Virus record (IMG/VR): IMGVR_UViG_3300010151_007551
Coordinates: 23,860 to 87,859 of that record
Reading direction: 5' to 3' (one strand)
DNA: 64,000 nucleotides
From: a virus
Positions 1 through 64,000 of the stretch are shown piece after piece (positions within the stretch are counted from its first letter, which is position 1; every line of letters begins with the position of its first letter). The notes below the pieces were generated by a model that was given only the letters and a program-made list of their open reading frames with translations, was not told the origin of the DNA and ran no database searches. Made by a program: the position numbers and the translations under genes.

Positions 1-3000
1 CTATTTGATTTATCCGTTACTTCTACTTTTAATGCAAATTTGCCTAAATCTTTAAATTTCCATACAAAAAATGGAACTCCTTTTACTCTAATAATTTCTT
101 CTTGAGTATGTTCATCTATTAGAGTCCAAATAAATTCTTGTTTTGCAGAGATGTTATTTACTATAAAAAATACCGGTGCAAATTTTGGAACCTCGAATCT
201 TTCGTTAAACAACTTAATGTTAGTTATGCTAAATGCATTTTCATCTATAGTAGTTGGTAAAAATCCTCTTTGTCTATCATCTTTCCATCTCCAATAATCT
301 GTGTCTACCCAGAAGTATGGATCCTGTACTGCGCCAGATATCATATCACTTGTCTTAGAAAATAAAAACAATGTTTCTTCGTCAAATGCAGGAAATGTGG
401 TTTTTAAATAATCTACTAACCGTTGAGAATATGCATTTCTGGGATGGAAGAACGTGTACTTATCACCCTTTTGACAACCCGGACTCAATGGACTAATTAA
501 AGTGGTAGGTGTTTCACATTCGTATCCTGTCCATATGGTGAAAAATACAGATGCAGGAGATGGTACTAATTGATTTGGAGAAGAAGTAAGCGAGTCTCCA
601 CCGTCTGACGTTTGTTTTATAGCATTATCCGGTACATCTACTGTTCCAATACCTGTCGTATATCCATCGGTTATGGTATGAAAATGTGAAGCAATTAGAG
701 CATTTGTATTATCAACGGGCAGTGCGCTTCCGTCCAAGTGATTAATTTCCCAAGTATCTCCCTCATCGGTAGATTTCATAAGAATTCCATCTTTTTGTGC
801 ATCTTCACTGCCGCCGCATGTTACCCAAAAATGATCTATGTTGTCTCCAGACGTGGGGTTCCAAGCTAATCTAAATGGTAGAAAAAAGAAATCAGGATCA
901 AATGGAGAAACCGATGGAAAATCCATGAACCAATCGAAAACTACATTAAAAGTAGTTCCACCATCTGTGCTTTTAAATATTCCTCCTATTTCGCCGACCC
1001 AGTCTATGCATCCAGCGATTAGGGTTTGCTGATCCTTTGATATGAATATGCCAAATGATTCTCTAGTAAAATCTCCACCGCACGGATTAACCGGAGCTAG
1101 TGGATTTCCGCTATTTAAAGTGGTCCATGTTAATCCGCTGTCTGTGCTTTTATATACAAAATTATCTCGTATCACAACAATTATATCATCACTGGCGTCG
1201 TTGGAAGGTCCTTCTATTACGTGAAAACTTAACGAAGGCTCTCCATCACACCACGTTTTAATACCGGTATATGCGGGACAATATCCTACCATATTGAAGG
1301 TTAATCCTGCATCGACGCTTTTAACTAGGTACCCGTCTATTCCTATTGCATATATTATTTTAGAATTCAACCACCACACTCTGTTCCAATGTCTGCCTTC
1401 CGTTGTTGACCATGGAAAAACATATTCCTCATCTTTCCAATTTCCACCTGGCTGAAACCAGTTATCCCCTGCATCATAGGATACTTTTATTCCACCGCCG
1501 TAATCTTCCTCAGGAGATACATCAGAACTTATAGCAGAAACTCCGCATACAATAACATTACTAGCTTTATTTGGTTCTGTCATTATGTCTAAATACAGTA
1601 CTTCAAAACCTGGCACTGGACCGCTTGGAAAATCTGGAGTTACGTCTATCCAGTCTCCTGTAAAATTAACAAGCTTATGAATTTTCTTTTGGCTACCGGC
1701 AACATATGTTATTGAACCATTACAAACCGGACCAGAAGGAATGGGACCGGGACTTACGCTTGGACATGGCATATATAATATGTGATACATTTCTTTACTA
1801 AAATATTCTGCCTGTGCATGAATCTTATCATCTATTACTTCGTAATTGTATAATCGTATTCCGGGATGATCTGAAGCATTTAATTTGTCTGCTAGGTTTT
1901 GCAAAGAAGTAAAATTTGGAAGAACATATGGAGAATATAAAGATATAGTAATAGTATCGCCCGCCGTGGGCGTTGTCATATAAAAACCTGCATTAAAATC
2001 TCCTTGGTATATTAAATCAGTAAGTCTTGTAAAATAAAGATCTTCGAATGTCATTCCTTGAAAATCTTTTAATTTAAAAGGAGGAGTATTACTTCCAAGT
2101 CCCCAATAATCTAATTTAGGACTATTCTGAGACGGATCACTGTACGGAATATATGTTTGTGTATTTTCATCATATATTTCTACATCATATATGTTTTTTC
2201 CTGTACCATAGTTATTTTGAAAATAAGATTCCCATTCAAGTACATTTTTATATACATTAAAATTCTTATCTTCATTGTCTATGACGTTAACTTTAGGATA
2301 ATAGAAAGTAGATGCTCCAAAGTCTCTCAGTTGAACATTGTCTAAATTGTTTATTCTATAATCAAATTTATCTTCTAATCTAGAAAAAGCTATTATTTCA
2401 GGTTTTTTATCAGTAACAGTAATAACTTGAGATAATGGAATAGTATCGCCGTTAAATGTGTGAAAATAAAGCTTAACTAAATATTCACCAGTATATGGTA
2501 AAAAATGAGGAAGCTTATAAAAATCTATAGCTTTCCCTTTATATTTAAAATTATATGGTTCTGGCGCAGGTTTTGTTATTTCCCAAGTTATCTCATAAAT
2601 GTTTCTGAAATCTAAATTTTGTAATGTCCAATATTTAGGAATACCTGGTCCTGGAGAATCTAAATCTTCCCATGTAACACCTTTAAATGTTTCAAAGGTA
2701 AACCGTGTTATATCCATTTCTAAAATAATGGGTGCACCTATTGGTTTATCTGGACTATCTCCAAATTCCCAACTTAAATTCTTTCCAATGTCTGGATATC
2801 TCTCATCTTTAATTGCTTCATAAAAACTATTAATATATGATGATATTCCACCCACGTCCTGTGATCCATATTTTTGAAGAAATTCATATGGATTAGGAGA
2901 GTTTTCATTAAATTGAACAACTCCTAATTCTACGCCAGTTTCATATTGTTGCCTATACATTGGATCTAAGCATCTTAATGTTAAGTCTACTTCACTCGTC

Positions 3001-4181
3001 GGATAGTGTTTAAATTTAGATATTTCATTTAAGTTATAATCTAAAATATGAGAATCGTCTCTCCAATACTTTAAAGTATACTTATTAAAATATACGAATT
3101 CACCAATTATATCTTTTATGATAACATTGACTGGTATTATTTCATTTTTAAGTTTGTCTGAAAGTCTATTTAACTTATAAAAAATTTCATCTACTGAAAA
3201 TTCAGTGGTTTCAACTACGATTGGTAAACCATCATCATCGTAATCATCAGATGCTTTAGTAAATTCATATGTTAAGGCTAAAAACTCTGTTTTAACAAAC
3301 TGCTTTCCAAATTTTAAGTTTTTGTTATTATTAAGAAGATTTAATTTATCAATTTTACCATCATCCAATATGTCTTTTAAATCAACTAGAAACAGTTTAT
3401 TATAATATGGAGAATTTCTATTTACGTTATTCCAATATTCTTGAATATGCAAGTCATCTTTATATCCAAACATATCTATGAAATTAACAAGTCCTCTATA
3501 TGTTCCAATATATGGAAAAATATCTTGCTTATTTACAAGTAGACCTTTTCTAGTTTCATTAATTTTTTTCCAATCGGGATATGCTTCTTTAATATCATAA
3601 TCTGCTAATATATTAGCATCTGCTTTATTAAATTTAATACCAAAATTCTGAATCCATATTTTAAATCTTTCATCTTCGTCTTCTCCTTCTCCATAAAAAT
3701 CTAATTTCGCTAATAATTGAGATTCATTTGGACTGCTATAGTCTTTTAAATAAATCTTTAAAGTTCTTCTAAATTCTGTTTCGGCATTTGGATTAAATGC
3801 TATGTTTGCTTGTAGAGGTAAGCTGATGTCTATATTAGATCCATCCGAAGTTGGAAGAATATCATCATAGCTTATAGTAATATTTTCTTTTTTATCTAGA
3901 AAATATCCATCTAGTTTAACTTCTTTTGTTACATCATATAGGAAAAATACATCATTTTTTGAATCTTCCCATTGCATAACAATGGCCTGTCCTGGAGATA
4001 GTGTTGGAAACTTATAATCAGTACCTACTTTTTCTACAATAAAAATGTTTTCATTATCAAATAGTGCTATTGAAAGTTGTTCGAAATAAATCGTCCCTTC
4101 CCATGCACCCGTTTCTGAATTAATTTGAAGATTTAAAGAATCTCCATTCTTATCAAAAAAGTAAAGATTATTGGCTACCAT
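1..4181 (-). CDS. Large virion structural protein, probably baseplate wedge, with an Asp-box (BNR) beta-propeller; C-terminus runs off the left edge
   Basis: Absent from the ORF track. ATG at 4181 (MVANNLYFFDKNGDSL...) is in frame with ...WKFKDLGKFALKVEVTDKSN at the window edge. Contains PYIGTYRGLVNFIDMFGY..EYW, reminiscent of wedge subunits, and six SxDxGxTW-type motifs (SYDAGDNW, SVDAGLTF, STDSGLTW, STDGGTTF, STDEGDTW, TSDGGDSL). Confidence 0.75.
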   Translation of the reverse strand, partial: MVANNLYFFDKNGDSLNLQINSETGAWEGTIYFEQLSIALFDNENIFIVEKVGTDYKFPTLSPGQAIVMQWEDSKNDVFFLYDVTKEVKLDGYFLDKKENITISYDDILPTSDGSNIDISLPLQANIAFNPNAETEFRRTLKIYLKDYSSPNESQLLAKLDFYGEGEDEDERFKIWIQNFGIKFNKADANILADYDIKEAYPDWKKINETRKGLLVNKQDIFPYIGTYRGLVNFIDMFGYKDDLHIQEYWNNVNRNSPYYNKLFLVDLKDILDDGKIDKLNLLNNNKNLKFGKQFVKTEFLALTYEFTKASDDYDDDGLPIVVETTEFSVDEIFYKLNRLSDKLKNEIIPVNVIIKDIIGEFVYFNKYTLKYWRDDSHILDYNLNEISKFKHYPTSEVDLTLRCLDPMYRQQYETGVELGVVQFNENSPNPYEFLQKYGSQDVGGISSYINSFYEAIKDERYPDIGKNLSWEFGDSPDKPIGAPIILEMDITRFTFETFKGVTWEDLDSPGPGIPKYWTLQNLDFRNIYEITWEITKPAPEPYNFKYKGKAIDFYKLPHFLPYTGEYLVKLYFHTFNGDTIPLSQVITVTDKKPEIIAFSRLEDKFDYRINNLDNVQLRDFGASTFYYPKVNVIDNEDKNFNVYKNVLEWESYFQNNYGTGKNIYDVEIYDENTQTYIPYSDPSQNSPKLDYWGLGSNTPPFKLKDFQGMTFEDLYFTRLTDLIYQGDFNAGFYMTTPTAGDTITISLYSPYVLPNFTSLQNLADKLNASDHPGIRLYNYEVIDDKIHAQAEYFSKEMYHILYMPCPSVSPGPIPSGPVCNGSITYVAGSQKKIHKLVNFTGDWIDVTPDFPSGPVPGFEVLYLDIMTEPNKASNVIVCGVSAISSDVSPEEDYGGGIKVSYDAGDNWFQPGGNWKDEEYVFPWSTTEGRHWNRVWWLNSKIIYAIGIDGYLVKSVDAGLTFNMVGYCPAYTGIKTWCDGEPSLSFHVIEGPSNDASDDIIVVIRDNFVYKSTDSGLTWTTLNSGNPLAPVNPCGGDFTRESFGIFISKDQQTLIAGCIDWVGEIGGIFKSTDGGTTFNVVFDWFMDFPSVSPFDPDFFFLPFRLAWNPTSGDNIDHFWVTCGGSEDAQKDGILMKSTDEGDTWEINHLDGSALPVDNTNALIASHFHTITDGYTTGIGTVDVPDNAIKQTSDGGDSLTSSPNQLVPSPASVFFTIWTGYECETPTTLISPLSPGCQKGDKYTFFHPRNAYSQRLVDYLKTTFPAFDEETLFLFSKTSDMISGAVQDPYFWVDTDYWRWKDDRQRGFLPTTIDENAFSITNIKLFNERFEVPKFAPVFFIVNNISAKQEFIWTLIDEHTQEEIIRVKGVPFFVWKFKDLGKFALKVEVTDKSN

Positions 4182-4226
4182 TTACATGACTTAATTTATA
4201 TTATTTATTATATAAAAAAAAGAAAA

Positions 4227-4661
4227 TTAAATTGTATATACTGAGCTATCGCCTTTCATATTTAAGGATATGGTTTCAACATTTTCACCGTCTTGCAAAC
4301 CAGTTTTCCTATGAATTTTTTTCCATTCTTTTGCATAACCGTTTTTACACATTTGAGTAAAATACGCAAATGCATTAGGTGGAGTAGATTTCGTTGGATC
4401 AAAATTTCTCCAATATTTTATGCAATCTACGAGAGCAGATTGAATACAGTCTTCTTTATCTCGATAGTCTCTAAAATATAATTTCTCAACTGCGCGATTT
4501 GCAAGTGTAATAAAACACTTAATTGTGAAATCTGAAAGCTCATCGTTTTTCTTGCATTCTATAACTGATTCTGTGAATTCTTTGTTGTTAATGTAATTTT
4601 TATCTCCTTTTTTTCTTCTTATTCTTTTCTGTGGCTGCTTTTTATATTGCATGTTATTCAT
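4227..4661 (-). CDS. T4 gp55-like late-transcription sigma factor
   Basis: NYINNKEF...CIKYWRNFDPTKS..NAFAYFTQMC matches the gp55 family motifs (YVNNKEF; NFDPxKSxNxFAYFTQ). Confidence 0.85.
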   Translation of the reverse strand: MNNMQYKKQPQKRIRRKKGDKNYINNKEFTESVIECKKNDELSDFTIKCFITLANRAVEKLYFRDYRDKEDCIQSALVDCIKYWRNFDPTKSTPPNAFAYFTQMCKNGYAKEWKKIHRKTGLQDGENVETISLNMKGDSSVYTI

Positions 4662-5325
4662 CGTTATTTTTAAAAATATTGTAAATTTTTAAAATAGGTA
4701 AGTATGAATCTACCATATCCATGTAAGGAGACTTAATATTTTTACCATTAAAAATGGAATCTTCTTTATTAAGTAATTTAAAAAGATCTGAGTTTTTTAC
4801 TTCTTCAATTATAGGATCTTCTTTAAATTTTAGAAACACATCTATTTTAGAAGCATTTCCCTTACACCCAATTGCGTTTTTTAATTCACTTGGACTAAAT
4901 ACAAAAAATTTATCTGATGAGTCGATTAAGGCGTTAAGTAATTTAGATTTAAGTATACCAGTTGCTTGTGAAATGTCTACTAAGCTGTTTCCTTTTGAAC
5001 CAAAGGAAATTCCTTCAATAGCTATTATATTATCAGTAGCGTTAGAGGTATGTTTTTTAATTTCAGTAATTATAACATTTGTTAATTTTTCAAAGTTCGT
5101 TAGTTTGTTTCTTTCGTTAATATGATATATTTCGTGTTTCTTTTCTCGTTCTCCTAATTTTTTTATTGTGAGATTATTGTAAGAGTTGTTTATAGTGTCT
5201 ATTAAATTGTCATCTTTTTTACTAAGTCTATTGTTTGTAACCGCAATCCATTTAAAATCTCTAAAATTATTAGAGATGCAAATTCCAGGATATAGGATAG
5301 AAAAATCTATACCTATTATATTCAT
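4654..5325 (-). CDS. RuvC-like Holliday junction resolvase/nuclease
   Basis: IIGIDFS, IAIEGISFGS, PSELKNAIGCKGNASK and DMVDSY form the RuvC catalytic pattern. Confidence 0.75.
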   Translation of the reverse strand: MNIIGIDFSILYPGICISNNFRDFKWIAVTNNRLSKKDDNLIDTINNSYNNLTIKKLGEREKKHEIYHINERNKLTNFEKLTNVIITEIKKHTSNATDNIIAIEGISFGSKGNSLVDISQATGILKSKLLNALIDSSDKFFVFSPSELKNAIGCKGNASKIDVFLKFKEDPIIEEVKNSDLFKLLNKEDSIFNGKNIKSPYMDMVDSYLPILKIYNIFKNNDE

Positions 5326-5427
5326 TCATTTAAATATTATTTTTATTATAATAGATTATACTTTTATATTACTTTATCTACATATAGTTTCATTCAAATA
5401 AAAATTAAAATAATTCTATAAATAGTA

Positions 5428-5455
5428 AAACTCTTTTTTAGAGTCTAGTATAATA
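5428..5455 (+). promoter_or_regulatory. Phage promoter motif AAACT-N14-AGTATAATA with no downstream sense ORF
   Basis: Matches the motif found at the same spacing before many + strand operons. Confidence 0.6.
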
Positions 5456-5474
5456 GGGTAGGAGGGTGGGAGTA

Positions 5475-5517
5475 TACTTTAGTAGTTACTTTAAATTTTA
5501 CTTTAATTATTACTTAA
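5475..5517. repeat. Four TACTT(T/A)A repeats at an exact 12-bp period (iteron-like)
   Basis: TACTT starts at 5475, 5487, 5499 and 5511. Confidence 0.7.
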
Positions 5518-5534
5518 GTAGCGTACGCAAACAA

Positions 5535-6176
5535 TTAAATTAAATATTTAATAATCGCATCAGTTTTTTTTCCTTTAAAACTTCTTAAATTATTTTTAAT
5601 TATTCCGCTTTCACTTGCCACTATTACCCTTTCATCATTCATATTAATAATTTCGAAATCTTCATCTTCATTTTTTAGGATAGCATTTACATGTATAGGA
5701 AAAAGGTTACCTGTCATTATTTGGTGTTTTATTCTTTTATTATCTGTTAAGTGATCATGTTGTTTTTTATGACGTGGACCTTTTTTATAATCTATATTAG
5801 GAAAAGCTCCTAACATTTCATTAAACCATTCTTTTACAGGTATTTTTTCTAATTGATTTACCTTTTCATCGTGTTTAATAGTTCCGCGAATGTTCCAAAT
5901 TCCGGAGTATGCAAATATGGTATTATTTAAATATAAATGTTCGTTTGAATCATTTGATTCTTTTTCTACTTCAGTTATTTCATCATTAAAGTCGTCAGCG
6001 GTTTCGTTTCCTTCTATGTTACCGAACCATACTGATCCATCTTCTCCAACTCCTTCTATTTCATATGTATACCAACTGTGTCCATGACTGTCTATTTCAT
6101 CATGAATTTCATCCCAGGATACTCTTATTTTTTTTTTTGTATCAGGATTTTCCTCAATTGTGAAAATATTATTCAT
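5535..6176 (-). CDS. Hypothetical protein
   Basis: 213-aa ORF with acidic N-terminal half; no family recognised. Confidence 0.7.
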   Translation of the reverse strand: MNNIFTIEENPDTKKKIRVSWDEIHDEIDSHGHSWYTYEIEGVGEDGSVWFGNIEGNETADDFNDEITEVEKESNDSNEHLYLNNTIFAYSGIWNIRGTIKHDEKVNQLEKIPVKEWFNEMLGAFPNIDYKKGPRHKKQHDHLTDNKRIKHQIMTGNLFPIHVNAILKNEDEDFEIINMNDERVIVASESGIIKNNLRSFKGKKTDAIIKYLI

Positions 6177-6271
6177 ATATTTTTATATATACGTTAATAT
6201 TTAGTATAATATACTCAAATTATATTTAACGTGTTAAAAATACGTTCATTTTGTGATAAAAATTATTTAAA

Positions 6272-6454
6272 ATGGAAGATATTAAATATGTTATCGTTAG
6301 AACAAAGGAAAACGATAATAGAATTGAAACAAACCAAGACGGAAAGCCTTTTATTTTTAAAAAAAGAAAAAAAGCCGAAACCTTAGTTAATTTATGGAAT
6401 AAAATATCTATTGAAAATGTTAAATATTTAGTTAAAGAGATTAATAATGAATGA
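6272..6454 (+). CDS. Small hypothetical protein
   Basis: 60-aa ORF, A-rich start context, overlaps the next ORF. Confidence 0.55.
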   Translation: MEDIKYVIVRTKENDNRIETNQDGKPFIFKKRKKAETLVNLWNKISIENVKYLVKEINNE

Positions 6455-6614
6455 TATTAAAGAATATCAAAATATATTAAGACAGTTATATGATTGTTAT
6501 GATAATATTGATAAAATAAAAAATGAAGTTTTTAATAGCGGTGACATTAATAATTTAAAAACAATGATAACAAAATTAGAAACATACATTTCTGAAAAAA
6601 TGGATATAATATAA
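6447..6614 (+). CDS. Small hypothetical protein (55 aa, below the ORF-track cutoff)
   Basis: MNDIKEYQNILRQLYDCYDNIDKIKNEVFNSGDINNLKTMITKLETYISEKMDII*; fills the gap between flanking genes. Confidence 0.55.
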   Translation: MNDIKEYQNILRQLYDCYDNIDKIKNEVFNSGDINNLKTMITKLETYISEKMDII

Positions 6615-6625
6615 AAATAAAAAAT

Positions 6626-7372
6626 ATGTTTACAAGACAAGAGATTAACAAATTAGTTTTCTTTGATGTGGAAACTGCTACTGAATTTAAGAATTTTAAA
6701 GAATTAACTAAACATAAACCACGTTTAGCAGAACTATGGGCAAAGCGATGTAGTTGGTTAAGGGATAGGTATGAAGACAATAAAGATAAAACAGATGCAG
6801 AATTGTATGAATATAAAGGAGCTCTTCATCCAGAATTTAATAAAGTATTATGTATATCGTTTGGAAGAGTAGAGGTGAATTCAACTGGTGTAATTACACA
6901 CAGTGTTAAAACATATAGTGGAGATGATGAAAAAGAAGTTCTCGCTAAAACATTAAACGTTTTTGAAAAATTTCTGAGCACAGGTTTTAGGTTTTCTGGT
7001 CATAATATAAAGAGCTTTGATATACCCGTTATATTAAAAAGAGCTATTATAAATGGATTAGCATTACCTAAAAGTTTACACTTACACCATCTTAAACCTT
7101 GGGAGTTTCCATTTTTAGACACAGGTGAGGTGTGGAGTTTTGGTTCATGGAAAGACGGATTAGTTTCATTAGATCTATTGTCTACTTCATTAGGTGTTCC
7201 TACTCCAAAGGAAGACATGGACGGTTCAATGGTATCTAATGCATATTGGAACGAAGATAAATTAAAGGAAATAGTTGAATATTGCGAAAGAGATGTAATA
7301 GCAACTGCAAATATTATGTTAAAGCTAGCCGGGTATGAATTAATTCCTATTGATCAAAATGTTGAAGTTTAA
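6626..7372 (+). CDS. DEDD 3'-5' exonuclease (PolB-exonuclease-like stand-alone family)
   Basis: FFDVET, GHNIKSFDIP and EYCERDV are the ExoI-III motifs. Confidence 0.85.
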   Translation: MFTRQEINKLVFFDVETATEFKNFKELTKHKPRLAELWAKRCSWLRDRYEDNKDKTDAELYEYKGALHPEFNKVLCISFGRVEVNSTGVITHSVKTYSGDDEKEVLAKTLNVFEKFLSTGFRFSGHNIKSFDIPVILKRAIINGLALPKSLHLHHLKPWEFPFLDTGEVWSFGSWKDGLVSLDLLSTSLGVPTPKEDMDGSMVSNAYWNEDKLKEIVEYCERDVIATANIMLKLAGYELIPIDQNVEV

Positions 7373-7589
7373 AATATATTTAATACTAATATTGATAATA
7401 TATGCATGTTCTCCATCTAGGAGAGCTGTCCCTTGCAAACAATGTCCACAATATTCTATTGAAAAATTAATTATATCAGATACTTTTACATTTAATATTC
7501 CTCATTATAATATAAATTATATATGTTATCCTAGTTATAATTTTAATATTATAGAAAATGATACTCTATACATAGAACTTTTTCAATAA
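7359..7589 (+). CDS. Small putative lipoprotein
   Basis: MLKFKIYLILILIIYA-C signal peptide II-like start followed by PCKQCP. Confidence 0.5.
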   Translation: MLKFKIYLILILIIYACSPSRRAVPCKQCPQYSIEKLIISDTFTFNIPHYNINYICYPSYNFNIIENDTLYIELFQ

Positions 7590-7630
7590 ATCAAAAAACT
7601 ATTTTTTAATTGTTTGTATAATATAAAAGT

Positions 7631-10002
<2,372 letters not shown>

Positions 10003-10033
10003 AAACATTATAAAAATATATTGTTGCTTTAAT

Positions 10034-10060
10034 AAAATCCCTCTTCGGAGGGATTTTTTA
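10034..10060 (+). terminator. Rho-independent terminator
   Basis: AAAATCCCTC-TTCG-GAGGGATTTT hairpin followed by a T run. Confidence 0.85.
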
Positions 10061-10092
10061 TATCAAATAAATAAAAAAAACTACTATTAAAA

Positions 10093-13000
10093 GTGGGTTG
10101 CGAAGAAGACGATTTAAAAACATTAGATGATCTCATTAAAAGAGCAATAGCTAGTCAAAAATCAGATTTACTAGATGCTTCTAATATTGAATCACGAGGT
10201 ACAGATAATATTGAATCACGAGGTACAGATAATATTGATGATATATTAGACACTATTGAATCTTGTCCCGTTCCTATATCTCCAATTTTTACAAAAAAAC
10301 AATTAGATGATATATCTTGTATAATAGATTCTTCAACGGAGTTACCAAGTCAACCTGATTTATTAGATTTAAAAACAGAATCCATAAATGATTTATCTCC
10401 AGAGGAATGTGAAAAGAAGGCATCTTCTTTGAATGAAGAATTAAAAATTGAATTAAAAGAATACACCGATTTAAATATTTTATTAGAAAAATTAATAGAA
10501 TATAAGGATAATTATAAAGTCTTTACAAAATACTTTTCCGAAAGAGCAGCTGAAATGGCTAGATTAATGAATAAATTTCAACCTGTACTTGAAGATATAC
10601 GAAGGCTTGAAACAGAAAAAGTTGAATTAAATTTAGAACTTGTTAAGGTACAATCTGCGTTAGACGAGTTATATTCTATAGTAGCTAGTGGGCAAATAAT
10701 ATATAGTGCGTGGTGGAATGATAATTTTGACGTCGTTGCCGATGTTCAAACTGAAATACAGACATTTATAGCTAGAAAAAAAGAAATCGTATCAAATATA
10801 GAAACTGTTGAAAATAATATTACAAAAAAAGAAAATTTAAGAGATACGTATACTTCAGAAGAAGATATTATTAATGATAACGATATAACTAATATACTAG
10901 ATGGATCTACTATAAATACGGTTGGCCTGATAGCTGGAACCAATTTTATTACTCAAGTTACACTTGCTTTAACTTCAGCTGGTTTTTCATCAATAAAAAA
11001 TTCAATAAAAGATTATTCGAGTGTTATTAAAACCGATAGTGCAAGCATTGCTGGAATAAAAACCTTAGTTAAAACTCCTATTATTTCATTTAATTTAGAT
11101 TTTATAGGCATTAATTCAATACCTATTGAAGAAGACGTATATAATAAAGAAACAGGAGACCGATCAACGATAACTATAAATTTTCCAATAAAGAATAATA
11201 AGTATTTACATAACAATTCATTTTTTAATTCAGTAAGTGGTGTAAATATAAAGGATGCATCTATTAATACTAATTTAACTGGAGATCTTTATGAAAAATA
11301 TTACAATAAGTTAGAAGATCCTTTAAATTTAATGTTTTCTACACAAGATAAAGGATTAACTTCTTCTGCTACTTTAGTGGATCCTAAATTAAAGGGAACT
11401 GATTTTCAGGTTAAAAGAGAAAATTCAACAGATTATTATATACGTGACATAGGTAAAATGCAAAGATTTTATGAAGATTTTGAAAACATATTTAATAAGA
11501 GAAAATTAGAAATACGAAAGACTGACGTAGAACCATTGTTTAATGGAGTTGCTTTAAATTTAAAAAAACTAGCAGTGCTCGATGTTAAATTATTTTTAGC
11601 GCTAGGTAGAATAAATTTAGATATAATCGATGAGAGTCAAGATTTAAAATTAATAATAAAAAACATAGAGCGATCTCAGGAAGATTTTTTAAAAAATGCT
11701 ACATCATTAAATGAAGAAATAATTAGAATAAAGGCAAGAATAAAAGAATTGAAACCCACCCCAGAGAAGATAAAAAAGAGACTCGCTGCGTTAGATATGA
11801 AGTGCTTTGAAGACAAAGAACCAATAGAAAACGAAAGTGAATTAAAAAGAAAAGTAGATGACTTGGAAGGAAATGATCCATACGGAGTAGAAACACTAAA
11901 GGGTGTTGATCCCACTTTACCATCTGCTAATGATATGAAATATTGGTTACAATTTTCAAAAATTTTAAATATGGTTAACATATTACCACTTCCTAAGGAT
12001 CCAACTTCTCTTAGGTATTGGCCCATTGGTTTAGTAATACCTACTCCAGTTAAATTGGTTAAAATACCACTTCCTATAGTTTGGATTCCAATAACTACGC
12101 TTTCGTCCCCTGCTGGTCAAACGGTAATTTTTATAACCATAAATGGATTGTTTATTTCCCCTGTTATTTTTAATTCTTCTAGTTCTGGTTTAAAACAACA
12201 TAAGATAACAATTAGAGGAGCCACCAATGATTTCGGATACAATGTAAATAAAGCAGTTAAGAAGACTATTTCTTTTCCACTATCAATAGCAGCTGCAAAA
12301 GATAGAGCGATCACGTCTCAAAAGAATCCATCAGATGAGTTATCAAAAATAGATAGAGACAAGTATGAACTTGAAATGAATTTGATGAAAGAAAAAATAA
12401 AAAACGCGGGCCCTTCTCAAAAAAAGAAATTAAATAAACAAATAAATGACCTACGTGATTCTATTTCATTAGAAAGTGGCAGTGAAATTTTACAAAAAAA
12501 TTTAGATAGAAAGGAGTCTCCACAAGATGCAATAGACGATGCAATAAAATCTATTTTTTCTAGACTCGATGATTTAAATGAACCCGAATTTAACGGTTGC
12601 AGAGATATTCAAAATAAAATAACTAAAAGGAAAAATGACATACGGAAAAATATTAATAAAACATATGAATCTAAAATGTCAATAAAAGAAAAAAGAAAAA
12701 AAATAAAGGAATATAATAAAGAATTAAAAAAAGATGGAATTTCTATGGATTCAAAGAAAAAAGCCATTAAAGAAGACATCTCAAAGTTTTTTAATAAAGT
12801 AAAGCTTCCAACTTTGAGTTTACCAAAGGATAAAACAAAAATAAATCCTTCTCTTACGCCAGCTGAGTCAATGAAAGAAGTGTCTGATCAGGCATTAACT
12901 AATTATGAATATAATTTAACGTCTAAGAATAATAAAAACGTTAGGAAAATATTATTAACAAACATTACTAAAGTAACAAATAACATAGATTTAACTAATC

Positions 13001-14307
13001 TCTCAATTAATAAAAATGGTAAGCTTAAAATAAGTGAATCGTCTACAGAAATAAAAAATACGCTATTAGATATAAATGAAAAATTATTTAATAAAGTTAA
13101 AGGAAAACCAGATCCAAATTTAAACGAAGGCGAATTAACAAACAAGAAAAAAGTTTTAGAGAAAGAAATACAAAAAGAAATAAACATTAAAAAGAAAAGG
13201 CTTCTTAAAAAAGATTTAAAGAAGACCGATGCCTCTTTATCAGATATTTCTGACACTAAAGATATTCAGGAATCTAATTCTATAGATTCTGATAAACTAT
13301 CTAAGCTTTCTAAGTTTAAGGTAAATTTTAATCCGTTTAAATCATTAACGGATATGTTACCAGTTAGCGTAGATTTAATATCACTACCGACCGCGGCATC
13401 GCTGCCCTTTGATTCAGCAAAAATAATAATTGATAGTTATATAAAAAATTTATCAAGTGAATCTCTCGTATCTATGTTAGGTGGAGTAAATGAAATATCA
13501 CCAAATACTATTAAAGATAGTTATTTTAATATTATAAGTGCAAATGTTCCAAAAGACTTAAATATTCCAGATGATCTTAATTTACAAACAATGAGTTCGT
13601 CTTTTTCAGGTATGTTTAATTCATTAAGTGGCAAAAAAGAAGAAATTGATATTTTAAAACCATTTACTTTATCTAAAAGTATTCCTTTAAATTTAAATAT
13701 TCTAATTAAACCAATGTTAGATATAATAGTTGGAAATATGGACGAAGTAGTAGAATGTTTACCTATCGATGTTGAAAATGATTTCAATAGTTTAAATCCA
13801 GTTGATTTAAAGGTCAATATTAAAAATACAGTTTTAGATAAAATAGAAAATTTATCATCGGTATTGAGTCCTGTATATAGCGTTCTATCACTGTTAAAAT
13901 CCACAAATGGCATTACTTTAAATCCATCTGATAAATTATCATTTTTATCATTACCGTTTGGTGGAATAATACTTGCTAAATTTATATCAGAGGCTACTTT
14001 AAAAATGTCTACGTCAAAGTCGTTTAATACTCCAACGTTCGATTTAAAGGCCACCGAGAAAGCATCTGCTCTCATAGAATCCACCATTAATCCAATTATG
14101 AGTGTTCCTATGAGTTACATTATACCTGCAACTGCTGCAATGGTACAACAACAGTCTTCTCTTAGGTTACTTCATCCTATTTTAAACGCAGATGATATTC
14201 CTCCATGGGAAAGATTATCGGCCAAGAATTTTTTATTCATTTTATTTTTAGATGAATTCATCACATCTGCCGCTGATAAAATAGGATTTTATAGAAGATT
14301 TATTTAA
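10093..14307 (+). CDS. Large hypothetical protein with coiled-coil regions, possibly virion-associated
   Basis: 1404-aa ORF with GTG start; Pro-rich segment YWPIGLVIPTPVKLVKIPLPIVWIP; AATAAATAA late-type motif upstream. Confidence 0.75.
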   Translation: MGCEEDDLKTLDDLIKRAIASQKSDLLDASNIESRGTDNIESRGTDNIDDILDTIESCPVPISPIFTKKQLDDISCIIDSSTELPSQPDLLDLKTESINDLSPEECEKKASSLNEELKIELKEYTDLNILLEKLIEYKDNYKVFTKYFSERAAEMARLMNKFQPVLEDIRRLETEKVELNLELVKVQSALDELYSIVASGQIIYSAWWNDNFDVVADVQTEIQTFIARKKEIVSNIETVENNITKKENLRDTYTSEEDIINDNDITNILDGSTINTVGLIAGTNFITQVTLALTSAGFSSIKNSIKDYSSVIKTDSASIAGIKTLVKTPIISFNLDFIGINSIPIEEDVYNKETGDRSTITINFPIKNNKYLHNNSFFNSVSGVNIKDASINTNLTGDLYEKYYNKLEDPLNLMFSTQDKGLTSSATLVDPKLKGTDFQVKRENSTDYYIRDIGKMQRFYEDFENIFNKRKLEIRKTDVEPLFNGVALNLKKLAVLDVKLFLALGRINLDIIDESQDLKLIIKNIERSQEDFLKNATSLNEEIIRIKARIKELKPTPEKIKKRLAALDMKCFEDKEPIENESELKRKVDDLEGNDPYGVETLKGVDPTLPSANDMKYWLQFSKILNMVNILPLPKDPTSLRYWPIGLVIPTPVKLVKIPLPIVWIPITTLSSPAGQTVIFITINGLFISPVIFNSSSSGLKQHKITIRGATNDFGYNVNKAVKKTISFPLSIAAAKDRAITSQKNPSDELSKIDRDKYELEMNLMKEKIKNAGPSQKKKLNKQINDLRDSISLESGSEILQKNLDRKESPQDAIDDAIKSIFSRLDDLNEPEFNGCRDIQNKITKRKNDIRKNINKTYESKMSIKEKRKKIKEYNKELKKDGISMDSKKKAIKEDISKFFNKVKLPTLSLPKDKTKINPSLTPAESMKEVSDQALTNYEYNLTSKNNKNVRKILLTNITKVTNNIDLTNLSINKNGKLKISESSTEIKNTLLDINEKLFNKVKGKPDPNLNEGELTNKKKVLEKEIQKEINIKKKRLLKKDLKKTDASLSDISDTKDIQESNSIDSDKLSKLSKFKVNFNPFKSLTDMLPVSVDLISLPTAASLPFDSAKIIIDSYIKNLSSESLVSMLGGVNEISPNTIKDSYFNIISANVPKDLNIPDDLNLQTMSSSFSGMFNSLSGKKEEIDILKPFTLSKSIPLNLNILIKPMLDIIVGNMDEVVECLPIDVENDFNSLNPVDLKVNIKNTVLDKIENLSSVLSPVYSVLSLLKSTNGITLNPSDKLSFLSLPFGGIILAKFISEATLKMSTSKSFNTPTFDLKATEKASALIESTINPIMSVPMSYIIPATAAMVQQQSSLRLLHPILNADDIPPWERLSAKNFLFILFLDEFITSAADKIGFYRRFI
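10182..10238 (+). repeat. Perfect in-frame 24-bp tandem duplication (NIESRGTD x2 plus a partial copy)
   Basis: TAATATTGAATCACGAGGTACAGA twice, then TAATATTGA. Confidence 0.9.
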
Positions 14308-14383
14308 AACTTATTTGTTTTATTTTATATAATATAAATAAACTAGTATAACGTTAATAATTAATAATTTTAAAATTACATAA

Positions 14384-15577
14384 ATGGCATTTAGTAATTA
14401 CGATCATGTAAAACCTCTCGAAGATTTCGATTGGAGTCAATACACTAATGATAAATATAATACATCAATTGTATTAACAGAAGAAGATAAAAAAGCAAGA
14501 GTAAAAATACTATGTAAAGAACCGTATGCACAAGAGCTATACGATAAGATGGTTGCATGGGAAGGCAAAAGTGGCAGTGAAATAGCATATGATAAAGATT
14601 TTAAAGTTGGCCAACTGTATACTGTTGAGGCAAAAAGCATTTCTTTTGATTTAAGAGCAGTTGTAGTAGAAGAAGTAAATACCCTTGGACAAATAATTGT
14701 TCCATTCAAAGAATTTTCTGGAGATTTAGATGAATTAGCAAAAGGAAACTTAGATGCACAGTTTAGAGTAATTTTATATAAACAAACAGGCAATGGAGAA
14801 TATTTAGCCTCAGAACGCAAATGTAGAGCTATTAACTTCGCAGAAGAATTATTGCAACACCAAAAAAATAATACTTGGTTTGAGGTTAAAATCAAATCTT
14901 TAATAAAGGGAGGATATTTAGCTACATATAAAGACGAGGTAAAGTGTTTTATACCAGGTTCACATGCAGGAGCCAATGTAATTCACGATTTTTCAACTTT
15001 ACTAGGTAAAACTATTAATGTGATGGTAGACAATTATGATAAATCAAATAGCTTGTTTATTTTATCATATAAGAAATATGTTACACAGAGCCTTCCTATT
15101 AAAATAAGTGATCTTAGATTCAATAAAAAATATACTGGTAAATTAACAACTCGACCATATGACTTTGGAATGTTTATAGAGTTTGAAGGATATTACACTG
15201 GTCTTTTACATAGTTCTGAATTTAAAGACTATAATAAAGCAAAGAATGAAATGAAAACCGGAGATGAGGTTTCTTTTTGGATAAAGGACGTTAACTTTAA
15301 GAAAAGACAATATAGAATAGTTTTAACGTTAAATGAAAATTCTATTTCTAAAAACATGATAGGATGGGATAATACTAAGGAAGAATTAGAAGGAAAGCTT
15401 TTTGATTTTGAACTTAGTGAAAATCAAAAAGCAGTTGTTATAGAAACAGAAAATGGTCCAATTGAATTAGGATTAAACCGTCTATATAAAGATAAGGATT
15501 TAAGTACATATTCTAAGGTTTCTATAATAAAGGTAGATTCTATAAATAAGACTTTTAATTATAGGTTAATTTCATAA
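14384..15577 (+). CDS. Ribosomal protein S1-like protein
   Basis: N-terminus VKPLEDFDWSQY resembles the Bacteroidota bS1 leader. S1 domains at VKIKSLIKGGY...CFIPGSH and YTGKLT..YDFGMFIEFEGYYTGLLHSSE. Confidence 0.8.
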   Translation: MAFSNYDHVKPLEDFDWSQYTNDKYNTSIVLTEEDKKARVKILCKEPYAQELYDKMVAWEGKSGSEIAYDKDFKVGQLYTVEAKSISFDLRAVVVEEVNTLGQIIVPFKEFSGDLDELAKGNLDAQFRVILYKQTGNGEYLASERKCRAINFAEELLQHQKNNTWFEVKIKSLIKGGYLATYKDEVKCFIPGSHAGANVIHDFSTLLGKTINVMVDNYDKSNSLFILSYKKYVTQSLPIKISDLRFNKKYTGKLTTRPYDFGMFIEFEGYYTGLLHSSEFKDYNKAKNEMKTGDEVSFWIKDVNFKKRQYRIVLTLNENSISKNMIGWDNTKEELEGKLFDFELSENQKAVVIETENGPIELGLNRLYKDKDLSTYSKVSIIKVDSINKTFNYRLIS

Positions 15578-15585
15578 ATTTTTTT

Positions 15586-15714
15586 AGATAGAGTTGATTA
15601 TACACACGGTAAAATATATAATCTTATAATGATTACCTCTATCTTAATACCGTATTAAATTATAAATTTTGAACAACATTCATTGTTGATACAAGAATTA
15701 ACGCGTAACCACGT
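15586..15714 (+). promoter_or_regulatory. Candidate structured RNA leader upstream of the class II RNR gene
   Basis: AGATAGAG/CTCTATCT and GATTATA/TATAATC stems; loop ACGGTA is complementary to downstream TACCGT; two further small hairpins. Confidence 0.45.
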
Positions 15715-15745
15715 GAAAATGAAACATAAAAAAAATAAAATAAAT

Positions 15746-18316
15746 ATGGAACAATTTATTATGAATGAAGATAAAACTACACCGGCCCTTTCATTAAATA
15801 ATACAAATTTTATAGATGAATTTAGCTTTGAGATATTTGATCAAACGTATAGGTTTTTTGAAAATGAAAATATAAACGAAGCTCAATTAAGGAGTGCAAT
15901 TGATCTAGCAGAACCAGAAGACAATTATTCAGATTCAAAGGGATCTGAATATTGGGCAAAAAGGTTTAATTATGTATTAGAAGATTTTAAACTCGTAACA
16001 GGTGGTAGAATTTTATCAAACGCTGGAACTGGGCTCAAGGGAACTACTTATATTAATTGTTTTGTTGATGGCTTTACTGGAAAATGTCAAGATTCTATGG
16101 AAAGTATTATGAATACTTTAAAACGGCAAGCGATGATTTTAAAATCTGAAGGCGGATATGGTTTTTGTTCAGACGTAATGAGACCAAGGGGAACGTATGT
16201 CAATGGAATAGGAAACGAGTCACCTGGTTCCGTTAAAATGTTAGAAATGTGGGACAAGCAATCTGAAATAGTAACAGCTGGTTCCGGTAGAAAAAATACC
16301 AGGAAAAAGGGTAAAATAAAAATACGTAAAGGTGCTCAAATGGTTACTATGTCAATATGGCATCCCGACATAGAGGAATTTATAAAAGCTAAGCAAACGC
16401 CAGGTAGATTAACAAAGTTTAATATGTCGTGTTTAATCACTGATGATTTTATGGAAGCTAAAGAAAAGGGATTACCTTGGAATTTAGAATTTCCAAGCAT
16501 AGACGATAATATAAAGAGATATGATAACGAATGGGATGGAAATTTAAAGAAATGGAAAGATAAAGGATATGCCACAGTTGTATATAAAACGTATCAAAAC
16601 GCTGAAGAATTATGGGATATTATAATGGAATCTACATATAATAGAAATGAACCAGGTGTTCTTTTTGTTGATACTATGAATAAACTTAATAATTTAAAAT
16701 ATTGTGAATATATTAGTGCAACAAATCCGTGTGGAGAACAGATTTTACCAATAGGTGGTGTATGTTTATTGGGATCTTTGAATTTAACACAATTTGTTGA
16801 TTTTAAGAATAAAGATTGGGATTATGAAAAACTTGATGAAATAATTCCATTAGCGGTTCGTTTATTAGATAATGTTAATGATAAAACAAACGTTCCACTT
16901 AAATCACAAGAGGAAAATTTAAGAAATAAAAGGAGAATAGGATTAGGCGTTATGGGATATGGATCAGCGTTGATGATGTTAAAAATAAGATATGGTTCTA
17001 AAAAAGCATTGGAAATAACTGATAAATTAGAAAGCCATATTGCTAATCGGGCATATCAAGCTTCTGCGCTTTTAGCAAAAGAAAAAGGTTCTTTCTTAAT
17101 GTATAATGAAAAAGAATATTTATCTTCTGAATTTATAAAGGTTTTAAATGATGATACTATTAATATGATAAAAAAATATGGCATAAGAAATTCACATCTT
17201 TTATCTATTCAACCGACTGGTAATACTTCAATATTAGCTAATATTGTTTCAGGGGGACTTGAACCGGTTTTTATGCCACAGTATGTTAGAACATCTATGA
17301 TGCCATATGCTCCAGACGGATTGGATATTCCTGAAATTATTAATTTTAAGGAAGCAAAAGCAAATAGTTGTAAAACTAAATGGTCTTGGACAAAAGAGGG
17401 CGATGAGAACGTACTTAGAACAGAATTTAATGGTTACGTTTGGAAAATGGATGAAGCTCGAGGATTGCTTAGAGAGACTGTGGTGAAGGATTATGCCGTT
17501 AGGTTTTTAGAAGAAAGAGGAGAGTGGAATCCTAAAGAAAAATGGGCCGCTACCACAACTGAGCTTGGTATAGATGAACATATAAAAACAATGGAAGTAT
17601 TCGCAAAATACATAGATTCTGCTATGAGTAAAACTGTAAATATACCAAATGAATACAGTTATGAGGATTTTAAGAAATTATATACAGATGTTCATAAGAC
17701 CGGTGTTATAAAAGGATGCACTACATATAGAGCAGGGACTATGACAGAAGTATTGGGTTCTACTAAAAATTCTAAGGATGATGATAAAATATATGTACCA
17801 AAAACAGATGCTCCAGATAGACCAAAGGTTTTAAATTGTGATATACATCATTTAACTGCAGTGGGTAAAAAATGGATAGTTTTAGTAGGTTTATTAGAAG
17901 GAGATCCATATGAAATATTCGCATTTAAAACAAAATCTATACATTTACCATATAGCGTAAAGGCTGGGAGATTAAAAAAGGCTAAGCGAGGTGTTTATAA
18001 CTTAGAATGTGACAATGGTCTCATGATAGAAAACATAGCAGATAATTTTGAAACCGATGAGCAAGAAGCTCTTACTAGAATAATATCATGTGCACTTAGG
18101 CATGGTGCCAATATTCAATTCGTTTTTGAACAATTAAATAAATCAGAAGGTGGAATAATATCCTTTAGTAGAGCGATTGCGAGAACTCTTAAAAAATATT
18201 TAACGGATGGCGCAAAAGCAAATGGAATAGTTTGTAACAATTGTAAAAGTTCCAATATTGTTTATCAAGAGGGATGCGAAGTATGTTTAGATTGTGGAAG
18301 TGGAAAGTGTAGCTAA
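15746..18316 (+). CDS. nrdJ: Class II (adenosylcobalamin-dependent) ribonucleotide reductase
   Basis: GGRILSNAG, INCFV, TNPCGEQ, CLLGS and SIQPTG motifs plus a C-terminal TSCPD-like region and Zn ribbon (CNNC...EGCEVCLDCG.GKC). Start at 15746 or 15761 is more plausible than the TTG at 15683. Confidence 0.9.
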   Translation: MEQFIMNEDKTTPALSLNNTNFIDEFSFEIFDQTYRFFENENINEAQLRSAIDLAEPEDNYSDSKGSEYWAKRFNYVLEDFKLVTGGRILSNAGTGLKGTTYINCFVDGFTGKCQDSMESIMNTLKRQAMILKSEGGYGFCSDVMRPRGTYVNGIGNESPGSVKMLEMWDKQSEIVTAGSGRKNTRKKGKIKIRKGAQMVTMSIWHPDIEEFIKAKQTPGRLTKFNMSCLITDDFMEAKEKGLPWNLEFPSIDDNIKRYDNEWDGNLKKWKDKGYATVVYKTYQNAEELWDIIMESTYNRNEPGVLFVDTMNKLNNLKYCEYISATNPCGEQILPIGGVCLLGSLNLTQFVDFKNKDWDYEKLDEIIPLAVRLLDNVNDKTNVPLKSQEENLRNKRRIGLGVMGYGSALMMLKIRYGSKKALEITDKLESHIANRAYQASALLAKEKGSFLMYNEKEYLSSEFIKVLNDDTINMIKKYGIRNSHLLSIQPTGNTSILANIVSGGLEPVFMPQYVRTSMMPYAPDGLDIPEIINFKEAKANSCKTKWSWTKEGDENVLRTEFNGYVWKMDEARGLLRETVVKDYAVRFLEERGEWNPKEKWAATTTELGIDEHIKTMEVFAKYIDSAMSKTVNIPNEYSYEDFKKLYTDVHKTGVIKGCTTYRAGTMTEVLGSTKNSKDDDKIYVPKTDAPDRPKVLNCDIHHLTAVGKKWIVLVGLLEGDPYEIFAFKTKSIHLPYSVKAGRLKKAKRGVYNLECDNGLMIENIADNFETDEQEALTRIISCALRHGANIQFVFEQLNKSEGGIISFSRAIARTLKKYLTDGAKANGIVCNNCKSSNIVYQEGCEVCLDCGSGKCS

Positions 18317-18354
18317 TTGAATTTGAATAAATAACAAAAAGTATAAATATTATC

Positions 18355-18867
18355 ATGTATAATAAAAATATTAAATTTGTTTTTTCATATTCAGATTTTA
18401 TTAAAGTAAATGAACAGGAAATGGGAATGGGAGGAATGGGTGTTGATCCTATGGCAGGTGCAGGTGGAAATGCTCCACCTCCTAAAAAAGATAAAATCTT
18501 TTCTTTTATTTTTATAAATCATCCAACTAATCATGCAGTTAAGAATTACGAGGATGGTGGATATACTAAACGATATATTACATATGAAATGCCAGAAAAA
18601 GATATCTCTAAATGGATAGATGTTTCTCTTAAAGCAAAAAGAGATGGATATGAAAATGTATCTAAAGAAGATATTTTAAATGCCATCACCGGAGAAAAAT
18701 TCTCCTTAACTAAATCAGAAAAAAAGTTTTTAGATTTTTTTAGACACTCTGTTACCGTAGGTAAAAAAGGAGAAAGATCTATAGACATAGATGTATATTT
18801 TGATAAAAATCATATTCCATCTACTGACTCATTAGAAGTTACTTTTTTGGACACTATAAGCAAATGA
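18355..18867 (+). CDS. Hypothetical protein, probable late/internal head protein
   Basis: N-terminal VFSYSDFIKVNE motif then a Gly/Met/Pro linker; TATAAATA upstream. Confidence 0.65.
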   Translation: MYNKNIKFVFSYSDFIKVNEQEMGMGGMGVDPMAGAGGNAPPPKKDKIFSFIFINHPTNHAVKNYEDGGYTKRYITYEMPEKDISKWIDVSLKAKRDGYENVSKEDILNAITGEKFSLTKSEKKFLDFFRHSVTVGKKGERSIDIDVYFDKNHIPSTDSLEVTFLDTISK

Positions 18868-19637
18868 ATATACTAGGATATAATGAATTCTTAAAAGAGG
18901 GCTCTTCAATAGAGCTTTCTTCTGTTTCTAGGGTAATATCTACTGCAGTAAATGAGATAATGAAAAGAATAGTTAAAGCAGAGTTTCCAATAGGAAAAGA
19001 TTATTATAATATATTTAACTATGAAATAGCAAATGACAATAATTTAGCAGATATTAAGGTTTTCATTAGAAAAGACAATAATCCTAATTTTTCAGAAGAT
19101 CCACATTTTAATAATATGAAATGGGAAAGGCACAGGTTCAAAGAAGATGGATTTGCAATAGACGCAAACACTTTTATTGAAAAAAACGCAGTGCCTGAGA
19201 TACAAGTATCTATATTAATAGACCCAGATAGAGCTGTCATTAGGCCAGGTGTAGATTCATACGATAAAATATATAATAAATTAAATAATTTAGTGGATCA
19301 TGAACTAAATCATACGCATCAGATAGGCATAAATAGATCACCGTTTAAAACAATACCTTCTCATAAGGATCATAGAGATAATTCAAATAATAATAACTAC
19401 TTCACTCTTCCAGAGGAAATAGAATCAATGGTAAGTGGAATGTATAGACAATCCAAATTAGAAAATGTTCCATTAGATAACATATTTGATAAACATTTAA
19501 ATATTTATGTTAAAGATAAATTCATAACAGAAGATCAAAAACTAGATATAATTCATACGTGGATTGAATATGCATTAATTAATTACCCAGATAGCTCTTT
19601 TAGTGCTAAATATTACAATTTTATCAATAAAATTTAA
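18864..19637 (+). CDS. HExxH (zincin-like) protein
   Basis: VDHELNHTHQ with downstream YFTLPEEIES; N-terminal ILGYNEFLKE. Confidence 0.6.
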   Translation: MNILGYNEFLKEGSSIELSSVSRVISTAVNEIMKRIVKAEFPIGKDYYNIFNYEIANDNNLADIKVFIRKDNNPNFSEDPHFNNMKWERHRFKEDGFAIDANTFIEKNAVPEIQVSILIDPDRAVIRPGVDSYDKIYNKLNNLVDHELNHTHQIGINRSPFKTIPSHKDHRDNSNNNNYFTLPEEIESMVSGMYRQSKLENVPLDNIFDKHLNIYVKDKFITEDQKLDIIHTWIEYALINYPDSSFSAKYYNFINKI

Positions 19638-19683
19638 AACCTATTTTTCTAGATCAGTAGAAAATATAAAAAATTATAATAAA

Positions 19684-19953
19684 ATGAGTGAATTAAATGA
19701 ATTTGAAACGTTTAAAGCAGTAGTCTTGAATGTTCAAGACGATGTATTTGGACAAATAAATGAAATTCTTGCAGAGTCTGAAGAAGACGCTGTTAAATTT
19801 TATGAAAAAGGAAATAAGAGCGCAGGAACAAGGTTAAGGTCTAGTATGCAAAAAATTAGAAAACTTATCCACCATCCAACTATTCGTCAAAGCATGAATA
19901 AAGTTAATTTAGGTGCACAGGAGGTGCGAATTAACGTAAACGATAGTAAATAA
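19684..19953 (+). CDS. Hc1 histone H1-like family small protein
   Basis: EEDAVKFYEKGNKSAGTRLRSSMQKIRKL is the signature of the Bacteroidota Hc1-like family. ATG at 19684 follows the promoter motif at 19637-19664. Confidence 0.8.
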   Translation: MSELNEFETFKAVVLNVQDDVFGQINEILAESEEDAVKFYEKGNKSAGTRLRSSMQKIRKLIHHPTIRQSMNKVNLGAQEVRINVNDSK

Positions 19954-19991
19954 ATAAAGCTATAGATATAGTTTATTTTATACACTAGATT

Positions 19992-20045
19992 AAACGCCTT
20001 AATTGAAGTAGACTTAAAAATCTATTAAAATTAAGGCGTTTTTTA
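19992..20045 (+). terminator. Extended hairpin terminator
   Basis: AAACGCCTTAATT/AATTAAGGCGTTT 13-bp stem with an inner TAGA/TCTA stem, followed by a T run. Confidence 0.7.
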
Positions 20046-20097
20046 TTGTTTTTAAATAAAAATGAACTTTTTTGTAAAAAAATGTTAAAATAATAAA

Positions 20098-20586
20098 ATG
20101 AAGCACAATACATGGATAACGAGTAATTCTATCTCAAAAACCGCTAGTTCTCAGGTATATTCACCATATAATGTTGGTGTTAGAAATCGTGTAAGAAATA
20201 ATAATATTGTGCAAGATGATCAAGAAAATGCGCCATCTATTTTACCCGAAAGGTTATCCTCGACTCCAAATCCTGCTTCTACAAAGTGGATAACCAGAAC
20301 TAGGATAAAGGTTGATCAAACATCTGATGATGCACAAATAGTAGATCCTGGTATACCAGGAAATAATCTTGTGTTTTTTGATAAGGTAGTATTAGATGGA
20401 ATAACAGATAGTGAAAATGTGGAATTTGGACTACCGTCTAGTCCAGACAAGGGTTCTGAACACATATATCTAAATGGACAGCTGCTAGATGCAGAAGATT
20501 ACACAATAGTGGGAGCCAGTGTCACGTTTAATTTTATACCTATGAAAGGCTCAAGATTATTGATATCTTACAGGGAAATTAAATAA
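20098..20586 (+). CDS. Hypothetical protein with a beta-rich phage structural repeat domain
   Basis: GSEHIYLNGQLL...DYTIVGASVTFNFIP..GSRLLISY is a module common in phage tail and fibre proteins. Confidence 0.6.
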   Translation: MKHNTWITSNSISKTASSQVYSPYNVGVRNRVRNNNIVQDDQENAPSILPERLSSTPNPASTKWITRTRIKVDQTSDDAQIVDPGIPGNNLVFFDKVVLDGITDSENVEFGLPSSPDKGSEHIYLNGQLLDAEDYTIVGASVTFNFIPMKGSRLLISYREIK

Positions 20587-20679
20587 TGTGTAATTAAAAA
20601 TTATTATCATAAATATCTGATATTTTTTATGCAAAAACGTAAAAAATTAATCTAATAACTAGATAAATAAATATGAACA

Positions 20680-20916
20680 ATGGAAAAATCAACAACATAT
20701 TACACAACATCAGATTTATATTTAGCAGCCTATTTAAAGGTAAAGGGCGGTAAGCTTTCCGTTGAAAAGAAGGGTTCCAAAGCCCTATTTAAATTTATAG
20801 AAAATCCAGATTTATCTTCAAATGTAAATGATTATTTTATGGAAACCGGTTCTTGCGAACCATTGGCATATACCAATGTCATAAAAAACCTAAAGAACCT
20901 GATCTTTAATAGTTAA
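20680..20916 (+). CDS. DUF5659-like small protein
   Basis: YTTSDLYLAAYL...ALFKF pattern. Confidence 0.55.
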   Translation: MEKSTTYYTTSDLYLAAYLKVKGGKLSVEKKGSKALFKFIENPDLSSNVNDYFMETGSCEPLAYTNVIKNLKNLIFNS

Positions 20917-21002
20917 TAAAACTAAAAAGATTTAAGTTAAAAAAATGGTTTTATTTCTATAGAATTCAGGCGAAATTAGGGCCTAAAAAAAATCTAAAAA
21001 AA

Positions 21003-23045
21003 ATGGATAATTTTAATTATAGACCATTTGCTCAATTTGGAATGGAGCAAATAAATTTTGAACCAAAACAAGTTGCCTTATTGGCAGCTATGGATAAAAA
21101 AGATGCAGATACGTCAGCTGCTATACAAGCAATAATAGATGGTGCAGTTTCTGATTTACAGAGTGCGGATACTAATATTGAAAACTTAGTAGCTACTGTT
21201 AAATCACAGCTTACTAAATCGATTGACTTAAACTCTTCAAAAATTGGTGATGTTGTTGACCAATTAGGTATGAATGGTTTACCTGCGTCATTGGTAAAAC
21301 TTTCAAAGGAACTTGAGAGGTTAATGAAGATTAGAGATGAGCTTCATGCACAAAAGATAGCTAATCAAAAAGGAGACGAGGTAGCAGAGTTAACTCAATC
21401 TGAGGAAGATTTTATGAGATTCATAAACGAAAACCTTGGATATGATTCTAGAATCACTGCAGTTAAGCATATATCATGGGCTTTTTCAGGATATAGTAGA
21501 CTAGATATAGCATCAATTATTGAATCATCTAATTATGGTGCTGACTATGCTACATATATTGATGCGTTTATACAAGCGTTTGGCGATGGTGATACTGCAT
21601 GGTTAGATAAATATGCTGAGAAAAATTTATCAACGCCTAATGATGACTATAGGAGTACTTGGCCTGGATATTTATTATTTAATGGAATCGCAGAAGATAA
21701 CTTTGACGACATGGTGAGAAAGTTCATTGCTGATACTGAACAGTGGATTAAAGACTTTTCAGCAGAAATGGGGTCAAATTTCTCAGATGTGTATGAGGAC
21801 ATTCGTGGATCACTTAACAGTATTAAAGCTGAAGCTAATGGAAACATTAAAAGTGGATGGACACGTCATGTTACTGCAGTTCAGGCATATGAAGAAAAAC
21901 CTTTATCTACTCGTAACTATACTCTTGTTAATGATGTATATGAGTCATCAGTAGTTGTATACTGTAATGGTCAGTTAATAACAAAAGATCAAGACTATTC
22001 AGTCAATAGAGATGATGATAGCGGAAAAGTAATAATTAAGTTTGCTGATTCAATGCCAATGGAACCTGGATTCTATTATGAAATTCATGCCATAGTATTG
22101 CATGCAACTGAATTATTTGGAATAGGTGCTCTTCCAGTTCAACCTGATTATGGAGTAACTGGATACGATACATCTTTCAAATTGGCGCAAGCGAAATTTT
22201 GGACAGAAAATCAATTGGCTAGATTATCACTATTTGATATTGATATTACAGAAATTTCTTCAGATATACGTTATAATATGGAACGAGGAGAGCAGCTTAA
22301 AACGGATAATATGAGTCTTACTGATAAACTGGCTGCATTTGAACAAGAAAAAGCAACTTTAAAAACTAATCTTGTTAGATTAAATTCAGAAAGAGACCAT
22401 CAAGCTGAGGAGTTAACCATGGTTAACACTAAGATTGCATCTTTCGAAGCAGATATAGTTGCTAATGAAGCCAATGTCGAAGATTTGACAGAACAATTAG
22501 CGCAGCTTGCTGAATTATTAGCAAAAGCTAAGCACAACCTTAAAGTTGCTGAGAATCCTGTTAATCCTAATGATTATGATGCAGAAAAATGCAAGGAACT
22601 TGAAACGATAGTTGAAACATCTACTCAAGCTCATATAGGAGGTAAAGCAGCTTTAGTTGCAGCAGAAACTAGTTTAGCAGAACTAAAAACTGAGTGTGAG
22701 ACTCACAAATCTCAAGTACCTGTAATTGAAGCGGATATTGCGACAAGTGATTCAAGTATAGAGACCACTACCACTCTTATTGAAAGCGTAGATGTATCTA
22801 TAAGTGGAACCAAATCGACTATTATCTTTAACGAAGCAGCAAAAACTGACTGTGATATGAAAGTTGCAAAAGCTGAACAGAAGGTGAAGAGTCTAAAAGA
22901 GGCGGTTGAAGCTATTGAAGCTGAGGTAAATCCTTATGCTACTATAGATCCTGCAGATGATCTGCTAGGTGATCCAAAAGACGAAGATAACGAAGGTGAA
23001 CCAGGTGGACCGGGTGATGGGATTGACAATATCATAGTTAATTAA
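21003..23045 (+). CDS. Coiled-coil protein with a central beta module, probably virion-associated
   Basis: 680 aa; SVVVYCNGQLITKDQDYSV module; long heptad region; acidic Gly/Pro tail. Confidence 0.65.
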   Translation: MDNFNYRPFAQFGMEQINFEPKQVALLAAMDKKDADTSAAIQAIIDGAVSDLQSADTNIENLVATVKSQLTKSIDLNSSKIGDVVDQLGMNGLPASLVKLSKELERLMKIRDELHAQKIANQKGDEVAELTQSEEDFMRFINENLGYDSRITAVKHISWAFSGYSRLDIASIIESSNYGADYATYIDAFIQAFGDGDTAWLDKYAEKNLSTPNDDYRSTWPGYLLFNGIAEDNFDDMVRKFIADTEQWIKDFSAEMGSNFSDVYEDIRGSLNSIKAEANGNIKSGWTRHVTAVQAYEEKPLSTRNYTLVNDVYESSVVVYCNGQLITKDQDYSVNRDDDSGKVIIKFADSMPMEPGFYYEIHAIVLHATELFGIGALPVQPDYGVTGYDTSFKLAQAKFWTENQLARLSLFDIDITEISSDIRYNMERGEQLKTDNMSLTDKLAAFEQEKATLKTNLVRLNSERDHQAEELTMVNTKIASFEADIVANEANVEDLTEQLAQLAELLAKAKHNLKVAENPVNPNDYDAEKCKELETIVETSTQAHIGGKAALVAAETSLAELKTECETHKSQVPVIEADIATSDSSIETTTTLIESVDVSISGTKSTIIFNEAAKTDCDMKVAKAEQKVKSLKEAVEAIEAEVNPYATIDPADDLLGDPKDEDNEGEPGGPGDGIDNIIVN

Positions 23046-23093
23046 TTTAATTATTAAACGTTAATTCTTAATCTTTAAGTTTTAAAAAAAATT

Positions 23094-23118
23094 GGGGAAC
23101 TTCGGTTCCCCTTTTTTT
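23094..23118 (+). terminator. Rho-independent terminator
   Basis: GGGGAAC-TTCG-GTTCCCC followed by TTTTTTT. Confidence 0.9.
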
Positions 23119-23230
23119 ATATTATTATTCAAGAAATTATTTTTAATTATTTTAAAATTTATAAGAACCTATTATTTTTATATAGTAGAATATAACAAAT
23201 AATATAAATTACTAAAAAAAATACTTAATT

Positions 23231-24268
23231 ATGAATGACTTTTTTGATTTACCTAAAGAGACTTTTGGAAGCAGTAGTTCTAATTCCAATGAAAAGAAAA
23301 AAGATGAAAACATCTATGACCCAAATCCTGATGCAAGCGGAGGAATATATAAATCCGTTGTTAGGTTTATCCCCAATTTAAAAGATAAAACACAAACTAA
23401 ATACACTAAATATAGTGCTAAGGTATATAACCCTCTAACAAAGAGAGCTGTATATGTAGACTGTCCATCCAATGAAAATAAACCATCGGTATTGTGGACT
23501 TTATCTACTATTCTCGGCCGTCTTAAAAAAGAAGAACCTACCGTTGTCAATGAAATAAATGATAATTTTTCTAGGTGGTATACTCATCATTCTTACGTGT
23601 ATATTATAAAAGATCCTCAAAATCCTGATTTAGAAGGAAAAATTAAACTATTTAAATATCGCGCTCAGATTAATGATCTCATAGAGCAACAGATGAATCC
23701 AGACGAAGATGGTCTATTAGAAAACACGGTTAAAGTTAATCCCTTTCATTTATTAGAAGGAAAAGATTTCTTATGTGTTGTTTCAAAGAAAACAAAAACG
23801 TGGAGAGATTGGACAAAATGTAAATTTATGGATGAACTAACTCCATTTGTTTTTAATATAAAAGACAATCAAGTAGTTATGAAAAATGATGAAGGAGCTA
23901 TTAAAGTAGTAAAGGGATTCTTTGAAAAAACTGCTCCGTCCATGGAAGACTATTTACATCAGTCTTGGACAGATGAAACATACAATGAAGTTGCATCAGC
24001 GCTAAAAGCAGCGATTGGTCATAAAGAGGTTATAAACATGCTTATAGCTGAAACTAGAGATGAAAAAATGAAACAATTATTGTCTCTTGAAAATCCACAT
24101 AAAGAGTCTGTTGCACCGGCTTCTGTTTCATCAAATGACACATTAACCAATGATAATATTTCTTTTGGTGGAACCACTGTTAATACCGCTGTTGAAGAAA
24201 AAAAGACACCGGTTGTCACTGATGGAGAGTCTAATGATGAATATGATGATCTATTCAAAGATCTTTAA
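23231..24268 (+). CDS. T4 gp32-like single-stranded DNA-binding protein
   Basis: VVRFIP, YIIKDPQNPDLEGKIKLFKY, NPFHLLEGKDF and an acidic tail (DEYDDLFKDL). Confidence 0.85.
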   Translation: MNDFFDLPKETFGSSSSNSNEKKKDENIYDPNPDASGGIYKSVVRFIPNLKDKTQTKYTKYSAKVYNPLTKRAVYVDCPSNENKPSVLWTLSTILGRLKKEEPTVVNEINDNFSRWYTHHSYVYIIKDPQNPDLEGKIKLFKYRAQINDLIEQQMNPDEDGLLENTVKVNPFHLLEGKDFLCVVSKKTKTWRDWTKCKFMDELTPFVFNIKDNQVVMKNDEGAIKVVKGFFEKTAPSMEDYLHQSWTDETYNEVASALKAAIGHKEVINMLIAETRDEKMKQLLSLENPHKESVAPASVSSNDTLTNDNISFGGTTVNTAVEEKKTPVVTDGESNDEYDDLFKDL

Positions 24269-24301
24269 TATATAAAATTAAATAAAAAAAACAAATTAAC
24301 A

Positions 24302-24655
24302 ATGACTAAAGTTACAAATGAAACTGTAGAAAACACTAAAACAGATGCTTCTACTACTAATGCTACTGCTTCGGCTGAAAATACAACTGATCCAAATCAA
24401 GTTGTTCTTCTAGGAAGTATTTCATATACTGATGAATTTCAATATGAAGAATGGTTAAAAAACATGGATTTAAACCAGGCTATTTTTGTATTAGTTGCTA
24501 ATGCAAACTATGCACAATCAAAAGGATTATTATCTATTGCTGAATCTGAATTAGTTGCAGGTGCTCTTAGAACAATTAAGAAAAATTCTAAGCAGACTCC
24601 AGTTGCCCCCGTTGTAGATTCTAAAAATGTTACTGAAGATAAATCATCTAAATAG
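24302..24655 (+). CDS. Hypothetical protein
   Basis: 117-aa ORF in the gp32 operon. Confidence 0.7.
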   Translation: MTKVTNETVENTKTDASTTNATASAENTTDPNQVVLLGSISYTDEFQYEEWLKNMDLNQAIFVLVANANYAQSKGLLSIAESELVAGALRTIKKNSKQTPVAPVVDSKNVTEDKSSK

Positions 24656-24664
24656 TTTTTACCA

Positions 24665-25804
24665 ATGGTTTATTTAATAGATGGAAATGCATATATAAAC
24701 GTAGCAGTAAGCGTTACTAAAAGTATTTTATCTAGAGATAAATCTATAGGAAGAGATTATTATATAGATGATATTTTTTCAGAAAATAAGAAGATCTTAA
24801 GGGAACAATGTAGGATAACATTTAGAGATTTTTGCTTATCTTACTTAGTATCATTAATTGCACCCATCCACAAAGAAGTGGATGAGGTGCATATTGTTTT
24901 TGATTCTAAAAGTTGGAGAAAGAAATATATTTCTGATTTTTTTACTACTGAAAATGTGTTATTGGATAGACCTTCTGATATTAAAGAATTTGAATATAAA
25001 GCTAATCGACGAGGAGACTCCAATATCTATTTATTTTTTGAATATTTTCAAGGCATTGTTCTAGACCATTTAAAAAATGAATGTGGAATTAATTTTCACA
25101 GGTGGTCCGGAATGGAGGGAGATGATATATTGGCGTATTTATGTGATACTTTTACTAAAGATACTATAATATATTCAGTTGATAAAGATTTAATACAGCT
25201 TGTTAATAATTCAGGATTAACATATACAATTATGGTATCACCTAAGCAGATGTCTAAGCATAAAAAATTATATGTTTCAGATTATTCAAGTGAATTAAAT
25301 GAATCAGATTTTTTTAACATAGATAACGTTACAGTTGGAAATCTAAATAATGTTTCTTCCAAGTTAATAGAAAAGGGATATGTTAAGTATCCAATAAATT
25401 CTACTCGTTCTGTGCTAGAAAAAATAATAGGTGGAGATAAGTCAGATAAAATACCAAGGTTATATAAAATGACTAAGTCTAAAGTTAATAAAGTTTGCGA
25501 ATTAATCATTGAAAAATATGGTAACGATATTTTACATAAACTAGATGAATTAAATGCAGAGTTTATAGATTATGCTATTTGTAAAATATCTAAGTGTAAT
25601 AAATTAGAAGAGAAAAAAGATATTGATACGCTTAGAAAGCATTTTATATTTAATACTAAAATAATTAGACTATCTCATACCTTATTGCCATTAGAGTTAA
25701 AAAATGAAATTGAAACTCGGCTAAACCTATTACAGAAAACAAAGTATAATAACTTTAAATATTCTAAGCTATTAGAACTCAAAAATAAATCAGTACTACT
25801 ATGA
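24665..25804 (+). CDS. T4 RNase H-like 5'-3' exonuclease/flap nuclease
   Basis: LIDGN, VFDSKSWRK, YKANR, EGDDIL, SVDKDLIQL and GDKSDKIP motifs. Confidence 0.85.
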   Translation: MVYLIDGNAYINVAVSVTKSILSRDKSIGRDYYIDDIFSENKKILREQCRITFRDFCLSYLVSLIAPIHKEVDEVHIVFDSKSWRKKYISDFFTTENVLLDRPSDIKEFEYKANRRGDSNIYLFFEYFQGIVLDHLKNECGINFHRWSGMEGDDILAYLCDTFTKDTIIYSVDKDLIQLVNNSGLTYTIMVSPKQMSKHKKLYVSDYSSELNESDFFNIDNVTVGNLNNVSSKLIEKGYVKYPINSTRSVLEKIIGGDKSDKIPRLYKMTKSKVNKVCELIIEKYGNDILHKLDELNAEFIDYAICKISKCNKLEEKKDIDTLRKHFIFNTKIIRLSHTLLPLELKNEIETRLNLLQKTKYNNFKYSKLLELKNKSVLL

Positions 25805-26100
25805 AACCTTTATATGAAAGAATTTTAATTAAACCTGTTCAAAAAGAAACATCTACTAAATCGGGTATTTTATTACCAACTAAAGCGGTTAAGCGTCCAA
25901 ATATTGGAACCGTAATAGCATGTGGAGAAGGAACACAACATAATCCTATGAAAGTTAAGGAAGGAGATGTAGTATTATGTAATAGATATGCAGGCGTAGA
26001 TATAGTTTATAAAAATGAACCTCATTACGTTATATTATCTAATGAAGTAATAGCCGTCTTGGAAAACATAGATGAGGTAAAACTCGACGAATATGAATAA
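25801..26100 (+). CDS. groES: Co-chaperonin GroES
   Basis: MKPLYERILIKP...TKSGILLP...GTVIACGEG...VKEGDVV. Confidence 0.95.
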   Translation: MKPLYERILIKPVQKETSTKSGILLPTKAVKRPNIGTVIACGEGTQHNPMKVKEGDVVLCNRYAGVDIVYKNEPHYVILSNEVIAVLENIDEVKLDEYE

Positions 26101-27112
26101 TGACTTAAAGTTCGACTTTAATGATATTTTAATATGTCCATCGGTTATAACTAATATAGAATCAAGATCTCACATTAATGTATTTTATCCTGATGGAAAC
26201 CTTCCACTTATAACTGCTCCAATGGATACCGTTATATTAGAGAAAAATGAACATGTATTTATTGAAAATAATATAATACCTTGTTTACCCAGGGGAGAAA
26301 AAGCTGGGCCTCGCTCTATAGAGTCATTTTCACTAAATGAAATGCTTAATAAATTTAAATCAAAGGAATTAAAAAAGCACAGGGGATATCTAATAGACAC
26401 AGCTAATGGTCATATAAAAAAACTAAAAGATGTCACTAGGATGATTAAGAATGAACTAGGTGATGATATATGGTTAATGATAGGAAATATAGCTAATCCA
26501 AAATCATACGCTGAATTATCTGAAGCCGGTGCAGATGCAATTAGAATAGGAATAGGCAACGGCGGAGGTTGTCTAACTACACAGCAGACTGGTGTAGGAT
26601 ATCCAATGGCTTCCTTAATAAAAGAATGTTATATTGAATCATTATCTTTAAATAATCCCGCTAAAATAGTAGCAGACGGTGGAATGAAAGATTATTCAGA
26701 TGTTATTAAAGCGCTCGCATTAGGAGCAGATTTCGTTATGATGGGTTCAATATTTAATAAAGCAATAGAAAGTTCTGGAAAAAATGTACATTATAGTAAT
26801 GCTGGTGAAACAGAACTTAGTTTAGAAGAAGCATTAGATTTGTTTAATTCTGGGAGACCTGTTTTCAAATCATTTAGAGGAATGTCTACCAAAGAGGTTC
26901 AAAGGAAATGGGGAAGGATTAATCTTAAAACATCTGAAGGAATAGTGGATACCAGAGAAGCCCAATACACTTTAAGCAGCTGGGTTGAAAACTTTAAGCA
27001 TTATCTAAGATCAGCCATGAGCTATACTAATTCTAGTGATTTAAATGAATTCATTGGGGAGACACACACTATAATGATCACTAAAAATTCATTAGATAGA
27101 TTTAAAAAATAA
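26093..27112 (+). CDS. IMP dehydrogenase/GMP reductase family protein (no CBS domains)
   Basis: TAPMDTV, IDTANGH, GIGNGGGCLT, IVADGG, FRGMS, SEG and LRSAMSY motifs. Confidence 0.88.
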   Translation: MNNDLKFDFNDILICPSVITNIESRSHINVFYPDGNLPLITAPMDTVILEKNEHVFIENNIIPCLPRGEKAGPRSIESFSLNEMLNKFKSKELKKHRGYLIDTANGHIKKLKDVTRMIKNELGDDIWLMIGNIANPKSYAELSEAGADAIRIGIGNGGGCLTTQQTGVGYPMASLIKECYIESLSLNNPAKIVADGGMKDYSDVIKALALGADFVMMGSIFNKAIESSGKNVHYSNAGETELSLEEALDLFNSGRPVFKSFRGMSTKEVQRKWGRINLKTSEGIVDTREAQYTLSSWVENFKHYLRSAMSYTNSSDLNEFIGETHTIMITKNSLDRFKK

Positions 27113-27123
27113 TTTTTTTATTT

Positions 27124-27192
27124 AAACCTTTTTATAAAGTTTAGTATAATATATAAATCAATAACAAAATAGTTATTAACGTTCTTTAAAAT
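27124..27192 (+). promoter_or_regulatory. Promoter plus boxB-like hairpin and boxA-like antitermination element
   Basis: AAACC-N14-AGTATAATA (27124-27151), hairpin AATAAC/GTTATT (27160-27177) and CGTTCTTTAAAAT (27180-27192), which resembles rrn boxA. Confidence 0.6.
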
Positions 27193-27195
27193 AAT

Positions 27196-27618
27196 GTGAA
27201 AGGCATCGGAAATCGACGGATTGAAGATGTTGATATGTGCCAGAACAATGAGTCCAGTGGAGCTCATATTGGATGGAATTAGATCGTCGGATCGCAGAAG
27301 CCCGTGATAGGGTGTTCCTAATCAAATGATTAGGCTGAACTACTTTAACAAGTGGAATTTCAGTTCTTAGTTTAGATTTATAGAAAATGTAGATCTGCAC
27401 AACGCTTGTGGGTAAATAAATAAATCCCGCTTTATGACTGAATAAGCTTTTTCGCGAGCTAAGGTGGTCTTGAATTCTATAGTGGATTTATCAATGATTA
27501 TGGTGAGTACAAACCATTTTTAAGATAAGCAACGTCGGTTATTTCAAGATGCAGTGTTTAAAATCGCAGCGGAGACTAAGTTGGAGGTATTCTATAATCC
27601 TTCCATATTTTCTTTCAC
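27196..27618 (+). ncRNA. Large structured non-coding RNA candidate (~420 nt), class not recognised
   Basis: Terminal pairing GTGAAAG/CTTTCAC, nested long-range helices and about ten local hairpins with many G-U pairs. GC content is visibly above the flanks and there is no credible ORF. Confidence 0.78.
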
Positions 27619-27650
27619 TTTTTATTTTTATAATACATACACTAATTACA

Positions 27651-27683
27651 AAAAAAAGGGAAGCTTTATAGTTTCCCTTTTTT
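27651..27683. terminator. Bidirectional Rho-independent terminator
   Basis: AAAAAAAGGGAAGCT-TTAT-AGTTTCCCTTTTTT between the convergent ncRNA candidate and sheath gene. Confidence 0.85.
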
Positions 27684-27712
27684 ATTTTATATTAAAATTA
27701 AGTTTTCTGTTA

Positions 27713-30652
27713 TTAGAAACTTGGAGTAAATCCTGAAGATTCAGAACTTAATTCTCCACCAACTCTTGTTATTGTTAATCTGTTAATAAACTTATGAATT
27801 CCTCTTGGGAAATCAACCGCTATGTCAACTATAGCTGTATTAGCTTCAATAACTTCAGCTGTATTGTTTGTACTATCAATAGTTACTTCATAAGATTGTA
27901 CACCTCTTGCGTTTTGAACTGCATCCATGTAATTTTCTAAAATGGTTTTAACTCTTAACCTTGTGATTTCATCATTGAAATCAAATAAGAAGTTTACTAA
28001 TATTTGTTCAATATCTCTTTCAATAGTTGAAAGATTATCTCTAACATGAGCATTATTTAATGCAGAAGTTACTCTCTGATATGCTGTATTGTTTGTGAAA
28101 ACAGTTATTCCAAAGCCTCTTCGTTTAACTATTAAGTTATGTCCAACTGGTTCTAAATAATCTCTATCTTCTTTTGTTAAATCATATTCCAATCCAACAA
28201 TTTCAGGATCGCTTAAAATAGCTCTTTTTCCAGCTGTTATTAAGAAAGGAGTTCCATTTTTAAATTTTCTAACAAATGCATTTGAAACATAACCAGCTGG
28301 TGGAACTGCTTTATTTTTACCACCTTCTCTAATTAAAACATATGGCATCGCAAAATATGCATATGATGCCAATGGTACTCCATTATAGTCTCCACTTGGA
28401 AATTTAAATAAGAAACTAGGATTTAAACTAACGTCTCCTCCTTCTGAAATATATTGTGTAGATACGAGTTTATTAACAGTATCAATAAAACTAGGATCTA
28501 CTGATTTTTCAAATTGCTCAAATGAAGGGTCATTAATAATTGCCATTACTTTTCCATTCATTGCTGCTAATTTTACTAAATAATATTTAGACGATGAAGA
28601 AATGCATCCTGCATATGAATCAACGATATATCTATAATCAATTGTTTCTCTATCTGAAAGAGTTTGAGGAATCTTAGTATAGTCATATAAATATGATAAA
28701 ATATCCTCTTGTCTTCCACATGTATTATTTGGCAACAATTCTGATCTAAGTTTAAATCCTCTTAGGAATTGTCCTTTAAGTGCTTCAACATAATTGTATA
28801 CTCCTTTATAAACAGATATTTCATTTCCACTAACCTCTAGACCATCTACTGCTTCTGCAGAAGGTGCCATCGTAGTTACAGTATATTCTAGTCTATATGG
28901 GCTTAATTCTTCACTTGACGTTATCGAAATAATTTTCAATAATCTAGTTCTAGAATCTCCATCTAATCTCGCTTTAATATAATGATTAACTTTTATGAAT
29001 TCATCTATTTCAGCTTTTTCTGCAACATTAGCGGTATTAATACCTAATACTAATTTATTAGGTTGAGTTATTGTGAAATCTGTAAAATAATTAGTATCAG
29101 CTAAATCAAATACTTTTTTGAAATTACTACCGTTTTGTAATTCATATTTAATATAGTCATCTCCATCAATGTAATAGTTTACACTTATTTGATTTAATAA
29201 ACTATTATCTTGATATGTGTATATTTTAATGTATGAATATTCTTTTCCATCATCAAGTATGGCTTTAAATCCATCTTCTATTTTAGAATAGTATGTATTT
29301 ACTCCATCCACTGATGTATCATTAGTTTTTAAGAAACCTCCAACATATGCTTCATATACTTTACTTCCTTCCATAGCTATCATGTATTCGACAGCAGCTG
29401 TTACTCTAACAAAGTCATCTGCTTCAACTAGTGTGAAATCTCCTGCTGCTTTAGCGATATCTATTTTATTAACTAGATTATCATCGCCTGGTCTACTATA
29501 GCTTACTACGCTAATTAGTGGAGTAGGGTCTGCGTCTGATCCATCTGGGTTTTTTCCACCTGTATCTATGGTATATACGTCATCTGTATTTAATGCATCA
29601 TATCCATAGCCTACTATGTCAACTCTGTGTGTTGACATTTCAATATCATTAAATGTATCGTCTTCTAAGTCTATTAAATCTAGTTTATCTCTATCTAATG
29701 CACAAAGAATACCTGTGCTAGCAAATAATCTATTTACTAACGTATCAATTGATGAATTTGTTCCAGATTGATCTTTAAAATCAGGTATTAGTGATCCAGT
29801 TACTCTTGCAATTGCTTTTACCTCTGGTAAAGCAATGAAGTTTGATATTTCAGAATCCATTAGTCCTGCTTCATCAAAAAATTGACCAAACGTTGGATCT
29901 TTTGCTAATTTTAAATTATTTGACCAGTCTCCCTCTACCATAATCACCTCTACAAAGTAATCAGATATAAAATCATCTGGTGATACGAAATTTGGAAAAT
30001 CTATGTCTTCTCCAAAGCTAGCATACCATTCTCTAGCTGTTACGTCAAATCCTGATATACCTGCTCTCTTAACCCAAAGTGTCATATTGCTACTTCCCGT
30101 GTTAACAAAGCTTAATATTTTATTGGATGCAATTGATGCGTTACCAAATGCTCCAGGGTTTAGGATAAAATCATCTCCTAACGCTAAATTTTTAGATCTA
30201 TTTAGACTGTCTTCATCTGCATACCATAGTTTATTTCTATTAAAGAACTCTATCATTGGATATTGATATGGTGCGCTGTTTGAATTATTAGATGAGCTTT
30301 CACAGTTAAATGTTGTAAACGATGCTTGATCTTTATTCGCAACTGTGTCTGTGTCATTATCTAACGGCCAAACATTCAGTGCAAAAACGGGACCTTCTCT
30401 TAATGCAACTTCGATAGTTCTATGAAAATAACTTCCTTGTTTTTCTAATTGCGAATCTCTGTCTCCGTAAACTGCTTTTAATGTTCTTAAGTCATTTATT
30501 AAAACCACAGTATTGAATGGACCTTGTCTACTTGATCCAATTATTAATCTTCCGGTGGTTAAAGGCAAGGCGGTGCCTTGACTTTGGTCTATCTCAACAG
30601 TATATACCCCGCTGGATTTAAAATTGTTTAAGTTTAATACTTTTTCGGCCAT
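27713..30652 (-). CDS. Tail sheath protein (gp18-like)
   Basis: N-terminal SGVYTVEIDQS...GSSRQGPFN; C-terminal VPPAGYVS, RDYLEPVGHN, FLFDFNDEITR and NNTAEVI. Confidence 0.92.
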   Translation of the reverse strand: MAEKVLNLNNFKSSGVYTVEIDQSQGTALPLTTGRLIIGSSRQGPFNTVVLINDLRTLKAVYGDRDSQLEKQGSYFHRTIEVALREGPVFALNVWPLDNDTDTVANKDQASFTTFNCESSSNNSNSAPYQYPMIEFFNRNKLWYADEDSLNRSKNLALGDDFILNPGAFGNASIASNKILSFVNTGSSNMTLWVKRAGISGFDVTAREWYASFGEDIDFPNFVSPDDFISDYFVEVIMVEGDWSNNLKLAKDPTFGQFFDEAGLMDSEISNFIALPEVKAIARVTGSLIPDFKDQSGTNSSIDTLVNRLFASTGILCALDRDKLDLIDLEDDTFNDIEMSTHRVDIVGYGYDALNTDDVYTIDTGGKNPDGSDADPTPLISVVSYSRPGDDNLVNKIDIAKAAGDFTLVEADDFVRVTAAVEYMIAMEGSKVYEAYVGGFLKTNDTSVDGVNTYYSKIEDGFKAILDDGKEYSYIKIYTYQDNSLLNQISVNYYIDGDDYIKYELQNGSNFKKVFDLADTNYFTDFTITQPNKLVLGINTANVAEKAEIDEFIKVNHYIKARLDGDSRTRLLKIISITSSEELSPYRLEYTVTTMAPSAEAVDGLEVSGNEISVYKGVYNYVEALKGQFLRGFKLRSELLPNNTCGRQEDILSYLYDYTKIPQTLSDRETIDYRYIVDSYAGCISSSSKYYLVKLAAMNGKVMAIINDPSFEQFEKSVDPSFIDTVNKLVSTQYISEGGDVSLNPSFLFKFPSGDYNGVPLASYAYFAMPYVLIREGGKNKAVPPAGYVSNAFVRKFKNGTPFLITAGKRAILSDPEIVGLEYDLTKEDRDYLEPVGHNLIVKRRGFGITVFTNNTAYQRVTSALNNAHVRDNLSTIERDIEQILVNFLFDFNDEITRLRVKTILENYMDAVQNARGVQSYEVTIDSTNNTAEVIEANTAIVDIAVDFPRGIHKFINRLTITRVGGELSSESSGFTPSF

Positions 30653-30782
30653 TGCTTATACTATATTTTTAATTATTTATCCCATATATAGAGCAATAAA
30701 ATTAAAAATACAAAAAAATAAACCTTTTGCAAATAAACAGTAGAATATTAAAAATTATAAAACAAATAAATATAAGCTAACA

Positions 30783-31286
30783 ATGAGAATATTTAAAATT
30801 AGAAACGTGAAGACTCCAACGAGGGGAACTAACATGTCAGCGGGTATTGATTTATACATACCAGAAGATTTTTATATTAAAAGAGGAGATACGCTACATC
30901 CTGCTCCTTTATATGATAAAGGCACTGGGTCCTTTAAAATAGAGCCTGGCAAATCTGTATTGATTCCATCTGGAATAAAGATAAATGTTCCAAAAGATAG
31001 AGCATTGATAGCTTTTAACAAGAGTGGAGTAGCTGTTAATAAAAATTTAATAGTTGGTGCATGTGTAATAGATGAAGATTATACAGGTGAAATACATATA
31101 GATGTAAAAAATGTTGGATCAGAATCTACTTGGATACAGGCCGGTGATAAAATAATTCAATTAATTTGCATGCCAGTTGATTACGTAAATATAGAAGAGT
31201 GCAATTCAGAACTAGAATGCTTTGGAGACACCTTAGTTTTATCTGAAAGAGGAGAAGGCGGATTCGGTTCCACGGGAACAAAATAA
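30783..31286 (+). CDS. dut: Trimeric dUTPase
   Basis: SAGIDL, KSG, VIDEDYTGEI and RGEGGFGSTG motifs. Confidence 0.93.
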   Translation: MRIFKIRNVKTPTRGTNMSAGIDLYIPEDFYIKRGDTLHPAPLYDKGTGSFKIEPGKSVLIPSGIKINVPKDRALIAFNKSGVAVNKNLIVGACVIDEDYTGEIHIDVKNVGSESTWIQAGDKIIQLICMPVDYVNIEECNSELECFGDTLVLSERGEGGFGSTGTK

Positions 31287-31301
31287 AAAAACAAAAGAAA
31301 A

Positions 31302-31562
31302 ATGAAAGTAATAGGAAACGATAACAATCAAGAACCAACACAAGGTCCACAGGACATGCCGCCTGGTATGAACGTAAATTTAAAGGATGCAGAAGACGTA
31401 AAGTGTGAAGAATGTGGAAGTTTAGTTTTTCAAGAAAAAATAATGATAAAAAAAGTATCTAAGTTCGCAACAGGTTCTACGAGAGATACCATTGCGCCAA
31501 TTCCAGTAATAGCGTGTGCTAAATGTAATCACATTAATAAAATGTTCATTCCAAATGTATAA
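31302..31562 (+). CDS. Small Zn-ribbon protein
   Basis: CEECG...CAKCNH. Confidence 0.7.
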   Translation: MKVIGNDNNQEPTQGPQDMPPGMNVNLKDAEDVKCEECGSLVFQEKIMIKKVSKFATGSTRDTIAPIPVIACAKCNHINKMFIPNV

Positions 31563-31565
31563 AAT

Positions 31566-32972
31566 ATGATAATTGGATGCGAGTATAATGAAAAAGTTCA
31601 ATCTTTATTAGTATCATATTATAATAAAGAAGGTAAAATATCATTTTTACAGAAAAAATTACACAAATCAGATTTATTTAATTGGAATATTTCTAAAACG
31701 CCAACTGTTGACAAAAATTGGGACGGTAGATATATTAAAAGGGCACCGTCTTCTGGTAAATGGATATCTCAATTTAGAATAGAAGAACTAATTAACGATA
31801 AATTCTCTGTGAATGAAAAGAATGCCATCTATGATATGGATAACTTTCCCATTAAAACATTTTTAGATATTGAAATAGAATTAATAGATGATACGTTTCC
31901 AACTCCAGAACAAGCAAAAATGCCAGTTAATCTTATAACCTTTTGTAATAATAAGAATAAGTGCTTTGTTTTATCAACAATGGAAAGAGGATTAGACTCT
32001 AAGTTTTCATCATCTGATTTATCCAATGATGTACATGAACATTTTAAAAAAGTAAAACCTTTAAGCGATTCTGATTCTGAAATATTAACTCAAAAATTTG
32101 ATATTAAGTATCTTACTTTTGAATCAGAGAAAGAGATGATGACATTTTTTTTCGAAAAGGTGCTAAATAGATTATCTTTTATTACAGGATGGAATGTAAT
32201 AAAATTCGATTGGGTTTATTTAATGAATAGATGTAAAAGATTAGGAATTGATCCATTTAAAAAACTACCCAGTGAAAGAGTAATTTCAAAAAGAACAAAG
32301 ATTCCATTACACACTGGCATATTGGATTATATGGAAATGGTTATGCAAATGAAACCATTTAAAGTTATTGAAAACTATACTTTAGATTATTTTGCTAATT
32401 TATCATTGGGCGTTACAAAATTAAAAAGTAAATATAGTTCAATGAAAGAAGCTCAATCTAACATGTTTGAATTTACAAAATATAATATAATAGACGTACT
32501 TCTTGTTAAAATGATAGACGATAAACTGGGTTTAATAGACGTGGCCCTATCTTTATCTGGAGTGGCTAATATTGAAGTTAATAAAGTGTTTAGCCCAGTT
32601 CATATTACTGAAATGTTAATGTGCAGAGAATTTCTAAGATCTGGATTAAAAATGGCAAAGGATGGAAAACCAGTTGGTATAAATGATTCAGAGTCATATG
32701 CAGGTGCATTTGTAATGCCAGTTGTGCCAGGTCATTATGACTTAGTAGCATGTTATGATTTTGCTTCAATGTATCCTAATATACAAATGCAATATAATAT
32801 TTCTCCAGATTCATATATCGGTAAACTCAACGGTTCGCATGAAGCCGGTGAAAACATTTTTACTAAAAATGACACGATCTTTGCAAAAAACAAAGATTCT
32901 GTAGCTAGAACAATATTAAACAGGTTATATAATGAAAGGGTTAAAACTAAGAAACAAATGAAAACTTTGTAA
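31566..32972 (+). CDS. Family B DNA polymerase, N-terminal part (exonuclease plus motif A) of a split gene
   Basis: FLDIE, TGWNVIKFDW and YNIIDV exonuclease motifs, then YAGAFV and YDFASMYP. The ORF ends at LYNERVKTKKQMKTL, before motifs B and C. Confidence 0.88.
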   Translation: MIIGCEYNEKVQSLLVSYYNKEGKISFLQKKLHKSDLFNWNISKTPTVDKNWDGRYIKRAPSSGKWISQFRIEELINDKFSVNEKNAIYDMDNFPIKTFLDIEIELIDDTFPTPEQAKMPVNLITFCNNKNKCFVLSTMERGLDSKFSSSDLSNDVHEHFKKVKPLSDSDSEILTQKFDIKYLTFESEKEMMTFFFEKVLNRLSFITGWNVIKFDWVYLMNRCKRLGIDPFKKLPSERVISKRTKIPLHTGILDYMEMVMQMKPFKVIENYTLDYFANLSLGVTKLKSKYSSMKEAQSNMFEFTKYNIIDVLLVKMIDDKLGLIDVALSLSGVANIEVNKVFSPVHITEMLMCREFLRSGLKMAKDGKPVGINDSESYAGAFVMPVVPGHYDLVACYDFASMYPNIQMQYNISPDSYIGKLNGSHEAGENIFTKNDTIFAKNKDSVARTILNRLYNERVKTKKQMKTL

Positions 32973-32973
32973 T

Positions 32974-33186
32974 TTGAAAAAAAACAATGAAATATTACAG
33001 TGGATAGCCGGTTTTATTGAAAATAAGAAAACCATTACAGAAAAAGAAGTAAAAAATATAAAGAAACGTATAATGACTTCTGAAAAATTTATTGTTTCTC
33101 AGATCGATATTGAAAAATATCACTTTAAATATAAAAGCGATAGTTCAATACCTTTTGATAAATATAACATTGTGTATAATGAATAA
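32974..33186 (+). CDS. Small hypothetical protein
   Basis: 70-aa ORF with TTG start abutting the polymerase stop. Confidence 0.5.
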   Translation: MKKNNEILQWIAGFIENKKTITEKEVKNIKKRIMTSEKFIVSQIDIEKYHFKYKSDSSIPFDKYNIVYNE

Positions 33187-33991
33187 TTTAATAAATGGTA
33201 TAAAGTCACTGTTTAAAAAAAACTATAAAAAAATGAATACCGAAAGATTAATAAGTCTAAAAGAAAATTTCACAGGGCAGAAGTTTCAATGGATAAAAAC
33301 AAAAGATACTAGCTTAAGAGGAAAAATTGTTAAGTGCAAAGATATAGAAGCAAGAGGAAATAAATTTATAGCATATTTCAATGATGGTTCTAAAATAGAT
33401 GCAGAACTATTAAATAGAAATCTCATGTTGATTGGAGAAGGAATGGCACAACTTTCAATTGATGAAATAAATTCTATAAACGGTCCAGCTGTTCCTCCAT
33501 CTAGCAGTAAAAGGCCTCCTCTTGAAAAATCTGCGAGCGGAGGTGGTCCTATCTCCATGCCAGATGATTTAAAACAGTTTCAGACGCCTCCAACTAAACA
33601 CGCGCCTAATATTTCTCCAAAAGTAAACGTAACTAAACAAACTGAAAAGAAGGCATCGGCGTCAAATATGTTTAGTATGTTTAATGCTGATGAAACGGAC
33701 TTGCCATTAAATGTTAAAATAAAAATACCTAATAAAAAACTTTTAAAGTTAATGTATGAAAATGCAGATAATAAAAATAAATTTTTAATGGATCTATCTG
33801 AACACGTTTATTCCAAGATAAATAACAATATAGTTAAAGATTCATTGGAAAAAATGTTAGTTCCTGTTTCTAGGAAGACTACTACTAAAAAAGATACAAT
33901 AGTTATTTCTTCCAATGTTTCTACTTCTAAAAAAGATAAACCTATTATAGATGGTTCTGTAGAGGTTACTGAAATAGAAAATGGAAAATGA
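33179..33991 (+). CDS. Hypothetical protein
   Basis: Two globular segments joined by a Pro/Ser-rich linker; start at 33179 or 33233. Confidence 0.65.
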   Translation: MNNLINGIKSLFKKNYKKMNTERLISLKENFTGQKFQWIKTKDTSLRGKIVKCKDIEARGNKFIAYFNDGSKIDAELLNRNLMLIGEGMAQLSIDEINSINGPAVPPSSSKRPPLEKSASGGGPISMPDDLKQFQTPPTKHAPNISPKVNVTKQTEKKASASNMFSMFNADETDLPLNVKIKIPNKKLLKLMYENADNKNKFLMDLSEHVYSKINNNIVKDSLEKMLVPVSRKTTTKKDTIVISSNVSTSKKDKPIIDGSVEVTEIENGK

Positions 33992-34550
33992 AAAAATACA
34001 GTTTGTAAAATCTAATTTATACAACGACGATAGTTTTGAATTAGTTTCAATAAATGCCGGTGATGATACCTTGAAAAAAGGAAGGTGTAAATCTGAAGCA
34101 GTATGCATTCTCCCATTTGATTTAAGTGAACAAAATAAAATAAAGGATTTATATTTATTAAAACAAGAAGATTTCTTTAATAAAAATGTAATTCGTACTT
34201 GTTTAACAGAAGACATTAATGATAGCATAGATGATGATTCATTTGATACATTTAAGCGATGTATTCATAAAGATTTAGCAATTAAAAATTTTAATAATAT
34301 AGATTCATGTTATTATCTTGGAAAAATATCTCACACTGATCCCATAGTAAAGGATTATTATTGTTATGGAATATGTTTAAATGATTATATAAAGGGTCCT
34401 AATGGATTTACACCCGACCTTCCTACAGAAGAAGTTAATGGTAAATATTATACTTTAGATAAAATAAGGTTTTCTAAAGCTATAAAGGGCGAGGTGAACG
34501 ATTCACTGGTATTATCTTCGTGCATGCTATTAATATCTTATATTTCGTAA
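33981..34550 (+). CDS. Hypothetical protein, possible degenerate NUDIX fold
   Basis: AVCILPF...TFKRCIHKDL...YYLGKI...DSLVL resembles the NUDIX layout but lacks REUxEE. Confidence 0.45.
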   Translation: MENEKIQFVKSNLYNDDSFELVSINAGDDTLKKGRCKSEAVCILPFDLSEQNKIKDLYLLKQEDFFNKNVIRTCLTEDINDSIDDDSFDTFKRCIHKDLAIKNFNNIDSCYYLGKISHTDPIVKDYYCYGICLNDYIKGPNGFTPDLPTEEVNGKYYTLDKIRFSKAIKGEVNDSLVLSSCMLLISYIS

Positions 34551-34603
34551 AACCGTTACGTTATTTTTAGTAAAAAATACTAACTAAAAATAAATTAACA
34601 CAA

Positions 34604-35797
34604 ATGTCAAGAAATACAAAGGAATTACTTTCAGCTTTCAGTAAATTTAATGATAAATTAGAAAAAACCACTAAGGGAAGAGTTAAGCTTAGGGGTTTTT
34701 CTGACATAGATGAATATATTAATACTGGAAATTATCTTTTAAATGCCCAAATGTCAGGTTCATTAAGAGGAGGTTATCCAAATGCAAGAAGCCTTGGAAT
34801 AGGCGGAGATTCTGGAACAGGCAAAACTTTTTTATGTATGAACGCTATTAAAAATGCCCAAGACATGGGATATGCAGCCTTTTATATAGACACAGAAGGC
34901 GCATTAGATTCCAATGACTTTGAAAAATTTGGTATCGATATTGAATTATTAAATTATAAAAGAATGGGATTAATATCAGAAGTAAAGTTTTTTATAGATG
35001 ATATTATAAAAATGGCTGAAGAAACACCTGGTCTTAAAATGATGATAGTTGTAGATTCTTTAACTATGTTAGAAACAAATAAGGAAGTGGCTGATAGAAA
35101 AGCTGGAAAGAATGCCCAGGACATGGGATTAAGAGCAAAGGAACTACGGCAACTTTTTAAATCGTTCACATTAGACTTATCTAATTTAAAAGTTCCATTA
35201 TTATTTACTGCTCATACTTATTCCGGACAAGATCAATATACTCCTAAACAAATGAGCGGAGGCGGTGGACCTCTCTATTCTGCAAGTGTTGTCATGATGT
35301 TAGGAAAAGGACATTTGAAAGATGATAATAAAACAAAAACTGGCGTTATAGTTAGAAGTACAACTGATAAGAACAGATTAGCTAAACCCGATAAAATAGA
35401 ATTTCATATAAGCTTCCACAAAGGAATGAATCCGTATGTTGGTCTTCAAGATTATATAAGTTGGGAAAACTGTGGAGTAGGGAGGGGAAATAAACTTACT
35501 GAAAAAGAATTTAATAAATTAAAGGGAGCAGAGGCCGATGAATGCTCAATGTTTGAAGTAGAAGGAGAAAAGTTTTATTTTTTACCAAAGGAAAGAGCTA
35601 GGAACTATATAATTAAACATTCAGGAAACATAGTTCCTACACGAGAAATATTTACAGATAAAGTTTTTACAAGCGAAGTAATAGATGAATTAGATAAAAA
35701 TATAATAATTCCAAAGTTTAGATATAGTAGTTTAAATGATGTACTAAATGAAGAGTTAACAGAATTAGAAAATTTAGATAATGCAGACATCGATTAA
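34604..35797 (+). CDS. uvsX: UvsX/RecA-like recombinase
   Basis: INTGNYLLNAQMSG, GDSGTGKT, YIDTEGA, VVDSL and MSGGGG motifs. Confidence 0.9.
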   Translation: MSRNTKELLSAFSKFNDKLEKTTKGRVKLRGFSDIDEYINTGNYLLNAQMSGSLRGGYPNARSLGIGGDSGTGKTFLCMNAIKNAQDMGYAAFYIDTEGALDSNDFEKFGIDIELLNYKRMGLISEVKFFIDDIIKMAEETPGLKMMIVVDSLTMLETNKEVADRKAGKNAQDMGLRAKELRQLFKSFTLDLSNLKVPLLFTAHTYSGQDQYTPKQMSGGGGPLYSASVVMMLGKGHLKDDNKTKTGVIVRSTTDKNRLAKPDKIEFHISFHKGMNPYVGLQDYISWENCGVGRGNKLTEKEFNKLKGAEADECSMFEVEGEKFYFLPKERARNYIIKHSGNIVPTREIFTDKVFTSEVIDELDKNIIIPKFRYSSLNDVLNEELTELENLDNADID

Positions 35798-36149
35798 AAC
35801 TAAAATAAAAATTAAAGATAATCTTAAATTAAAATATTATTTGGGTTTACATTTAAGAGGAGGTTATTCTAATAATGATTCAGTTTTATTTGAGTTAATA
35901 AACTATATTATATCAAATAATGTTGAAAATAAAGATAAAAATATATCTTATTCAAATTTAAAATTTTCTATAAAAACATTAAAATACATTTTCGGGGAAG
36001 ATATTTTAAACGATGATTTTAAAAATCAAATTATTTTTAGTATTAAAGAGTTAATTAAAGATAAAAAAATAGATGTTAATAAAAAATATTTTCATATAAC
36101 TGAAGATGGAATTAACACCTTTTATAACATAAATGGTAAATATAAATGA
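35781..36149 (+). CDS. Hypothetical protein
   Basis: 122-aa ORF overlapping both neighbours. Confidence 0.6.
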   Translation: MQTSIKTKIKIKDNLKLKYYLGLHLRGGYSNNDSVLFELINYIISNNVENKDKNISYSNLKFSIKTLKYIFGEDILNDDFKNQIIFSIKELIKDKKIDVNKKYFHITEDGINTFYNINGKYK

Positions 36150-37660
36150 TAGAATTTATTGAAAATATAGAGCTTCTTGAAAAAATGATTTGGAATTTCG
36201 TTTTAAATCCCAATACGGATGAAGATTTATTAAAACCAAGCAACGGAGAAGAGTTTCTTGATAAAAACGAATTGATAGTTAAAATAAAATCTAAGTACTT
36301 TCAAAACGAAGACTTGGAGTTAACTTGGAAACACGCATCTATGTTTTTTAAGGAATATAAAAAGATTCCAACTAAAAAAGATTTACGTCAGTATTTAGAT
36401 ATAAAGAATCAAGAGATTAGCGATTCTGTTTTCAATGAAATTTATAATTATAATTTATCAGAATACAATTATAGTTTTTTATATAAATATGTAAAATCAT
36501 TTATATTATTGAGAAGCTTAAATGTCACAATGATAGATCTTCTTACTATGTTAAAGACAACGGATATTAATCCAGATAATATAGAAGAAGTAATAAACAG
36601 GGTTAGAAATTCTATAAATGACAAGTTGTCTGTTAATTTTGAATCGGGAAGATCGGGTTTAAATTTTTTAAATCCACTTCATCATATTCAAATATCTAAG
36701 GAAGGACTTCCGACAGGTTTTGCGTTTTTTGATAAAACACAAGGTGGTGGATGGAATCCTAAAACATTAGTTGTTTTTCAAGGTAGACCCAAGGTGGGAA
36801 AGTCTATTGTTCTAGGTAATATTGCTACTAGATCGTTTTTATCTGGAGTAAACACTGGTGTCGTTACCGTTGAGCTTTCTGAAAATAAATATATGAAAAG
36901 ATTAGGTTCTAATATATTGGAAATAAAATCAGTTGAGTATGATAAATTTACTCAAAAAGAGGCTATGGATAAATTATTTAATAAATTAAAAATATTTAAA
37001 GAGTCAGGTAATTCCTATGGTGAATTGATAATAAAAGAATTTCCAACAGGTGGCGCTACAGCAATTGATATAGAAAATTATTTTATACGACAGGAAAAAG
37101 AATTAAATAAAAAGTTTAGAGTAATAGTTGTAGATTATATTAATTTAATGAGACCTATTAAAGAACAGGGTGGACTATATGAAAAAATAAAAGTTATATC
37201 TGAGGAATTAAGAGGAGTTGCTATGAGAAATGAATGGTGTTTAATAACAGCTACTCAAATAAAACGAGATTCCATTGATGATTTTGATTTAGGAATGGAT
37301 TCTGTTGCTGAATCATTTGGTTTAATACACACCGTTGATACTCTATATGGATTAATGAGAGGTCCCCTTGAACAGCGAATGAAAATAAAACTAATAGCGA
37401 ATAGAGATAATGGATATGAAGAAAGCTATAGGTTTTACGATATGCACAAAGATTACATGAGATTAGCTGAATCGTTTGGAGAAAATAGTGAATATTATAG
37501 CGATGACGATCAGCTTCATCAAATGGAAGATGATCTTAGAAGATCTTATAAATCTCTGTCTGCTTCTAATAATGGAGATGAAGAAAATTCTGTTCATGCA
37601 GTTGAACTTTCTTCAGAAAAAACTACAAGTGAATATGATGATTTATTAAATCAGATTTAA
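36146..37660 (+). CDS. gp41/DnaB-like replicative helicase
   Basis: GRPKVGKS, TVELSE, IIKEFPTG, IVVDYINL, ITATQ and AESFG motifs. Confidence 0.92.
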   Translation: MIEFIENIELLEKMIWNFVLNPNTDEDLLKPSNGEEFLDKNELIVKIKSKYFQNEDLELTWKHASMFFKEYKKIPTKKDLRQYLDIKNQEISDSVFNEIYNYNLSEYNYSFLYKYVKSFILLRSLNVTMIDLLTMLKTTDINPDNIEEVINRVRNSINDKLSVNFESGRSGLNFLNPLHHIQISKEGLPTGFAFFDKTQGGGWNPKTLVVFQGRPKVGKSIVLGNIATRSFLSGVNTGVVTVELSENKYMKRLGSNILEIKSVEYDKFTQKEAMDKLFNKLKIFKESGNSYGELIIKEFPTGGATAIDIENYFIRQEKELNKKFRVIVVDYINLMRPIKEQGGLYEKIKVISEELRGVAMRNEWCLITATQIKRDSIDDFDLGMDSVAESFGLIHTVDTLYGLMRGPLEQRMKIKLIANRDNGYEESYRFYDMHKDYMRLAESFGENSEYYSDDDQLHQMEDDLRRSYKSLSASNNGDEENSVHAVELSSEKTTSEYDDLLNQI

Positions 37661-37675
37661 AATAATATAATTACG

Positions 37676-38233
37676 ATGGGTGAAAATGAAGAAAAATCTA
37701 AAAATGAAGATAAGAAAAAAGAAAAAAAGACTAGAAATCTTAGAAGAGAGGATAAAATCTTTAATAATAGATATAACCAAGGAGAAGGTTTAAAGGATCC
37801 TAACGATTATAAGTTTTCTACAGGAATCGCCGTAGATGGTGGTTATTCTAGTAATTATTTAAAGGATTTATATGACTATGAAAACAATGTAGATTATCAA
37901 ATATTTTTAGAGCATATTTTTGAAATAATAAAAAAAGATGAGATTTTATCTAACATAATAGATGAAAAAGAGGGAACTAGAAATAAATTTAATAAAGAAG
38001 AAGTCAATTTTTTGTTCGAGAGAATACAGGAAATATTAAGTAAACATATTGAATACGAAAAATTTTCCAGTGCAATTTATATTTTAGAAGCTATTTCTAG
38101 CATAACTGCTATGGAATATAAAAAACTTTTTGATTTTTTAAACTACTCATATAAAGAATCTCTTTTAACTGAACTCAACACCAAATATAAGTTCCTAGAA
38201 GGAAAAATGAATAAAAACAACAAACTATTTTAA
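37676..38233 (+). CDS. Hypothetical protein, weak resemblance to the gp33 late co-activator
   Basis: C-terminal YILEAISS...KLFDFLNYSYKESLLTEL..YKFL loosely matches the gp33 pattern; function unverified. Confidence 0.45.
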   Translation: MGENEEKSKNEDKKKEKKTRNLRREDKIFNNRYNQGEGLKDPNDYKFSTGIAVDGGYSSNYLKDLYDYENNVDYQIFLEHIFEIIKKDEILSNIIDEKEGTRNKFNKEEVNFLFERIQEILSKHIEYEKFSSAIYILEAISSITAMEYKKLFDFLNYSYKESLLTELNTKYKFLEGKMNKNNKLF

Positions 38234-38236
38234 TAG

Positions 38237-39364
38237 ATGGAATTAAGTAATATAAATAAAATCTTTTTATTAGGGGATTTACATTTAGGCATACGTAACA
38301 ATTCAATAGAATGGTCTAAATCTCAGAGTGATTTTTTAATAGAATATTTTTGTAATAAAATAGATGAATTAGGATTTAATCCTGATACTGATATTTTAAT
38401 TCAAGAGGGAGATTGGTTTCATAATAGGGAAAGTACAAATAATAGAATATGGAAAGATTCATTAAAAATATTTGATATTCTTTCTAATAAATTTAAAAGG
38501 GGCGTTTATGTTATATTAGGCAATCATGATGTTTATTATAAAGATAATAATAGCATACATTCTCTACTTGGAATTGAAAAGATGTTTGATAATATTCATG
38601 TTTTTTCAAAGCATGAGATATTACATATTAATAAATGTCACAAATTTTTAATGTTACCTTGGGTAGAAGATGATGAACAAATAACTAAAATAGTTTCATC
38701 ATATTCTGATAAAGCAGACTATATTATATGTCATGCAGACATTAAGAATTTTAAACTCAACAAGTGGGTAAAAATAAATTCGGGTTTAGATTCTAATTAC
38801 TTAAAGTCTTTTAAAAGAGTTTATTCTGGTCACATACATATTCATCAAGAAGAAGGCAATGTTTTATATACTGGAACTCCCTATGAATTAGACAGAGGGG
38901 ATAGAGGAAACGTTAAAGGCTTTTACACATTAGACGTTAGTGATTCTAAAATAAAAGAACACTTTACAGAAAATTTATTTTCGCCTAAGCACATTAAAAT
39001 AGATGTTGAAGACATGTTAGAATTAAATGTAGAAAGTATTAAAAAATTGTTTAATAATAATTATGTAGATGTAATGATAAAAATAGATAAGGCAAACAGT
39101 TTTCCTGTAACCAGATTTATGGAATTAATAGACTCTTTTGATCAAAGAAGAATTGAATTTTTTACATATAATTCATCTATTCAAAAAGAAAAGATACAAA
39201 GAGATTTAGAATTAGATAGAATAAAAGAATACGATATTTATGAAATATTTAAAGAGTGTTTATTAGAAAGAAAGTATTCCAAAACAATGAATTCTAATAT
39301 AGAAAAATATTTTAAAAATTTGTATGAAAGTACTAAAAATAATGAAAAGGAACATTATGAATAA
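38237..39364 (+). CDS. gp47/SbcD-like metallophosphoesterase nuclease
   Basis: GDLHLG, GDWFHNR, GNHD and SGHIH motifs. Confidence 0.92.
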   Translation: MELSNINKIFLLGDLHLGIRNNSIEWSKSQSDFLIEYFCNKIDELGFNPDTDILIQEGDWFHNRESTNNRIWKDSLKIFDILSNKFKRGVYVILGNHDVYYKDNNSIHSLLGIEKMFDNIHVFSKHEILHINKCHKFLMLPWVEDDEQITKIVSSYSDKADYIICHADIKNFKLNKWVKINSGLDSNYLKSFKRVYSGHIHIHQEEGNVLYTGTPYELDRGDRGNVKGFYTLDVSDSKIKEHFTENLFSPKHIKIDVEDMLELNVESIKKLFNNNYVDVMIKIDKANSFPVTRFMELIDSFDQRRIEFFTYNSSIQKEKIQRDLELDRIKEYDIYEIFKECLLERKYSKTMNSNIEKYFKNLYESTKNNEKEHYE

Positions 39365-39938
39365 AGTATTATATTTCATATTTATAATTTTATATACAAC
39401 TACTAGCTGTTCGTCTCAGGTCAGTATACATTCTCCAATATTTAAAGTAAAATATTCAGAAAAACTAGAACAGCCCCTTTGTGTAGAATACAAGGTATTG
39501 TGTCCAAATGGTAACACAAGCAGAAGCGGAATGGATTTTTATAAAGTAGATAGTGTTCATACTTCTGATAATGAAGACTATAAAAATAACATATGGGATA
39601 AAGGACATATTGCTCCAGCAGCAGCATTTAATTGTAGTAAAGATACACTTAAGCAGACTTTTAGTTATTTAAACTGTGCACTTCAACATGAATCACTAAA
39701 TAGAGGTCCATGGAAAGAGCTAGAAAGATTCGAAAGAAATTTAGCTAAGTTTTTTGATGTGCACGTAATAGTTTATATTGAATTTGAAAAAGACTGTGAG
39801 GTACTAGAAACGGGCGCCTCAGTTCCCTCTGCTTTTATTAAAGTTATAGAATTTGAAAAATATAAATATACTTTTAAGTTTCCTAATTCTAATGTTTCTG
39901 GAACAAACTGGTTTAAATTTAAAGTAAAAGATAATTAA
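39357..39938 (+). CDS. DNA/RNA non-specific (His-Me) endonuclease with signal peptide, possibly a lipoprotein
   Basis: WDKGHIAPAA, TFSYLN..LQ..LNRGPWKELE and VPSAFIK motifs; N-terminus MNKVLYFIFIILYTTTS-C. Confidence 0.85.
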   Translation: MNKVLYFIFIILYTTTSCSSQVSIHSPIFKVKYSEKLEQPLCVEYKVLCPNGNTSRSGMDFYKVDSVHTSDNEDYKNNIWDKGHIAPAAAFNCSKDTLKQTFSYLNCALQHESLNRGPWKELERFERNLAKFFDVHVIVYIEFEKDCEVLETGASVPSAFIKVIEFEKYKYTFKFPNSNVSGTNWFKFKVKDN

Positions 39939-39940
39939 AA

Positions 39941-41641
39941 ATGAAACTTATTAAATTTTCTTGGAGAAATATATGTTCTTATGGAAATAAGACACAGGAG
40001 TTTACTGTTTCAGAAAACCCACAGCTAATACTAGTTGAAGGAAAAAATGGATCTGGAAAGTCCTCAATTAAAGAAGCTCTTACTGTTTCTTTATATGGGA
40101 AATCTGCGGTTAGAAAAACAAGAGATATTCCAAATAGGATTAATAGAAATGCATATACTGTAAATGAATTTATCACATCTTCAGGTGACCATGTAAAAAT
40201 AGAAAGGGGCATTGATCCTAATTTTACAAATTTAGAAATAAATGGAAGTTCGTATAATTTACCAGATAAAAGAAAAGTTGATCTTTTTTTAGAAGATGAA
40301 TTAATAAAATTACCATTTTCTGTATTTTCTAATACAATAAGCCTTTCTTTTGAAGATTTTAAATCGTTTATTAAATTAACTCCTACAGACAAAAGGAAAA
40401 TAGTAGATAAAATATTTGGAACAGATATTTTAACAGACATGTTAGTTAAAACAAAAGATGAGTCTAAAGAAAATAGTAGAGATTTAGAGTTTTTAAATAC
40501 AGATATTTTAAATAACACTGACATTTTAGAAAAATCACAAGAACAGCTTGAAATATTAAAAAACGCTGTTAATGAGAAAAAAGATATTGAGATAGATACT
40601 AAAAATAAAGATATTGTTAAAAAAGAAACAGAAAAGGATAAGTTGAATGTTGATCTAGATAAATTTTTAAAAATATTATCATCAAATAAAGAAGATTTAC
40701 AGAAATGTAAAGACACTTTATCTAAAAATAATGCAGCTTTGTTAGAAATTGACAAAAAGTTAAAAATATATGATAATAATAAGTGTCCACATTGTTTAAG
40801 TAATCTCACAGATGATAGTCATATAAAAATAAAGGATGCTATAATTTCAAAAAGGGAAATTTTTGAAAATAAGATACCGAATATAGAAAAATCTATAAAG
40901 AAATCATTTAATGATGTAAAGGATATAGATGATTCATCTAAAACTGTTAAAAATAACATTTATAATCTAGATATAGAAATATCATCTTTAAAATCAGATA
41001 TAAAGTCATTGAAAAGCAGTGGCTCTGATCAAACGTCATCGCTTCTTAAGATAATATCTGAGATTCAGAAGAAAATAGATGCATCATCAATAGAAATTGA
41101 TAAAAAAACTAAAAAACAATTAATTTTAACAGAAGTAGAGGAACTATTATCAGATAGTGGTATAAAAAGAGCTTTAATGGATAGAATAATTCCAGTTTTA
41201 AATGCTAAGATACTAAAAATAAGCAAACAACTAGAATTTAAGTTTTCTTTTGAATTTAATAATGCATTTGATGCTATTATTTCTCATATGGGAGAGGAAA
41301 TTTCATCAGATAGTCTTTCTACGGGTGAACAAAAGAAAATGAACTTAATAGTATTGTTAAGCATGTTAGAATTAATAAAAATGAAGCATCATCAAGTAAA
41401 TATGCTGTTTTTAGATGAAATATTTAGTTCTTTGGACAAAGAAAGCATATATATGACCATCGAGATATTAAAAGAGTTTTCTCAATGTCACAATTTAACT
41501 ATATTTGTAATATCACATGATCCACTCCCGGAAGAGCTTTTTGATAAGAAAATAATGATAACAAAAGATAATTTCTTTTCAGAAATGAATATTTTATCAA
41601 AAAATAAGTCTGAAAGAACCAAACTAGAACAAATAGTATAA
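39941..41641 (+). CDS. gp46/SbcC-like ATPase
   Basis: GKNGSGKS, CPHC zinc hook, LSTGE, LFLDE and ISH motifs. Confidence 0.93.
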   Translation: MKLIKFSWRNICSYGNKTQEFTVSENPQLILVEGKNGSGKSSIKEALTVSLYGKSAVRKTRDIPNRINRNAYTVNEFITSSGDHVKIERGIDPNFTNLEINGSSYNLPDKRKVDLFLEDELIKLPFSVFSNTISLSFEDFKSFIKLTPTDKRKIVDKIFGTDILTDMLVKTKDESKENSRDLEFLNTDILNNTDILEKSQEQLEILKNAVNEKKDIEIDTKNKDIVKKETEKDKLNVDLDKFLKILSSNKEDLQKCKDTLSKNNAALLEIDKKLKIYDNNKCPHCLSNLTDDSHIKIKDAIISKREIFENKIPNIEKSIKKSFNDVKDIDDSSKTVKNNIYNLDIEISSLKSDIKSLKSSGSDQTSSLLKIISEIQKKIDASSIEIDKKTKKQLILTEVEELLSDSGIKRALMDRIIPVLNAKILKISKQLEFKFSFEFNNAFDAIISHMGEEISSDSLSTGEQKKMNLIVLLSMLELIKMKHHQVNMLFLDEIFSSLDKESIYMTIEILKEFSQCHNLTIFVISHDPLPEELFDKKIMITKDNFFSEMNILSKNKSERTKLEQIV

Positions 41642-41685
41642 TAGAATATATATAATATTTTATTACTATAAAAAATACAGTGTTT

Positions 41686-42564
41686 ATGAAAATTTATTCC
41701 AATAATACTTTCGCTTCTTCATATAATCATCTTTTAAGTGACCTTATGTCAATAGAAGCAGCTAATAATTCAGCGCGTTCGCTTCCAACTAGAGAAATAA
41801 TAGATGGGTGCATAGAATTGCACGATCCTATTAATTGTATGTATTTAAACAATGCTAGGTCTTCTCAATTTAGATATATTGCAGCAGAATTCATGTGGTA
41901 TTTTTTGGGAAGAAATGATGTTGATTTTATTAAAGAGTATGCTAAATTCTGGTTACAAATTCAGAATCCAGACGGAACTGTCAATTCTTCATATGGAAAT
42001 TTAATATTTAATATAAAAAACAGTCACGGGTATACTCAATATGCATGGGCACTCAATTCTTTACTTAAAGATAAAAATACTCGTCAAGCGGTGTTACATT
42101 TTAATTCAGCGGATCATCAATATGATAGTAATAAGGATTTTGTATGTACAATGTATGCAAATTTTCTAATTAGAGATAATAAATTGAGAATGTCTGTAAA
42201 AATGAGAAGTAATGATGTAATATTAGGGTTACCAACAGATGTCGCATTTTTCACAGTACTACAACAACAAATACTTAGTCATTTGCGTAAATTAAAATAT
42301 CCAGATTTAGAATTAGGCACATATACTCACATTGTAGATTCTCTTCATGTATATGAGAGACACTATGGTTTAGTTGAAAGAATGTTAGATGAAGATTTTA
42401 TTAATGTTCAGATGCCAACATTATATTCAGATTTAATAGACTTAACTGGAACGCCTTCCATTAATTTATTAGAAATAGGCGAATCTAAAGAAAACGATGA
42501 TCTACTTATGTGGATTCATGAAAATATGAAAATTAAAAAAGATGTTAAAGCGGTTCAAAAATAA
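41686..42564 (+). CDS. Thymidylate synthase superfamily enzyme of dCMP (hydroxy)methylase type (T4 gp42-like)
   Basis: GTVNSSYG, KDFVCT, MRSNDVILGLPTDVAFF (Asp at the specificity position) and SLHVYERH. Confidence 0.75.
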   Translation: MKIYSNNTFASSYNHLLSDLMSIEAANNSARSLPTREIIDGCIELHDPINCMYLNNARSSQFRYIAAEFMWYFLGRNDVDFIKEYAKFWLQIQNPDGTVNSSYGNLIFNIKNSHGYTQYAWALNSLLKDKNTRQAVLHFNSADHQYDSNKDFVCTMYANFLIRDNKLRMSVKMRSNDVILGLPTDVAFFTVLQQQILSHLRKLKYPDLELGTYTHIVDSLHVYERHYGLVERMLDEDFINVQMPTLYSDLIDLTGTPSINLLEIGESKENDDLLMWIHENMKIKKDVKAVQK

Positions 42565-42766
42565 ATTACCAAATATAGCTAAAGGATTTGGTGCAATAAT
42601 AGGGGGTTTAATATTTTGGATAATTGCCGCAACTATTAATTACTCAATATATTATTATATGTTAAGTGACGTTATTAAATTAAGTTTAATTAATTTTATA
42701 GGAATATATGTAATAATATTACAATTTTTAATTGTTATAAAAATATTTATGAAAAATGACAAGTAA
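42542..42766 (+). CDS. Small membrane protein (two TM segments)
   Basis: Two hydrophobic stretches in 74 aa. Confidence 0.55.
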   Translation: MLKRFKNKLPNIAKGFGAIIGGLIFWIIAATINYSIYYYMLSDVIKLSLINFIGIYVIILQFLIVIKIFMKNDK

Positions 42767-43178
42767 GGATTTACAATATCATAAGACATATTTGAGAATG
42801 GCTATTGAATGGTCAAGTTTATCTAAAAGTAAGAGAAAACAAGTAGGATCATTAATAGTAAAAGATGGTATGATAATATCTGATGGATTTAATGGTGCAC
42901 CAACTGGTTTCCCAAATGACTGTGAGGACCTTGACGGATCAACATATTGGCATGTTTTACATGCAGAAGCAAATGCTATTTTAAAATGCGCAAAGCATGG
43001 TATTTCATGTAAAGATGCCACATTATATTTAACAATGTCACCGTGTAAAGAGTGTTCTAAATTAATAATACAAGCGTCTATTAAAAGAGTTGTATATTAT
43101 TTACCATATAGGGATTTGGATGGATTAAAAATGTTAAAATCAGTTGGTGTAGATGTTATTCAAATAGCCGATGTATAA
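42756..43178 (+). CDS. dCMP deaminase
   Basis: QVGSLIV, GFNG, HAEANA and SPCKEC motifs. Confidence 0.93.
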   Translation: MTSKDLQYHKTYLRMAIEWSSLSKSKRKQVGSLIVKDGMIISDGFNGAPTGFPNDCEDLDGSTYWHVLHAEANAILKCAKHGISCKDATLYLTMSPCKECSKLIIQASIKRVVYYLPYRDLDGLKMLKSVGVDVIQIADV

Positions 43179-43193
43179 AAAATTATAATAAAA

Positions 43194-43613
43194 ATGCAAG
43201 AATTAGAACAAGACGCACAGGAAACTAGAGAAGTTAACATGATTTTCATTAAAGAATTTAAATTTTTCATAAAGAAATTTAATAAAAAACAAAAGGAAGA
43301 TTATATGTTAAATGTAAATAAAATAGTTAGAGATAAGTTCAATACTAAATTCTTAGTTCCCAATAAAGTTCAAGCCTTTTTATTAAATTATGAAATTAAA
43401 AAATTATTGGATAAAGCTATCAATATAAAGAATGAAAAATATAATAGAATAATTTATTTAAATTCCGATATGACACCAACTGGTATAATGAATACTTTAA
43501 CTTTCTTAAGTAATGAATATTATCACATTGAATTTAAATATCATATAATTGATCCAAAGGAGGATTTTGATAGGTGTACTTTTGAAAATGATAATATAGC
43601 ATTTATAGACTAG
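43194..43613 (+). CDS. Hypothetical protein
   Basis: 139-aa ORF. Confidence 0.65.
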   Translation: MQELEQDAQETREVNMIFIKEFKFFIKKFNKKQKEDYMLNVNKIVRDKFNTKFLVPNKVQAFLLNYEIKKLLDKAINIKNEKYNRIIYLNSDMTPTGIMNTLTFLSNEYYHIEFKYHIIDPKEDFDRCTFENDNIAFID

Positions 43614-45076
43614 TGTGCTGAACAAGAAGAAGGACCAGCGCCCAACGCTGTTCCCGGGCTATGTCCAGTATTTGTAGCTTTCTTGATAGCAATATCAGTT
43701 CCTTGTCCATAATATCCATCGGCCTTTACTCCTAATTCTGCTTGCGCTTTTTTTACCCATTTTTTTGTATTTGGTCCATATTTACCATCTTCCTTTAATG
43801 GTGCATTTGGGATATCTTCTGTGAACTCTCCTGTTAATAACATATTTACTTGGTTTTGAGCAGTTTCAACTGCGTCGCCACAATCACCGACGCGCAAATA
43901 ACTTTTTCCTTTAGCTAGAATATCCAGGAGCCAATTATTATCTAAATTTCGTTGGCAGTAAAATCCGGCAGGTTCATTAGACTCTTCAGAGTCCACGTCT
44001 ATGTTTTTTGATCCTCCATTTTTAAACACCCAATAACCTTTACCTTGTGCAGAAATATAATAAGCATCATCACCGTAAACAGCTTTTAAATCTTCTGCTT
44101 CTTCGGGTGTACCTACCCATTTGCGCTCTTTATATTCTTCATTACAAGAAGAAGGACCAGCGCCCAATGCTATTTCTTCTGTGTTACAAGACGGACCGGC
44201 ATTTAGATGAATTTCTTCTATGTCAAATTCTTCGCTTTCACCACGATCTTCTTCTTTCTCTAAACTGTTTATCATTGCTATTCCCAAAATCCTTGCTGCT
44301 TCTTCTGCCGATATGTTTAAATAATCAGATAGATCTTGCACTGCGGCGGCTAGTTTATTTTTTGGATTAGGATCAACGTCTCTTTTAGGTGGACGAGTTG
44401 GGTTGAATGTTCTTCTTTTTGGAGTAGTCGTTTCTGTTTCTACTTCTTCTTCTGTTTCTACTGGCGCAGTTTCAGTATCTGCATCTAATACGTCATATTC
44501 TTCTTCAAACCAGTTTTCATTAACGTTAAATTCATTAAAATTAGAAATACATTTTCCTTCTGTTAAAACGTCTTTTTCTTTCTTTTTTAACTTATCTAGT
44601 ATTTTCTTTTCTCTATCTAGTTGAGATATTACATTGTCATTTAAGTCAATTGTTCCCTTCACTTCTCCGGTTATTCTACCTGTTCCAAATGGTACTTCTT
44701 TCTTTTCATTAACGAATGTATCGAAATTAGGTAAAACACTTTCACTAGTTTCATATTCTCCAACTTCCACTGTGGCAACTCCGGTTAGGTATGGATCAGC
44801 GTATTTAATAGGTTCTTTTCCGGCTTGTTTATATACTAAATCATTAGTCATCGCTTTATATGTAGAATTATAATGCTGATGTTTAAACATTGGAGATCTT
44901 TCAACCACGTTTCGATATCCCTTTAGTTTATTTTCACTATCGTTCTTTGGTATTTCTTTACCTTTTGCATCTCTAGCATATTTTAAAGAATCGTTTCCTC
45001 CGAATCCAGGTTTCTTTAAATCGATGTATGAATCAAAGTTTAAAATATCTCTTCTATGTATGTCAAATAAATCCAT
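43610..45076 (-). CDS. Probable internal virion protein with a C-terminal peptidoglycan-binding domain
   Basis: LRVGDCGDAV...DGKYGPNT...AQAELGVKADGYYGQGT resembles PG_binding_1. Repeated NFxxFxNE and GAGPSSC motifs. Confidence 0.75.
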   Translation of the reverse strand: MDLFDIHRRDILNFDSYIDLKKPGFGGNDSLKYARDAKGKEIPKNDSENKLKGYRNVVERSPMFKHQHYNSTYKAMTNDLVYKQAGKEPIKYADPYLTGVATVEVGEYETSESVLPNFDTFVNEKKEVPFGTGRITGEVKGTIDLNDNVISQLDREKKILDKLKKKEKDVLTEGKCISNFNEFNVNENWFEEEYDVLDADTETAPVETEEEVETETTTPKRRTFNPTRPPKRDVDPNPKNKLAAAVQDLSDYLNISAEEAARILGIAMINSLEKEEDRGESEEFDIEEIHLNAGPSCNTEEIALGAGPSSCNEEYKERKWVGTPEEAEDLKAVYGDDAYYISAQGKGYWVFKNGGSKNIDVDSEESNEPAGFYCQRNLDNNWLLDILAKGKSYLRVGDCGDAVETAQNQVNMLLTGEFTEDIPNAPLKEDGKYGPNTKKWVKKAQAELGVKADGYYGQGTDIAIKKATNTGHSPGTALGAGPSSCSAH

Positions 45077-45092
45077 TGTTTATATTTTTTTT

Positions 45093-45662
45093 TTATACTG
45101 TAATTGCTCCTATTCTTGTTTCTTTAAAAGCATCACATTGGAAATTAGCTGTAAGTGTATATAAATTATCTGATGCATAATCTAAATCCATTTTCGTTAA
45201 TTCACCAGTTAAATATGCTGGACTGAATCTGAATTCTCTGTAAATGTCTTGTGCTTTATTGAATATCGCTACATAAATTTGACCAATGTAGTCTCTTTTA
45301 AGACCCTGTCTTCCATTTAATGGATCAAATGTTAAATCTCCCCATGCCCTAAGTGTATTATATACATAAGCATCGTTTTCTTCATTTAAGTTAACTTCAA
45401 ACGTTACTGATAATTTAGCTGTGGTTTCAGCTGGTTTTCCAGCAGCAAAAGTACGCTTAGCGAATTTATAGAACTGATTAACTTGTCCAACACCTGTTAA
45501 TTCAGGAAGACCTGATATTTTTTTAACCTGTTCTACCAATAGGTCCACGTTATTGGTTATAGTAGAAGGAGGTGTTATAATTACTTCAAACTGATTTAAG
45601 AATAATGGTTCATAATATTCTACTGCAGCTCTTGAATTGTCATAGTGTGGTAAACCTGCCAT
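45093..45662 (-). CDS. Tail tube protein (gp19-like)
   Basis: EPLFLNQFEVII, RTFAAG, LRAWGDL...G.KRDY and LDYAS motifs; size and context fit a tube protein. Confidence 0.8.
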   Translation of the reverse strand: MAGLPHYDNSRAAVEYYEPLFLNQFEVIITPPSTITNNVDLLVEQVKKISGLPELTGVGQVNQFYKFAKRTFAAGKPAETTAKLSVTFEVNLNEENDAYVYNTLRAWGDLTFDPLNGRQGLKRDYIGQIYVAIFNKAQDIYREFRFSPAYLTGELTKMDLDYASDNLYTLTANFQCDAFKETRIGAITV

Positions 45663-45686
45663 TGTCTTTTTGTTATTTTATTTTAT

Positions 45687-45971
45687 TTATTTTTCTAAAG
45701 CGTCTCTTGTTTTTGTATAGTTTTTCCAAATTTGACCATACAGATCGCAAGATGCGCCTAAGAAGTTTATAATACCTACATACTTCCTTTTTTTCTCTCC
45801 GCTCATTTTCGCAATCTTTTTACCTAATTTCTTTCCATCCTTTTCAGGATCTAATTCTTCATCAGGTTTAAGACCTACTAGTTTTTTAAGATCTCCTTTT
45901 TTTTCTAGTATTGCGAAATCTTCAAATGTTAAAAAAGTTTTCTTCAACTTGGTATTGTTATTTTTTACCAA
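45687..45971 (-). CDS. Small basic late protein
   Basis: FLTFEDFAILE motif; lies in the tube operon. Confidence 0.55.
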   Translation of the reverse strand: MVKNNNTKLKKTFLTFEDFAILEKKGDLKKLVGLKPDEELDPEKDGKKLGKKIAKMSGEKKRKYVGIINFLGASCDLYGQIWKNYTKTRDALEK

Positions 45972-46185
45972 CTACTTTAGCGCTCTTTACTTTAGCTAAG
46001 TATGTTTTAGTATATCTTTCAAGAGAAGCAGTTCCTTTTCCTCCCAAAGTTGCTAAATCTTGGTTAGTTTTGGATTTATCTGATCCTTCTTTTTGTTGTT
46101 TAATATCGCCCTTTGCACTATATTTAGCAACCGCCGATTTGCAAGCACTCATGAATTGAGTATAGTTCATTACAGAATTTGCCAT
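45958..46185 (-). CDS. Small basic late protein
   Basis: 75 aa; GATAAATAA upstream. Confidence 0.6.
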   Translation of the reverse strand: MANSVMNYTQFMSACKSAVAKYSAKGDIKQQKEGSDKSKTNQDLATLGGKGTASLERYTKTYLAKVKSAKVVGKK

Positions 46186-46355
46186 TTGTTTAAATTTTTT
46201 TTTATTTATCTATTAAATACGTCCCTATTTTATTATATAGTTTATATTTATTTTTATTATTTATTTGGTATATTATAAGTAAATTTTAAAAAAAGCAATA
46301 TACTTGTTCTTTACCTAATTAAAACCAATCACATATATTTTGTAAAAAATTACGA

Positions 46356-48227
46356 ATGGAAACAAAAAAACAAATAGCCAAGAAATATAGGAAGCTTACT
46401 GATATTGAACACGTATTGCATCGACCGTCTATGTACATAGGTTCTGTGAAGCCTCATACTGGAAAACAATATTTATATGATGGACATGATATTACATATG
46501 AAAGTATAACATATAATCCAGGCTTTTTAAAATTGTTTGATGAAATACTATCTAATTCAATAGACGAACATAGGAGAAATTCTAAATTAAACGAAATAAG
46601 AGTAACAGTTGATCTAGATGAAAATCAAATAACAATATGGGACAATGGTGGAATTCCAGTAGAAAAGCATCCTATTCATAAAGAGTGGATTCCAGAAATG
46701 ATATTTTCTAATTTAAAAGCGGGTTCCAATTTTAATGATGAAGAAGATAGAATAGTTGCAGGTACAAATGGAGTGGGCTCAACTCTAACTAATATATTTA
46801 GTAAAAAGTTTAGTATTTCTACATGTGATAGAAAAAACAAATTTAGTCAAACGTTTACTAAAAATATGCACAAAAGAAGCAAGCCATCCATTGCATCAGC
46901 TAAACGTGGTTTTACTCAGATTACATATATTCCTGATTTAGAAAGATTTGGAATGACTAAAATAGATGAAATTAGTTTGAAATTAATTTATAAGAGGTGT
47001 ATAGATGCAGTTGCATGTAACACTAAACTTACTTTACATTTTACAGTTGTTCAAAATAAAATAAAAATTAAGGATAAAATAAAATATTCTTCATTTAAAG
47101 ATTATGTTTCTTTATACACCAATGAATTTTTCTACGAAGAATCAAAGCATTGGAAAATAGCCTTTTCTTATTCAAGCGATGGATATAAAAATGTTAGTTT
47201 TGTCAATACGGTTAATACAAAAGATGGGGGAACTCATGTAGAATATATCGCTAATCAGTTAATTAATCACCTTAGGCAAATGATTAAGAAAAAACATAAA
47301 GTTGATGCTAAGCCTAGTGAAATAAAAAATCACCTTTGTGTTTATATAGATTCTACCATCATTAATTCGTTATTTAGTTCACAGACTAAAGAAAAACTTA
47401 TAACTGAAGGTAGAGATTTTCAAACTTCACACGAAGTATCTTTAAAAATAGCTAAACGGGTTTTTTCTTCAGAAATAATAGAATCCTTATTGGATTGGAT
47501 AGAACGAAAGCAATTGGCTGCAGAAAGAGCAGAGCTTAGGAAACTTAATAAAAACTTAAGTAGTTCTAAAGTTTTAAAATTAATAGATGCTAAAAAGAAA
47601 GGAAACAGATCAGATTGTATTCTTGGCATATATGAAGGATTATCTGCACTGTCCGCTGTTAGGAAATTTAGAGATTCTCAAAAAATGGGAGCTTTCCCAT
47701 TAAAGGGTAAGTTTTTAAACGTTAAAGAACTTCCAAATTCTAAGGTTATTCAGAATGAAGAAGTAAAGAATCTTATGGCATCAATTGGATTAAAACTTGG
47801 AGAAGAACCTAATAATTTAAGATATGGTAAAATATACATATATACTGATGCAGATCCTGATGGGGATTCAATAGCTGCATTATTAATAAATTTCTTTAAT
47901 AAATATTGGCCTGAACTGTTTGAGAATGGAATTATATACAAAGTGCTTACTCCACTTGTAGTAGTTAAGAAGGGCAAAGATGCAATAAGCTTTTATAATA
48001 ATACAGAGTTTCAAAAATGGTTAAATAATAAAAAGATTAACCATAAAACTTGGAATATCGAGTATAAAAAAGGGTTGGCTGCATTGGAAGATGATGAATA
48101 TAAAGAAATAATAACTAATCCTGTAACAATTAAGTTAGTTAATGATAAATTAGCTAAGGATACTTTAGATATTTGGTTCGGTAAAGATTCTTCTCCTAGA
48201 AAGGATAAGATTTTACAAAAAGAATAA
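46356..48227 (+). CDS. Type II topoisomerase large subunit (GyrB/gp39+60-like)
   Basis: EHVLHRPSMYIGS, EILSNSID, DNGGIP, GTNGVG, EGLSA, PLKGK, DADPDG and YKKGL motifs. Confidence 0.95.
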   Translation: METKKQIAKKYRKLTDIEHVLHRPSMYIGSVKPHTGKQYLYDGHDITYESITYNPGFLKLFDEILSNSIDEHRRNSKLNEIRVTVDLDENQITIWDNGGIPVEKHPIHKEWIPEMIFSNLKAGSNFNDEEDRIVAGTNGVGSTLTNIFSKKFSISTCDRKNKFSQTFTKNMHKRSKPSIASAKRGFTQITYIPDLERFGMTKIDEISLKLIYKRCIDAVACNTKLTLHFTVVQNKIKIKDKIKYSSFKDYVSLYTNEFFYEESKHWKIAFSYSSDGYKNVSFVNTVNTKDGGTHVEYIANQLINHLRQMIKKKHKVDAKPSEIKNHLCVYIDSTIINSLFSSQTKEKLITEGRDFQTSHEVSLKIAKRVFSSEIIESLLDWIERKQLAAERAELRKLNKNLSSSKVLKLIDAKKKGNRSDCILGIYEGLSALSAVRKFRDSQKMGAFPLKGKFLNVKELPNSKVIQNEEVKNLMASIGLKLGEEPNNLRYGKIYIYTDADPDGDSIAALLINFFNKYWPELFENGIIYKVLTPLVVVKKGKDAISFYNNTEFQKWLNNKKINHKTWNIEYKKGLAALEDDEYKEIITNPVTIKLVNDKLAKDTLDIWFGKDSSPRKDKILQKE

Positions 48228-48234
48228 TAGAACG

Positions 48235-48612
48235 TTGGATTTATTAACAGCAGATTGGTTTTTTGAAACACCAATCGATTTTGAGTATAAAAAATATAAG
48301 ATGTTAGCCTATTTAAAAAAAGTAGATTCCAATTACTATATAAGAAAATTTTCACCTTGGCTTTTAAATAATGAGAAGTTTATAGTAGATATAGAAAGAA
48401 TAATGTGTAATATTAAATCATTTGAAGATTCTATATCTAAAGAAAAAATAATATTTAACGATTTTAGTTTAAAAATAGTTAATGTGAAACCTATTCCTTT
48501 TAAAGAAGTAGAAATTATAGAAGAGATGGTAGATTTTACTATTCCCCTTCTTAAAATTAGTAATGGTTTAGGATTAAAAATATGGGATGGAGGTCCTGAA
48601 ATACTCTGGTAG
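48235..48612 (+). CDS. Hypothetical protein
   Basis: WFFETPIDFEYKKYKMLAYL; TTG start. Confidence 0.6.
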   Translation: MDLLTADWFFETPIDFEYKKYKMLAYLKKVDSNYYIRKFSPWLLNNEKFIVDIERIMCNIKSFEDSISKEKIIFNDFSLKIVNVKPIPFKEVEIIEEMVDFTIPLLKISNGLGLKIWDGGPEILW

Positions 48613-48614
48613 AT

Positions 48615-48929
48615 ATGTTAAAATTAGACTGTAAAGACGAAGACGATTTTCAAAATTATTTCTTTGGAAATGATGTTGATCGTGATAAAATATATAAGAA
48701 CATTGTTTGTTCAATAGAGATGGCACATAATTCACATCAAGATGTTGCCCATTTCGCGGAAGTAACGTTTATTTATGGAGATGTGATAGTATTGGATGCA
48801 CATCGCGATCAATGGATTGATAACTTAACATGTGCTCTTAAATATTATGAATCTGATGGAATAGAAGATTTCGAGAGATGTCAGATGATAGTTAAATTAA
48901 TTGATAAAATACAAAAAGATTATGAATGA
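48615..48929 (+). CDS. Hypothetical protein with a C-terminal UVR-like motif
   Basis: ALKYYE...EDFERCQMIVKLI resembles the ExYExAxxxRD coiled-coil hairpin. Confidence 0.55.
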   Translation: MLKLDCKDEDDFQNYFFGNDVDRDKIYKNIVCSIEMAHNSHQDVAHFAEVTFIYGDVIVLDAHRDQWIDNLTCALKYYESDGIEDFERCQMIVKLIDKIQKDYE

Positions 48930-49101
48930 GAAAAAAGAAGTAGAATTCGAAGAAATAATAGAATTGTTGACATGGGCATATAAACAGGGATACCTACATG
49001 CATCCCATGTTTTAAAGGAAACAGTTCCCAATGATAGTGCTCTTTCTAAAATGTTTGTTGACGCATTGAAAAATCGAAAACAAGAAGTAACAGAAAAATA
49101 G
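48922..49101 (+). CDS. Small hypothetical protein
   Basis: MNEKKEVEF...WAYKQGY. Confidence 0.5.
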   Translation: MNEKKEVEFEEIIELLTWAYKQGYLHASHVLKETVPNDSALSKMFVDALKNRKQEVTEK

Positions 49102-49106
49102 ATTTT

Positions 49107-50459
49107 ATGGAAAAGACAGTAACCGATTATTTAGATACTGATTATGGAAATTACGCAAAGTATGTAATAGAAAATAGAGCAATTCCATCTGTAATAGATG
49201 GTTTTAAACCTACACAGCGTAAGATAATTCATATTGCATCTAAGGTTTGGAAAAATAAAGGTTCAGATAAGCCATTAAAGATATTTCAATTAGCAGGTAA
49301 AGTTGCTTCTGATGCAAACTATCATCATGGGGATGCTTCTTTGAGTTCAGCTATTGTTAGCATGGCACAATCTTTTAAAAATTCAATGCCGCTCCTCGAT
49401 GAAATAGGACAATTTGGTTCATTGAGATCTCCAGATGCTGGTGCACCTAGATATATTTCTACTAGAATAAATGATAATTTTAAATTACTATACAAAGACT
49501 TTGAATTATTACAGAAAAGATATGAAGAAGGAATAGAAATAGAACCTAATTATTTTTTACCCATTATTCCAACAGTTCTTTTAAACGGTGGCTCTGGTAT
49601 AGCTGTTGGTTTTGCATCGAATATATTAAATAGGAATCCATTAGATTTAGTTAATGCATGCGTAAAGGAACTAGAAAATAAAAGATACAGTGAACCTAAA
49701 CCATGGTATAGAGGATTCACAGGACACTGCGAGAGGGACTCAAATAATAAGGACACTTGGATATTCAGTGGATCCTTTATAGTTAACAACACGTCAACTG
49801 TGACAATTGGTGAGCTTCCGCCTTCTTTGACGTATGAAAAATATGAAAAATATTTAGTTGGAATTGAAGATTCTAAGAAAATAACCACATTTGATGATAA
49901 TTCAAGCTCAAATATAAATTATGTAATTAAATTTAAGAGAGCAGATTTATCAAAATTAATAGATACAGGTCGTCTTATTAAGTTTTTAAAATTAGAGGAA
50001 AGGCAATCTGAGAATTTAACAATGTTGGATGAAAATGGTAAACTTAAAATATTCGATAATGTCAAAGACGTAATATCATACTTTGTTAATTTTAGATTGG
50101 CATTTTATGATAAAAGAAAAGGCTATCTTATAAACAAACTAGAACTTGAGCTTATAACCCTTTCTAATAAAGCAAAGTTTATAAAGCATATAATAGATGG
50201 TAAGTTAAAAATAAATAATATAGCTAAGCGTATTATAATAGATTATTTGGAAAAACATACTTTTGAAAAAGTAGAAAGTTCATATAATTATTTGTTATCT
50301 ATGCCAATACATTCTTTAACTAAAGAAAAATATGAAGAAATATTATCATTAGAAAAAGAAAAAAATAATGAATTGGTTATGGTTAATAAACTTAAACCCA
50401 TTAATATGTATATGAGCGATTTAAATGATTTAAAAAAGATGATTAAAAAAATAAATTAA
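49107..50459 (+). CDS. Type II topoisomerase medium subunit (GyrA/gp52-like)
   Basis: RAIPSVIDGFKPTQRK, YHHGDAS, GQFG, APRYI (catalytic Tyr) and GIAVGFA motifs. Confidence 0.95.
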   Translation: MEKTVTDYLDTDYGNYAKYVIENRAIPSVIDGFKPTQRKIIHIASKVWKNKGSDKPLKIFQLAGKVASDANYHHGDASLSSAIVSMAQSFKNSMPLLDEIGQFGSLRSPDAGAPRYISTRINDNFKLLYKDFELLQKRYEEGIEIEPNYFLPIIPTVLLNGGSGIAVGFASNILNRNPLDLVNACVKELENKRYSEPKPWYRGFTGHCERDSNNKDTWIFSGSFIVNNTSTVTIGELPPSLTYEKYEKYLVGIEDSKKITTFDDNSSSNINYVIKFKRADLSKLIDTGRLIKFLKLEERQSENLTMLDENGKLKIFDNVKDVISYFVNFRLAFYDKRKGYLINKLELELITLSNKAKFIKHIIDGKLKINNIAKRIIIDYLEKHTFEKVESSYNYLLSMPIHSLTKEKYEEILSLEKEKNNELVMVNKLKPINMYMSDLNDLKKMIKKIN

Positions 50460-50463
50460 TATA

Positions 50464-51174
50464 ATGGAGAATATTACAACTGTGGATTATTATGGGGAAT
50501 TTAAAGACTATGTTATTAAACACATGGGAGTTAGTGGAATGCAGTTTCACTATTGGGAAAAATTACAAGATAGGATATATTCTACTAGTGCATCTATGAC
50601 ACCATATATATTGGAGGAACGAGAAATGCGCGTAACTCAAATGGATATTTTTTCAAGACTAATGATGGATAGAATATTATGGGTGGCCGGTCCCGTTAAT
50701 GATAGCATGAGTACAGTTGTTCAAGCACAGTTGATGTTTTTAGATAACGTAGACACTAGAGATATTAAAATGTATGTGGATAGTCCAGGAGGATCTGTTA
50801 AATCTGGATTATCAATGGTAGACGTTATGGCTTTTATACAATCAGATGTTTCTACTACTAATACTGGAATGGCTGCTTCTATGGGATCAATATTATTAGG
50901 CGCAGGAACCAAAGGAAAAAGGTTTTCTTTAGAGCACAGTAGAGTAATGTTACATCAAGTTAGTTCAGGTGCACAAGGAAACATTCAAGATATTAGAATA
51001 TCATTAGCCGAAGCTGAAAAATATAATAGCTTATTATTTGATCTTTTAGCAGAGTATTGTGATAAAAAACCTAAAGAAGTATTAAAATTTGCTTCTAGAG
51101 ACAAGTGGTTAAATGCAGAAGAGGCATTGGAATATGGAATTATAGATGGTATTCATAAAAAAGATGATGAATAG
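50464..51174 (+). CDS. clpP: ATP-dependent Clp protease proteolytic subunit
   Basis: TPYILEER...DIFSRLMMDRI, SPGGSV, AASMGS and MLHQ motifs; Bacteroidota-type N-terminal extension. Confidence 0.95.
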   Translation: MENITTVDYYGEFKDYVIKHMGVSGMQFHYWEKLQDRIYSTSASMTPYILEEREMRVTQMDIFSRLMMDRILWVAGPVNDSMSTVVQAQLMFLDNVDTRDIKMYVDSPGGSVKSGLSMVDVMAFIQSDVSTTNTGMAASMGSILLGAGTKGKRFSLEHSRVMLHQVSSGAQGNIQDIRISLAEAEKYNSLLFDLLAEYCDKKPKEVLKFASRDKWLNAEEALEYGIIDGIHKKDDE

Positions 51175-51429
51175 ATGAGGACAAAAAGAAAAAACATTGT
51201 AATATCAAACCATACTTTAGATCTACATGGAGTTTATCATAGTGAAGTTGGTAAAAAAGTAGATTCTTTTGTAACTGATCACATTCTGAAGGGAAGTCGT
51301 TCCGTTTTCATAATTACAGGCAACAGTGTTGAAATGAAAAAGCTAGTAAATAAAACACTGTTGGATTATTCTATTATTTCAGAAGAAACACTAAGCAATT
51401 CAGGAATAGTTGCAGTTAGTTTAACATAA
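51175..51429 (+). CDS. Stand-alone Smr domain protein
   Basis: TLDLHG...IITGNS...NSG. Confidence 0.75.
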   Translation: MRTKRKNIVISNHTLDLHGVYHSEVGKKVDSFVTDHILKGSRSVFIITGNSVEMKKLVNKTLLDYSIISEETLSNSGIVAVSLT

Positions 51430-51436
51430 ACCCACC

Positions 51437-52180
51437 TTACTTCTTACTCGCGGCCCTGAGGGTGTTCTTTTCACCATCCGTGAGATTAGACCAACCCCTA
51501 GCAGATAGCTTATCTAGTATTTTATCTATTTTTGACTGATTTTGAAAGATTCTAGGCTGTTTTTGAGGTAAAATTGGCTTGGTTTTAAGTTTATTATAAA
51601 TATATTCATTAACTTCTTCAATAGATGATAAATTTTTGCTCTTTACTTCATCTCTAAGCTTTTTTAAATAGTTCGTGAAGTATTTCTTATCCATATTTGA
51701 ATAAAATGTAGATATTGGCGTTTTTTCTTCAATATTATGACTTTTTAGTAAGCTTTTTGCTTTTAAATAGGCTAATCTATCGGCTACTAACTCAATATTC
51801 ATTAATAATTCACCCGCTTGGTCTATATCTATGTTAGAGCTGTATGCATCCCATACTACGTCTTTTCCATACTTTTTATACTGATATTGATGGGCTATTT
51901 CATGTAAAATAACATATAGTAGGTCACCTAGGCTTCTAGTTAGCGTATCTTTATCAATAATGCATTCATCCGTCTTAGATATTCCCATTGCTCCATATAA
52001 AGTGTCAAATCGTATTTTTGGACAACCTGAACTGCTTATAAAAGAAGATAAGTCTTTTAATAGTTCTATATTATTTGGAAAACTATTATTAATTTCTTGA
52101 ATGAACTCTGAGAGTCCCTGGGTACTGCCATTTGTGTTTAAAACGGCTTCAAACAGTATATAGGGTAGAGTTTTTTTCAT
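51437..52180 (-). CDS. HExxH protein with a C-terminal DUF6576-like module
   Basis: ILHEIAHQYQ...ELVAD; C-terminus IDKILDKLSARGWSNLTDGEKNTL. Confidence 0.65.
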   Translation of the reverse strand: MKKTLPYILFEAVLNTNGSTQGLSEFIQEINNSFPNNIELLKDLSSFISSSGCPKIRFDTLYGAMGISKTDECIIDKDTLTRSLGDLLYVILHEIAHQYQYKKYGKDVVWDAYSSNIDIDQAGELLMNIELVADRLAYLKAKSLLKSHNIEEKTPISTFYSNMDKKYFTNYLKKLRDEVKSKNLSSIEEVNEYIYNKLKTKPILPQKQPRIFQNQSKIDKILDKLSARGWSNLTDGEKNTLRAASKK

Positions 52181-52201
52181 ATATTATTATATATTATAAA
52201 C

Positions 52202-52231
52202 AAAAAAAGGGAATCTTTCGATTCCCTTTTT
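52202..52231 (-). terminator. Terminator after the major capsid gene
   Basis: On the - strand, AGGGAATC-GAAA-GATTCCCT followed by a T run. Confidence 0.88.
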
Positions 52232-52259
52232 AATTATCATAACTAATCTCAATTAAAAA

Positions 52260-53951
52260 TTAGGATGCGTTAGAAGGAGCAGCTCCACCTGTAAGAACAG
52301 CTAGATCTCCTAATACGTCCATGTTACAATACTGAGTTTCTGGATGCCATCCAGCTTCAGTAATCGCGTAACGTGATTTCATACCAATTTTTGGTGAGAA
52401 AGTACCTTCAGAAATAGTTTGAAGTGATTCTGCCATAATATAAGGCAAGAATTTAACACCTGGCTCTTCGTCAGATCCTTTACGTCCGATTACGATTCGA
52501 GAATCGCCAAATCTTAAGTTAGGATCAACGTAAACCTGTACTCCATAAACCTTTCCGGCTGGGTAAAGATTACCTGCAACTCCACTCATGTCCGATGGGA
52601 CTTGAGCAATTGAGTAACCAGCAACATCAGCTAAAGCTGAAGCTACTCTACCATTGGTGATTAAGAAAGTACCAGCACCGAATCTACCTCTATGGTAAAT
52701 AAGGTTAGCAATTTCAAGAATCTTGGTTACAAGTCTTCTTTGAAGAGTTGAAGTATTTTCAAATCCACCAACACCAGCGTTTAAGTCTAATGTAGTAATA
52801 CCAGCACCCTCAACCATTGTTACTTCTGTGTTGTGATCGTCAGCAAGAACGAAAATCCTATCAACTAACTGTTTGTTAATTGATTGAGCTAATTCGTTAA
52901 CTGCAACGTTTTCTAACATTGAAATAACATCGAAGTTCCATACTCGGTTAAGATCTTGGATTTGTTCAACAGATGCTGAGATAGAAACTTGATCAGTTCT
53001 AGCTTCAACAAATTTGGTGAACATTCTAAGACCCATTTGACGGAATCTAGAAAGCTCTGCAGCATTTCTATCCATTCCCGGAGGAATAGTTCCATCAGCT
53101 TCCGTAAAGTAAGGACCTTGGAAAGCAGTAGTGTCATAATCGTTATCGCTTACTGATGTAAAACCAGAAATATGGTTTTCCAATGCAGAAACTAATGCGA
53201 TTGTAATACCTGTAGTCATATCAATAACTGCAGGAGTCGGAGCAACACCACCAATAGTATTAAGGTCGTTTACACCACCTCCACCTGGATCTGTTAAATC
53301 GTCTGCTACTGAATCAACAGCACCAGCACCATCATCAACGACTTTTAAAATTAATTGGCCATCTATACGAGAAAAACCAACAAAGTGATAAGTACCATTA
53401 GAGTTACTAAAGGCAACAATAGCACCTGGAGCAGCATCAGCTGCAGCGCCTAGATCATCGGCATTGACACCATCACATTTGACCATATATGGTTCAAAGT
53501 CTGTGTCTGTTCTACCACCCGCATATAAATAATCCAAATAAGGTAAGAAACCAACTGGAGAATCCATAGGGACAACAGAAACAAGATCAAATCCGATCGT
53601 TTTTGCAGCTACTTGTATAGCAACTGGTAGAAGCGATGGAAATTTATCTCCAGATCCTGAGTCAGCATAACTGTTTTTGGCACCACCTGCGGTAAAAGGA
53701 GTCTGGCCAGCAGTAGGAGCAACGGGGTTACCCATACCTAGTACAGAGCCTGGTTGTTGGAAGAACAATCCTGGTTCAGTTTGCTCAAATAACGGTGTAC
53801 TATTATCAAAAATAGCGTGGTTATGAGCATATTCTGCTAACCATTCCTGCTTTCCACTTTCAGCGGTTACACCATAGTTTTCCAACAATGGCTTCCAAGT
53901 GTTAAGGACTTTAGAATCTGAAGTACGTTTAAAAATTTTAGAACGTGACAT
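52260..53951 (-). CDS. Major capsid protein (gp23-like)
   Basis: WKPLLE, DLVSVVPMDSPVG, EQIQDL, ELAQSINK, RGRFGAGTF, VYVDP and FLPYI...TFSPKIGMKSRY motifs. Confidence 0.92.
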   Translation of the reverse strand: MSRSKIFKRTSDSKVLNTWKPLLENYGVTAESGKQEWLAEYAHNHAIFDNSTPLFEQTEPGLFFQQPGSVLGMGNPVAPTAGQTPFTAGGAKNSYADSGSGDKFPSLLPVAIQVAAKTIGFDLVSVVPMDSPVGFLPYLDYLYAGGRTDTDFEPYMVKCDGVNADDLGAAADAAPGAIVAFSNSNGTYHFVGFSRIDGQLILKVVDDGAGAVDSVADDLTDPGGGGVNDLNTIGGVAPTPAVIDMTTGITIALVSALENHISGFTSVSDNDYDTTAFQGPYFTEADGTIPPGMDRNAAELSRFRQMGLRMFTKFVEARTDQVSISASVEQIQDLNRVWNFDVISMLENVAVNELAQSINKQLVDRIFVLADDHNTEVTMVEGAGITTLDLNAGVGGFENTSTLQRRLVTKILEIANLIYHRGRFGAGTFLITNGRVASALADVAGYSIAQVPSDMSGVAGNLYPAGKVYGVQVYVDPNLRFGDSRIVIGRKGSDEEPGVKFLPYIMAESLQTISEGTFSPKIGMKSRYAITEAGWHPETQYCNMDVLGDLAVLTGGAAPSNAS

Positions 53952-53969
53952 AATTCATATTGATTATTT

Positions 53970-55961
53970 TTATTTGCGCCTATCGGCACCTCTCATAAGA
54001 GAGTTCATATATCCTTCGGTATAACCTCTAGACATCTCAACCACCCTATTTGCTGGGATTGCACCTTCTGTACTTTGGCTCTCGTTGAGTTTTGATATTT
54101 TTAAATTTTCTTTTTCTCTTTCTACTCTTTCGTTAACTCCATTGAGGTTCATTTCGTCCCAGAATGATTTAACTTGGTAAGGAGTATTTAAAGTATATAG
54201 TTGAGCTTGAGTATGAACTTTATTCTTTTCAGTTTCGTTCATGTTTTCCCATGATTCTTTATATTCATTTGGCATGAATCTAATATGAGAAGGGATTTTA
54301 CTATTCTTTTGCTCAACAACAGCTGAAATGATGTTTGTTACATCTCCTTCATTAAACCAAATTGAAGAATTAAGAGCTTCAACAACTGCTTGTTTAGTTT
54401 GATTATCTAATTTATAAAATGATTCTTTCTTTTCAGTTGTTAAAACCTTTAAGAAAGGGTATCTGTTTTCTAATACTGCAGATGCTGATTCATCTTTAGC
54501 AGTTTGAAGCATTGTATCAATACCATGGGCAATTGCATCGATTTGTTTGCTTTCATCAAGTTTTTCAACACCGTCTAAAACACCAGCATTAGCTTTAAAG
54601 GTTCCACTGTTCAAAGACTCAGCAATGTATTCAGTATAATTAATTCCTTTAGATGCTTTTTCTGCTACGTGCTCTGTGTACGATCTATTTAATCTAGCCG
54701 CCTCTGCAACGTGTTCAGAATATTCAATTCCAGCATTAGCATTCTCTCCTACATATTCAGTATATTGAATTCCTTTATCTAATTCTTCTGCAAGGTATCC
54801 TTGGTAATTGATACTTTTGTTTAAACTTTCTTTCAAGTATTCTTGGTAATTTATACTCTTATTTAAACCTTCACCAATATAATTAGAATAATTAATATTT
54901 TGATTTAGCCTTTCAGCTAAGTAGTTTTGATATTCAACACTGCTATTAGTTGTTTCTGCAACATGTTCAGAATACTTAATAGACTGGTTTAATTTACTAG
55001 CCAAGTAATCTGTATATTTAGCTAAGTTTTCAAAATTTTCAGCTAAATAATTAACATAATGTGAAATTCCATTTTCACCTGTTGTCTTTTTAGCAACAGC
55101 TTTTTTCTTAGGAGTTTCTTTTGTAGAAACTTCTTTAGCTTCCTGTATTTTGGAAAGCTCTGTTTTGATGTTTTCAATCTGACCTTTCACCATTTCAGAA
55201 TAGTGATTCAAATCATTTCGACTAACGTATTCGCCCATTGTTTTACTATTTTTTTGTTCGCCTAAACTTTCGCTTAGTTTTTCAGTATTTTTGTTATTTA
55301 TCTTGTAAACTTTATAATTATTTGCAAAATTTAAATTTTCAGAAACGTCTTCTAACTTATGAGTTTCCAATAAGGAATCATTTTTTAAAATATTAAAACT
55401 TTCAGTTAATAATTCAAAATTTTCTTTTAAAGATTCATTAACTGTTTTCTTTAAAACAGCTTCTGTAAATCCTGGCTCTGCAACTAAATCATATGTGAAT
55501 ATTTTATGAAGTTTTACTTTACCTTCATTTAAAACTTGTCCGGCTGCTCTAGATGAAATAGAAATATTAACTCCACCATCTACCAACGCTTTGGCAACTT
55601 TTCCATTAGGAGTATTTTCTAAAATTCTTACTTTAATATTTACTTTATTCTCTCCATCATATTCTAATCCCTCTACTATGTGAGATGCTCTAGATAATGT
55701 TATTTCAAAATCCTTTGGATGATCTAATTCGCCAACCAATTGTCTTGAATCTATTTTCTTTTTTAAATAATCCAGATGAGGAAGATATTCATCTTTTTCG
55801 TATACTCTTTGATTATTGTTCTTCTGTCCAAAAACAGCACAGCATCCTTCTAATATGGTATTGTTGGCATCATTGCGTTTAACTTCTAATTTTTCCCCAA
55901 TGTTTTCTACGATTAAAACAAAATCATTCATATTATTTGTGTTCAAATTATTATTATCCAC
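53970..55961 (-). CDS. Prohead protease (gp21-like) fused to a scaffold-like domain
   Basis: NNNQRVY, GELDHP, ISSRAAG and TYDLVAEPGF motifs, followed by a helical 14-aa repeat region; directly upstream of the major capsid gene. Confidence 0.88.
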   Translation of the reverse strand: MDNNNLNTNNMNDFVLIVENIGEKLEVKRNDANNTILEGCCAVFGQKNNNQRVYEKDEYLPHLDYLKKKIDSRQLVGELDHPKDFEITLSRASHIVEGLEYDGENKVNIKVRILENTPNGKVAKALVDGGVNISISSRAAGQVLNEGKVKLHKIFTYDLVAEPGFTEAVLKKTVNESLKENFELLTESFNILKNDSLLETHKLEDVSENLNFANNYKVYKINNKNTEKLSESLGEQKNSKTMGEYVSRNDLNHYSEMVKGQIENIKTELSKIQEAKEVSTKETPKKKAVAKKTTGENGISHYVNYLAENFENLAKYTDYLASKLNQSIKYSEHVAETTNSSVEYQNYLAERLNQNINYSNYIGEGLNKSINYQEYLKESLNKSINYQGYLAEELDKGIQYTEYVGENANAGIEYSEHVAEAARLNRSYTEHVAEKASKGINYTEYIAESLNSGTFKANAGVLDGVEKLDESKQIDAIAHGIDTMLQTAKDESASAVLENRYPFLKVLTTEKKESFYKLDNQTKQAVVEALNSSIWFNEGDVTNIISAVVEQKNSKIPSHIRFMPNEYKESWENMNETEKNKVHTQAQLYTLNTPYQVKSFWDEMNLNGVNERVEREKENLKISKLNESQSTEGAIPANRVVEMSRGYTEGYMNSLMRGADRRK
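54610..55065 (-). repeat. About 11 imperfect 14-aa helical repeats (xIxYxEYLAExLNx) in the scaffold domain
   Basis: SINYQEYLKESLNK / SINYQGYLAEELDK / GIQYTEYVGENANA / GIEYSEHVAEAARL and similar units. Confidence 0.75.
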
Positions 55962-56022
55962 TAAAGTTAGATTTTTTATTATTTATACACAAAACTATAA
56001 TAAAAAAATAAAAAACTATTAA

Positions 56023-57018
56023 TTAATATAATTCTTTGTTAGATAAAATATCTTTTAATGATTCTATTTCCTCGCCTGAGAGTTTTTCAAGGTTTGGCGA
56101 AATGACTTTTATATTAGCTACGTAGTTTCCCAAGGTGTTATTCTTTTTCAAGAGTCCTTGATTTTTTACAGTAAATTTAAGTGAGCTAAGATCCTTTGGT
56201 TTTTTAATATCTATTCTATATCTTTTACCAACCACTGAATCAACGATATTGTCCTCTTCTGAGTCAAAAAGTGCATTATATAGGTCCATTTCAATAGTCT
56301 GTATTATATCGCCTTCTTTTATTTCAAATTTTTCATTAGATAATATTTCTATATTTACGTTTAGTTTACCCAGTATGACGAAATTTTGTTTCTCTCCCCA
56401 CATATTAACTTTACTTATAGAATTTTCATTACCCATTCCTTCTAGGCTAATTTTTATATAATAAGAACCATTTTTTTCATGAATAGAATAGCTTCTGGTT
56501 CTAATACTTATTTCAAATTGAATTTTCTTTTTTTCTATTCCATTAAGCGTTTTTCTTTCAAATTCAATTATTTGTACTTTTCCTTCAATTAACTCAACTA
56601 AATCATTTTTAAGATTTAATTCTATATCTAAATGAGACGTATCAAATGAAGAAGCTTCTTTTTCGCGGCCCTGTCTTTTAAAGTTAGATTCTTGTTTAAA
56701 TCCTTTTCCAAATGCTTCATTTACAAAATCATCAAAAGAAAAATTTCCAAATCCATTAAAACCCCTATTGTTTGTTCTATATCCTCTAGTGTTTGAAAAG
56801 CCACTAAAGTTTTTTCTTGCATCATATTCTCCCTTAGATTTTTCATCTCCTAGAACTGAATATGCATCAGCAATTTCCTTAAATTTTTCTTCAGCCCCTG
56901 CGTCTTCTTGGTTTTTATCGGGATGATACTTCATAGCGAGCTTGCGATATGCTTTTTTTATATCAGCAATTGATGAAGAATCAGGCACGCCCAGTATCTT
57001 ATAATAATCTTTATTCAA
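56023..57018 (-). CDS. DnaJ-family co-chaperone (no Zn finger)
   Basis: KDYYKILGV...[14 protein letters not shown]...[11 protein letters not shown], a G/F-rich region and a DnaJ_C-like C-terminus. Confidence 0.9.
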
Positions 57019-57093
57019 ACCTCATTATTTTTTAAACCCAATGAATATTATATTGTATAATATTCTAATAAATAGTTTTAGTTATATATCGTT

Positions 57094-57711
57094 ATGGCAA
57101 GGATAGTAAAAAGGCTTTCTGAATTTAATAAAATTCATTCTGGAAAAAAGGTAATTGTTTGTGGATGCGGAAGGTCCCTGTTTTTATTAAAGGATTGCCA
57201 TACAGACTTTTTAACTATAGGAGTTAATGACGTTCCTAAATTATTTACACCAACATACTTAGTTATAACTGATCATTCTCAAAGATTTGCATTGCCTCGT
57301 AGAAAATTAATTAATGAAAGCAAAAGTAAAGCAATGTTTACATGCGTTAAGGGATGGAGGGCTCCAAATATGGTAATGTTTGAACTAGGTTCAAGAAAAA
57401 TTCATAATTTAGATACTGAAAATAAAGTAGATCATTTTATGAATTCTCCATATGCTGCAGTCGGCATTGCATATAAACTTGGATTTACTAATATTGGTTT
57501 AATCGGTGTAGATTTTACTAAAGATCATTTTTATTCAAAGGATGGACATCATCCTTTAATTAGAATGCGTAGAGTTGGAAAAGTCGATGATGCATATGGA
57601 GTTTTAAAGGATGAACTTAAAAAAAGAAAAGTTAATTTATATAATTTAAGCGATCAAAGCGTACTTAAAAAAATACCAAAAATGTCTTTAGAAGACTTTA
57701 GAAAATTATGA
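57094..57711 (+). CDS. DUF115/Maf-like (sialyltransferase-fold-like) protein
   Basis: VIVCGCGRSL...IGVND...AYKLGFTNIGLIGVDF...HFY...LYNLS. Confidence 0.65.
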   Translation: MARIVKRLSEFNKIHSGKKVIVCGCGRSLFLLKDCHTDFLTIGVNDVPKLFTPTYLVITDHSQRFALPRRKLINESKSKAMFTCVKGWRAPNMVMFELGSRKIHNLDTENKVDHFMNSPYAAVGIAYKLGFTNIGLIGVDFTKDHFYSKDGHHPLIRMRRVGKVDDAYGVLKDELKKRKVNLYNLSDQSVLKKIPKMSLEDFRKL

Positions 57712-58340
57712 AAATAATAATACCAGCAAGAAAAGGATCAAAGGGGTTTCCATTTAAAAATAGAAAACTTTTTAAATACACAGCAGATATTGTTCCAAAT
57801 GGTTTAAAAGATAATACATATGTAATAACAGATGATGAAGAAATTCAAAAAATGTCTATTGATAGTGGATTTTCACACATAGAGAGGCCGCATTGTTTAT
57901 CTACAGATACTGTTTCAACTAAAAGGGTGATGGAGCATGCGATAGATGTGCTAGAATTAAACAATGAATTAGTTTTAATGTTATATTTAACATACCCTGA
58001 ACGCACATGGGATGATGTAGAGGGAGCGTTGGATACATTTTTATCAACTAAAGCTAATTCTTTATTATGTAGAAAGGAAATAAAAGCTTCTCCATTTTTA
58101 ATGTTAAAGGAAGAAGAAGATGAAAAAGGTTCTCAATTAATTTGTCACGATTTATATAGAAGACAGGATTATCCTAAATGTTTTGAATTATCTCACTACG
58201 TTTGTATATTTAAGTCTAATGAAGTTGAACTTTTAAATAATAATTTATATAATGAAAACACTGTATATTTTAAAATAGATAATCATATAATAGACGTAGA
58301 CTATGAAAAAAACTTATTAGATTTTAATAATGAAAGATAA
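57708..58340 (+). CDS. NeuA-like acylneuraminate cytidylyltransferase
   Basis: IIIPARKGSKG...KN, ERP..LSTD, RRQD and IDVD motifs. Confidence 0.85.
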   Translation: MKIIIPARKGSKGFPFKNRKLFKYTADIVPNGLKDNTYVITDDEEIQKMSIDSGFSHIERPHCLSTDTVSTKRVMEHAIDVLELNNELVLMLYLTYPERTWDDVEGALDTFLSTKANSLLCRKEIKASPFLMLKEEEDEKGSQLICHDLYRRQDYPKCFELSHYVCIFKSNEVELLNNNLYNENTVYFKIDNHIIDVDYEKNLLDFNNER

Positions 58341-60336
58341 AAAAAATGTTAAATATTGTTTATGCACAGAAGCTGCCAATATAACCTTTCCATATTTAAG
58401 AGTCGCTATCTCTTCATTTGTTAATAATAATCCTTGGTTTAATGGAAATATTATTTTATTAGTAAATGAAAGTCTTCCATTTTCTAAACATAATGAAGAA
58501 ACAATTAGAAAAATTTATTCAAATATAACATTGAAGAATGTAGAAATACCATTAGACATAAATGATTCTTATTCTAAATTAGATTTATATAAAATACAAT
58601 GTTTTTCAATGGAAGAGTATGATTTTATTTTATATTTAAATCATCTTTCGATTTGTTTAAAAGAAGTTGCGTTCGATATATTTAAAGGAGATTGTGATAT
58701 AGTATCATGTTCAAACAGTAGATGCGTTACACCTAATGAAAATAATAAAAATGATAAAGTATTTAATTCTAATTTTATGTTAATTTCATCTGATGTTATT
58801 TCACATAATTTATCTAATAAAATATTAAACCGTTTAAGTAGATATAAAAAGATTAAAACAGATACCATAAATAAGTGTATAAATGATGTAGTTTATCTTA
58901 ATGATATATCTGTTAATATTTTAAGTAATACTGTGTTCATAAAGAAAAGTTTATTTCCAGATAGTAAAAAAAATATATTTTATTCAATTTGTAAAAATAT
59001 ATGTTTTATAGAATTAGATATAGGAATTAGAGAAAAGAATTCATCTTTTTCTTTAAGGTATAAAACATTAGATAGAATATGGTTAAAATATAATAAAGAA
59101 CACTTAGTGGAAATAAATTTAAACCCTTCCATAAATAGGAATCATATAGAAACACATAAGAAAAATTTAGAAATTAGAAAAAGGTTGAATAATAGGAATA
59201 AGAGCGGAAGGCCTAATTTACACAACAGTGGCGAATTGTCACATAGAAGAAGAAAAACATATTATAAACCTCCATTTGAAAAATATCCAATGCCTGGCAC
59301 CAGTTATATTTGTATAATTGAAAATAATGATATTTCTCACCTAAAAAAATTTTTAGATAGCAATATAAAAATGCCAACTAAATATGAAATACTTATAGGA
59401 ATATATCACATGTCAAGTAAATCTGATTCCATAATAAAAGAATTAAGTAAAATAGATAATGTACACTTGGTATTGTTAAAAAGCAAAGATTCAAGTGTTA
59501 TGTTAAATACGCTATCCTCACAGTGCCTATATGAAGAATATCCATTGAGATATATTAATTATAATGGAAATTCCATTACATTTAAATATAATTCAAATAC
59601 TAAATGTTGCGATTATGAATTTTATAATAAAATAAAAATTGGAATATTAACGGCTGCATATAAGCGAAAAGAACTGACTAGTTACTATTGTAAACATCTT
59701 TCACATCTACGAGAGCTTTTTAAAAATGAAATAGATATAATTAGTGTAGTAGTAGACAGCTATAAAATTAATGAAAAAGCAGTTATTGAAAATAATCAAA
59801 TTTATTTTAGTCGTCGCAATAAACCGGTATCTAATAAGTTTAATTATGGAATGAATTACTATAGAGATAAGAAAATAGATGGGGTAATAGTACTAGGATC
59901 AGATAATTTTATGTGTGAAAAATTATTTAAAAAATATATTAAAATTATTAGAAACAATTATGATTTAATAGGGGTTTTAGATTCATTCATGTATGATAGC
60001 ATTACTGATAAAATGTTCTATTTTCCAGGATATACAAATAGGAGACATGGTGAATCTGTTGGAACTGGAAGAATGTTATCTTCTAAATTATTAGAGACAT
60101 TAGACTATACCCCATGGGACAATGGTCTAAATAAAGGATTAGATGGAAGTATGTGGAAAAAAATAAAACAATTAAACATAGACGAGTATAAAATATTAAC
60201 TAAAGTAAACAATTTTTTAATGCTGGGTGTTAAAACAGATGTCTTTATAACCGATATTAAAAGAATTAAAACAAAGACATTAGATAATTTATTATTGTTA
60301 AAAAAAATAAAATGCTTAAATGGATATAGAAAATAA
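58330..60336 (+). CDS. Multi-domain glycosyltransferase-like protein (degenerate GT8-like N-terminus, GT-A C-terminus)
   Basis: YDFILYLN...FNSNFMLI (GT8-like but without DxD); C-terminal ILTAAYKR...NKPVSNKFN...LGSDNF...GTGRMLS...KGLD. Confidence 0.65.
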   Translation: MKDKKNVKYCLCTEAANITFPYLRVAISSFVNNNPWFNGNIILLVNESLPFSKHNEETIRKIYSNITLKNVEIPLDINDSYSKLDLYKIQCFSMEEYDFILYLNHLSICLKEVAFDIFKGDCDIVSCSNSRCVTPNENNKNDKVFNSNFMLISSDVISHNLSNKILNRLSRYKKIKTDTINKCINDVVYLNDISVNILSNTVFIKKSLFPDSKKNIFYSICKNICFIELDIGIREKNSSFSLRYKTLDRIWLKYNKEHLVEINLNPSINRNHIETHKKNLEIRKRLNNRNKSGRPNLHNSGELSHRRRKTYYKPPFEKYPMPGTSYICIIENNDISHLKKFLDSNIKMPTKYEILIGIYHMSSKSDSIIKELSKIDNVHLVLLKSKDSSVMLNTLSSQCLYEEYPLRYINYNGNSITFKYNSNTKCCDYEFYNKIKIGILTAAYKRKELTSYYCKHLSHLRELFKNEIDIISVVVDSYKINEKAVIENNQIYFSRRNKPVSNKFNYGMNYYRDKKIDGVIVLGSDNFMCEKLFKKYIKIIRNNYDLIGVLDSFMYDSITDKMFYFPGYTNRRHGESVGTGRMLSSKLLETLDYTPWDNGLNKGLDGSMWKKIKQLNIDEYKILTKVNNFLMLGVKTDVFITDIKRIKTKTLDNLLLLKKIKCLNGYRK

Positions 60337-60952
60337 GAAAATTTTAATACTTTCTCCTCACACAGATGATGGTGAATTCGGTTGCGGTGGAAGTATAGCT
60401 AAACTAATTGAAAATAATGATATATATTATGCCGCTTTTTCATGCGCAGAGGAATCAGTTCCAGACGGGTTACCTAAAAACACTTTAGAAATAGAAGTTA
60501 AAAAAGCTACGCTAGAATTAGGAATATCCCCAGATAGATTGAGTATATTTAAATATCCAGTTAGAAAATTAAATTATCATAGACAGGACATATTAGAAAT
60601 AATGATAAAGCTAAAAAATAGAATTCATCCAGATTTAGTTTTCATACCATCCCTTGATGATATACATCAGGATCATCACACTATCGCAGAAGAAGCAGTA
60701 AGAGCATTTAAATTTTCTTCTATTTTAGGATATGAATTACCTTGGAATAATTTAATATTTAAAAATGGATGCTTTATAAAACTAGAACAGAAACATATTA
60801 ATAAAAAAGTTAAAGCCATTGCTAGGTATGAATCACAGAAATTTAGAACATATGCATCTGAAGAATGGTTAAGGGCGTTAGCGTTTACAAGAGGGACTCA
60901 GATTCAAACAAAATATGCAGAAGCATTCGAGGTAATAAGAATAATAATATGA
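60320..60952 (+). CDS. PIG-L family deacetylase
   Basis: LSPHTDDGEFGCGG, DIHQDH, YESQ and YAEAFE motifs. Confidence 0.9.
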   Translation: MDIENKKILILSPHTDDGEFGCGGSIAKLIENNDIYYAAFSCAEESVPDGLPKNTLEIEVKKATLELGISPDRLSIFKYPVRKLNYHRQDILEIMIKLKNRIHPDLVFIPSLDDIHQDHHTIAEEAVRAFKFSSILGYELPWNNLIFKNGCFIKLEQKHINKKVKAIARYESQKFRTYASEEWLRALAFTRGTQIQTKYAEAFEVIRIII

Positions 60953-61956
60953 AAGAAAATTTAATAAAAACGTTAGATTCATTTAATTCTATAAGGAAGA
61001 AAAATTTTCATAAAAGCAAAACCGATGAGGCAAGCTTATTGGAAATAAATAACACGCTGTTAACGGCAGAACAATTAGATTATGTAATTAAAGATGAACC
61101 GGATTTTCCTTTTATATTCGGTTTTGGTATTCCGAGGTCGGGAACAACGTTATTGGGTCAAATATTAGCATATGGATTAAATGCCGGTTATATAAATAAT
61201 TTTTCAGCTCGATTTTGGTTAGCCCCGGTGACTGGAATAATGTTATCTAAAATTATCTTAGGAAATGGTAAGTCAATGGATTTTACTTCTAATTATGCTA
61301 CCACTAAAGACTTAACTTCTATTCATGAATTTGGATATTTTTGGAGACACTGGTTGCATTTAAATAAAGTGTCAGATTTTAAGAATTTTAAGGATAAAGA
61401 AGATAATATTGAATGGGAAAAATTAAAATGTACTTTAATTAACATGCAAGATCAATATGGTAATGTTTTCGTAATGAAAAATTTATTTGGAGCATATCAT
61501 CTAGATAAAATAATAGAGGTTTTAAAAAAAGTTATATATGTATATGTTGAGAGAGATGAATTAGATACCGCTATTTCTATATTAGATGCTAGGAGAAAGT
61601 TTCATGATAACTTAAACACCTGGTGGTCTACTCTTCCTCCAAATCATGAAAATCTATTAGATCTTGATCACATTGATCAAATAACCGGTCAAATTATTTC
61701 ACTTAAACGTTACTATAATTCAATAATAGACAATTCCATATATAAAGATAATATAATAAAAATTAAATATAATGATTTAACCGAACGTCCTAATCTATTA
61801 TTGAAGCAAGTAAAAGAAAAAAGTAAAATGTTGTTTAATAAGGATATTCAAAATATTAAGACATTAGATACATTTTCAAATAGGACATATGAAAATAGAG
61901 AAAAAGAAAAAAATAAATTTAAAGTGTCTTTTGATAAGATGAAAAAAGTATTATGA
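60949..61956 (+). CDS. PAPS-dependent sulfotransferase
   Basis: GIPRSGTTLL PAPS-binding loop, VERD...AISI and IKYNDL..P motifs. Confidence 0.85.
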   Translation: MKENLIKTLDSFNSIRKKNFHKSKTDEASLLEINNTLLTAEQLDYVIKDEPDFPFIFGFGIPRSGTTLLGQILAYGLNAGYINNFSARFWLAPVTGIMLSKIILGNGKSMDFTSNYATTKDLTSIHEFGYFWRHWLHLNKVSDFKNFKDKEDNIEWEKLKCTLINMQDQYGNVFVMKNLFGAYHLDKIIEVLKKVIYVYVERDELDTAISILDARRKFHDNLNTWWSTLPPNHENLLDLDHIDQITGQIISLKRYYNSIIDNSIYKDNIIKIKYNDLTERPNLLLKQVKEKSKMLFNKDIQNIKTLDTFSNRTYENREKEKNKFKVSFDKMKKVL

Positions 61957-62690
61957 CAGTTTCTATACACCAACCTAATTTTATACCTTGGATAGGATAT
62001 TTTTATAAAATATATTCTAGTGATATTTTCGTTATATTAGATGATGTACAGTACACAAAAAATGGATTTACAAATAGAAATAAGATAAGGACATCTAATG
62101 GAATGGGATGGTTGACTGTCCCAATTGTCAGTTCATTTGGACAAAATATAAATAAAGTAAAAATACATGACAAGGAATTTAATATAAAAAAAATAATAAA
62201 ATCAATAGAACAGAATTACAATAAATCTTCATATTTTGATAATTATTTTAAAGATATTTCTTATATTTTAAATGTTTCTGGTGAAAATTTGTGTAAAATA
62301 AATATAGATTTAATAAAATACATAGTCGATGTATTGAAAATAGATACAGAAATATTAATTTCATCTGAACTAAAAAATATTAATGGAAAAAGCACCGATA
62401 GACTTGTAAGCATATGTAAAAACGTAGGAGCAACTAGTTATTTTTCTGGATTCGGAGGAATGAAATATCAAGAAGAAAACATGTATAATAAAAATAATAT
62501 AGATTTAGTATACACCGATTTTAATCATCCAATATATGAACAGCGTTGGAAAAATGAATTTATTCCAAATATGAGTATAATAGATTTGTTATTTAATAAC
62601 GGACCGTTTAGTTTAGATGTAATTATGTCTTATAATGAAAACATGACAGTTTTATCAAAAAAAAACAATTTCACACATGAGAAAAAGTAA
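61953..62690 (+). CDS. WbqC family protein
   Basis: IHQPNFIPWIGYFYKI...DDVQY...NRNKI...MSIIDLLFN. Confidence 0.9.
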   Translation: MTVSIHQPNFIPWIGYFYKIYSSDIFVILDDVQYTKNGFTNRNKIRTSNGMGWLTVPIVSSFGQNINKVKIHDKEFNIKKIIKSIEQNYNKSSYFDNYFKDISYILNVSGENLCKINIDLIKYIVDVLKIDTEILISSELKNINGKSTDRLVSICKNVGATSYFSGFGGMKYQEENMYNKNNIDLVYTDFNHPIYEQRWKNEFIPNMSIIDLLFNNGPFSLDVIMSYNENMTVLSKKNNFTHEKK

Positions 62691-63267
62691 AATGTGGTAT
62701 GAAGACGCCCATAAAGGTGATGAAGCAATGAAAAAATATTACACAGGAGTGTATGCAGAGAGGAATGATATGTTATTTAAAATGATTTTTAAAGAAATCA
62801 AATCAAAACAAATAAGAATATTAGATATAGCAGCAGGTTCTTCATATATGGCAGAGCTTTTTTTGAAATTAAATAATGTAATAAGTTATTCCTTTAACGA
62901 CTTTAACGATAAGGTTATTAAATTTGTATTAACTAGAATAAATGATAATAGATTTAATATATGTAGTTTTGACGCCGAGGATGATATAAAACATTATAAT
63001 GATAATGATCTAATGATTTGCTTAAGTTTAGAACACATTGAAAATGATTTTGGCTTATTAAATGCATTTAATAAAGATACACTATGCGCATTATGCAGTC
63101 CTAATTTTGATGCAAGGTCTCATGTTAGATACTTTGATGAGTTAGAAGATTTTAAAAAAAGATATGAAAATCACTTAAATATAATAGAAGCCAATGAATT
63201 AGTTTGGCGTCATAAAAAAACCAAAAGGGTTCTAAAAAAATATATGATACTTGGTTATAAAAAATAA
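62677..63267 (+). CDS. Class I SAM-dependent methyltransferase
   Basis: ILDIAAGS, LEHIEND and SPNFD..SHVR motifs. Confidence 0.75.
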   Translation: MRKSKMWYEDAHKGDEAMKKYYTGVYAERNDMLFKMIFKEIKSKQIRILDIAAGSSYMAELFLKLNNVISYSFNDFNDKVIKFVLTRINDNRFNICSFDAEDDIKHYNDNDLMICLSLEHIENDFGLLNAFNKDTLCALCSPNFDARSHVRYFDELEDFKKRYENHLNIIEANELVWRHKKTKRVLKKYMILGYKK

Positions 63268-63278
63268 ATTTAATAATA

Positions 63279-63824
63279 ATGAAATCACCAAATAAAAAGC
63301 AACTGTCTAATATGTATAATAAGAGTGCATATGATTATCTATGTTCAGCTGATTTTACAGAAGTGTACGAACACGCTGCAGATTTTTTAATTAAAAAAAG
63401 TTCACAGTCAATATTAGACGTTGGGTGTTGGAATGGAATGTTTTTAAAGAATCTCTTAAAACAGGGGTATGATAATAAATATATTGGGTTTGATTTATGT
63501 TCAGAAGCAATTCAAGAAGCTTTAAAAAAATATAATGGTATTAAAGATATTGAATTTCACACAAAGAGTTGGTATGAAATGTTTAATAATAAATCCTTTG
63601 ATTCTATATATTTCGGGGGAGTTTTTTACTATATAGATGATAAAATTTCATTCATTAATAAATATATCGAATCATATAATCCTCGGTTAATTGTAATTCA
63701 AGATTTACAAATCACTGATCTTTCTTGTTTTAATGTATTTTCCCCAAATACAAAGAAATTTAGTGTAGACATTGATGTTAATATAGAAAGAAAGAATAGA
63801 CAAGTTATTACTTTTGAGTTATGA
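63279..63824 (+). CDS. Class I SAM-dependent methyltransferase
   Basis: ILDVGCWNG, YIGFDL and FDSIYFGGVFYY motifs. Confidence 0.8.
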   Translation: MKSPNKKQLSNMYNKSAYDYLCSADFTEVYEHAADFLIKKSSQSILDVGCWNGMFLKNLLKQGYDNKYIGFDLCSEAIQEALKKYNGIKDIEFHTKSWYEMFNNKSFDSIYFGGVFYYIDDKISFINKYIESYNPRLIVIQDLQITDLSCFNVFSPNTKKFSVDIDVNIERKNRQVITFEL

Positions 63825-64000
63825 AAAACGATGAAACCATATTAGTAATAATGCCAATGTATAATGCTGAATTATTTATAAAAAAATCTATAGAATCTAT
63901 ATTAAATCAGAAAGGTGTAAAAATAATTCTCGTAATAATAGACGACGGGTCTACAGATGATTCTTATAAAATAGCTAGTTCTTTTTCTAACATTGTCTTA
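63821..64000 (+). CDS. GT2 family glycosyltransferase (partial, runs off the right edge)
   Basis: Absent from the ORF track: MKNDETILVIMPMYNAELFIKKSIESILNQ...IIDDGSTDDS. Confidence 0.88.
   Translation, partial: MKNDETILVIMPMYNAELFIKKSIESILNQKGVKIILVIIDDGSTDDSYKIASSFSNIVL

What the first reader, a model, noticed from the sequence alone, without database searches (positions are those of the whole stretch)
27124..27683. Stand-alone ~420-nt, heavily base-paired, possibly pseudoknotted phage ncRNA of unrecognised class
Seen: the 600-bp gap between the GuaB/C gene and the sheath gene looks like a complete transcription unit, with a promoter motif, an RNA body and a terminator. Long-range helices read by eye: GTGAAAG 27196-202 / CTTTCAC 27612-618; GCATC, GAAAT, CGACG 27203-218 / CGTCG, ATTTC, GATGC 27533-552; GTTGATA 27229-235 / TATCAAT 27489-495; ATGGAATT-AGATCGTC 27273-288 / GGTGGTCT-TG-AATTCTAT 27463-480. 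Local hairpins include ATGAG/CTCAT, CCC/GGG, CCTAATC/GATTAGG, TACTT-TAAC-AAGTG, GAAT-TTCA-GTTC, TAGATTTATA-GAAAA-TGTAGATCTG, GTGGG/CCCGC, AGCTT/GAGCT, ATGGT/ACCAT and TGGAGG/CCTTCCA. CTTAGTT 27366-372 could pair with GACTAAG 27574-580 across the second helix, forming a pseudoknot. The many G-U pairs favour a + strand RNA over DNA palindromes. Established: large ornate phage-associated RNAs such as GOLLD and ROOL exist. Inference: this lacks tmRNA, RNase P, 6S, SRP and intron hallmarks, so it may be a new large ncRNA class or a divergent member of a known one.
Basis: partly seen in the sequence, partly recalled or inferred. Interest (0 to 1): 0.9.

Follow-up and report, generated by a model that had tools for sequence, protein, structure and literature searches.

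The report
Double manA-type RNA of marine phage
The gene-free gap holds a real, expressed, roughly 420-base folded RNA gene of an uncultured marine giant phage, built from two linked copies of the known "manA" phage RNA fold, which a 2026 preprint reports to build RNA-only cages, so it is an unusual variant of a known RNA, not a new class.

Summary
The observation largely holds. Window 27196-27618 (+) is a conserved non-coding RNA with a promoter-like site, a conserved leader and a terminator. Five distinct relatives (62-64% identical) support a 123-pair model: 97% of cells paired, and 46 pairs changed on both sides against 11.5 in shuffles.

Four marine metatranscriptome runs from four studies each hold one contig confined to 27200-27615, with no flanking gene.

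It is not an unrecognised class. Rfam manA (RF01745) matches twice in tandem, at 34.9 and 31.4 bits. Both are below the 55.2 cut-off, with E about 1e-7 to 1e-8. The relatives match too.

Its CTTAGTT/GACTAAG pairing survives, but as a nested helix. Together with AACGCT/AGTGTT it joins the two units by swapped strands of the manA "P8" stem.

Canonical manA sits in 5' UTRs. This RNA stands alone, next to a convergent gene or tRNA genes.

Function is unknown. My best guess is a stable architectural, self-associating RNA.

This scan has noted double or strand-swapped manA RNAs before on other DNA.

The parts
27121..27150 (+). Promoter-like site (TTTAAA, 18-nt spacer, TATAAT).
   Evidence: 10 of 12 matches. 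The scan found no more such sites in the region than in shuffles, so the scan alone is weak. The -10 TATAAT and the block around it are conserved in the relatives (alignments; L049 has TATTAT).
27178..27189 (+). Conserved leader motif AACGTTCTTTAA. It is boxA-like by my recall of the E. coli rrn boxA. It lies outside the RNA seen in the metatranscriptome contigs.
Evidence: AACGTTCTTT is invariant in L008, L005 and L049. No contig covers it.
27196..27618 (+). Body of the RNA (423 nt), from the first base to the last base of the terminal helix.
   Evidence: Alignment A1. Model with 123 pairs, 97.0% of cells paired, 46 pairs changed on both sides. RNA contigs span 27200-27615 in total.
27196..27202 (+). 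Terminal helix H0, 5' strand (GUGAAAG). It pairs with 27612-27618.
   Evidence: 42 of 42 cells paired, invariant, no covariation.
27612..27618 (+). Terminal helix H0, 3' strand (CUUUCAC).
27203..27230 (+). 5' hairpin (manA P1 position): 27203-27207 pairs with 27226-27230, and the tip 27212-27214 pairs with 27219-27221.
   Evidence: Helices 2 and 3: 3 pairs changed on both sides, 97-100% of cells paired.
27233..27237 (+). Closing stem of the outer manA-like unit (AUAUG). It pairs with CAUAU at 27604-27608, at the position of manA's GGGAG/CUCCC stem.
   Evidence: 30 of 30 cells paired, but invariant.
27604..27608 (+). Closing stem, 3' strand (CAUAU), directly after hairpin 27583-27603.
27224..27440 (+). 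manA-like unit 1 (Rfam RF01745 match over model positions 1-192).
   Evidence: 34.9 bits against a gathering score of 55.2. E 2.7e-7 and E 8.1e-9.
27408..27613 (+). manA-like unit 2 (Rfam RF01745 match over model positions 1-192). It has the exact motifs UGACUGAAUAA and UAAGGUG.
   Evidence: 31.4 bits, E 9e-8 and E 1.1e-6.
27275..27361 (+). Unit 1 multi-branch stem (27275-27280 pairs with 27356-27361). It encloses hairpins 27282-27293, 27295-27337 (itself forked) and 27340-27355.
   Evidence: Helices 7-12. The enclosing stem has 3 of 6 pairs changed on both sides and 100% of cells paired.
27366..27371 (+). Strand 'a' (CUUAGU) of the swapped P8-like stem. It pairs with 27575-27580 in unit 2.
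   Evidence: 35 of 36 cells paired, 2 pairs changed on both sides.
27575..27580 (+). Strand 'd' (ACUAAG), the partner of 27366-27371.
27374..27396 (+). Hairpin at the L8 position of unit 1 (9 bp in the window).
   Evidence: Present in the MFE fold and in the model. The relatives have a 5-bp hairpin of different sequence there.
27401..27406 (+). Strand 'b' (AACGCU) of the swapped stem. It pairs with 27553-27558 in unit 2.
   Evidence: 36 of 36 cells paired and 3 of 6 pairs changed on both sides, one of them a change private to L005.
27553..27558 (+). Strand 'c' (AGUGUU), the partner of 27401-27406.
27408..27430 (+). GGUA...AAUCC-type hairpin (manA P9 position) of unit 1.
   Evidence: Helix 16: 2 pairs changed on both sides, 100% of cells paired.
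27467..27550 (+). Unit 2 multi-branch stem. It encloses hairpins 27474-27487, 27488-27528 and 27531-27540.
   Evidence: Helices 18-21: 3, 3, 8 and 4 pairs changed on both sides.
27505..27512 (+). Invariant 8-nt loop GAGUACAA, which contains the self-complementary GUAC, on a stem that covaries at 8 pairs.
   Evidence: Invariant columns; helix 20. The role of the loop is my inference.
27583..27603 (+). GGUA...AAUCC-type hairpin (manA P9 position) of unit 2.
   Evidence: Helix 22.
27378..27385 (+). UUAUAGAA in the unit 1 L8 hairpin. It is complementary to UUCUAUAA at 27590-27597 in the loop of the unit 2 P9-type hairpin.
   Evidence: 8-nt Watson-Crick run, shuffle p = 0.012. The relatives have a different 7-nt run between the same two elements, p = 0.02-0.07.
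27652..27683 (+). Intrinsic-terminator-like hairpin followed by a T run.
   Evidence: L058 has an equivalent of different sequence, and so do L005 and L049 by eye. None was found in L008.

Best explanation
Window 27196-27618 (+) is the gene for a stable, stand-alone RNA of about 423 nt in an uncultured marine giant myovirus. It is probably trimmed at both ends after transcription.

The RNA is a divergent double version of the manA RNA fold (Rfam RF01745). Two manA-like units follow each other on one chain. Each unit has:
- the J1 junction (UGNCNGAANAA);
- a small hairpin;
- the J2 junction (UAAGGUG-like);
- a stem that carries three branches;
- a GGUA...AAUCC hairpin.

The two units do not fold independently. 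In place of manA's local 'P8' hairpin, the 5' strand of unit 1 pairs with the 3' strand of unit 2 (27366-71 with 27575-80). The 3' strand of unit 1 pairs with the 5' strand of unit 2 (27401-06 with 27553-58). Unit 2 therefore sits inside the P8 stem of unit 1. A closing stem (27233-37 with 27604-08) and a terminal helix (27196-202 with 27612-18) wrap the whole RNA.

What is shown: conservation, covariation, similarity to manA, and RNA-only contigs.

What is inferred: how it works. Canonical manA RNAs sit in 5' UTRs and were proposed to be riboswitches. This RNA has no constant downstream gene. My working mechanism is that it acts as an architectural RNA, a natural single-chain 'dimer' of manA domains. 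It is held together by the swapped stem and by an L8-L9-type loop contact, and it may associate further with copies of itself, as a 2026 preprint reports for manA RNAs in vitro.

The confidence of 0.8 is for identity and architecture. For the self-association mechanism I put about 0.3. The biological purpose is unknown.
For: Conservation and structure:
- Five distinct homologues (L008, L005, L049, L058, L060) were found through flanking proteins and DNA patterns. They are 62-64% identical to the window and 88-95% identical to each other.
- The final model has 123 pairs with 97.0% of 735 cells paired. 46 pairs changed on both sides, against 11.5 +/- 2.8 in shuffles (0 of 500 as high) and 4-7 when the partners are slid.
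- The swapped and closing helices alone give 99% paired and 5 of 17 pairs changed on both sides (0 of 500). RNAalifold's local alternatives for the same bases give 93.3% and 1 of 25 (83 of 500).

Likeness to manA:
- RF01745 matches twice in the window, at 34.9 and 31.4 bits.
- In the relatives it scores 47.3 and 25.9 bits in tandem in two records, and 34.5 bits in two more. That is 4 of 38 records searched. It rings in 0 of 14 control genomes.
- Unit 2 has manA's UGACUGAAUAA and UAAGGUG exactly.
- L8-L9 complementarity is present in 67 of 68 canonical manA RNAs parsed. Here it is present between unit 1 L8 and unit 2 L9, with different sequences in the two lineages.

Expression:
- 14 of the 24 listed runs that hold part of the stretch are RNA libraries.
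- The 4 runs laid, from 4 studies, each give one contig of 348-425 nt lying within 27200-27615 at 95% identity or more, three of them at 99% or more. There is no cover of the leader, the terminator or either flanking gene.
- Three of the six variant positions keep a model pair: 27381 and 27409 (U-G to C-G) and 27513 (U-A to U-G). 27382 and 27388 open the top pair of hairpin 27374-27396, and 27439 lies in the unpaired J1 junction (read).

Stand-alone nature:
- The downstream neighbour differs between lineages. It is a convergent sheath gene in the window and L005. It is a terminator followed by tRNA-Ala, Glu and Gln in L058 and L060. It is an RNase T-like ORF in L008.
- By contrast, 57 of 66 evaluable canonical manA loci have a same-strand ORF starting within 150 nt.

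Self-assembly of manA RNAs: preprint 10.64898/2026.07.01.735769 (passages; section 8).
Against: - Both Rfam scores are below the curated cut-off (55.2 bits), so by Rfam's rule this is not a member.
- There are only two deep lineages. Nearly all both-side changes come from the single split between the window and the other five sequences, so the shuffle control overstates significance.
- In an unbiased scan for 5-bp helices with at least 2 both-side changes, 8 of 24 passing windows (5 helices) lie outside my model. A single helix such as a/d or b/c could therefore be a false positive.
- RNAalifold did not predict b/c or the closing stem.
- The model's nearest-neighbour energy in the window is -83.6 kcal/mol, against -112.8 for the unconstrained MFE. 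The fold z-score is modest at -2.3.
- The closing stem and the terminal helix never vary, so they carry no covariation evidence.
- The reciprocal loop contact (unit 2 L8 with unit 1 L9) exists in the relatives (6 nt, p about 0.05) but not in the window.
- I found no equivalent of manA's GGUGGUG/ACCA loop pair.
- Contigs cannot show strand, exact ends or level, and RNA libraries can hold DNA (the tool's own caveats).
- Nothing here tests oligomerisation or function. The cryo-EM work is an in-vitro preprint, and I could not see its figures or supplements.
Confidence: 0.8

Rival explanations
1. A trans-acting decoy or regulator. The RNA is a stable phage RNA that binds a host or phage protein or RNA, for example as a sponge for an RNA-binding protein or a defence factor. 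On this reading the manA-like fold is only a scaffold and self-assembly plays no part.
For: - It has its own promoter-like site and terminator and no fixed downstream gene.
- RNA-only contigs occur in four studies.
- Invariant single-stranded elements, such as the GAGUACAA loop and the J1 and J2 junctions, sit on covarying stems. They could be binding sites.
Against: - No partner has been identified.
- No complementarity to any target was tested.
- The only experimental datum for the fold family is RNA-RNA self-assembly (preprint).
Confidence: 0.3
2. A tandem riboswitch or cis-regulator. The two manA-like domains are ligand-binding aptamers, in the manner of the tandem glycine riboswitch. They would control the terminator at 27652-27683 and so control read-through into downstream genes.
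For: - manA was proposed as a riboswitch candidate in 5' UTRs (Weinberg 2010, PMC2864571, passages).
- A terminator follows the RNA in the window and in L058.
- In L008 an RNase T-like ORF starts 104 nt downstream on the same strand.
- In L058 and L060 tRNA genes follow on the same strand.
Against: - In the window and in L005 the next gene is the convergent sheath gene, so there is nothing to regulate.
- The downstream neighbour is not conserved, while the RNA, its promoter block and its leader are.
- About 30 nt separate the terminal helix from the terminator, and I saw no conserved alternative pairing between them.
- The RNA contigs stop at the terminal helix and do not include the terminator.
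Confidence: 0.1
3. A new RNA class unrelated to manA. On this view the sub-threshold Rfam matches reflect convergent or chance resemblance.
For: - There is no Rfam match at gathering score in the whole window.
- Scores are 20-24 bits below the cut-off.
- The P8 hairpin with its conserved loops, the L5-L7 pair and the 5' UTR position of manA are all missing.
Against: - Two adjacent full-length matches have E of 1e-7 to 1e-8 here. The relatives reach E 6e-13, and none of 14 control genomes matches.
- Element order is the same, the J1 and J2 motifs are identical in unit 2, both units carry GGUA...AAUCC hairpins, and L8-L9-type complementarity is present.
Confidence: 0.05

Closest known systems
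manA RNA motif (Rfam RF01745; Weinberg et al. 2010, PMC2864571)
   Same: - The order of elements is the same: junction J1, hairpin, junction J2, a stem carrying three hairpins, and a GGUA...AAUCC hairpin.
- Unit 2 has UGACUGAAUAA and UAAGGUG exactly.
- There are full-length covariance-model matches with E of 1e-7 to 1e-13.
- L8-L9-type loop complementarity is present.
- It is phage-borne and marine.
   Different: - There are two units on one chain. In 64 canonical loci with full flanks, a simple motif search found a second J1-like motif within 300 nt in only 2, at offsets that do not fit a tandem.
- The P8 strands are swapped between the units instead of forming a local hairpin.
- The conserved P8 loops and the GGUGGUG/ACCA loop pair are absent.
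- An extra terminal helix and a larger P1 are present.
- Scores are below Rfam's cut-off.
- It is a stand-alone gene and not a 5' UTR element.
- The carrier is a giant phage whose sheath is closest to those of huge uncultured phages and of Flavobacterium, Prevotella (Lak) and Tenacibaculum phages, at 28-36% identity. It is not a T4-like cyanophage. The host is inferred only.
manA homo-oligomers and the 60-mer cage (bioRxiv 10.64898/2026.07.01.735769, 2026; I read passages and section 8, but saw no figures or supplements)
   Same: The fold family is the same. In that work the subunits are joined by L5-L7' and L8-L9' kissing loops. Here an L8-L9-type complementarity links the two covalently joined units.
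   Different: Those are separate RNAs of under 200 nt that assemble in vitro. Here the two domains are one chain, additionally locked by a swapped stem. No assembly data exist for this RNA. My mapping of that paper's L numbers onto the Rfam helices is an inference.
GOLLD, ROOL and OLE, large ornate RNAs that form RNA-only multimers (Nature 2025, PMC12286853; search listing and abstract only)
   Same: They are large, ornate, often phage-associated stand-alone RNAs of unknown function. Their homo-oligomerisation was found by cryo-EM.
   Different: There is no sequence or covariance-model likeness: no Rfam match to those families at E up to 10 in the gap. This RNA is also smaller.
Tandem glycine riboswitch (PMC13018625; search listing and abstract only)
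   Same: Two homologous domains on one chain that contact each other.
   Different: The glycine aptamers dock by tertiary contacts and control an expression platform. Here the strands of a helix are exchanged, and no regulated gene is evident.

Membership tests
manA RNA (RF01745) | Covariance-model score at or above Rfam's gathering score (55.2 bits). | tested here: not met
   The window scores 34.9 and 31.4 bits. The best relative scores 47.3 bits. The whole window has no match at gathering score.
manA RNA (RF01745) | A statistically significant full-length match to the model (homology, as distinct from curated membership). | tested here: met
   E 8.1e-9 and 9.0e-8 per genome, both over model positions 1-192. 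The relatives reach E 6.4e-13. 0 of 14 control genomes match.
manA RNA (RF01745) | The J1 junction GUGaCUGAAUAA and the J2 junction UAAgGug flanking a small hairpin. | tested here: met
   In unit 2, UGACUGAAUAA and UAAGGUG are exact. In unit 1, UGCCAGAACAA and UAUUGGAUG match in part. The hairpins between them covary, or in unit 2 are kept (helices 6 and 17).
manA RNA (RF01745) | A stem enclosing three hairpins (the P5-P7 positions). | tested here: met
   Both units have it, with 3 both-side changes in each enclosing stem (helices 7 and 18). In unit 1 the middle branch is itself forked.
manA RNA (RF01745) | A local P8 hairpin (7-bp outer stem, inner stem, conserved ACUGUAG loop and AUGCC bulge). 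| tested here: not met
   The model alignment marks the outer-stem positions as non-pairs in both units. The strands pair across units instead. Canonical sequences show the local hairpin.
manA RNA (RF01745) | A P9 hairpin with a GGUA...AAUCC loop frame. | tested here: met
   27408-27430 and 27583-27603, both covarying (helices 16 and 22; alignments).
manA RNA (RF01745) | Complementarity between loops L8 and L9. | tested here: met
   In canonical manA it is present in 67 of 68 RNAs parsed, with covarying variants. Here it links unit 1 L8 with unit 2 L9: 8 nt in the window and 7 nt in the relatives. The reciprocal pair is seen only in the relatives.
manA RNA (RF01745) | Complementarity between loops L5 and L7 (GGUGGUG with ACCA). 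| tested here: not met
   By eye, the loops here are GUCG or GAUG, UAAC or UAGC, UAUAGU, and GUCG or GACA. I found no conserved complement.
manA RNA (RF01745) | A closing stem (GGGAG/CUCCC) directly 3' of P9. | tested here: inconclusive
   AUAUG/CAUAU lies at the right place, with 30 of 30 cells paired, but it never varies.
manA RNA (RF01745) | Position in the 5' UTR of a protein-coding gene. | tested here: not met
   The window and L005 have a convergent sheath gene. L058 and L060 have a terminator followed by tRNAs. Only L008 has a same-strand ORF, 104 nt downstream. In canonical manA, 57 of 66 loci have an ORF within 150 nt.
manA RNA (RF01745) | Formation of pentamer-based homo-oligomers (preprint, in vitro). 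| not testable with these tools
   This needs SEC, native gels or cryo-EM of the transcript.
GOLLD / ROOL / OLE | A match to the family covariance model. | tested here: not met
   No such family appears among the 21 matches at E up to 10 in 27050-27760.

The most novel reading that the evidence does not exclude
The RNA is a natural single-chain, strand-swapped dimer of the cage-forming manA fold. Marine giant phages would make it in large amounts as a free, processed RNA. In infected cells it would assemble, through its conserved exposed loops, into closed RNA-only oligomers or cages with half the chain count of manA assemblies.

That would show that manA-type RNAs are architectural RNAs in vivo and not riboswitches, and that their inter-subunit contacts (L8-L9', and strand exchange at P8) are under natural selection.
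Probability: 0.25. Interest if true: 0.85.

Novelty: new variant of a known kind. Interest (0 to 1): 0.62.

Why it matters
manA has been an orphan 'riboswitch candidate' since 2010. In 2026 it was reported, in vitro, to build RNA-only cages. Why phages carry it is unknown.

This RNA gives three handles on that question:
- It has no gene to regulate, yet it accumulates in marine metatranscriptomes. That argues the fold has a job of its own as a free RNA.
- The two domains are joined by swapped helix strands and by an L8-L9-type loop contact. This suggests that domain-to-domain contacts of the kind seen between manA subunits are selected in nature.
- It widens the fold's range from T4-like cyanophages to a clade of uncultured marine giant phages.

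It also offers a ready-made, defined 'dimer' construct for structural work.

Tried and rejected
- **blastn against 50,697 phage records.** Searching the 600-bp gap gave no match.
- **Chance pattern hits.** 7 of the 12 metagenome pattern hits (L055, L056, L059, L061, L062, L065, L066) and all 8 genome contigs pattern hits (L185-L192) showed no similarity beyond the pattern. They had no blastn match to the RNA apart from a trivial 39-nt one in L190, and no manA match. I dropped them as chance.
- **L054.** It matches the manA-type motif pattern but has no Rfam match at E up to 0.001. I kept it out of all counts.
- **L080 and L081.** These pattern hits do not look like manA. I dropped them.
- **Other records with a guaB-like or sheath homologue.** 34 of 38 such records have no manA-like match at E up to 0.01.
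- **Cultured or complete giant phages.** Five were searched: Flavobacterium MaF61, Tenacibaculum pT24 and PTm1, Sphingomonas PAU, and uncultured LR756500. The best result was a 13.4-bit match at E 0.037. No cultured model system was found.
- **A looser 'double manA' pattern on IMG/VR.** It returned only the same 5 contigs.
- **tRNA or tmRNA.** None was found in the window.
- **A coding reading.** Rejected: every frame has at least 3 stops in every sequence, and the window's 100-codon open stretch on the - strand shrinks to 49 codons or fewer in the relatives.
- **Circularisation.** No joints appear in the four contig sets, but contigs are a poor test.
- **Parts without RNA-contig cover.** The leader, the terminator and the flanking genes have no cover. 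I read this only as a weak hint of processing.
- **A covariance model of the whole RNA.** Not built, because the alignment has 449 columns and the limit is 400.
- The script stopped on a coordinate error. One search counted the closing stem one column out of register (25% paired), which I corrected. One search used some wrong hairpin coordinates, which I corrected.
- **Supplements.** The supplementary files of Weinberg 2010 and of the cryo-EM preprint were not available to me. They may hold tandem manA examples, or the helix numbering that I inferred.
Full report
**What is there.** The window is part of an 87.9-kb IMG/VR virus record estimated at about 32% complete. The 600-bp gap 27113-27712 lies between an IMPDH/GMP-reductase-family ORF and the 3' end of a convergent 979-aa tail-sheath ORF. 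The gap carries a promoter-like site (27121-27150) and a terminator-like hairpin (27652-27683) on the + strand. The + strand folds somewhat better than shuffles (z = -2.30; 2 of 100 shuffles as good). The - strand does not (z = -1.22). Rfam at gathering thresholds finds nothing in the whole window.

**Relatives.** I searched with the two flanking proteins, with four DNA patterns in IMG/VR and with one in JGI metagenomes. These gave five distinct homologues of the stretch from GTGAAAGG to TCTTTCAC, each 419-423 nt: L008, L005, L049, L058 and L060. Several duplicates came from the same or near-identical contigs. They are 62-64% identical to the window and 88-95% identical to each other, so there are in effect two deep lineages. 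Seven metagenome pattern hits and eight genome pattern hits were chance. A blastn search of 50,697 phage records found nothing. No reading frame is conserved.

**Structure.**
- RNAalifold on the six-sequence alignment A1 gave 128 pairs, 39 of them with compensatory change.
- I revised that structure by hand, guided by the manA model (see below), and counted the result. It has 123 pairs in 22 helices, and 97.0% of 735 cells are paired.
- 46 pairs changed on both sides, against 11.5 +/- 2.8 in column shuffles (0 of 500 as high). With the 3' partners slid by 1-3 columns the count is 4-7.
- 63 cells are G-U. On the - strand only 88.4% of cells would pair.
- Caveat: almost all both-side changes come from one split, the window against the other five. 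The shuffle control does not respect relatedness.
- In an unbiased scan for 5-bp helices, 8 of 24 passing windows lie outside the model.
- The structure as a whole is well supported. Single helices are less secure.

- The terminal helix is kept in all six sequences but never varies.
- GCATC/GATGC (20 of 30 cells), GAAAT/ATTTC (15 of 30), CGACG/CGTCG (20 of 30) and ATGGAATT/AATTCTAT (32 of 48) are not kept in the relatives. The same bases form local hairpins that covary (helices 2, 3, 7, 18-21).
- GTTGATA/TATCAAT is mostly kept (37 of 42), but with no both-side change. It competes with a strongly covarying local hairpin.
- CTTAGTT/GACTAAG is kept and covaries at two pairs. Without the helix it was thought to cross, it is nested and not a pseudoknot.
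- Nine of the ten listed local hairpins are in the model.

**Identity.**
- With E-value thresholds the Rfam manA model (RF01745) matches 27224-27440 (34.9 bits) and 27408-27613 (31.4 bits). Both matches are full length and on the + strand, with per-genome E of 8e-9 and 9e-8.
- The relatives match too: 47.3 plus 25.9 bits in tandem in two records, and 34.5 bits in two others. That is 4 of 38 records searched. None of 14 control genomes matches.
- All scores are below the curated 55.2 bits.
- Unit 2 carries manA's UGACUGAAUAA and UAAGGUG exactly. Both units have the three-branch stem and the GGUA...AAUCC hairpin.
- I fetched canonical manA RNAs with a motif pattern: at least 119 IMG/VR loci, of which 79 were held. 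They are single units. Of the 64 with full flanks, 2 show a second J1-like motif within 300 nt, at offsets that do not fit a tandem.
- These canonical RNAs have a local P8 hairpin. 57 of 66 evaluable loci have a same-strand ORF starting within 150 nt. This agrees with the 5' UTR position described by Weinberg et al. 2010 (PMC2864571, passages).

**The join between the units.**
- In both units the model's P8 outer-stem positions do not pair locally.
- Instead 27366-71 pairs with 27575-80 (35 of 36 cells, 2 both-side changes).
- 27401-06 pairs with 27553-58 (36 of 36 cells, 3 both-side changes, one of them private to L005).
- Together with the invariant closing stem, these helices score 99% paired with 5 of 17 both-side changes (0 of 500 shuffles as high). 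RNAalifold's local alternatives for the same bases give 93.3% and 1 of 25 (83 of 500).
- In topology, unit 2 sits inside the P8 stem of unit 1. Equivalently, the two units have exchanged P8 strands.
- The L8-L9 loop complementarity is present in 67 of 68 canonical manA RNAs parsed, with covarying variants. It recurs here between unit 1 L8 and unit 2 L9: 8 nt in the window (p = 0.012) and a different 7 nt in the relatives (p = 0.02-0.07). The reciprocal contact is seen only in the relatives.
- Against the model: its nearest-neighbour energy in the window (-83.6 kcal/mol) is well above the unconstrained MFE (-112.8).

**Expression.**
- Of the 24 listed public runs that hold part of 26600-28200, 14 are RNA libraries. 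Each of these holds about a fifth of the sampled words or fewer, which is roughly the size of the RNA.
- I laid four runs from four studies. Each gives exactly one contig of 348-425 nt: 27200-27596, 27215-27585 (with adapter letters beyond), 27268-27615 and 27207-27586.
- Three of the four contigs lie entirely on the RNA. None runs into the leader, the terminator or either gene.
- DNA-derived contigs would be expected to continue into the flanks. I therefore read this as a discrete, comparatively abundant RNA whose ends lie near the terminal helix.
- Contigs cannot give strand, exact ends or level. The processing claim is a weak hint.
- Of the six variant positions, three keep a model pair (27381 and 27409, U-G to C-G; 27513, U-A to U-G). 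27382 and 27388 open the top pair of hairpin 27374-27396, and 27439 lies in the unpaired J1 junction.

**Context.**
- The promoter block and the leader motif AACGTTCTTT are conserved. What follows differs: the convergent sheath gene (window, L005), a terminator followed by tRNA-Ala, Glu and Gln (L058, L060), or an RNase T-like ORF (L008).
- The RNA is therefore a module of its own, often placed among stable-RNA genes.
- The carrier is not a T4-like cyanophage by its sheath. The nearest relatives are huge uncultured phages and Flavobacterium, Prevotella (Lak) and Tenacibaculum phages at 28-36% identity. The host is not known.
- Five such complete phage genomes have no significant manA-like match.

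**How it may work.**
- A 2026 preprint (10.64898/2026.07.01.735769; passages, section 8; figures and supplements not seen) reports that manA RNAs form pentamer-based octamers, decamers and a 60-mer cage. The subunits are joined by L5-L7' and L8-L9' kissing loops.
- The present RNA looks like two such domains fused and locked by strand exchange and by an L8-L9-type contact. An invariant GUAC-containing loop sits on a strongly covarying stem.
- I therefore favour an architectural, self-associating free RNA (about 0.3) over a decoy for another molecule (about 0.3, not mutually exclusive in its first steps) and over a tandem riboswitch (about 0.1).
- None of these was tested here, and the biological purpose is unknown.

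**In print?** My searches used 'manA RNA'/'wcaG', 'manA motif'+phage+riboswitch, 'RF01745', manA+cyanophage+structured RNA+metatranscriptome, and manA+cryo-EM+RNA-only+kissing. They found no description of a tandem or fused manA RNA. Earlier notes of this same scan report double and strand-swapped manA-like RNAs on other DNA. I reached the swapped-stem reading, before seeing those notes. They are AI notes and not independent evidence.

**Verdict.** This is a real, expressed, structured phage RNA. It is a new variant (double, strand-swapped, stand-alone) of the known manA kind, and not a new class.

Noticed in passing
window 27178-27189: The leader motif AACGTTCTTTAA just upstream of the RNA has its first ten bases invariant in the relatives I aligned. 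It is absent from the RNA contigs.
   Followed up: partly
L058:1255-1868 and L060:261-419: In two relatives the RNA is followed on the same strand, after a terminator-like hairpin, by tRNA-Ala(TGC), tRNA-Glu(TTC) and, in L058, tRNA-Gln(TTG). L049 shows the start of the same tRNA-Ala at the edge of the locus. The window itself has no tRNA gene.
   Followed up: partly
L054:2090-2330: A 4.7-kb viral contig carries the motifs UGACUGAAUAA and UAAGGUG and a UAUAGUGG-type loop like unit 2 of this RNA. It gets no Rfam manA match at E up to 0.001. It may be another uncatalogued manA-like lineage.
   Followed up: partly
window 27285-27289, 27533-27537 and 27214-27218: In the window only, the tip of the 5' hairpin (CGACG) is complementary to two CGUCG loops, one in each unit. 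The relatives do not keep this. It may be a lineage-specific tertiary contact or chance.
   Followed up: partly
window 23231-27112: The genes upstream of the RNA are a gp32-like ssDNA-binding protein, a 5'-3' exonuclease (RNase H-like), a Cpn10/GroES homologue and the GMP-reductase-like gene. A chaperone gene and a nucleotide-metabolism gene are also the kinds of neighbours reported for canonical manA, but here they lie upstream of the RNA.
   Followed up: no
L008:5048-5620 and L008:6423-7250: In the L008 lineage the RNA is flanked by a ClpP-like protease gene, a 73-aa ORF of no known family, and an RNase T-family exonuclease gene.
   Followed up: partly
L186:5747-5792: A chance pattern hit in a Fuerstiella MAG lies near an Acido-Lenti-1 RNA (RF01687, 48.4 bits, above its cut-off). 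It is unrelated to this finding.
   Followed up: no
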